A stretch of 34,436 nucleotides of DNA from a virus. Its lineage: Duplodnaviria > Caudoviricetes. Below the pieces are notes generated by a model. It ran no database searches. It had not been told where the DNA came from and worked only from the letters and a program-made list of their open reading frames with translations. The stretch lies in IMG/VR virus record IMGVR_UViG_3300030376_007093, positions 1 to 34,436 of that record; one strand, 5' to 3'. Position numbers and translations under genes: made by a program. This document shows, piece after piece, positions 1 through 34,436 of this stretch. The first letter of the stretch is position 1, and each line of letters starts with the position of its first letter.

Positions 1-140
1 ACAGGAACACCAAAAGAAAGCCGCCAAATTAGCCGACAAATACGCTTATAAAGGCTCAATAATGAAAGGGGCGCGAAACTATACAAGTAAGTTGAGCGAG
101 TTAATAGTAGCCGAATTTTTAGGCGTTGAACTAAAAAATA
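1..140. repeat. Left copy of imperfect 140-bp terminal direct repeat (circularisation overlap)
   Basis: Aligns without gaps to 34297-34436 with 8 substitutions (positions 25, 46, 100, 103, 107, 112, 117, 127). Confidence 0.97.
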
Positions 141-502
141 AAATTGATTACGATCTTTATTATAAGGGTCAATATATAGATATAAAAAGTAATTACTGGG
201 GCGCACCTAAACCCCCGCCCGATGATTATATTATAAAGCTACCCGACACATATAAACAAAAAAGCGATTGGTATATATTCACGGGCTTAAATGCCGCTTA
301 TGATAAATTATACATATTCGGGGCAATCAAAACAAAAGACTTTTTTTTAATAGCTAGACAATACAAAAAGGGGGACAAATTCACATTTTACGGTATGAAT
401 TACGAATATAAATGTAATACTTACGCGGTGGACTTAATGCGCTTCAAAGCCTTTTGCACAAAGACATACGGCAACAAAACAACCTTCCAACAGAAAAAAT
501 AA
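2..502 (+). CDS. PD-(D/E)XK nuclease-like protein, 3' part; true start is probably ATG 34271 across the junction (175 aa total)
   Basis: Frame is open from 34271 through the repeat. Motifs SELIVAEFLG..IDYDL..IDIKS fit the E..D..(D/E)xK signature. Confidence 0.55.
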   Translation, partial: QEHQKKAAKLADKYAYKGSIMKGARNYTSKLSELIVAEFLGVELKNKIDYDLYYKGQYIDIKSNYWGAPKPPPDDYIIKLPDTYKQKSDWYIFTGLNAAYDKLYIFGAIKTKDFFLIARQYKKGDKFTFYGMNYEYKCNTYAVDLMRFKAFCTKTYGNKTTFQQKK

Positions 503-535
503 ATACAAAATAAATTAAAAATGTTTTGCAAAAAA

Positions 536-567
536 TTTGCGAAATTAAAAGTTATATATTAAGTTTG
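536..567 (+). promoter_or_regulatory. Bacteroidota sigma70-type promoter
   Basis: TTTG (536-539), 20 bp spacer, TAAGTTTG (560-567): exact match to the -33/-7 consensus. Confidence 0.8.
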
Positions 568-601
568 TTATGTCAATATGATACAAAACAAAAATAATAG
601 T

Positions 602-841
602 ATGCAAATCAAATTAGAAAAAAGTTATTTTACACGCTTCGGTAATACGCCGCACGGCTTTACAATAGAAGTTATAAATAAAATGTTAAATAATTCATTT
701 GTTGATATATTAGACTTAATAAGTTTTTTAAATGTGAACGTAGGAAATCAAAACGAGATTTTAATATATGGGCGCGGGGGTTCGCACGTTTGGATAAGCG
801 ACAAACAAACGGGCGAAAGGATAGCAATAATATTTGAATAA
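602..841 (+). CDS. Hypothetical early protein (start at 602 preferred over 578)
   Basis: ORF directly after the promoter. ATG 602 has an A-rich leader ACAAAACAAAAATAATAGT and the ORF is followed by a terminator. Confidence 0.75.
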   Translation: MQIKLEKSYFTRFGNTPHGFTIEVINKMLNNSFVDILDLISFLNVNVGNQNEILIYGRGGSHVWISDKQTGERIAIIFE

Positions 842-852
842 CAATAAAAACG

Positions 853-875
853 GGGGCTTCGCCCCTTTCTTTTTC
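853..875 (+). terminator. Intrinsic terminator
   Basis: GGGGC-TTC-GCCCC hairpin followed by TTTCTTTTTC. Confidence 0.7.
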
Positions 876-892
876 ATTTAAAATAAAATAGT

Positions 893-1165
893 ATGACACA
901 ACGCGAAATATTAGACGAAATACAAAAAAGCAGCCAGCAAATCGAACAAATAGGCGATTTAATAAACACCTTTCTAGCTTTGGCAAAAACAAAAAGCGAT
1001 ACAATAAAACACTTTAAATACTATTTACATTTTCCAAAACTAGCTAAAGAGTACGAAGTTGAACTATCAAAATATAAAAGGGCGGTAGATCGTTTAATTA
1101 ATTACCAAAACAAAAAAATTAAAATACTTTTGACGCTATCGCAAAAGCTAAAAACTTTAAAATAG
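893..1165 (+). CDS. Hypothetical helical protein
   Basis: 90-aa ORF with A-rich leader. Confidence 0.75.
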   Translation: MTQREILDEIQKSSQQIEQIGDLINTFLALAKTKSDTIKHFKYYLHFPKLAKEYEVELSKYKRAVDRLINYQNKKIKILLTLSQKLKTLK

Positions 1166-1184
1166 GAAAACAATAAAAAAAAAC

Positions 1185-1198
1185 GTATATTTACAATA
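1185..1198 (+). promoter_or_regulatory. -7-like element GTATATTTACAATA (candidate late-type promoter)
   Basis: Identical 14-mer at 1747-1760. TATATTTA is one base off TAnnTTTG; no -33 TTG upstream. Confidence 0.45.
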
Positions 1199-1254
1199 CA
1201 TACTGTTTTAATTTTTGTTTTGTAAAGGGTGCTAAATTTTAGCCCCTTTTTTTT
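1198..1254 (+). ncRNA. Candidate trans-acting antisense small RNA against translation initiation regions
   Basis: Lies between a promoter-like motif and a terminator, with no + strand ORF. 1199-1223 is complementary to the start regions of genes at 24641(-), 602(+), 27813(-) and 31834(+). Confidence 0.5.
1224..1254 (+). terminator. Intrinsic terminator
   Basis: AAAGGGTGCTAAA-T-TTTAGCCCCTTT stem followed by a T-run. Confidence 0.8.
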
Positions 1255-1258
1255 ATGC

Positions 1259-1292
1259 AAAAAATAAACCCCGAACCAACAAAGGAACGGGG
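1259..1292 (-). terminator. Intrinsic terminator for the 1699-1325 gene
   Basis: Minus strand reads CCCCG TT CC TTTGTT GG TT CGGGG then TTTATTTTTT. Confidence 0.7.
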
Positions 1293-1324
1293 CAAACTAT
1301 CAATAAAACACAAAACCCAAATTA

Positions 1325-1699
1325 TTATTTTTTTGATTCTACAACCTTTTCAACTATCAAGCCCGTATGTATCATAATTTGTAAAACGTTAATTAATATA
1401 CTTTCGGCCTTTTCGGGAATAGTATTTAATTTTTCGGCAAACTCTTCTAAAATTTCGTTTTTAATAGTTGCGATCTTTTCCCATTCTTTGGGTATATCTT
1501 GACTATTTAAAATTAAATTAGGTAATTGTATGGCATTGTTCGACAACTTCATAAATTGCCCTATCTTATCAAATACATTGCCCTTTTTGCCCTGTTCTTT
1601 TTGCTCTTTAAAGTGTTCGTGAATTTCTATACTTTCGTTTACTGTTTCGGCAACCCATAAAAGCCAATCTTTTAATACGCTTTTTTCTTGATCATTCAT
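1325..1699 (-). CDS. Hypothetical protein, stand-alone transcription unit
   Basis: 124-aa ORF with its own promoter and terminator. Confidence 0.8.
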   Translation of the reverse strand: MNDQEKSVLKDWLLWVAETVNESIEIHEHFKEQKEQGKKGNVFDKIGQFMKLSNNAIQLPNLILNSQDIPKEWEKIATIKNEILEEFAEKLNTIPEKAESILINVLQIMIHTGLIVEKVVESKK

Positions 1700-1727
1700 T
1701 TTTTTAAGTTTTGATAATTTAATAAAA

Positions 1728-1759
1728 CAAAATTATTTATATTATAGTATATTTACAAT
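1728..1759 (-). promoter_or_regulatory. Bacteroidota-type promoter for the 1699-1325 gene
   Basis: Minus strand ATTG, 20 bp, TAATTTTG. Confidence 0.65.
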
Positions 1760-1760
1760 A
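1747..1760 (+). promoter_or_regulatory. -7-like element upstream of the packaging/late operon
   Basis: GTATATTTACAATA, 21 bp before ATG 1782; duplicate of 1185-1198. Confidence 0.45.
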
Positions 1761-1781
1761 TAACTATAAATAATAAAAAAA

Positions 1782-2246
1782 ATGTTAATATATGCTAACT
1801 CTTTACAATTATTAAATTTAGGTCAAAATATAACGATTGAAGAAAATAGCATATTATACACAGAATACACAGACGCCGACATTTACGCTGAACTAGAAAG
1901 CACACAAAATAAAAGTATTATTACCTATCGTATTATAATTGACGAATTAATACATGACCCATTAATAAACGAACAAACAAAACACGTTTATAAACCCGAT
2001 AGCGAAGGGCTATATAAATTAAAAAAAAAGAGATACACACAAAAAAAGTTTTACGAATTTTTATGTAATACGGTATTTAATAAAGGGGTTTTTAATTGCG
2101 ATCATTTAAAAAATAGTATTTGTAATTTTGGCTTTGCTGGCGTCTATTACTTTGAGAATAAAAGCCAACGTATATTAACATTAAAAGACTTTACAGGCTC
2201 AATAATAGGGGCATATAAGGACGGTAAAAACTTTAAATTAGAATAA
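1782..2246 (+). CDS. Hypothetical protein preceding terminase
   Basis: 154-aa ORF, A-rich start, co-oriented with terS. Confidence 0.75.
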   Translation: MLIYANSLQLLNLGQNITIEENSILYTEYTDADIYAELESTQNKSIITYRIIIDELIHDPLINEQTKHVYKPDSEGLYKLKKKRYTQKKFYEFLCNTVFNKGVFNCDHLKNSICNFGFAGVYYFENKSQRILTLKDFTGSIIGAYKDGKNFKLE

Positions 2247-2250
2247 TACA

Positions 2251-2649
2251 ATGCCTAGAAAGAAATTAAATATTAATTGGGAACTAGTCGAAGACTTAGC
2301 CACAAAACACTGTACAGGTACGGAAATAGCCGCGACCATAGGCGTACACCCCGACACATTATACGATAAAGTAAAAATTAAATATAAAATAGGTTTTTCA
2401 GAGTTTCTAAGACAAAAAAAAGAAAACGGGCGCCAGCTATTAAAAAGGGCTATGTTTGAACAAGCATTAAACGGCGATAAAACCGTTTTAATATGGTTAT
2501 CAAAAAATTATTTAGGGTTTACCGATACGCAAAGAATAGAGCAAAAAACAGAAATTAAAACCGAAAAAGTAGACCTTTCAAGTTTAAGCGATGATGAACT
2601 TAAAGAATATATCAAAATTACCGATAAACTTACAGGCGCTAAAAAGTGA
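2251..2649 (+). CDS. terS: Terminase small subunit
   Basis: N-terminal HTH (CTGTEIAATIGVHPDTLY), GDKTVLIWLSKNYLG motif, C-terminal DLSSLSDDEL; directly upstream of terL. Confidence 0.8.
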   Translation: MPRKKLNINWELVEDLATKHCTGTEIAATIGVHPDTLYDKVKIKYKIGFSEFLRQKKENGRQLLKRAMFEQALNGDKTVLIWLSKNYLGFTDTQRIEQKTEIKTEKVDLSSLSDDELKEYIKITDKLTGAKK

Positions 2650-4192
2650 ACTTTGCCGCCGTTCTTTTATTGAGTTTGTACAAGCTACAAAAAAAGATTA
2701 TATAGTAAATTTTCATCATGAAATACTAGCCGACTATTTGCAAAGATTCGCAAAAGGGGACATTAAAAAACTTATGGTATTTATGCCACCCCAGCACGGC
2801 AAAAGCGAACTTACAAGCCGTAGGCTACCCGCCTATTTGTTAGGTCTAAACCCTAAGTATAAAATTGTCGGCTGCTCTTATAGTAGCGATCTAGCAACAC
2901 AATTTAATAGGGACGTGCAAAGAATTATAGACCACGAAACGTATTATAATATTTTCCCCGAAACAAAAATAAATTCTAAGAATGTGAAAACGTCCGCACA
3001 GGGCGGCTATCTTAGAAACGCGGATATATTCGAAACGATTAATAATAGGGGCTTTTATAAGTCGGTGGGGGTAGGCGGTAGCCTTACGGGTACGGCGGTT
3101 GATATCGCCATAATAGACGACCCCGTTAAAGATGCCGTAGAAGCGCAAAGCGCCACAGATCAGCAGCGCAAGTGGGAATGGTACACAAATGTTTTATTAA
3201 CACGTTTACACAATGATAGCCGCCAATTAATAACGATGACACGCTGGCATAAAAACGACTTAGCGGGTAAAATATTGGATATTATGCCCGAAGGGTGGGA
3301 AGTGTTACGACTAGAAGCTATAAAACAAAACGTAAGCCACCCAAAAGACCCGCGACCATTAGGGGCGGCACTATGGGAAAACCGACACAGTAAACAGAAA
3401 ATAATGAGCATTGCAAAGTCTAGCCCGCAAACATTTAACGCCCTTTATCAAGGCGACCCCAAACCAAACAAAAGCACGGTTTACGCTACGGGTTTTAATT
3501 ACTCAATGAATGTAAAAGAATGTAAATTTAACCCCGCTTTACCTTTACATTTTACCGTAGATTTTAATACGTCGCCATATATGTCGGGGCTAGTTATTCA
3601 AATTGAATATATAAATAGTCTTTGGAAGGGACACGGCGAATACTGGCAACTAAATGTAATTGACAAACTTGCATTACAAGCCCCTAATAATGACGCGAAA
3701 AGTTTAGGGCGTTTCTTTGAAGCAAAATACTATGAATATATAAAAGACGGCTTTTTTTTATATGGCGATGCTAGCGGGAAAAATAACACGGGCATAAGCA
3801 GCAACGGCGACACCATAAAAACAAAAACATTATTTAGCGATTTATTGAGCGGGCTAAACAAATACACGGCTTATAACGTAATAGAACGCGTGCCGAAACA
3901 AAACCCCAAATATAGAAGTATTGGTAAAAATATGTTAGGGCGTCGCGTGTTTTTAAATGAGTGTTTACAAGGTAGCAAGCCAATTAGAATACATATAAAC
4001 CCCGAATGTAGCGAATTAATCGCCGACTTTGAAGAATGCACGCAGGACGCAAACGGCAAGCTAGCAAAGCCAAAAAGTAAAGGCGGCATAGAGTTACGCG
4101 GGCATATGTTGCAAGCATTCGAGTATTTTATATGTTACCCCAAAAGTTTAGGGTACTTAGCAAAAATGAATAATATTAAAAAATTAGCATAA
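2591..4192 (+). CDS. terL: Terminase large subunit
   Basis: Walker A MPPQHGKS, Walker B IAIIDDPVKD, MTRWH coupling motif, nuclease VDFN and YGDASG. Confidence 0.95.
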   Translation: MMNLKNISKLPINLQALKSELCRRSFIEFVQATKKDYIVNFHHEILADYLQRFAKGDIKKLMVFMPPQHGKSELTSRRLPAYLLGLNPKYKIVGCSYSSDLATQFNRDVQRIIDHETYYNIFPETKINSKNVKTSAQGGYLRNADIFETINNRGFYKSVGVGGSLTGTAVDIAIIDDPVKDAVEAQSATDQQRKWEWYTNVLLTRLHNDSRQLITMTRWHKNDLAGKILDIMPEGWEVLRLEAIKQNVSHPKDPRPLGAALWENRHSKQKIMSIAKSSPQTFNALYQGDPKPNKSTVYATGFNYSMNVKECKFNPALPLHFTVDFNTSPYMSGLVIQIEYINSLWKGHGEYWQLNVIDKLALQAPNNDAKSLGRFFEAKYYEYIKDGFFLYGDASGKNNTGISSNGDTIKTKTLFSDLLSGLNKYTAYNVIERVPKQNPKYRSIGKNMLGRRVFLNECLQGSKPIRIHINPECSELIADFEECTQDANGKLAKPKSKGGIELRGHMLQAFEYFICYPKSLGYLAKMNNIKKLA

Positions 4193-5986
4193 ATGAAAGA
4201 CTTAACTATACAAGTTATTAAAGGTTTAAGACACAAAGAATATTATAGAACCGTAGAAATCGCACACTTTTATAAGCAAGTTGTTGACGGTATTGGGCAG
4301 GGCGAGCTAGTTTTAAGCCTACGCGATAGAGAAAGCGAAGCGCAGCAAATGCAGCGCTTAAAAGTTACCCAAAATAGAACAAAAGCAATATACGGGAAGC
4401 TAGAAAGTTTTTTAAAGCGCGTGTATAGAACCGACAAAATAAACCTAGACGTAAAAACCGAAACGGAAACGGGGCAGCAGTTAATAAATAGTAGCCTTTC
4501 AAAATATGGCAACAATGGCGAAACATTGCTACAATATAGCGAAGATTTAGCGTTATTTATGAATGGTAAAGACCCTAACGCGTTGTATTGGGTTAAACAT
4601 GAACGTATAAATAATATAGACACTTTTGAACCCGTTGTATTTAATAGTGATTGCGCACTATATTATGAAAAAACAAAAGGGGCGTTAAATAATATTGTTT
4701 TAATTGATCATTTAGACGCTCAATACTTAGACGGGGCAAGTATGAAATATAAAAATATATGTATTTATTATACATTTACGGCGGGCGTGTTAGATATAAG
4801 CGTAGAAATAGACGCCGACTTAGCCACAAAGTCAGATTTTTATAAGCCTTACGAAGTATACGAAAAAACAAGTTCTTTAAAGATTGGAAATAAAATATTT
4901 AATACCTATTCTTTTGAATTAGAAAGCGAAAATATACCCGTAACAACTATCGGATATAAAAAAGATAGAATTACAGACGGTAATACATTTGTAAGTTTTT
5001 GGGACGATTCAACCGAACTATTTAAACAATTAATTAATGTTGGCTCTCAATATGACATTAGTTTAATACTACATACATTTTTACAAAAAATACAATTATA
5101 CACACCTTGCGATTATATAGATAGTAGCGGCGCAGAATGTCGGGCGGGCTATATGCACCCCAGTAATAAACTTTGCACGGCTTGTAACGGCACGGGAAAA
5201 AAAGTACATACCAGCGCGCAGGATGTTATCGAAATTGAATACCCCGACGACGACACGGTTAAAATATTGCCGAAAGATTTAGTTTCCTATGTTACAATGC
5301 CCTTTGATATTGTGCAACACCAAGCAAACGAAGTGTACGGCTACCCGTCTAAAATTACAGAAGCCGTTTACGGTATTGACCTTACACATAAACCAAACGC
5401 TGCGACAACTGCAACGGCTAATCAAAATTTTTATGATACCGCCTATGATATGATGTTCGAGTTTACAAAAGCCCCCACACACATTTTTAAATTTACGGTC
5501 GATATTATAGCGCAAGTTTTAAATTTAAATAGATATTCTTCAAATCTAGTGTATAGTAATAATTTTAATTTAGAGACAGAATACGATTTATTCACACTTA
5601 GAGAAGCCGCCGTAAAAGCTGGGGCAACCCCCGAAACACTAGAAGCAATAGACAAACGTATACTAACAAAACAAAATAAAAATAATGCCGAATATATGGC
5701 AATATTCAAAGCTATGCGTAAGTTTTTACCCTTTTCGAATTTAGGCGCAGACCTTAAAAAAAATTTAGTTTTGAGCCTACCCGACAAAAACAGGCAAAAA
5801 ACGCTATATTTAAATTTTAACGAAATTACAAACGACATACTAGCAAACCGCAAAGACTTTGTATTATTAGACTACAACGCCCAAAAAAATATCATTGAAA
5901 GTTATATTGAAAAATATAAAGAAAGGGCGTTAAATGATAATACAATAGTAAATATAAGAGATAGGGTTATAGAAGAAGAAGCCTAA
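4193..5986 (+). CDS. Portal protein with DnaJ-like Cys4 zinc-finger insertion
   Basis: 597 aa, abuts terL (TAAATG) and precedes a MuF-like gene; contains C-x9-C..CTACNGTG. Confidence 0.75.
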   Translation: MKDLTIQVIKGLRHKEYYRTVEIAHFYKQVVDGIGQGELVLSLRDRESEAQQMQRLKVTQNRTKAIYGKLESFLKRVYRTDKINLDVKTETETGQQLINSSLSKYGNNGETLLQYSEDLALFMNGKDPNALYWVKHERINNIDTFEPVVFNSDCALYYEKTKGALNNIVLIDHLDAQYLDGASMKYKNICIYYTFTAGVLDISVEIDADLATKSDFYKPYEVYEKTSSLKIGNKIFNTYSFELESENIPVTTIGYKKDRITDGNTFVSFWDDSTELFKQLINVGSQYDISLILHTFLQKIQLYTPCDYIDSSGAECRAGYMHPSNKLCTACNGTGKKVHTSAQDVIEIEYPDDDTVKILPKDLVSYVTMPFDIVQHQANEVYGYPSKITEAVYGIDLTHKPNAATTATANQNFYDTAYDMMFEFTKAPTHIFKFTVDIIAQVLNLNRYSSNLVYSNNFNLETEYDLFTLREAAVKAGATPETLEAIDKRILTKQNKNNAEYMAIFKAMRKFLPFSNLGADLKKNLVLSLPDKNRQKTLYLNFNEITNDILANRKDFVLLDYNAQKNIIESYIEKYKERALNDNTIVNIRDRVIEEEA

Positions 5987-5989
5987 AAA

Positions 5990-6853
5990 ATGGACGATTT
6001 AACAAACAAAAATATAGACAAAAAAGCACGGCAAAAAATAGCAACCGTAAAAAAAAGCGAAAAGAAACTAATTGAAATAGCCGCCAAGCAACAAAGAAAG
6101 CTAAATAATTTTCTTATTAATACTTTTATGCCGTCGCTAGATATTAAAGACGGGAATATAATAAACAATACCAACAATTTAAAAAAGGTAAATACGGCGG
6201 CAGCGCTAAAGCGTTATTTGAAAAATGTAATTAATGAAAGTTTATTAAAGGCTTACATTGAAGGGTACGAAAATATAAATAAAAACACGGCTAGTTTATA
6301 CGATCTTTACGAACCAACAAAAGCGACAAAAGAACGAATTTTTAACCGTTCCGATATTATGGCCGACGGCTTTTTAACAGAATTGTTTGATAATAACGAA
6401 ATACAAAAAGAAATACAGGGGACTTTACGCGATGCAATAGCAACGGAAATTAAAACGAGTGAATTAAAAAACCTATTAACGCAACAAATTAAGGGTACTG
6501 AAGAAAAAATGGGCGCTTTAGAAAGTTTTCACTATTCACAGGGGCGCGACAGTTTCCAAGCGCACACTAGGGGGCTAGATGTTCAATTTGCAAAGGCGTT
6601 AAAACTAAACTATTTTATTTATCAAGGGGGCGTAATAAAAACTACCCGCGACTTTTGCGACGAAAGGAACGGCGGCACATTTACGCGCGAAGAAGTCGAA
6701 GACTGGCAGGGCTTAACGTGGCAAGGGAAAAAAGACGGCCATAATATTTTTACTGACTTAGGCGGCTATAATTGCCGCCATGACCTAACGCCCATAACTT
6801 ACGAACTGGCGAAACGAAGACGCCCCGACATTGAAAAAAGCAAATACGATTAA
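5990..6853 (+). CDS. Head morphogenesis / minor capsid protein (MuF, SPP1 gp7-like)
   Basis: C-terminal TTRDFC...GGYNCRH motif; follows portal. Confidence 0.8.
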   Translation: MDDLTNKNIDKKARQKIATVKKSEKKLIEIAAKQQRKLNNFLINTFMPSLDIKDGNIINNTNNLKKVNTAAALKRYLKNVINESLLKAYIEGYENINKNTASLYDLYEPTKATKERIFNRSDIMADGFLTELFDNNEIQKEIQGTLRDAIATEIKTSELKNLLTQQIKGTEEKMGALESFHYSQGRDSFQAHTRGLDVQFAKALKLNYFIYQGGVIKTTRDFCDERNGGTFTREEVEDWQGLTWQGKKDGHNIFTDLGGYNCRHDLTPITYELAKRRRPDIEKSKYD

Positions 6854-6856
6854 AAA

Positions 6857-8602
6857 ATGAATATTAGTGTATATTTAAACGATGTATTATACAACCCCCA
6901 AAATTTAGGGGACTTTACAATAAGTACAAGCCTAGACACACAGGCGGGGGCGTTTCAATATGTTAAAACCTTAGATAATAATTTAGTATTTACGGGCGAA
7001 GCATACACGTATATTTTATTACATGGCGAATGTCAAAAGATAAAAGTAAAAATTTTACAGAATTGTAACGGCGAAAATTACGAATTATATAAAGGCTATT
7101 TTACATTAAATAGATGCAATATAAACGAAGACAGGAAAACAATAGAAGCCGAACCCCGCGAAGACACATTATATAATTGCGTACTTGATAATTTAGATCG
7201 TAAATTTAACTTTTTAGAAAATACCGAAATTGTAAGCGCTGAATATAGCAATAATATACAACTAGAATATAAATTAAACCCAATAAATGACGCCGTTCTA
7301 CCTTACTATGGCGACCCCTTAGAGTGTGGGACGGCGGGCAATTATGTAAGCGCTTTAGGTTTGGGCTTTTTGTATTGCCGTGAAATTATAACCGTAAGAT
7401 GTAACGGGGGGCAGCCACAACCGCCAGCGGGTACGGGGTGGCAACTATTAGTTAATAATTGTAAAAAAGGTTTTTGTACATTTGCCCGAAAAGCTAGCGT
7501 TTTTACGTCGTCTATTTTACCGTGTAGCGCCTTTTTTGCGAACCCCACAACTAGCCCGCCACCTGTTACGGCTTTAAATGAAAATTGGGTCATTGTGGCT
7601 AGTGTTACGGCGGGCGGTACTACATTAGCCTTTTATGTCGATTATAATTTTATACAAACACCGCAAACACTTACTAACGGGCGCGATCTTATGAGCGTTT
7701 TAAATTTCGGTTTGAATCAATATTGCCCCGAATTAGACGCCGTAAGCGAATTTTTTACAAGCGATGTTAACCCAGTAACGGGGGCAAGCCCCAGCAAATC
7801 GAAGGGCGTACAGTTGCACAGTATAAGCGATATAAAAAACCCCGCAGCAAGTGAAAAAGCGACACTAGAAGAAATAACATTAAAGGACATTTTAGAAAAT
7901 ATTGTTTCTAATCGTTTTAATTGCTTTTGGTTTGTTGATGAAAATAGTAAAAGGCTAATAATTAAGCACTATAAAAATTTAACCTTTACAGGGACAACAA
8001 ATATAAACACACTAAGCCCCGAAAGTTTAAAGTATAAAAACGAATACAGGTATTTAAACGAAAACAACGCAATAACAGAAATTTTTGAAGGGCAAGACGA
8101 CGACATAGACTTTGCGGGCGTCCCTATCGACTATAATAATAGTTGCGGGGAAACGGTTATAAATAGAAATTTAGGCGCTATTTATACAAATGTTGCATTT
8201 ATCATAAACAACCCCGCCGAATTTGCCAATAATGGTATGGTTTTAATATTAAAAAATTCGTTAAATATTCCCCCAAATACAAGCCCGCCAAGTAGCACCG
8301 CCGAAAACGGGGCAATTACGGGCGAATATAAACCTAACGCGCCTTTGGGTATGGCGAACTTACAAGCGGCTTACTGGCGGCATTTTAGACCCTTTAAAGC
8401 GGGTGTATTAAACTTTGACGCGGTAGAATTTGAAACGGTAGCCCCTAGAAAGCAACAGGTTGAAATAAATATTAATGAATGTTGTGTATTTTTCTTTAAT
8501 GAGCGTAATAAATACATAACAAATTTAACAGAAAACGGTATATTAAATAAATACGTTTTCAATTTAAAAACAAATAGTTTAGAACTTGAAATAATATATT
8601 AA
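6857..8602 (+). CDS. Probable virion structural protein (tail tip/hub-like), Cys-rich
   Basis: 581 aa, beta-rich composition, within late operon; function inferred from context only. Confidence 0.55.
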   Translation: MNISVYLNDVLYNPQNLGDFTISTSLDTQAGAFQYVKTLDNNLVFTGEAYTYILLHGECQKIKVKILQNCNGENYELYKGYFTLNRCNINEDRKTIEAEPREDTLYNCVLDNLDRKFNFLENTEIVSAEYSNNIQLEYKLNPINDAVLPYYGDPLECGTAGNYVSALGLGFLYCREIITVRCNGGQPQPPAGTGWQLLVNNCKKGFCTFARKASVFTSSILPCSAFFANPTTSPPPVTALNENWVIVASVTAGGTTLAFYVDYNFIQTPQTLTNGRDLMSVLNFGLNQYCPELDAVSEFFTSDVNPVTGASPSKSKGVQLHSISDIKNPAASEKATLEEITLKDILENIVSNRFNCFWFVDENSKRLIIKHYKNLTFTGTTNINTLSPESLKYKNEYRYLNENNAITEIFEGQDDDIDFAGVPIDYNNSCGETVINRNLGAIYTNVAFIINNPAEFANNGMVLILKNSLNIPPNTSPPSSTAENGAITGEYKPNAPLGMANLQAAYWRHFRPFKAGVLNFDAVEFETVAPRKQQVEININECCVFFFNERNKYITNLTENGILNKYVFNLKTNSLELEIIY

Positions 8603-8603
8603 T

Positions 8604-9038
8604 ATGTTTTATATAAATAAAAATACGGCGACACTATCGGGCGGGGGCTTACCCATAACAACCGAAACGAATTATTTATTTACGGTAAGAAGCGAAAACA
8701 AGTATATAACTAGTCGCGGTTTTTGGCGTGTACCGTCGGGGAAATTACCAACTTTTCAAATATTTGTACAGGAAGACACTCTATTAAGCGCATCTTTATT
8801 TATAACTAACGGGGGCGCAAATTTTACGGGCGTAATTAATATACCCGCCGCAGCGTTCACGGTTAACGCAATAGAAAAAAACGGCGTTAATTTTTGGGTG
8901 TGGGAAACTAGCGACGCCTACACATTAGCGGCAGCGGTAGAAGGTAGATACTTAATAAATTTAGTATTACAGAATAGCGTTACAAGTAAACAAAGTACTT
9001 ATTATAGTGAAGAATTTATAATTTCAGATTGTTGTTAA
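8604..9038 (+). CDS. Probable virion structural protein
   Basis: 144-aa tightly coupled ORF, beta-rich. Confidence 0.6.
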   Translation: MFYINKNTATLSGGGLPITTETNYLFTVRSENKYITSRGFWRVPSGKLPTFQIFVQEDTLLSASLFITNGGANFTGVINIPAAAFTVNAIEKNGVNFWVWETSDAYTLAAAVEGRYLINLVLQNSVTSKQSTYYSEEFIISDCC

Positions 9039-9039
9039 T

Positions 9040-9573
9040 ATGGATTTAGACGACTTTAAAAACAACCTTTTAACGTTAATTAATGAAATTAACAACACCC
9101 GCGAAGAAGAAAGCGTAATAATTGCGCAGGAATTAGCCGCAACGGTTCGCGATAGGGTGCAAAATGACAAAGAAGACGCACAGGGGGCAAGTTTTGGCAC
9201 GTATTCGACGGCAGTAGTCCCGCAATGGTATTTTTATAGCAAGGCTTTAAGCGGGGGCGCATTAGATCGCATAAAAGCGGGCGCATGGTTTCAAAGTTAT
9301 GAAGAAGCACGGGCAGCAAATAACTTGCCTATTGACGCCGTAAATTTTACTTTTTCGGGCGATATGTTCCGACAAATAGGGGTTACTAATATTGAAAACA
9401 TCGGGTTTAGTACGTCGGTAAGTTATGGCGGTCAAACTGAATACGCAAAAAATATACTAGAATATCAAGCCCCTAAATATGGTAATATTATACAATTTTC
9501 AGAAGAAGAAAAACAAACGGTATTAGATGCACACAAAGAAAGAATAGGCAAAAAATTTAATAATTTATTATGA
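9040..9573 (+). CDS. Probable neck / tail-completion (virion morphogenesis) protein
   Basis: VNFTFSGDMFRQI resembles the L-x-x-(T/S)G-x-(L/M) motif of tail-completion proteins. Confidence 0.55.
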   Translation: MDLDDFKNNLLTLINEINNTREEESVIIAQELAATVRDRVQNDKEDAQGASFGTYSTAVVPQWYFYSKALSGGALDRIKAGAWFQSYEEARAANNLPIDAVNFTFSGDMFRQIGVTNIENIGFSTSVSYGGQTEYAKNILEYQAPKYGNIIQFSEEEKQTVLDAHKERIGKKFNNLL

Positions 9574-10001
9574 TAGATTTACTAAGCGCTGGGCTTGCTG
9601 AATATGGTACAAGGGAACTACCCCGAAAAGAACACAATAAAAGAATTTTAGAATACTTTGCCGACATTGGACATGAATGGGTAAAAAACGACGAAACTGC
9701 ATGGTGTAGCGCTTTTATAAACTACATAGCCAAAAAAACGGGCTACCCTTACACGGGTAAGCTAAACGCTAGAAGTTGGCTAAAATTAGGGCAAAGTGTA
9801 ATAGATGCCCCACAGTTAGGCGACTTAGTTATATTTTGGCGTGAAAGCCCGCAAAGTTGGAAGGGTCATGTCGGGCTTTTTATTCGTAGTGGAAAAAGTA
9901 ATATATTTGTATTAGGGGGCAATCAATCAAACGCCGTAAACATAAAGGCATACCGAAAAGATAGACTTCTGGACATTAGGCGACTAAATAAAATAAAATG
10001 A
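9570..10001 (+). CDS. TIGR02594-like NlpC/P60-CHAP cell-wall peptidase (endolysin candidate)
   Basis: DETAWCSAF (catalytic Cys), ARSWL, GDLVIF, GHVG (His), VLGGNQS. Confidence 0.88.
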   Translation: MIDLLSAGLAEYGTRELPRKEHNKRILEYFADIGHEWVKNDETAWCSAFINYIAKKTGYPYTGKLNARSWLKLGQSVIDAPQLGDLVIFWRESPQSWKGHVGLFIRSGKSNIFVLGGNQSNAVNIKAYRKDRLLDIRRLNKIK

Positions 10002-10660
10002 TATTACAATATTTAATAGAGAGTTTAATAAAAGACGATTTACAAAACTTATCTTTTGTTGATCGTTACGGCGGCATAGTTAAGCCCGTAGAAATAAAGC
10101 AACAAACTACAACAGGAACGACAAAAAGTATATACCCCGTTAGTACAAACGTAAATAATAAAGATTGTTTTAATAACGGTTTTTATCAGCACTTAATACC
10201 CGACGATAGTAAAAAAAGTATTATGTATTGGGAACTTATAAACCCTATGCAAAATATAGGCATGACCCCACGCGTAAATAAATTTAATAATATACGATAT
10301 AGGGGTACGGCGCGCTTAGTTGTGTGGCTTAATCTTAAAGAATTAGGTTTTACAATTACACCGCCTTTAGATGTATCAAACGGGGCTATTTTTACGCTGC
10401 CCGAAATTATAAATACAATTAGTTTGCAGGGTAAAATAAGCGGGGGGCTATTTGATAAAGATAATATTACTATAAAGCCAAGCAAATATATTTTAGATCA
10501 AAAAGCAATATTTAATAAATACACCTATTCGCAAGATTATAATTATTATTTATACCCCTTTAATTTTTACGCAATAGATGTATTATTTGAATTAGACACT
10601 TGTTTAAAAAATTCTTTTCAATTTGAAGTTAATAGCGCGATTGATTGCCTAAACCCTTAA
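9998..10660 (+). CDS. Probable structural protein (tail terminator-like)
   Basis: 220-aa ORF, ATGA-coupled, neck-module context. Confidence 0.5.
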   Translation: MILQYLIESLIKDDLQNLSFVDRYGGIVKPVEIKQQTTTGTTKSIYPVSTNVNNKDCFNNGFYQHLIPDDSKKSIMYWELINPMQNIGMTPRVNKFNNIRYRGTARLVVWLNLKELGFTITPPLDVSNGAIFTLPEIINTISLQGKISGGLFDKDNITIKPSKYILDQKAIFNKYTYSQDYNYYLYPFNFYAIDVLFELDTCLKNSFQFEVNSAIDCLNP

Positions 10661-10663
10661 TAA

Positions 10664-10912
10664 ATGGACTTAAAAAGTAAGAAAGTAAAAATAAAAATTG
10701 ATGTATTAGAAGCTATGCACATTTTAAGCGTTTTAAAAATTGTTAGCGAAGGTTTAGCCGAAAAGCCCCGAAATTTTGAAAACTATTTATTTAAACAGGC
10801 TTTAAATAATTACGAAAAGCAACTAGAAGGCAGTCTAAACGAAGAAAAGGCAGAATACGCCGCCGACAGTTTCGACATACGCGAAATGATGTATAAACTA
10901 GAAAACGAATAA
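10664..10912 (+). CDS. Hypothetical protein
   Basis: 82-aa ORF in operon. Confidence 0.7.
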   Translation: MDLKSKKVKIKIDVLEAMHILSVLKIVSEGLAEKPRNFENYLFKQALNNYEKQLEGSLNEEKAEYAADSFDIREMMYKLENE

Positions 10913-10919
10913 TTATATT

Positions 10920-11237
10920 ATGAACGATTATTTACTTTTTAAAATATGTTTTTTGTCGGCTTGCTTTGGTTGGTGCTATGTCGAAAAGTTAACGGGCAAC
11001 AGACAAATTTTTGATTTTATGCAGGCATTACACGAAAAAGCCCCCGAAAAATTGCGTTATATGCTGGGCTGCTCTTATTGTTTAAGCGGGTGGGTTGCTA
11101 TGGTTTGCACGGCTATAAATTGGCGACACTTTGAAAGCCCTATAATATATACGATAATAGCCGCCCCTTTATCAATGTTTTTTGTAGGGGTAGTTTTATT
11201 TTTTAATGGATATATAACACAAAAATATTATAATTAA
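10920..11237 (+). CDS. Small membrane protein with CxxC (DUF1360-like)
   Basis: Two to three hydrophobic segments and LGCSYCLSGW motif. Confidence 0.6.
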   Translation: MNDYLLFKICFLSACFGWCYVEKLTGNRQIFDFMQALHEKAPEKLRYMLGCSYCLSGWVAMVCTAINWRHFESPIIYTIIAAPLSMFFVGVVLFFNGYITQKYYN

Positions 11238-11782
11238 TGAGCGACGAAATAAAAGAAAGGTTAGAAAAAACCGACGCTAAAATTAAGGGGGTTGTAGGCG
11301 TTAAAAGCATAAAAGACGGGGACACCTACAAAAAAGACTTTACGGCAAACGGTACTAATTATAAAATTTTACCGATAGATGAAGTGTTTACGGTGGAACG
11401 TATGACGGCCTATCAAAATATTAATTTAATGTTTTCGTTAGCTAGTACACCCCTAGAAATGCACAAAAACATACAAAAGTATAAAGACATAATTATACGA
11501 ATGTGTAGTGTCGAAACGAAGGTAAAAGCAACCGACGAATTAATAAGACATACATATAATTTACTAGATAGCTTTCAAAATAATACGAACCGTTTTCCGC
11601 AAGGCTTATATATATGTACATTGTTTATAATTAGAGAAAACGAAAATATCAGTAAATGGTCGTTTGATTTAGCCGACGAAAAAATAAACGACTGGGCGGC
11701 TGAAGGGTTAAACATGGTTGATTTTTTAGGGCTAGCCATAGCGCACTCGGTCGAATGTCAAAAGATTTTAAATTTAAGCTAG
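11237..11782 (+). CDS. Tail assembly chaperone (lambda gpG-like)
   Basis: Two genes upstream of tape measure; carries an in-frame slippery heptamer near its 3' end. Confidence 0.7.
   Translation: MSDEIKERLEKTDAKIKGVVGVKSIKDGDTYKKDFTANGTNYKILPIDEVFTVERMTAYQNINLMFSLASTPLEMHKNIQKYKDIIIRMCSVETKVKATDELIRHTYNLLDSFQNNTNRFPQGLYICTLFIIRENENISKWSFDLADEKINDWAAEGLNMVDFLGLAIAHSVECQKILNLS
11722..11728 (+). other. Programmed -1 frameshift slippery site T TTT TTA
   Basis: X XXY YYZ heptamer in frame. The -1 frame has TGA at 11719-11721 and is then open from 11722 to 12030. Confidence 0.8.
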
Positions 11783-12030
11783 GCGATTTTTTAAACCCTA
11801 GCGGCGGCGACTATGGCGGAAGATATAAGGAAGTAAGATATTCAAACAAAACCTTTTTTTATGTTGATAACGTTAAAAAGAATTACGAAAATATATTAGA
11901 TAGTTTAGGGCTAATAATGGACAACTCTAATTATAGCCCCGAATACTTAAAACGGCTTTATGTCGTTGAATTTTATCAAATATTGTATAAGATTGAAGAA
12001 AAAATAAGGCGTAAACTTAAAGGAAAATAA
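11722..12030 (+). CDS. Frameshift extension of tail assembly chaperone (gpT-like)
   Basis: -1 frame relative to the 11237 ORF; ends 5 bp before tape measure ATG; ATG 11755 lacks an A-rich leader. Confidence 0.72.
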   Translation, partial: FFRASHSALGRMSKDFKFKLGDFLNPSGGDYGGRYKEVRYSNKTFFYVDNVKKNYENILDSLGLIMDNSNYSPEYLKRLYVVEFYQILYKIEEKIRRKLKGK

Positions 12031-12035
12031 AAAAA

Positions 12036-14528
12036 ATGGCTGAAGAAATAGAAATAAGGATAGTTGCGGATGATACCGAATTAATTAACAGTTTTCAAAA
12101 TATAGCGGGGCAAGCCGAAGAACTAAGCGGCACTATTGCGGAAACTGGCGAAAGCATAGGCGCGGGGCTAAGTGCTGGCGGGCTTGATAATTTAACCGAA
12201 GGACTAGAAGACGCAGGCGGCGCAGCCGTTGGGGCGTCTAAGGGGATAGGCAAAGCTAGCGGGTCAATGTCTAAATTTACGCGAATCGGTGGGCGTGGTG
12301 CGTCTATGTTGGGGCGCTTTGGTGGCAAATCGGGGCTGGTAATTGGTCGGCTGGGTAGTATGACCGCAGCGCTAGCGGGTACACCTTTAGGGGCGTTTGC
12401 ATTAGCGGCGACCGCTGCGGCGGCTGCAATTAGTTTTTTTAGTAAATCAGTTGACACTAAAAAGATTTTAGAACTCGAAGACGGTATAAAGGACTTAACA
12501 AACGAAATAAAAGACTTAGAAGCGCAAGCCGAATTAATAGAATTAGACGTAACTGGCGCAACTGAAAGGGAAAAATTTTTAAAACGTCAAATAATTTTAC
12601 AGAATGCAGTAAATAAAGCAGCGAATGATTTTGGACAGGCGCAGGCGTCTATTTTTGGGCAGGAACAAAGACTAATAGCATTAAGGGCAACGGGCGCAGA
12701 ACGCGAAGAAATATTAACAGAAAGAAAACTTTTAAAAGAGTTAGAAAAAGAAAAAGAAGAAGCACGAATAAAAGAATTACAAGCCAAATTACAACTAAAA
12801 AAAGACGAATTAGACGAACAAAAACGAAAAGAAAATTTAGCACAAAAAGACATTGAACGCCGCGAAAAAATAAACAAGTTATTTAACAAACTTATTACCG
12901 ACGAAAGGCAAAAAGCAATACAAGCGGTAACAGATCAAGCCGCAGCACGCGAAAAAGAAGGCAAAGAAATAATTAAAAACCGTACACAATTAACACAGTT
13001 TTTAATAGATAATGAAAACTTTAAGATTGAGCAAATAAAGAAAATAAACGCCGAATTCGACGCAGCAGAAGCGGAAGCGAGAAAAGGATTACAGGCTCAA
13101 CTAATTACGGACGCCGAAGAATTAGAAAAATTTGAAGCCGCCCGACGATCTGAAAAGCTAATAAAAGACATACAAGCCAGCAAAGAAAGCGCCGAAGTAA
13201 TAGCCGAACAAACGGCAACGGCACAGGATAATTTAAATAAAGAATTAGCCGCCATTAGCGATAAATTCGCGGAAGAAAGGAAACAAAAACAAATAGATGA
13301 AAATAGCGAACTATTAGCCATAAAAGCCGCACAGGCTGAAAACTTGTTACAGGCGGATATTTCGACGCTAGAAGCTAAACAGGCTTTACAGTTTGCCGAA
13401 TTTGCCGAAACAAAACGAACAGACGAAGAAATAGCACAATTTGAAAAAGAGCAGCAAAACGAATTAACACGGCTAACGCTAGAAGGCGAAAAAAAGCGCC
13501 TAGAAATAATACGCGACTTTAACAAGCAAATAACCGAAGAAGAAAAAGCGGCGTTAAACGCTCAAATTAAAGCCGTAAAGGCTCAAATTGATAACATAGG
13601 GGTAACGGTTCAAAAGGCAAGCGAAGACGCAAAAGGCTTAGGCGGTTTATTAGGACTTAATAAAGAACAAAGCGAAAAGGCAAACCAAGCCGCCGCCCAA
13701 ATATTACAAAAAACAACCGACTTAGTGCGCAACGCCATAAACGAGCGTATTAATATTTTACAAGAAGAAATTGATTTTAGAGAAAGCCGTATAGACAATT
13801 TAAACACAGAATTAAGCAACGAAATAAAACTAAACGAAATTGGGAAGGCGTCAAATATTGAAAACGTAAAAGCGCAATTAGAAGCCGAAAAGGCGGCACG
13901 GGAAAAAGCCCAAAACGAAAGACAGGAAGCAGCGCAGGCGGCTTTTATATTAGATTCGGCGGTACAAGCGTCTAGTTTGGCCGTAACGATTGCAAACTTA
14001 TATAAAAGCCTATCCCCGTTGGGGGCGGTTGGTATCTTATTAGCTACGACATTAACGGGGGTTTTATTATCGTCTTTTGTTGCGGGTAAAGCAAAAGCAG
14101 CCGAAGCGGCGGGCTTTGCCGAAGGGGGTTATACGGGGCGATCTAGGACGGGCAGCCGTTACGAACCCGCTGGCGTAGTGCATAAAGGCGAATTTGTGAT
14201 AGATAAACCGACAACCGAAGCGCTAGGGCTACAAAATAAGAGTATGAAAGACTTTAAAAACTTAATGCTAGGCGAAGCGGTAACGGACAAAAACAACGCT
14301 ATAAACGCTAAAATAACACAAAATAATACTAATTTAGATGCTATTAATAGGCAGTTATATAAAGACGCGGTAAAAAATGCGATACTGTCACAAAACGGGT
14401 TATTGAACGAAATTAAAAAAGCTATAAAAGAGCAGCCCGTTGTTATACCCGTTGGGGAAGGTCGCGCAATTATTGAACGCTATATAAATAACAGAAAAAT
14501 TAAAGAAATTTTTAAATTTAAAAAATGA
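12036..14528 (+). CDS. Tail tape measure protein
   Basis: 830 aa, Ala/Gly-rich hydrophobic segments, long coiled coil, C-terminal FAEGGYTG..YEPAGVVHKGEFV motif. Confidence 0.9.
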   Translation: MAEEIEIRIVADDTELINSFQNIAGQAEELSGTIAETGESIGAGLSAGGLDNLTEGLEDAGGAAVGASKGIGKASGSMSKFTRIGGRGASMLGRFGGKSGLVIGRLGSMTAALAGTPLGAFALAATAAAAAISFFSKSVDTKKILELEDGIKDLTNEIKDLEAQAELIELDVTGATEREKFLKRQIILQNAVNKAANDFGQAQASIFGQEQRLIALRATGAEREEILTERKLLKELEKEKEEARIKELQAKLQLKKDELDEQKRKENLAQKDIERREKINKLFNKLITDERQKAIQAVTDQAAAREKEGKEIIKNRTQLTQFLIDNENFKIEQIKKINAEFDAAEAEARKGLQAQLITDAEELEKFEAARRSEKLIKDIQASKESAEVIAEQTATAQDNLNKELAAISDKFAEERKQKQIDENSELLAIKAAQAENLLQADISTLEAKQALQFAEFAETKRTDEEIAQFEKEQQNELTRLTLEGEKKRLEIIRDFNKQITEEEKAALNAQIKAVKAQIDNIGVTVQKASEDAKGLGGLLGLNKEQSEKANQAAAQILQKTTDLVRNAINERINILQEEIDFRESRIDNLNTELSNEIKLNEIGKASNIENVKAQLEAEKAAREKAQNERQEAAQAAFILDSAVQASSLAVTIANLYKSLSPLGAVGILLATTLTGVLLSSFVAGKAKAAEAAGFAEGGYTGRSRTGSRYEPAGVVHKGEFVIDKPTTEALGLQNKSMKDFKNLMLGEAVTDKNNAINAKITQNNTNLDAINRQLYKDAVKNAILSQNGLLNEIKKAIKEQPVVIPVGEGRAIIERYINNRKIKEIFKFKK

Positions 14529-14532
14529 TTTT

Positions 14533-15057
14533 ATGAACTGGAAACTAGAAAGGGAACTGACCGAAGAAGAAAACGAACTTTTAAATTTTGTACATTTTCC
14601 CCGCGAAGTACGAATACAAAACCGCTTACAAAAGCGAATTAAAAAAACCGTTTCAATAGGTGGGTATATAAATAATCAAGCGCCAAAACTTGAAGACATT
14701 GTATATAATATAGTACCTAAAAACGTAGCTAATTATCAAAAAAAGAAAACATTAAGCCCCGAAACGCAAAAGGCAAAAAGTTGCTTACATATATATTTCG
14801 ATAATAACGAAATAGAAAGCGAATTAAATTATTTATTAGCCACCTTTTGCACGCCTAAGCCTACGCCAAGTATGACGGTAAGTAAAAAGCCTTTAGATTC
14901 AAGCGCAGAAATTGAACCTTTAAGCGATCTTAAAAAAATGCAGGCTAAAAAAATGTATTTAGAAGACGGCGCAGACTTAAAAGAAATAGCAAAGGCGTTA
15001 AAACTTACGCAAAAAATATTAAAACCATATTTAAAATTACTAGATAATGAAATATAA
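14533..15057 (+). CDS. Hypothetical protein with C-terminal HTH
   Basis: AKKMYLEDGADLKEIAKALKLTQKILKPYL fits an HTH pattern. Confidence 0.6.
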   Translation: MNWKLERELTEEENELLNFVHFPREVRIQNRLQKRIKKTVSIGGYINNQAPKLEDIVYNIVPKNVANYQKKKTLSPETQKAKSCLHIYFDNNEIESELNYLLATFCTPKPTPSMTVSKKPLDSSAEIEPLSDLKKMQAKKMYLEDGADLKEIAKALKLTQKILKPYLKLLDNEI

Positions 15058-15274
15058 ATATAGAAAACAACGCCGTTATTGGGTGGCGCTTAGTTGTAGG
15101 GTATGGCATGAATGCAGCGAAGAACAAAAAGAACGTTTACAAAAAACTAGTAATAAATTCGAGTTTGCCGAAATTTTACCGCCAACACCTACGCCAAGCA
15201 TGAAAAAGGCGACTAAAAAGAAAGCCGAAAGCGTAGCGGTAAAAGACGGCGAAACAAAAGACGCCAAAGAATGA
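15047..15274 (+). CDS. Hypothetical small basic protein
   Basis: 75-aa ORF overlapping the previous stop; shares PxPTPSM with it. Confidence 0.65.
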   Translation: MKYKYRKQRRYWVALSCRVWHECSEEQKERLQKTSNKFEFAEILPPTPTPSMKKATKKKAESVAVKDGETKDAKE

Positions 15275-15295
15275 AACAATTTTAATTAAATTAAT

Positions 15296-15304
15296 GTATA
15301 TTTG
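15296..15304 (+). promoter_or_regulatory. -7 element upstream of scaffold/capsid genes
   Basis: GTATATTTG with a perfect TAnnTTTG in the intergenic gap, 2 bp before ATG 15307; no -33 element. Confidence 0.45.
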
Positions 15305-15306
15305 TT

Positions 15307-16203
15307 ATGAATGAAGTACAGGACGCCGTACTTACGGCGGTAAGTGAATTATTTAATATTAATTCAAAGGATTTAGCCGAAGCGCTAGAGCAAAAAGAAG
15401 TAGAAAATTTAAGCGGGTTAATTAGCGAACTAAAGCCCTTAACTAAAAATTATTTAAACGTCAAACATGACGAATATTTAAACAAAGGTTACAGGCAAGC
15501 AAGCAAAAAAACCGAAAGGCTAGTAAAAGAAATTTTTAATAATATAGAGTTTAGCGGCTCATCGCAAGACGAAATATTTACAGAAATTAAACAAGCCTAT
15601 ACAACCGCAAAAAATGACACTACCAAAAAGTCAAAAATAACATTACAAGACGCTTTACAGTCGGACGAAGTAAAAAGCTATTTAGATAAATTCAAAGGTT
15701 TTGAAACTAAGTATAATGAACTAAATACAAGTTTTGAAACTTACAAAAATCTTAATTTAGTTAAGTCTAGGGCTTTGAATGTTTTAACGTCTTTAGGTGC
15801 TAATTTTAGTAGCGATCAAAATATTAGACAAAGGCAGGAAAAAGCCTTTTTAAATGAATTGAAAGCGCATAAATTCCAGCAAAATGAAGACGGGCAAATA
15901 TTAGTACTAGATTCAGACGGCGAAAAGCTATTTAATAAAAACGCGGGCGACTATTGGACGTTTAAAGATTTAGTAAAAACTTTGTCCCCCGTCGATTTTG
16001 TAGAAAGTAAGCCTAATAATACGCTACCAAAAAACAACGGCGTAAAAGGCAATATTTCAAATACTTATGGTTTAACAAATGAACAATTAAAAAATGTGAG
16101 TTTTGAAGACTATAACAAAGCACTACAAAGCGGCGACCAAGAAAAAGCCCAGTATTTATACAAACAAATGTTAAGCAATTACGCAACAACAAATAATAAA
16201 TAA
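15307..16203 (+). CDS. Probable capsid scaffolding protein
   Basis: 298 aa, helical and charged, low-complexity linker plus C-terminal helix pair; directly upstream of capsid gene. Confidence 0.65.
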   Translation: MNEVQDAVLTAVSELFNINSKDLAEALEQKEVENLSGLISELKPLTKNYLNVKHDEYLNKGYRQASKKTERLVKEIFNNIEFSGSSQDEIFTEIKQAYTTAKNDTTKKSKITLQDALQSDEVKSYLDKFKGFETKYNELNTSFETYKNLNLVKSRALNVLTSLGANFSSDQNIRQRQEKAFLNELKAHKFQQNEDGQILVLDSDGEKLFNKNAGDYWTFKDLVKTLSPVDFVESKPNNTLPKNNGVKGNISNTYGLTNEQLKNVSFEDYNKALQSGDQEKAQYLYKQMLSNYATTNNK

Positions 16204-16228
16204 TTTTTAAAAACTAAATTTTTTAGAT

Positions 16229-17356
16229 ATGCCAGATTTTACAAGTTCAGAGCTGCAAATAATTAAGGCAGCAATGACACAAGTTTTCCAAAATAAAGGA
16301 AACGTACAACCCGAACTAAACAAAACGCCCGTTACTGCGCCCGTTTTATTAGCAAACCAAACCGCAAAAGTCGAAGAACTGAAAGCGGGAAGCGGCGACG
16401 CTTGCGTAGGCACTCGTATATGGTATTCGGTAGCAGATGTAACGACAGTTCCCGAAATTTCTAGCACGGTAGTAAATTCAAGTTGCGACCTTACAGAAGG
16501 TACGGGTTTAAGTACTGCACACGTCGATTATGATTTTAATGTTTTTTTAAAGCAAGTTATAGAATTAAACGACAAAGATTGTAATAACCTTTTTAAATTT
16601 CCCGAAAGAGTAGCCGAGTTATTATTACATAAGCAGTCTTTAATGGTTCAAGCATTTAACAACCATGTTATTAGCGAACTAGAAGCAAACAAAACAACGG
16701 CAACAACTAGCGAATTAGTCGACAATGTCGCGGTAGTCGCTAACGATTACACAATTACGGGCGCTGAATATTGGACAGGCGACAAAGTACAGGAAACTAT
16801 CGCAATTTTTGACCAATTAGCAGACAAACACGGGCTAGGCGAATACCTAGTTATTTGCGGTCGTTCTTTAAAAGTTGCCGCAACTATTGCAAGTTTTAAC
16901 GGTGGCAATGTTGGCACTACTGAATACGGCGCTAGCGTTGCTTTTTCAAGATCGCAATTATTTTGGGACACTAGAAACCTAGACACAGTTGTAGGCGCCG
17001 AAGTTGTTTACTTAGTAGACCCACGCGCTTATGCGTCTTATTTTTATGCTGAATACCCCGAACAAGGCGAAGAACTAGGCGACGATAAGCAAACCGTAGT
17101 ATTTAGCCTACCTTTGCAATATTACAACAACTTTGCACAGGATAATACAAACGTTTCTACTTTAGAGTTTGCCGAAATGGGCGCTTTAATGCCAGCAAAA
17201 ATCGATGTAAGATACCAAAAGAAATGCGACGCTACAACGTCAAAATATGGCAAGCCTAGCCTAAAGCATTTTTGGGAACTTGATCTAGTGGCATTATTTG
17301 AACTTGCACCAAATGACGGCGCTAATACTGGCATCGTTAAAGTTGTAAAAGCATAA
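16229..17356 (+). CDS. Major capsid protein
   Basis: 375 aa, follows scaffold-like gene, Ala/Val/Thr-rich, ends GIVKVVKA as is typical of HK97-fold capsids. Confidence 0.75.
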   Translation: MPDFTSSELQIIKAAMTQVFQNKGNVQPELNKTPVTAPVLLANQTAKVEELKAGSGDACVGTRIWYSVADVTTVPEISSTVVNSSCDLTEGTGLSTAHVDYDFNVFLKQVIELNDKDCNNLFKFPERVAELLLHKQSLMVQAFNNHVISELEANKTTATTSELVDNVAVVANDYTITGAEYWTGDKVQETIAIFDQLADKHGLGEYLVICGRSLKVAATIASFNGGNVGTTEYGASVAFSRSQLFWDTRNLDTVVGAEVVYLVDPRAYASYFYAEYPEQGEELGDDKQTVVFSLPLQYYNNFAQDNTNVSTLEFAEMGALMPAKIDVRYQKKCDATTSKYGKPSLKHFWELDLVALFELAPNDGANTGIVKVVKA

Positions 17357-17361
17357 AATAA

Positions 17362-18495
17362 ATGTTAGATTGTTTAATTAATACCGTAGGGCTTGCAGAT
17401 ACTGCGTGTAATTGCTGGGACAGTTCTAAACCTGTTGACTTTAGTACAATAAACGAAAGTAAAAGCGGGCTTTATGTTTCAGAAAATAACACTTTACCCG
17501 TAAATTGGGCAGCAGCTGGCGCAGATTGTGGCACGGGTTCGATATGGGATATGTTAATACACGCCCGAAAGCAAGCCGTACGGTATTTTTTAAGCGATTT
17601 TTTGACCGCTATACAACACAAAAAAACTGAAAGATTTACACCGTTTAAAAAAATTGGCGACGATTATTACAAAAGCGGGGCTATTGTAAACGGCGATTTT
17701 GTCGGGTTTTGGATTGAGCCGTACGAAGTGCGGGGCGCTAAAATAATAATTGATAGTATAGATATAGCTATGTGGTCGGGCATTTTTGACCCTACAAGCA
17801 TTGATATATTTATATATGATAGTTTAGACCTTAGCACCCCTTTAGCTAGCACTACGGCGAATTTAACGGCTAATAAGCAATATTTTACGGCGTCTTTGTC
17901 TACGCCCTACATAATAGATTTAACAAATGTTAGGGACGATCTAAATCAAAGGTTTTATTTTGTTTATGAATTGCCGCGCGGCTTTGTGCCAGTTAGAAAT
18001 GACACTGAAAAGGGCTGCGGCTGCTCATCTCAAAATATATATAGAGATAATCCATATTTAGCACTTTTAAATATTAGCGGCGTTCAAAGTAATAGTATAA
18101 ACGAATTATTAAACCCCGTTGGGGCTAGCGGTAACATGAACGGTTTATTATTAAATACTAAATTTGAATGTGATTATTATAGCTGGTTATGTGAATTAAC
18201 GCAAGATATGACAAGCCCCGCAAGTGGCGACCGTTTAAAATTGGGTATGTGTCTAGCCGACACGTTACAAGCTAAGGCGGTAATGATTTTAATAGATTCG
18301 ATTTTAACTAGCAATAGAATAAACTATTATACTATTATATCAAACCCCGAAATTTTATATTCTAAGCATGGGCATTATAATAAAATATATAAAAACGGTA
18401 TTGATAACCTAGTTTATTATATGCCGAAAGATGTTACCGATTGTTTAGTATGTAAAGAAGACAAAAGAATTAAAAAATCTCAAATAATAATTTAA
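17362..18495 (+). CDS. Probable head-tail adaptor / structural protein with inserted beta domain, Cys-rich
   Basis: Follows capsid; helical termini around a beta-rich middle; 11 Cys. Confidence 0.5.
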   Translation: MLDCLINTVGLADTACNCWDSSKPVDFSTINESKSGLYVSENNTLPVNWAAAGADCGTGSIWDMLIHARKQAVRYFLSDFLTAIQHKKTERFTPFKKIGDDYYKSGAIVNGDFVGFWIEPYEVRGAKIIIDSIDIAMWSGIFDPTSIDIFIYDSLDLSTPLASTTANLTANKQYFTASLSTPYIIDLTNVRDDLNQRFYFVYELPRGFVPVRNDTEKGCGCSSQNIYRDNPYLALLNISGVQSNSINELLNPVGASGNMNGLLLNTKFECDYYSWLCELTQDMTSPASGDRLKLGMCLADTLQAKAVMILIDSILTSNRINYYTIISNPEILYSKHGHYNKIYKNGIDNLVYYMPKDVTDCLVCKEDKRIKKSQIII

Positions 18496-18507
18496 AATTT
18501 TAAAATT

Positions 18508-19092
18508 ATGTCATGTAAAAATATTTTTAGTGTTGATTGTTCGACAATTAGCTGCCCTAGTGGGGCGCTAGGTGCTGCGGACGTTATGACACAGGATTGC
18601 AGTAGCGATATTAAAAGAAGTGAAGTTAATAGTATAGTTTTATTTCATCCTACGCTAGGAACAGACCCGACGAGCAACTGGCCGACACCCGCCGCCGTTG
18701 ATTTTTCAATAGACAACGCCGACACAACCGACGCCGACCAAAAACAATTTTTTGGGCGTGGCTCATTAGGCGAACCCGAAGCCGTTACAACGGTAATAAA
18801 TGACTTTAGAGAGTTTACACTTACAAAAGAATATACTCTAACATTTACGATATTTGACATAGGCGGCGACACATACGACTATATGCGTAAATTAGAATGT
18901 GGGGCGGTTGTTCCTTTGCTTTTATTTACAACCGTAGGCGGCGAAATGTACGGCAATAGCGGCGGAATTTGCCCGAAGTCTATACAACCCAGTTTAATTT
19001 TAGACGAAGGAAACGACGCCATTAAACGCTGGCAATTAGTCATAAAATGGGAAGCACAAACCGCACCCGACGCAGTAACGAACCCTTTATAA
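18508..19092 (+). CDS. Probable major tail (tube) protein
   Basis: 194 aa, acidic, GSLGEPE..YTLTFTI..YDYMRKLE pattern; followed by a strong terminator. Confidence 0.65.
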   Translation: MSCKNIFSVDCSTISCPSGALGAADVMTQDCSSDIKRSEVNSIVLFHPTLGTDPTSNWPTPAAVDFSIDNADTTDADQKQFFGRGSLGEPEAVTTVINDFREFTLTKEYTLTFTIFDIGGDTYDYMRKLECGAVVPLLLFTTVGGEMYGNSGGICPKSIQPSLILDEGNDAIKRWQLVIKWEAQTAPDAVTNPL

Positions 19093-19106
19093 ATCGTTCA
19101 TAATTT

Positions 19107-19143
19107 AAAAAGGTTGTTTATATTTATAGGCAGCCTTTTTTTT
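19107..19143 (+). terminator. Intrinsic terminator after capsid/tail-tube genes
   Basis: AAAAAGGTTGTTTATA / TATAGGCAGCCTTTTT stem with GU pairs, then T-run. Confidence 0.8.
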
Positions 19144-19167
19144 CTTATATTCATAAAAACTTATTTT

Positions 19168-20754
19168 ATGTACGCTAAAATCACGGCATATAATACAAGC
19201 GCGGCAACGTCTAGCGGGGGGCTATGCTCAAATTTTAGTATAAATCAATATTGGAAAAGTAGCTACAAAAACGTTTTTTACTTATGCTCAAACACCGCCC
19301 GCCCAGTATTTGAAGATATAATAGAAACAACTACCGATAGTACGGGGCAAACTAAGCGCATTTTAAATACAAGTATTGAAAAATATAGCCTTTCAGTATT
19401 GGCGGCTAGCCCGTTACTATCTTTTTTAAAAACGATAGATAAGCACGAAGTAAAAACGATTGAAATAATAAGCACGGGCGACATTTACAATATTAAAAAT
19501 ATTGATATTGAAGACGAAGGGGCAGCGCTTGACGTAGTGCAAAAGGTAAATATTACTTTTGAATTAGATGCTATTACTAATATAAAAGATACTATTTATG
19601 AAGACACAACGCAAAAGCTAGCGTATTTCGATAATAACGGCGACGGCACACCCGACATAAACGGCGAAGCACAATACACGCCAACGGCTTTAAATTTTAC
19701 AACCGATCAATTATATTATGAAGCGGACGGCGTAACACCTGCAACCGCTGGGGCGGTTCGTCTTTTGGTATATGCCGAAAGAAACGGCGAAAACGCGCTA
19801 ATCGGTCGCTTTAGCGGTAATTTTGGCGATAGTTTAACGGATGCTACAAAATGGAATACCCTTCAAAATTTGTATGATTATTTTGACGTTTCAAATACGG
19901 TAGGGCATACCAACGAAATAAAATTTTTCAAAAAGGCATGGGCTGAAGACTATGGATATTTATCGACTGAAAGCGAAGACAGAGCCGTAAAAATTCGTTT
20001 TGATCTAAGTATAGACGCGGGCGCATTTAATAGTACGACATTAGAATTAGTGTACACCGTTAACGGGGCATTTTCGACAACGGGCGTACTTAATGGCGCA
20101 GCGAAAACGTACGGTATAACGACGGTTAATAACTTAGATTTAAAAACTACAATAGGCGCAACGGCAGACGCCCGCGTAATTGGCGCAACGTCAAATAGTT
20201 CATTAATTACAAGTTTTCAACAAATAGCGCAAACCGTTAGCACTGTAAAATATTTAATAGATATTGAACCTAGCGGCGAAATTTCCCATTCTAATAATAG
20301 TACAACGGGGGCGGGGTATTTAGCTAGTAGTTACAGGGCAAGCGATAACACGGGTGCAACGTCAACAAACGCGTTAAATTATTCGTTTGGGGTTTGGGAA
20401 TTAGCACTAACAAAAGATTTACAACGGACTAACGTATTAAATTTTACTAGCGGTTTGTCGCCTTATCAAATTTTAATACCTTTTAAGTTTGATAAATTTG
20501 GTAGCTATACCGTAAACGGTAACGTAGTAAACAACACCGCCGAATTATTGCTTAATGGTGCAACCGCTGCGACGTTTTACTTAGCAACAGACGCCGCACA
20601 AATAACTAGCACCACCACACAGGCAACGGGCGCGGTAGCCGTTACACTACCCGATACAAATATTAATACATTACGTTTAAAAGTAGAAATAGGGGGCGCG
20701 CCTAATTTAGAAATATTTACAGAATTTGAAGCGCAGCTATACCCAATATTTTAA
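19168..20754 (+). CDS. Probable tail structural protein (start at ATG 19168)
   Basis: Track start 19114 lies within the terminator. Thr/Asn/Ala-rich beta protein containing a DNNGDGTPD loop. Confidence 0.65.
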   Translation: MYAKITAYNTSAATSSGGLCSNFSINQYWKSSYKNVFYLCSNTARPVFEDIIETTTDSTGQTKRILNTSIEKYSLSVLAASPLLSFLKTIDKHEVKTIEIISTGDIYNIKNIDIEDEGAALDVVQKVNITFELDAITNIKDTIYEDTTQKLAYFDNNGDGTPDINGEAQYTPTALNFTTDQLYYEADGVTPATAGAVRLLVYAERNGENALIGRFSGNFGDSLTDATKWNTLQNLYDYFDVSNTVGHTNEIKFFKKAWAEDYGYLSTESEDRAVKIRFDLSIDAGAFNSTTLELVYTVNGAFSTTGVLNGAAKTYGITTVNNLDLKTTIGATADARVIGATSNSSLITSFQQIAQTVSTVKYLIDIEPSGEISHSNNSTTGAGYLASSYRASDNTGATSTNALNYSFGVWELALTKDLQRTNVLNFTSGLSPYQILIPFKFDKFGSYTVNGNVVNNTAELLLNGATAATFYLATDAAQITSTTTQATGAVAVTLPDTNINTLRLKVEIGGAPNLEIFTEFEAQLYPIF

Positions 20755-20756
20755 TT

Positions 20757-21110
20757 ATGCGATTGATTGCACAAAATACCGATACCGTAGAAACGCAACT
20801 AGGCGAATACTTAGCAACCGTAACGGCGGGAACTATTTATAAAAATATTATTGTTCAAATAGAACAAACCGCGCCTTTTTGGGGTAAAAGATTGTTAAAT
20901 AAATTAGCCGCTGGGGTTATAGATCAAACGTACTATAATACTATTGTAAATAATCAAAGCAACGAACGGCAAATTATACAAATAGAAAGCACAAACGTAA
21001 ACAAAGCCGATTTAATCGACTTAGTGGGCGATTTAGAAATAGACACGGGCGGCGATAGTGCAAGTATTATTACAAACTTAAATAATATAAACATACAGTT
21101 AATAATATAA
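20757..21110 (+). CDS. Probable structural protein
   Basis: 117-aa coupled ORF. Confidence 0.65.
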   Translation: MRLIAQNTDTVETQLGEYLATVTAGTIYKNIIVQIEQTAPFWGKRLLNKLAAGVIDQTYYNTIVNNQSNERQIIQIESTNVNKADLIDLVGDLEIDTGGDSASIITNLNNINIQLII

Positions 21111-21112
21111 AT

Positions 21113-21670
21113 ATGAATTTATTAATAAAACAAGAAAATAGCTATATTCAAATATTAGACAATGACAATAATAATATTTTATTTGTTTGTTCATTTAATG
21201 CAACGGCTAACCCTAATTATACAGACTTTAAAACCATTGATATAGTAGATAATAACAGTATAGAAACCTTTAAATTACCTTTTGATAATTCTACAATATT
21301 TTTACAATTTCTTACAGGGTCAGCTACTCAATACGCGGGGACTTTTGAAAATTTAGTAGAAACATTAAACAATGATTTTTTTAAAGATTATAACGCCGCT
21401 ATTTTAGAGCAACTTAAAAGTGAAAATAATATTTATCATGAATTAAAAAGCGCCCCTTCAAATTTTGTTTTAACCGATTTTTTAGATCTATCATTTGCCG
21501 TTGTTTCGGGTAGCGTTGACGTTACAATTAATAGCGATACGGTTAACTATCCTATAACGGCATTTAGTAATAAAATTCTAGGCGCTGAATATTCAAAAGA
21601 TAATTATTTAAATAGTGTAACTTTTGACGGTTCGGGCGACGTATTAATAACATATACAAAAGCATTATAA
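21113..21670 (+). CDS. Probable tail-associated protein
   Basis: 185-aa coupled ORF, beta-rich, very AT-rich. Confidence 0.6.
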   Translation: MNLLIKQENSYIQILDNDNNNILFVCSFNATANPNYTDFKTIDIVDNNSIETFKLPFDNSTIFLQFLTGSATQYAGTFENLVETLNNDFFKDYNAAILEQLKSENNIYHELKSAPSNFVLTDFLDLSFAVVSGSVDVTINSDTVNYPITAFSNKILGAEYSKDNYLNSVTFDGSGDVLITYTKAL

Positions 21671-21671
21671 A

Positions 21672-22253
21672 ATGGGACTAATTACAATACCAATAATAGG
21701 GGGGTCGCAGAGTGTTAAAAATGAATTTGTAAATAATACATTTTTAAACCCTACCGTAGGACGCCAAACAACTAACACAATAGGCGTTAATCGTTTGCAT
21801 GGGTTTTGTTATAGTATAGACAACCAAATAGTTATAAATGGTGTAACAATAACCTGTACGGGGGCGGGGGGCGTTATAACGTCCGCTATTTATAAATACG
21901 ATTCAGATAATAACAACTTTGTAAAAGTAACAAATACCGAAACAAACGGCTATAATTCTTCGGTAAGCGGTTTTCAAACGGTATCTATTACAGAAACCAC
22001 ACTAGATCAAGGCATTTACTTAAATTTAATACATTCAGACACTCAAACGACAAATTTTTTATGTTTTGACCAACCCAAAAAGGACACACCTTTAGGGCGA
22101 GATTCTTCGGGGAATAAAATTTGCGGTTTTAAAAAGTTTAATTTTTCCCTTTCGGGGGCTTTGCCAACAACCGTAGACAATGGCGCCCCGTTTTTTCTAG
22201 TTGGCGTAAATTTCTTCGAAAAATATTCATCTTTTTTATTAAATATGGCTTAA
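21672..22253 (+). CDS. Probable tail fibre / receptor-binding domain protein
   Basis: 193 aa, Thr/Asn/Gly-rich beta sandwich-like (AIYK..TTLDQGIY), at the distal end of the tail module. Confidence 0.5.
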   Translation: MGLITIPIIGGSQSVKNEFVNNTFLNPTVGRQTTNTIGVNRLHGFCYSIDNQIVINGVTITCTGAGGVITSAIYKYDSDNNNFVKVTNTETNGYNSSVSGFQTVSITETTLDQGIYLNLIHSDTQTTNFLCFDQPKKDTPLGRDSSGNKICGFKKFNFSLSGALPTTVDNGAPFFLVGVNFFEKYSSFLLNMA

Positions 22254-22262
22254 AGTTTAATA

Positions 22263-22664
22263 ATGAATTTATATAAAATATATAAAAATAATTGGTATTG
22301 TAATAAACCGTTTGAAACAATAGAAAAAGCGCAACAATACGCAAATAGTTTAGGCGACGGCTACAACGTAGAATATATAAGCCCTTACACCCCTATAAGT
22401 ATTGGCGAACGTCAAAGCATGGATTTAGTTTTTTGTAATGATTTAATAAATACATTTGTATATGATAATAGGCAAGTACAAACAACTACCGAACAAAAGG
22501 CCGCTTTAATGGCTAAGTTTCAAAACTTGCTATTATTTGCGCAAGTGGGGGACGTAAAAACAATAAGCGCGGAACTGCCAACAATACCAATAGACGAAAT
22601 ATACACGCAAGCTAGAAAAGACAAATATATACAAATGGTAAACGATTATTTAGCACAATTTTAA
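22263..22664 (+). CDS. Hypothetical protein (possible fibre-associated chaperone)
   Basis: 133-aa ORF after the putative fibre gene. Confidence 0.6.
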   Translation: MNLYKIYKNNWYCNKPFETIEKAQQYANSLGDGYNVEYISPYTPISIGERQSMDLVFCNDLINTFVYDNRQVQTTTEQKAALMAKFQNLLLFAQVGDVKTISAELPTIPIDEIYTQARKDKYIQMVNDYLAQF

Positions 22665-22673
22665 TTTTTTGCA

Positions 22674-22943
22674 ATGAGTGAAAGCGGCGTATTATTAGGC
22701 GGTTCTTTATTAATGTTAACGGGTATTGATATAGTAAGCAATGAAATATTTTTAGATATTATTGCAAAACTGGGCGTTATTGGCGTTTTGTGGCTATGGC
22801 TTAAAGATATGCGCGCGCAAATGAAAGAACAACGGGCGCACTATCAAAAATTATTTGATGATCTCAAAGACCAACAAGACGAACAAAACGACAAAATAGA
22901 AAATTTGATAACTACAACGCTTTTAAAATTATTGAAAAAATGA
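22674..22943 (+). CDS. Holin-like membrane protein
   Basis: N-terminal hydrophobic segments (IIAKLGVIGVLWLWL) plus coiled-coil tail, BhlA-like layout; after tail genes. Confidence 0.55.
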   Translation: MSESGVLLGGSLLMLTGIDIVSNEIFLDIIAKLGVIGVLWLWLKDMRAQMKEQRAHYQKLFDDLKDQQDEQNDKIENLITTTLLKLLKK

Positions 22944-23143
22944 TATATAAAAAAAGTAAAAGTAAAATACAAAAAGTTAAAGGCATTAGTACAAAAGGCT
23001 TAACACAGGCGCAAGCGTCAAAGCTAAAGCAGCACGCAATACACCACACCCCCCAGCACATTAAAAAAATGATTGAAGAAATGAAGAAGGGTAAAACTTT
23101 CAACGCTTCGCATAGTTTGGCAATGTCAAAAATAGGGAAATGA
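22940..23143 (+). CDS. Small basic His/Lys-rich protein
   Basis: LKQHAIHHTPQHIKKM..GKTFNASH; ATGA-coupled. Confidence 0.7.
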   Translation: MIYKKSKSKIQKVKGISTKGLTQAQASKLKQHAIHHTPQHIKKMIEEMKKGKTFNASHSLAMSKIGK

Positions 23144-23229
23144 AAAAGAAAAAAATTAAACTACCCAAAAGGGGCGGGCGTGTAAGCACTAACAAAAAAA
23201 CAAAGGCGCGCAAATATGGCAAAAAGTAG
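23140..23229 (+). CDS. 29-aa protamine-like peptide MKKKKIKLPKRGGRVSTNKKTKARKYGKK (not in ORF track)
   Basis: ATGA overlap with the upstream stop, fills the gap to ATG 23216; 15 of 29 residues are K/R. Confidence 0.65.
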   Translation: MKKKKIKLPKRGGRVSTNKKTKARKYGKK

Positions 23230-23503
23230 AATACAAATAGGTAAAGTAATTACGATAAAGGGCAAAAAATACCGTATTGGGCGCAGCACGGCGAAGGGTA
23301 AGAAATACAAAGCTACACCTTTAAACGGTGGCGGCGTTGTAAACTTTGGCGCATCGGGTGCATACGCAAAGCCAAACACTAAAAAGGGTGATTCATACTG
23401 CGCGCGAAGTGCTGGCATAAAAAGCACTAAGAAAGGGGCAACGGCTAACGATTTTAGCCGTATGTTATGGAACTGTAACGGAAAAAAATCTATGCCTAAA
23501 TAA
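23216..23503 (+). CDS. Small basic protein (DUF6321/DUF5754-like)
   Basis: KGKKYKA..VNFGASG..KGDSYCARS..SRMLWNC; family named from memory of the motif. Confidence 0.65.
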   Translation: MAKSRIQIGKVITIKGKKYRIGRSTAKGKKYKATPLNGGGVVNFGASGAYAKPNTKKGDSYCARSAGIKSTKKGATANDFSRMLWNCNGKKSMPK

Positions 23504-23895
23504 TGAAACCAACGCCAACAAATAGCAAGCTATACAACCGTATTAAAAAACGTATTAAAAGCGGCTTAGACAAAAAAGGCGCTAGGTGGTCGGCTAGATC
23601 GTCGCAGCAGCTAGTAAACGAATATAAAAAGGCAGGCGGTAAATATAAAGGTTCAAAACAAAAATCTAGCCTTTCGGAATGGCAGCGGGAAACGTGGGTA
23701 AGTATTAATAGTGTCGGCGATATAGTCGGGGCGTGTGGGTCTAGTAGAACGAAAAGCGGTAAGCAATATAGGTGTTTACCAAAAAGCAAAGCGGAAAGCC
23801 TAACAAAGGCGCAACGAAAAGCAACCGCACAAAAGAAATTAAAAGCACCTAACCAAGTAATTAAAAACACTAAAAAAGCCCGCGTAAGGCGTTAA
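23503..23895 (+). CDS. Basic protein, DUF5872-like
   Basis: PTNSKLYNRIK..WSARSSQQLVNEYKKAGGKY..LSEWQRETWV..YRCLP. Confidence 0.7.
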   Translation: MKPTPTNSKLYNRIKKRIKSGLDKKGARWSARSSQQLVNEYKKAGGKYKGSKQKSSLSEWQRETWVSINSVGDIVGACGSSRTKSGKQYRCLPKSKAESLTKAQRKATAQKKLKAPNQVIKNTKKARVRR

Positions 23896-23905
23896 AATTA
23901 TAATT

Positions 23906-24151
23906 ATGTCCAAAGATACAAAAGACCAATTACACGCGCTTAAAATGCAAAATATGGCGCTTAAAATGCAAAACAACCAATTAATTGACTTTGTTGAAGA
24001 CGTGGGGGCTATTTGCTTACCCATAGCGGGCGAAATTGCAAGAGCAAAAGGTTTTTTAAAAATATTTAAAATTATAAAGTTAGCTATTAACTTAGCTAAA
24101 ATTTTAATTGATTTATTCGATAGCAAACCCCGTTTAAAACGTTGGTATTAA
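23906..24151 (+). CDS. Hypothetical protein with cationic amphipathic C-terminal helix
   Basis: Last + strand ORF before the bidirectional terminator. Confidence 0.7.
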   Translation: MSKDTKDQLHALKMQNMALKMQNNQLIDFVEDVGAICLPIAGEIARAKGFLKIFKIIKLAINLAKILIDLFDSKPRLKRWY

Positions 24152-24182
24152 ATGCAATGTTTTTTAGTGTGATTATATATAT

Positions 24183-24216
24183 AAAAAAGGGGTTAAGTTT
24201 TTACTTTTCCCCTTTT
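24183..24216. terminator. Bidirectional terminator between converging late and early blocks
   Basis: AAAAGGGG(24185-92)..AAG..CTT..CCCCTTTT(24209-16). Confidence 0.7.
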
Positions 24217-24220
24217 GCTT

Positions 24221-24403
24221 TTAATAGTTGTTTGTATTGCTTAATTCTATACATTCGCCGCCGTCCCCGTCCCAGCTATATTGTAGATCGACCACCACGC
24301 TAGGCGCTGGCTTTGGCTTTGATACTTTGAAAATTTTTAAATTCGCAAAGATTAAAAAAAGGGATATTATTAGCCCCGTAAGTCGTAAAGGTTGTTTTTT
24401 CAT
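24221..24403 (-). CDS. Small protein with N-terminal signal/TM segment
   Basis: MKKQPLRLTGLIISLFLIFANL; last gene of leftward operon. Confidence 0.65.
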   Translation of the reverse strand: MKKQPLRLTGLIISLFLIFANLKIFKVSKPKPAPSVVVDLQYSWDGDGGECIELSNTNNY

Positions 24404-24407
24404 TGTC

Positions 24408-24641
24408 TTAAATTTCGCCGTTAATTATTAAAGTTATTAAAGTATATTTCATTTGGTTTTTAAAGTCTAATGTAGTGCAAACTTTAGGTAAAGGGTAATT
24501 ATCTAAATTTTTTAAAACTAAATTGTTTTTATTTGAATCATTAATTAATAAATAATGTGCAGCCGTTGGGTCATTGTTTACAATTTCTATTTTTTTAGCT
24601 TTTGAAAGTATACCCGCTTCGTTTCTTGTTAAATTTTGCAT
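24408..24641 (-). CDS. Hypothetical early protein
   Basis: 77-aa ORF with leader ACAAAACAAAAATTAAGACATT. Confidence 0.7.
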   Translation of the reverse strand: MQNLTRNEAGILSKAKKIEIVNNDPTAAHYLLINDSNKNNLVLKNLDNYPLPKVCTTLDFKNQMKYTLITLIINGEI

Positions 24642-24817
24642 AATGTCTTAATTTTTGTTTTGTTTAAATTATTTATACATTTTATACAGGTTACATATTT
24701 TTTTATACTTGTAAAGTCTTTACATTTTGACCAATGTACACCGCAAGAAGTAGAAGCAACTATAAAAGATCTTTTTTTGTCGTCACTTATATAGTGTATT
24801 TTTATTTGTTTTCCCAT
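24629..24817 (-). CDS. Small putative zinc-binding protein
   Basis: IHY..SCG..VTCIKC. Confidence 0.65.
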   Translation of the reverse strand: MGKQIKIHYISDDKKRSFIVASTSCGVHWSKCKDFTSIKKYVTCIKCINNLNKTKIKTLCKI

Positions 24818-24996
24818 TCTTCGCCGTTATAATTATAAGTAAATTCTTTTACTAAAATACTGTTTTCAAACTTTGAAACCTTAACATTTGAAACAATGCC
24901 AATTTTTTCTAGTCTGTTCATTTCGATTTGAACATCTACAAAATTATATTTAAACTCTGAAACCCCGTTTTTAGATGTAATTAAGAAAGCGTCCAT
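24802..24996 (-). CDS. Hypothetical early protein (start MDAFL at 24996)
   Basis: Track start 25116 lies upstream of the promoter at 25069-25038; first ATG after the promoter is at 24996. Confidence 0.7.
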   Translation of the reverse strand: MDAFLITSKNGVSEFKYNFVDVQIEMNRLEKIGIVSNVKVSKFENSILVKEFTYNYNGEEWENK

Positions 24997-25037
24997 AATA
25001 AAAAGTTTTAAAAAAGTTTGTAACCGTTTGACAATAT

Positions 25038-25069
25038 CAAATATAGGGTGTTTACTTTTATTTTGCAAG
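25038..25069 (-). promoter_or_regulatory. Bacteroidota sigma70-type promoter
   Basis: Minus strand CTTG, 20 bp, TATATTTG. Confidence 0.8.
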
Positions 25070-25187
25070 TTTTTTGCGAAATTTATTTTTAATAAAATAC
25101 ACCCAAAACAAGCCAAACCGTTTATTTATCGGTTTTTAGGGCAAATAAAAAAAAATAAACTTTTTTTAGTAAATACGTTTTTACAAC

Positions 25188-25211
25188 AAAAAACCCCCTA
25201 AAAATAGGGGG
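25188..25211 (-). terminator. Intrinsic terminator after SSB-like gene
   Basis: CCCCCTA-TTTT-TAGGGGG then TTTTTT on the minus strand. Confidence 0.85.
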
Positions 25212-25236
25212 CTTAATGTGTAATTAATCAACTAAG

Positions 25237-25575
25237 TCAAAAGGGTAGGTCGTTATTTTCTTCAACTACCGCCGCCGTCTTTACCGCTGGCGTATCGTCG
25301 GTTTGTGTTTTGGTAATACGCCAGCCCCTTACATTAGTAAAATAAGTATTTGGCTTTGTCGTCGATTCCCTAGAGTAGACATTCATTTCAATAGTTACCG
25401 TGTCGCCGTCCTGTATTGTTTCGAGCATATCGGCGCCTTTATTAACAAAGTCAACACATAAAACGGGGTTGTATTGGTCGCCCGTTGAAATTAACAATTT
25501 TTGAATTTTAAAACTTTCGTTTACTTCGCGTACGTTTCCCTTTTTTAATACGTCGCCCGTGTGTGTTACGTTCAT
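25237..25575 (-). CDS. Single-stranded DNA-binding protein, DUF3127-like
   Basis: OB-fold pattern (GDTVTIEMNVYSRE..YFTNVRGWRI) with acidic tail ending NDLPF. Confidence 0.85.
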   Translation of the reverse strand: MNVTHTGDVLKKGNVREVNESFKIQKLLISTGDQYNPVLCVDFVNKGADMLETIQDGDTVTIEMNVYSRESTTKPNTYFTNVRGWRITKTQTDDTPAVKTAAVVEENNDLPF

Positions 25576-25762
25576 AATTTAAACTTTTAAAAGTGTTAAT
25601 AATATAATTATATAAATCTTTGTCATTTACATTTATAGGGCTTAATTGATGTAAACCCCCGCTAAATTGTAAATTGTTTATTTGTTCGTAATATTTATGT
25701 TTTTTACCGTCATGGTATAGCTTAGCCGCTACAACCGAAATTTTATACCTTTCTATTATCAT
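25508..25762 (-). CDS. Hypothetical protein
   Basis: Fills the gap between phosphoesterase and SSB; overlaps SSB by 68 nt. Confidence 0.55.
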   Translation of the reverse strand: MIIERYKISVVAAKLYHDGKKHKYYEQINNLQFSGGLHQLSPINVNDKDLYNYIINTFKSLNYERNTHGRRIKKGKRTRSKRKF

Positions 25763-25794
25763 AAATAGATTTAAAAATACAAAAAATTAGCAAC

Positions 25795-26925
25795 TTAATC
25801 GACATATTTTGTAAAACGTGCAATTTGTCCCAATTCGGGCGAATGTAAAAACGCTTCTAGCGCGGGTTTTGATTTATAGCCCTTTGCATTGTGCCACGCA
25901 TCAGCACCCGAAATACTACGTAAATACTCAATATGTACTTTATCTTTTATAATATTATTACTTTCTCTTAATACCGTAATATCATTATAATCTTTGCTTA
26001 GTATTTGTTTACTATTTTTTCTTATATGGTGGTGTAAATGTCCTAAATACCAATAACCGTATATACATTTTGCCCACGTTTTTTTAGCTTCTATTTTCAT
26101 AAGGTCGACTAAGTCGCGATCTTTCGCCGTGTCGCCGTGTGTGAACCCTAACAAGTTTACGCCATAGGCTAAATATTTACGCGGGTTTGCTTTTGTATTA
26201 AATACTATATTGGGGTTATTACAGAAATAGGCTTCTAGCGATTTACTGAAATAATAGCCGCTTAAATAGTCATGGTTCGACATAGTATGTATATAATAAA
26301 TATCTGTTTTTTTACTTAGTATTTCAATTATATGTATATACGCTTCAAAAGCCGCCGTAAACGTTTCGTAAAATTTTCCGCTTACATCTTGCGGCGTCCC
26401 CTTTGTGGTCGTATTTAAAAGTGTGTCAGTGTGTAAAACATCGTTCCCGCCGACTATTACAATTTGTTCAATATTAAAGTTATTGGTATAATCTAAAATA
26501 CCCGTTACGCCATTTATTAAACGATCTTTTGCTTTTTCTAGGTCGTATTTTTCGCCCGTTTCTTCAATAGTCGCCAGTTTTCCGAAGTGTATATCCGACG
26601 GGCTAATACATAAAAGAACGGGCTTATTATACCTTTTGCGCTCATACCGTGCCACCGTTGGGGATATTTCTCTTAATTGCTGGGTTGTTTCGTCTATCGC
26701 CTTTTTATAGTCTAATTCTTTGTTTTTGGCAAATATTGAATACTTTTTAGATTTATACCAATAGTGTTTAATATCTTCGGGCGGTATACCCGCCGCTTTA
26801 GCTTCATTCATTAACCCTTCTTTTTGATCTTTGAAAGCGTTAAACTCATATTCGCTAAAATGCTTTCTAAAAAATTCCGCGTGTTTTGGTGTGAACCATT
26901 GCGGCATACGTGGGCGGTTTTGCAT
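25795..26925 (-). CDS. Calcineurin-like metallophosphoesterase
   Basis: SDIHFG, GNDVLH, SNHD, THGD, GHLHH motifs in order. Confidence 0.85.
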   Translation of the reverse strand: MQNRPRMPQWFTPKHAEFFRKHFSEYEFNAFKDQKEGLMNEAKAAGIPPEDIKHYWYKSKKYSIFAKNKELDYKKAIDETTQQLREISPTVARYERKRYNKPVLLCISPSDIHFGKLATIEETGEKYDLEKAKDRLINGVTGILDYTNNFNIEQIVIVGGNDVLHTDTLLNTTTKGTPQDVSGKFYETFTAAFEAYIHIIEILSKKTDIYYIHTMSNHDYLSGYYFSKSLEAYFCNNPNIVFNTKANPRKYLAYGVNLLGFTHGDTAKDRDLVDLMKIEAKKTWAKCIYGYWYLGHLHHHIRKNSKQILSKDYNDITVLRESNNIIKDKVHIEYLRSISGADAWHNAKGYKSKPALEAFLHSPELGQIARFTKYVD

Positions 26926-26952
26926 GGCTTTTTTATTTAATATACGTTAATT

Positions 26953-27813
26953 TCATTTATCAAGCCTTTGTAATTTGTATGTTTTTATTATTCTCAATAA
27001 TTTTTTATTGTATTGTGGGCTATTTAGGCAACTGGTAGCGTATACATAACCGCCATTTTTTACGAAATTTTTGCTTTCGGCTACGGTTTCGCCCCCGCAA
27101 ATTGAGCAAAGCCAGCCGCTAATATCGTTACTTTTTAGGCGGCTTTTATATCTACCGTTTAAAACGTTTGTATAGTTTCTAATACTAAACCAATACGACG
27201 GGAATATATGAAAGCGATCTTTTGGGGTATCGTCGGCAACGTTTAAGGATTTACTTTTATCTTTTCCCCTGTATTTTATGCCGTATAGATTTCGACCCTG
27301 TACGGCTAGGCGTGAAAGGCCGTAATTACTTTCTAAAATAGCCGCCGCCGCAATTAAAGACGGGGGTATATTTTTTAACTTACCTTCGACCTTTGCCGCG
27401 TCGCTTATCCATTTAACAAACGTTTTTATATGGTTACTTTTCCACGTTTTAAAGCGCTCTTTAATTAGCCGCTTTTGTTTGTTGGTTACGGGTAGCGTTT
27501 CGATTTGTTCGCCTTTGTATTCTTTTGATGTTAACCATTTACGCCCGACGGGTAAACCGTTTAAGTCGTAATTCGTACCGCTTATCGTTTCGGCTGCCCC
27601 CGCCCATATTTCGGCGGTTTTTTTTATTTCGGGTTTATTTACCTGTTTCTTTACTTGCTGGGGTTGCTCTTTTATACAAATACTATCTATTATTGTATTT
27701 GTGATTATTTCGCCCTGTGTAGGCATTTCTTTTTGTGTGTTGCTAAATTGTGCGTTTTTTAAACATAACACCGCTACGGCGTAAATAATAACCCCTAATA
27801 AATTGTAGTACAT
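26953..27813 (-). CDS. GH73 glucosaminidase-like peptidoglycan hydrolase with N-terminal membrane segment
   Basis: AAILESNYG (catalytic Glu), NLYGIK, YAT motifs; hydrophobic residues 5-18. Confidence 0.85.
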   Translation of the reverse strand: MYYNLLGVIIYAVAVLCLKNAQFSNTQKEMPTQGEIITNTIIDSICIKEQPQQVKKQVNKPEIKKTAEIWAGAAETISGTNYDLNGLPVGRKWLTSKEYKGEQIETLPVTNKQKRLIKERFKTWKSNHIKTFVKWISDAAKVEGKLKNIPPSLIAAAAILESNYGLSRLAVQGRNLYGIKYRGKDKSKSLNVADDTPKDRFHIFPSYWFSIRNYTNVLNGRYKSRLKSNDISGWLCSICGGETVAESKNFVKNGGYVYATSCLNSPQYNKKLLRIIKTYKLQRLDK

Positions 27814-27894
27814 AATTTTTGTTTTGTTGTCGTTTTAAATACTTTACTTTAAAAGCTAAAGTTTCAAAATTAAAATATATTTATTTTTAATATT

Positions 27895-27950
27895 TGTTTA
27901 AGGGGTTGTAAATTAAACCGTTAAAGAATAAAGAACAACCCCTTTTAACA
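27895..27950 (-). other. Long inverted repeat immediately after the exonuclease stop
   Basis: AAGGGGTTGT (27900-09) / ACAACCCCTT (27935-44), extendable by TGTT/AACA, 25-nt loop. Confidence 0.6.
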
Positions 27951-28643
27951 TTATCTATTAACAAGCGTTTCTAATATGTCATGCTGCAACGCCGCCGCCT
28001 TTTTTAATTTATTTTCAAACACTTTAAATAGACCATAGTCGGCGTATATTTCAACCGAATGAATGCAACTAGTATAAAAGTTTTCATTTTCAATAAGTCG
28101 CGGATCGTATGAAACAAAATGACAATAAGAAGCCCCAGTAATAAATAATTGGTGTTGAACTTGATAATAGTATTGTTTATTGTGTTTTAATAAATCTATA
28201 CCATTTTCAAGATTTAAAATATTATCTATATGGTTTTTACGGTTGTAAGGACATTTTATTTCTATTAAAAAGTTTTCCCCGTCCGCGTCTATTCCTTCGC
28301 CGTCGGGGCTTGCACCCGTCCACAATTCGGGGCAGTCATAAAAGCCGCCGTTTTGTATTTGTAAGTCTTTAATGTCGGCAAACATTTGGCGGGCTTCGTC
28401 TTCGTGTTCTTTTCCCCAGTCAAGCGCTGCGCCGTATATTTCGGGGGCTTCGCCGTATATTAATTCGGTTGTTTTTTCTTTAATATACGTTTTTGCGGTT
28501 TGGGACATTTCGCCCGCTTCCTTATCTTTTTTTGAGCGTGGCTCAGTCATTAAATTATATATTTCGCTGCTGGTAAATTTACCAAGTCTTAAATTTTGCC
28601 ATTCTTCGCCGCCCTGTTCTACATCGTATTTTTTTACGTTCAT
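27951..28643 (-). CDS. YqaJ / lambda-type recombination exonuclease
   Basis: EQGGEEWQNLRLGKFTSS, WGKEHE, GASPDG, IEIKCP, YYYQVQHQL. Confidence 0.93.
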   Translation of the reverse strand: MNVKKYDVEQGGEEWQNLRLGKFTSSEIYNLMTEPRSKKDKEAGEMSQTAKTYIKEKTTELIYGEAPEIYGAALDWGKEHEDEARQMFADIKDLQIQNGGFYDCPELWTGASPDGEGIDADGENFLIEIKCPYNRKNHIDNILNLENGIDLLKHNKQYYYQVQHQLFITGASYCHFVSYDPRLIENENFYTSCIHSVEIYADYGLFKVFENKLKKAAALQHDILETLVNR

Positions 28644-28645
28644 AA

Positions 28646-29179
28646 TTATTTGTTTTTTAGCTTATTGATTAAATCGTTTTTACTTTGTTCTTTTTCCTGT
28701 TTTTTAAAGTCGTCGGCTTCATCCTGCCCGTAAATATTAAATTCGTAAGCATTAACCAATTTTAAAACAACGCGAGAAAGTGCGCGTTTTTCGGCTAGCA
28801 TTAAGTAATAGCTAGACGTACAATTTGCGGGGCTAGCTTCGCCAAAAGTTTCTACTTTTCGACCATTTAAAAAGCCGTAAGCCTTAACCGCTGCATAATC
28901 TTTGTCGATCTTTACAACATCAAAAGTAACGTTTATATCTTTTGCCCTTTGAATTTTTTCTATACCTGTACGGGTTATAATAGTATAAAACCCTTTTTTA
29001 TGTTTGTATGTGTCTTCGGGTAATAGTCCGCAATCCTTATACAAAGCGTTTAAAATTTCTTTTTGTGTCATTTTTACGGGTTGTTTAGGTTTTGGCTTTA
29101 CGGTTTGTTTAGCCCCTATATTAGCCGCCATTTGTTCGGCTTCCATTTGTTGGGTAAATATTTCTTTTTGTCGTCCCAT
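28646..29179 (-). CDS. Probable ssDNA-annealing protein (recombinase partner of the exonuclease)
   Basis: Adjacent to YqaJ; TFGEA..MLAEKRALSRVVLK..IYGQDE resembles Rad52-fold annealase C-terminal helix. Confidence 0.55.
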   Translation of the reverse strand: MGRQKEIFTQQMEAEQMAANIGAKQTVKPKPKQPVKMTQKEILNALYKDCGLLPEDTYKHKKGFYTIITRTGIEKIQRAKDINVTFDVVKIDKDYAAVKAYGFLNGRKVETFGEASPANCTSSYYLMLAEKRALSRVVLKLVNAYEFNIYGQDEADDFKKQEKEQSKNDLINKLKNK

Positions 29180-29219
29180 ACTTTTAAAATTTTGTTTATT
29201 ATGTAATTATTAACGATAG

Positions 29220-29251
29220 CAATATTAAATATTAAAATTATATTTTGCAAA
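29220..29251 (-). promoter_or_regulatory. Leftward early promoter
   Basis: Minus strand TTTG, 20 bp, TAATATTG. Confidence 0.7.
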
Positions 29252-29271
29252 TTTTTTGCAATATTTCGCAA
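29245..29271. promoter_or_regulatory. Three phased operator-like boxes between divergent promoters
   Basis: TTGCAA 29245, TTGCAA 29256, TCGCAA 29266; the same pair occurs at 526/537 and 25063/25074. Confidence 0.6.
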
Positions 29272-29296
29272 TTTTTAAAAATAATTTATATATTCG
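29265..29296 (+). promoter_or_regulatory. Rightward early promoter (variant)
   Basis: TTCG, 20 bp, TATATTCG; 29 bp before ATG 29326. Confidence 0.55.
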
Positions 29297-29325
29297 TGAA
29301 TAGAAAAATAAAAAACACTAAGTAT

Positions 29326-29601
29326 ATGCAAGCACTATTAAAAAAGATCGCAAAAAACATACGTCGCGACATGAAAGATAATAACATTTTATTTCTTAAT
29401 TCCTGCCCTTATCCTGTAAGTTGGCGAACTATTAACACAATTTTAGACGCAGCCGAAAAAAACAAGGATTTTACATTCAGTATTCGCACATTATCGCGCC
29501 TTTGTGATTATTTTAAAATAAATTACGAAATTAAGGGGCGAAACATTTATTTAAGATATGTTAACAAAAATAATAATAAACGGAATAATACACGGGCTTA
29601 A
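29326..29601 (+). CDS. XRE/Cro-like HTH transcriptional regulator (start MQALL)
   Basis: IAKNIRR..VSWRTINTI..SIRTLSRLCDYFKI; first gene at the divergent junction. Confidence 0.6.
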   Translation: MQALLKKIAKNIRRDMKDNNILFLNSCPYPVSWRTINTILDAAEKNKDFTFSIRTLSRLCDYFKINYEIKGRNIYLRYVNKNNNKRNNTRA

Positions 29602-29917
29602 CGGTAAACACGGACTAATACGCGAGCATTACCATACGGCAAAGCGAAAAAAAGAAAAATATACACTTTTAATAAAAAGCCAAACGAAGAATAAACACGC
29701 GGGGCGGGTTACAATTAAATACATTGGCTATAAATCGCGGTTCATGGACTGGGACAACTTCGCGGCCAGTTTTAAACACTTAGGCGATAGTCTAGTAAAC
29801 GCTGGGGTAATAGTTGACGATAAACCCGCTATAATTGTAAAATTCACACCTATACAAATAAAGTCAAAAATTAAAGACCAAAGGGTCGAAATTATTATAA
29901 AAGATTACAACGAATGA
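29558..29917 (+). CDS. rusA: RusA-like Holliday junction resolvase
   Basis: DWDN...K..GDSLVNAGVIVDD catalytic motif. Confidence 0.82.
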   Translation: MLTKIIINGIIHGLNGKHGLIREHYHTAKRKKEKYTLLIKSQTKNKHAGRVTIKYIGYKSRFMDWDNFAASFKHLGDSLVNAGVIVDDKPAIIVKFTPIQIKSKIKDQRVEIIIKDYNE

Positions 29918-30219
29918 AAACAGGACAAAAAGAGATTTATTTTAAAGAGTTTGTTAATAAATATAGAGTCTATAAAAGACTAAGCGGCGAAAAAGCGGGC
30001 GGGTATATTTATAGCCCAACGGGCGAAGATCGCGACCATGTTTTAAAACAAGTTAGACACCCTTATAAATGCTTTACGGTTTGGACGGTATACCATGAAA
30101 AGGGGCGAAAAATAATAAAGGCGGGTTATAATGTTTCAAAGTATAGAGTAGGGCATATATTAAGCGGTAAAAGGTGGCAAGATAAAAACAAAGAAATTTA
30201 TTTAATTAAAAAAAATTAA
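29914..30219 (+). CDS. Hypothetical protein
   Basis: 101-aa ATGA-coupled ORF. Confidence 0.7.
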   Translation: MKTGQKEIYFKEFVNKYRVYKRLSGEKAGGYIYSPTGEDRDHVLKQVRHPYKCFTVWTVYHEKGRKIIKAGYNVSKYRVGHILSGKRWQDKNKEIYLIKKN

Positions 30220-30222
30220 AAA

Positions 30223-30615
30223 ATGGAAAATAAAAAAAATAATTGCGGGGTAAGTTTAGATCGAGATTTTTTAAATGCTATTGATAAAAAAGTAGATTGT
30301 ATAAACAATGAAGACATTGTATATACTTATGTATGCAAAACCGAAGACAACACAAAAAGCCGCCTAAAATTGGGCGTTAATTATCAAATAATTAAATGCT
30401 TAGTTTCCGAATTGAAAATTGATTCTTCATGGGAAAATTACGCAGATAACCATATAAATAATATAAGGGTTTTTATTGAATTATACCCACTTGATAGCCT
30501 ACCCAGTTGGTACGATAAAAACCATTATTTTGAAGACTTTCAAGAAGCCGCAGATTGTAACATATTTTACACTAGAGATGCGGCTATAAATTATGTAAAT
30601 AAAAACTTTAAATAA
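30223..30615 (+). CDS. Hypothetical protein
   Basis: 130-aa ORF with A-rich start. Confidence 0.7.
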   Translation: MENKKNNCGVSLDRDFLNAIDKKVDCINNEDIVYTYVCKTEDNTKSRLKLGVNYQIIKCLVSELKIDSSWENYADNHINNIRVFIELYPLDSLPSWYDKNHYFEDFQEAADCNIFYTRDAAINYVNKNFK

Positions 30616-30627
30616 AACAGTAAGAAA

Positions 30628-30792
30628 ATGAACGATACAAAACAAAGATTTATAATTAAGTATATATATAAGCCAACAAACGAAAGTAAAATGTATGTAG
30701 GGGAAATATACGAAAGCGCTATAAATACATTAGGCGGTATGCTAAAGCTAAATGAATTTTATACGGTAATATCATACAATTTTGACTATTAA
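30628..30792 (+). CDS. Hypothetical 54-aa protein MNDTKQRFIIK... (not in ORF track)
   Basis: Open frame filling the gap; TAA abuts ATG 30793. Confidence 0.65.
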   Translation: MNDTKQRFIIKYIYKPTNESKMYVGEIYESAINTLGGMLKLNEFYTVISYNFDY

Positions 30793-31794
30793 ATGCAAAC
30801 ACCAAATTATTACACGGTATTAACCCCAGCCGTAAGGTATAGCGACAAAATAAGCGACTTTCAAAAAATATTATTTTCTGAAATTGTCGCCCTTTGCAAT
30901 ACGTCGGGGGTTTGCTTTGCATCAAATAAATATTTTTGTAATTGCTTTAAAAAGTCAAAAGTAACAATTTCACAAAGTATATCTAACTTACAAAAAAATG
31001 GGTTTATTACGCTTGAAATAGACACCGAAAAAGGTAATAAAAGAACAATTACAATATGTAAAGGAATTGAACGACCTATTAAAGAAAAGTTTAACACCCC
31101 TAATAAAGAAAACTTAAACACATATAATAAAGTTATTATTAAAGATAATAACACTATTAATAAATATAATGTTAATAACTACGATTTATTTAATACCTTC
31201 ATTAGCTATTACAAAAAACAAACGGGGCAGCGGTTAAGAATACCAACACAAAAAATAAAGCTAGCTGCTAGCCAAAAATACAAACTATTTGCCGCCCGAA
31301 TAAATGACGGTTACACCTTAGACGATCTTAAAAAAGTTTTAGACGCTAAAATAAAAGACTGGGGCGAATGCGACAAAATGAAAAAATACATTCGAATAGC
31401 TACCCTTTACAATAAATCGAACTTTGAAAAATATTTAGACGAATCCGAAAATATAGACAACTTAAATACAAACGTTTCTAAATTGCCGTGTATTGAGCGA
31501 TATTTTAAAGCCCGATACAATACTAAGAAATATAATTTAATGGCGACACGGGGCAAAATAGACACATTTAAAGCCCTTTTTAATGAAAACTTTAATTACT
31601 TGAAAGAGTTTAAAAGCAATTTTACCAATAATTCGATAAATGAAATGGTACTTTTTGAAATTGCGTTTACGTCGTTAGGGTCGGACAAATTAACGGGAAC
31701 GACAAAAGAAAAAAAATTAAATTCTTTTCTAAGGTGGTATAATAAACAAAGCGATTATTTTAGAAATAAAGGCGACATTTTACAAATTATATAA
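30793..31794 (+). CDS. Phage replication initiator (N-terminal winged HTH, conserved phage C-terminal domain)
   Basis: PNYYTVLTPAVRY..CFASNKYF..ISQSISNLQKNGFI; MKKYIRIATLY..NFEKYL. Confidence 0.85.
   Translation: MQTPNYYTVLTPAVRYSDKISDFQKILFSEIVALCNTSGVCFASNKYFCNCFKKSKVTISQSISNLQKNGFITLEIDTEKGNKRTITICKGIERPIKEKFNTPNKENLNTYNKVIIKDNNTINKYNVNNYDLFNTFISYYKKQTGQRLRIPTQKIKLAASQKYKLFAARINDGYTLDDLKKVLDAKIKDWGECDKMKKYIRIATLYNKSNFEKYLDESENIDNLNTNVSKLPCIERYFKARYNTKKYNLMATRGKIDTFKALFNENFNYLKEFKSNFTNNSINEMVLFEIAFTSLGSDKLTGTTKEKKLNSFLRWYNKQSDYFRNKGDILQII
31080..31180. repeat. Iteron-like repeats plus AT-rich tract inside the initiator gene (candidate origin)
   Basis: TAAAGAAAAGTTTAACAC (31080-97), TAAAGAAAACTTAAACAC (31104-21), degenerate TAAAGATAATAACAC (31140-54). 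Confidence 0.55.
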
Positions 31795-31833
31795 AAGCAA
31801 AACATTAAATTAAACAAACCAAAATTAAAAAGT

Positions 31834-33597
31834 ATGTTAAAAGACGCAATTAAACTACATGAAAGCGGGTTTAAAATAATACCCGTTAGGCAAGATAAAA
31901 CGCCCGCGTGTCGTTGGTCGGAATACCGAAAAAGCCAAAACCTAGACGACATAAAAAAACTATTCGCAAGCCATACCGAAGGGCTGGCGATCATAACGGG
32001 GGACGGTTTAGAAGTTATCGACATAGATTTAAAATATAGTTTAGACCCCTTTAAATTTTTAGATGATATTTGTAATCGTATAATCGAAACAATAGGCTTA
32101 CAGGATTACGAAAGCCTAATTTTTGTACATACTCAAAACAAAGGGTTTCATATTTACTATAAAACCGACGTTATAGAAGGTAATCAAAAACTAGCTAGCC
32201 GTTACACAACGGACGAAGAACGAACGAACCCCAACGATAATACACGGGTATTAATCGAAACGCGGGGGCATGGTGGCTACGTAGTCGCACCCCCTACAAA
32301 TGGCTATAAATACGACGCCCCAGCGCGTACACTTGAACAAATACCATTTTTAACGGACTTTAAGCGCAATAAATTAATTAAGGTTTTAAAAGAATTTAAC
32401 CAAACGGACGAACACTACAAACGCGCCCAAATATCGACACCCTTAAAAGACTTTTCAAGTAATAAAACGACTATTGAAGCCTTTAACGATTCGCACACGT
32501 GCCGCGAAATTATAGAAGCTAACGGCTGGGAATTTCAATATACACAGGGGCAAAACGATCTATATAGGCGCCCCAACAAAGACAAAGGCGTAAGCGGGGG
32601 TTATTCTCAAAGCCTTAACCTTTTTTATTGTTTTACATCGTCCACCGAACTAGAACCAAATAAAGCATTTAACCCGTTTCAATTATATACTTTTTTTAAT
32701 CATTCGGGGGACTATCACGCAGCTAGTAAAGAACTTTATAAAATAGGGTACGGCGATAGACTAGAAAAACAAGACTTTAAAAAGCAATTAAATATAATAA
32801 GCGACGAAGTACGGCAAAAGGAAAAAAACACCGATAGCGACTTAATGCAAAGTATATTTAATACAAATTTTGATATACATATAAAACCGACAATAAAACC
32901 CAGTACATTATTTTTAGTTGACCCATTAACCAATAAAGAAACGGGTATAGGTGGCGAAGGCGAAATAATCACATTTTTAGGTTTACAAAAATCGAGAAAG
33001 TCAGCAATAGCCAGCGCGGCGGCTAGTTGTTTCATACAGGGGGTTAATAGTTGCCTAAACTTTCGGGCGGCTTATGACGGTAAAAAGATTATACATATAG
33101 ACACAGAGCAAGGCCAATACGACTATTATAAAACGTGCGAAACAATGCTACATTATGCAGGACACAACAACCAAAACGCAAATAATTTTTATAGTTTCCG
33201 TTTGACTAATTACACCACACTACAAAAGGTTCAATTTTTGGATTATATAGTTAACAAATTAAATAATATAGGTTGTTTATTTTTAGACGGTATTGTAGAC
33301 CTTTGCAAAGATTACAACGACTTGAAAGAAGGGCGCGAGATTGTGCAATATGTGCGGCGCTTATGCTCAAAACATAGCTTTTTATTAATGAATGTTTTAC
33401 ACAATGCACGTAGCACAGGAAAAGCGCGGGGGCATTTAGGTACGGAATTATTAAACAAAGGTAAATGTAATATAAACATAGTAAAGGATAAAGAAGGCGG
33501 TTATAGTACGTTAACTATTGACGATCTACGGGGCGCACACGAACCGCAAGGCTTTGACTTTTCGCATAATCATTTTGGGCAATTAGAAATAGTATAA
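31834..33597 (+). CDS. Prim-Pol primase-polymerase fused to RecA-like (AAA_25) helicase
   Basis: IIPV..KTP, VIDID, TQNKGFHIYY, ETRGHGGYVVAPP; GLQKSRKS, HIDTEQ, FLDGIVD, RGHLGTEL. Confidence 0.88.
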   Translation: MLKDAIKLHESGFKIIPVRQDKTPACRWSEYRKSQNLDDIKKLFASHTEGLAIITGDGLEVIDIDLKYSLDPFKFLDDICNRIIETIGLQDYESLIFVHTQNKGFHIYYKTDVIEGNQKLASRYTTDEERTNPNDNTRVLIETRGHGGYVVAPPTNGYKYDAPARTLEQIPFLTDFKRNKLIKVLKEFNQTDEHYKRAQISTPLKDFSSNKTTIEAFNDSHTCREIIEANGWEFQYTQGQNDLYRRPNKDKGVSGGYSQSLNLFYCFTSSTELEPNKAFNPFQLYTFFNHSGDYHAASKELYKIGYGDRLEKQDFKKQLNIISDEVRQKEKNTDSDLMQSIFNTNFDIHIKPTIKPSTLFLVDPLTNKETGIGGEGEIITFLGLQKSRKSAIASAAASCFIQGVNSCLNFRAAYDGKKIIHIDTEQGQYDYYKTCETMLHYAGHNNQNANNFYSFRLTNYTTLQKVQFLDYIVNKLNNIGCLFLDGIVDLCKDYNDLKEGREIVQYVRRLCSKHSFLLMNVLHNARSTGKARGHLGTELLNKGKCNINIVKDKEGGYSTLTIDDLRGAHEPQGFDFSHNHFGQLEIV

Positions 33598-33599
33598 TT

Positions 33600-34268
33600 A
33601 TGCAAGTAACGGAAAAAATAAAAATAACGAATGAAGACAATATGCAATTAATGTCAAGGTATGAAGATAATTACTTTGACTTGGCTATTGTAGATCCCCC
33701 TTATGGTATAGGGGAAGCAGGACAAAGAAATAAGTCTGGAGATCGAAACACGAAAAAATGGTCAAACCCCAAAAGTATAAAATATAAATCATTTGATGAC
33801 AGCAGCCCCCCGCAAAAAAAATATTTTGCTGAACTTTTTCGTGTTTCAAAAAATCAAATTATATGGGGCGGGAATTATTTTACAAATTACTTAAAACCTT
33901 CAAAAGGGTGGATAGTTTGGGATAAAAAAGCAGACATTAAAGAATATTTATCAATGTGTGAATTAGCCTATTCGAGTTTTAATAAAAAATGCAACAAGTT
34001 TGAATTTTTATGGGCAGGATTTAAAAAAGCAGTTCAAGAAAAACGAATACACCCAACGCAAAAACCTGTTAAGTTATATGAATGGCTTTTAATAAATTAC
34101 GCAAAAGAAAGGGACAAAATACTTGATACACATTTTGGTAGTGGCTCAATAGCGATTGCGTGCCATAATTTAGGCTATGAGTTGACGGCGTGCGAACTTG
34201 ACAAAGACTATTACAACGCTAGTATAAAGCGAATAAAACAACATATTAGCCAATTAAGAATTTTTTAA
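33600..34268 (+). CDS. N6-adenine/N4-cytosine DNA methyltransferase (beta class)
   Basis: IVDPPYG, HPTQKP, ILDTHFGSGS in beta order. Confidence 0.93.
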   Translation: MQVTEKIKITNEDNMQLMSRYEDNYFDLAIVDPPYGIGEAGQRNKSGDRNTKKWSNPKSIKYKSFDDSSPPQKKYFAELFRVSKNQIIWGGNYFTNYLKPSKGWIVWDKKADIKEYLSMCELAYSSFNKKCNKFEFLWAGFKKAVQEKRIHPTQKPVKLYEWLLINYAKERDKILDTHFGSGSIAIACHNLGYELTACELDKDYYNASIKRIKQHISQLRIF

Positions 34269-34270
34269 AC

Positions 34271-34436
34271 ATGGATTTATTCACATTACCGATAACACAG
34301 GAACACCAAAAGAAAGCCGCAAAATTAGCCGACAAATACGCATATAAAGGCTCAATAATGAAAGGGGCGCGAAACTATACAAGTAAGTTGAGCGAATTGA
34401 TAATAGCTGAATATTTAGGCGTGGAACTAAAAAATA
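34271..34436 (+). CDS. 5' part of the PD-(D/E)XK-like gene continuing at the window start
   Basis: MDLFTLPITQEHQKKAAKLADKYAYKGSIMKGARNY.. open to the window end; 2 bp after the MTase stop. Confidence 0.8.
   Translation, partial: MDLFTLPITQEHQKKAAKLADKYAYKGSIMKGARNYTSKLSELIIAEYLGVELKN
34297..34436. repeat. Right copy of imperfect terminal direct repeat
   Basis: 132/140 identical to 1-140. Confidence 0.97.

Follow-up and report, generated by a model that had tools for sequence, protein, structure and literature searches.

A 57-nt unit at positions 1198–1254 of a Caudoviricetes phage genome probably encodes a trans-acting antisense small RNA, shaped like the FopS RNA of Bacteroides, that would damp the translation of early genes late in infection. 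Judging from sequence and computed structure, we give this reading a probability of about 0.6.

The window, that is the whole stretch of DNA analysed, is IMG/VR record IMGVR_UViG_3300030376_007093, positions 1 to 34,436. The record ends overlap by 140 nt and a 98.8% identical strain (L104) reads across the junction; the window thus maps as a 34,296-bp circle, despite a CheckV completeness rating of 80%. The five sequencing runs containing at least half of the window's words were marine metagenomes from two studies. The genes fall into two sets:

1782–24151, + strand: late/structural genes (terS, terL, portal, tape measure, lysozyme) in one block
Rest of the circle: non-structural genes (SSB, exonucleases, GH73, resolvase, replication initiator, primase, methylase)

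The labels ‘early’ and ‘late’ were assigned from gene function and position; the 50 curated start regions comprise 20 early and 30 late ones. A Shine-Dalgarno-like word precedes only 1 of 47 starts, A occupies position −3 in 66% of them and position −12 in 74%, and a primase scan of the genome collection returned seven loci (29–33% identity), all titled as Bacteroidota groups. From the near absence of Shine-Dalgarno words, these adenines and the distant primase relatives we infer a Bacteroidota host. Here as in relatives, a GH73 glucosaminidase gene (26953–27813, − strand) lies among the early/replication genes and away from lysozyme gene 9570, which belongs to the late block. Two small lysine-rich genes at 23216–23895, 64–75% conserved, are found between terL and portal in relatives instead.

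The unit had been pointed out in a preliminary description of the DNA, and its coordinates, sequences and matches were all present as claimed there. The features of the locus are as follows:

1185–1198, + strand: promoter-like 14-mer with a non-canonical −7 box at 1186–1193; predicted transcription start at 1198 or 1199
1747–1760, + strand: exact repeat of this 14-mer at the terS–structural operon head, with gene 1782 starting 21 nt further on
1198–1254, + strand: predicted small RNA, 57 nt, with a single-stranded 5′ seed and a terminator in the computed fold
1199–1223, + strand: seed, an anti-AUG followed by the complement of the common A/C-rich leader
1224–1254, + strand: intrinsic-terminator-like hairpin with T8 (−11.8 kcal/mol, z −2.6), located after the seed as had been described
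1167–1190, + strand: A-rich stretch upstream; it is predicted to mask the seed in the read-through RNA of gene 893
1257–1299, − strand: terminator-like hairpin of the converging gene 1325–1699, expected to halt minus-strand transcription short of the element

We paired the 29-nt single-stranded part of the predicted RNA with the 50 curated start regions, using 400 dinucleotide shuffles as the null. Six starts are predicted targets, located 0.3 to 11 kb from the element along the circle (energies in kcal/mol):

24639–24663, − strand: start region of a 77-aa gene (24641), strongest predicted target (23/25 positions, −25.4)
582–604, + strand: start of gene 602, second predicted target (−22.5)
31814–31836, + strand: primase-polymerase start (gene 31834, PF09250), weaker predicted target (−16.1)
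27813–27827, − strand: GH73 glucosaminidase leader (PF01832), weaker predicted target (15 nt exact, −14.9)
29177–29201, − strand: first gene of the leftward recombination operon (29179), weak predicted target (−14.5)
884–895, + strand: gene 893, directly upstream of the unit, weak predicted target (−12.5)

Gene 30628 (−13.1) ranks between the last two. These pairings agree with the preliminary description in detail. The two differences between 1199–1223 and the antisense of 24639–24663 are a U-G wobble and a C-U mismatch, while the next-best place for the seed on either strand reaches 19/25 and the best leader–leader pair among the 50 genes 20/25; in the duplex with gene 602, 9 bp including one wobble and a further 14 bp flank a 3-nt bulge. 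The 24641 protein is one of just four such proteins in the database, itself included.

The best energy, −25.4, compares with −13.9 ± 1.9 for the shuffles, and the difference between early and late starts, −5.0, with −1.0 ± 0.7; none of the 400 shuffles was as good in either statistic, nor in the top-3 and top-5 statistics. All of the 12 best partners among the 50 starts are non-structural (early) genes, as are the 10 best when folding is included. The comparisons proposed in the preliminary description, of start regions with shuffled controls and of early with late starts, thus both came out in favor of the antisense reading. Against other windows the claimed pairing stood out for two genes only: among 6848 non-start windows the best reached −17.8, so that 24641 and 602 alone pair better than all of them, while targets three to six are not above some coding windows. 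Without the top two targets the early bias was still matched by none of the 400 shuffles and the best-three mean by 6 of 400, a value weakening to 22 of 400 when the anti-AUG is held fixed. The primase, GH73, 29179 and 893 starts are therefore weak one by one and significant as a set, and we conclude that the seed has two strong targets (24641 and 602) and a soft but real tail of weaker ones. Complementarity to the starts of distant mRNAs is beyond chance, as expected of a trans-encoded small RNA.

The seed appears free in the short transcript. From a start at 1198 its mean unpaired probability is 0.89 and its opening cost 0.4 kcal/mol; by computation alone, the unit joins an accessible 5′ seed to an intrinsic terminator downstream, the arrangement of FopS/GibS-type sRNAs. 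The hairpin at 1224–1254 likely also ends the gene 893 transcript. In the RNA reading through from gene 893 the opening cost rises to 7.1 kcal/mol (start at 1166) or 12.6 kcal/mol (start at 1100), and binding to 24641, folding included, falls from −21.7 in the short form to −9.6. As a structure beyond chance the sequestering hairpin (1166–1224) had to be rejected: 85 of 300 shuffles were as good, and the hairpin may therefore be incidental.

The 14-mer at 1185–1198 is by itself modest evidence for a promoter, given that 121 14-mers are repeated in this genome; what counts is its position at both heads. According to the accessible part of PMC6847099, transcription in Flavobacterium johnsoniae starts 4–5 nt past the −7 box, a box that almost always ends in G; applying this spacing to the 14-mer puts the start at 1198–1199. 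The ‘−7-like motif’ of the preliminary description has an exact copy at the late head and the correct spacing, but its final base is A in both copies, not the near-invariant G of host promoters. As canonical boxes precede 602, 1699, 24996 and 27813, we infer a separate, putatively late, promoter class common to the predicted RNA and the late operon. The suggestion of an early-to-late shut-off draws on this shared 14-mer and on gene positions, and these two observations are all that speaks to its timing.

In the mechanism that we propose, a promoter of the late-operon class would start the RNA at 1198–1199. Its unpaired 26-nt 5′ arm would cover the AUG together with positions −3 to −13, the A-rich part of the leader that Bacteroidota ribosomes use in place of a Shine-Dalgarno sequence; adenines at −3, −6, −12 and −13 promote initiation in Bacteroidota, as described in part of PMC6847099, and in 24641 and 602 all four fall within the stretch paired with the seed. 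Genes 24641 and 602 would be shut strongly, and primase, GH73, 29179 and 893 damped, so that translation of early genes would be blocked once late transcription likely begins. The gene 893 read-through RNA, with the same seed folded away, would be largely inactive.

Relatives of the phage were found by TerL and portal scans (portal identity 35–48%). Most of those reaching far enough upstream carry a short ribbon-helix-helix-like gene (PF07878, a weak match at E 0.014), a second gene, a terminator-ended element and one gene, followed, often directly, by terS. The second gene of L002 and L008 is a weak homologue of window gene 1325 (E 9e-7). In the window, the 3′ UTR and terminator of gene 1325 (1257–1324, − strand) occupy the same place as the L002/L008 elements; the first 30 nt of this UTR pair with the 602 start at −20.0 kcal/mol (8 of 200 shuffles as good), and it is possibly a vestige of the ancestral element. 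A cassette comprising a ribbon-helix-helix-like gene, a coiled-coil gene of 70–80 aa and the antisense element with its terminator is found at:

L009: 8511–9049
L113: 5543–6088
L006: 2332–2901
L110: 7078–7545
L088: 2185–2566 (here without the ribbon-helix-helix-like gene)

Only ∼20 nt separate the cassette terminator from the next gene, for which reason the late genes of the relatives may depend on read-through.

We compared 13 elements with 13 sets of starts by their longest exact complements (300 shuffles); the relatives' elements were picked by synteny after viewing, not blind, and starts were called by a rule favoring A-rich leaders. With this selection, the element matched starts of its own genome, with at most 2 of 300 shuffles as good, in the window and in 6 of 12 relative records (G001, L090, L002, L008, L110 and G008). 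It failed to do so in the other six (54, 44, 54, 157, 117 and 274 of 300 shuffles as good), of which L113, L088, L105 and G007 are fragments, L105 and G007 carrying the same element, and G002 and G006 are more distant. As a control, we scored 76 other terminator-ended units from ten records: 6 of them were equalled by none of 100 shuffles, compared with 5 of the 7 detected elements. Of the six control units, two are reverse strands of called gene leaders (G001 15370 and L110 6317), a third (G008 157) has the form of a reversed leader and one is a second unit of the window, 19093–19143, described below.

The window's element fits none of the 12 other start sets (z ≤ 2.0), and none of the 12 other elements fits the window's starts (z ≤ 0.7). 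Several relatives' elements fit another relative no worse than the genome they come from (L113–G001, z 6.2; L002–L008, z 5.3); among the relatives, specificity of the match is, as read from these comparisons, by lineage only. For G001 and L090, complementarity to the same mRNAs is divided among three modules, in antiparallel order and with stems between them: the hairpin loop matches the AUG, the linker the leader, and the terminator interior a motif at the mRNA 5′ end. In L009 the same AC-rich 5′ motif, complemented by the interior of the element's terminator, follows every early promoter (115–130, 2270–2282 and 7805–7820). An anti-AUG lies in the predicted loop in G001, L113, L088, L010, L002 and L008 and is absent in L110, L105 and G008. 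Different words are used to match the same genes: those matched include both the primase and GH73 in the window, G008 and L105, and the primase in L110.

The contiguous seed and single hairpin of the window's element differ from the split elements of the relatives, and the flanking genes differ as well. Since the window's element cannot be aligned to theirs, the resemblance may reflect analogy and not homology. A MAFFT alignment of eight relatives' elements reached 52% column identity, too poor for pair counting. Searches from the window itself were negative: blastn of 500–2700 found no match among isolate phages, an exact pattern scan of viral contigs gave 0 hits, a scan with gene 893 found no relative, and five primase-related records had no TerL match. 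In the more distant L083 (317–845) and L095 (2179–2495), intergenic tRNA-like sequences were seen by eye after the corresponding gene.

The main rival to the antisense RNA is a relic of a leader: the element would be what remains of a hairpin–leader–ATG module, copied from that of 24641, whose early gene on the minus strand has been lost, and would now serve only as the terminator of gene 893. The element is a contiguous 23/25 direct repeat of the 24641 leader. Read on the minus strand it resembles the ordinary hairpin–leader–ATG module that precedes early genes of this phage family, and the reversed real leaders among the controls above also score high. Gene slots are, moreover, swapped between strains; in L104 that of gene 602 holds an unrelated 74-aa gene (L104: 6430–6654), whose altered leader still pairs at −18.0. 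We consider a relic without present function unlikely, for several reasons. The terminator has T8 on the plus strand and just T3 on the minus strand, a separate terminator ends gene 1325 first, and the 14-mer of the late head lies at promoter spacing, facing the plus strand. The differences from 24641 improve pairing to other targets: compared with the antisense of the 24641 leader, the element reaches −22.5 versus −16.8 on 602 and −16.1 versus −11.9 on 31834, is also better on 893, equal on 29179 and slightly worse on 27813. Its 5′ six bases fit the hexamer ending the starts of 602, 893, 29179 and 31834, not that of 24641, and no antisense of a real leader pairs better with other genes than the element does (−17.0, versus −16.4 for the best of them). 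Finally, the split elements of the relatives cannot be relics. An origin as a relic and a present function can be compatible. Conservation of 1199–1256 in L104 is uninformative here, as 98.8% identity makes it expected.

If the antisense RNA is real, it could still be a constitutive repressor of immunity or a carrier state, like c4, instead of a late switch. In each arm of the divergent early region it covers the first genes; the lineage-specific seeds of the family recall immunity specificity; and the window has an HTH-like gene, 29326 (an atlas lead only, 0.89), together with palindromic operator-like 17-mers:

526–542: before gene 602
25063–25079: before gene 24996
29245–29271: divergent promoter region beside the HTH-like gene 29326

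The 17-mer pattern has six matches versus 0.54 expected, having been built from these very sites. We nevertheless regard a standing repressor as quite improbable: no integrase or repressor family was found among the 50 ORFs of the window, the portal scan of the genome collection returned no relative, and the promoter-like motif is common with the late head while early units have canonical boxes.

Mere coincidence of composition, a U-rich 3′ UTR pairing with A-rich leaders through base content, has very little left in its favor. Both sides are low-complexity, and the high-scoring control units and the ordinary strength of targets three to six point that way; but shuffles that keep dinucleotide composition never reach the observed values, which largely refutes it for 24641 and 602, and the match is specific to the own genome. 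That the unit is instead the leader of a translated 14-codon minus-strand peptide is scarcely credible, the strong Bacteroidota-type leader and ATG at 1201 being offset by a frame cut to three codons in L104 (one inserted base), by the lack of a canonical −7 box on the minus strand between 1735 and 1201 and by the intervening terminator; nor does any real gene lie opposite the unit, this frame apart, that would make it a cis-antisense RNA. The reading of the unit as an antisense small RNA, advanced in the preliminary description, thus gains from the shuffles, the predicted free seed, the loss of this ORF in L104 and the analogous elements of the relatives. Its further suggestion of action on host mRNAs fared worse: in 81 genomes of one sampled phylum the long seed had 14 hits versus 8 for a reversed control, and the 13-nt core with ATG hit 11 of the 81; broad host targeting is thus unsupported for the long seed. 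Four sequencing runs compared with the window gave short fragments only, the RNA run yielding two 35-nt pieces less than 90% alike, which carry no information on the unit.

Among known systems, as far as the accessible parts of the sources go, the closest in form are FopS and GibS of Bacteroides thetaiotaomicron, which have an accessible 5′ seed and an intrinsic terminator, an architecture with which FopS blocks translation (PMC11697453). Unlike them, the predicted RNA is phage-encoded, aimed at the phage's own genes, present in a single copy and preceded by a non-canonical putative promoter; it pairs with its top targets over 20–25 near-perfect base pairs and has no Rfam match. A scan of the window with Rfam 15 gave 0 matches at E up to 1.

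The P4 CI RNA is grouped with c4 as a phage antisense RNA. The c4 RNA of P1/P7 is, like the predicted RNA, phage-encoded, trans-acting and antisense, occluding ribosome-binding regions; its specificity shifts with a few bases, and its modules a′ and b′ have a parallel in the two or three modules of the relatives' elements (PMC5320573, in part). In the same partial account c4 has three stem-loops, is processed by RNase P and serves lysogeny and immunity, whereas the window's RNA has one hairpin and no hit to the C4 family, and its predicted targets are replication and other non-structural genes in a genome where no integrase was found; we do not count it as a c4 member. By analogy, the predicted RNA would work like FopS and the relatives' elements like c4, although structure and the Rfam 15 scan do not mark the predicted RNA as a member of either family.

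P22 sar, lambda OOP and aQ are antisense RNAs that time or bias development, sar by blocking translation initiation; each is described with one target gene, while the window's element fits several starts. Lambda PreS and VP882 VpdS are trans-acting phage sRNAs active in lytic growth, as proposed here, but they depend on Hfq and act on host mRNAs or sRNAs, while for the window's RNA no host-wide target set was found (both comparisons from the accessible part of PMC12197685). In that part of this 2025 review, phage sRNAs either have one phage target or act on the host, and none is directed at multiple start sites of the phage that encodes it; our literature search, with limited coverage of subscription journals, found no paper on such a phage RNA.

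The second terminator-ended unit noted among the controls lies in the late operon:

19093–19143, + strand: 3′ UTR after gene 18508, antisense to the starts of SSB 25575, 10920 and YqaJ 28643

Its exact complements are 15 nt (SSB 25575), 13 nt (late gene 10920) and 11 nt (YqaJ 28643), with none of 200 shuffles as good. We identified no promoter for it, and the corresponding position in four relatives holds nothing comparable that is antisense to starts; the SSB leaders of L110 and L105 instead match the main element over 10 nt.

A wider reading, which we offer tentatively and would give somewhat worse than even chances, is that the early leaders of the phage family carry a private address tag and that RNA by itself drives the switch from early to late. 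The tag would be read by an antisense element ending in a terminator, located where the late region begins; the element's wording would change with the tags by lineage, primase and GH73 being kept among the targets. In the window the job would be split between the stand-alone 57-nt RNA, made under a copy of the late promoter and folded shut in early read-through, and 19093–19143 in the late operon, covering SSB and a recombination nuclease. Early-gene shut-off in small phages without a known late regulator is poorly understood, least of all in Bacteroidota; if the reading is true, one short RNA recognizing a regulon-wide leader tag would amount to a compact global repressor consisting of RNA. 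From the 57-nt unit and the counterparts specific to other lineages, orthogonal repressor–tag pairs for Bacteroidota could be derived.

Closer strains of the phage exist, with proteins 79–91% identical. Strain L104 is without the methylase and gene 30223, and has an extra 295-aa gene before the primase (L104: 3116–4003) with a copy of the primase leader.
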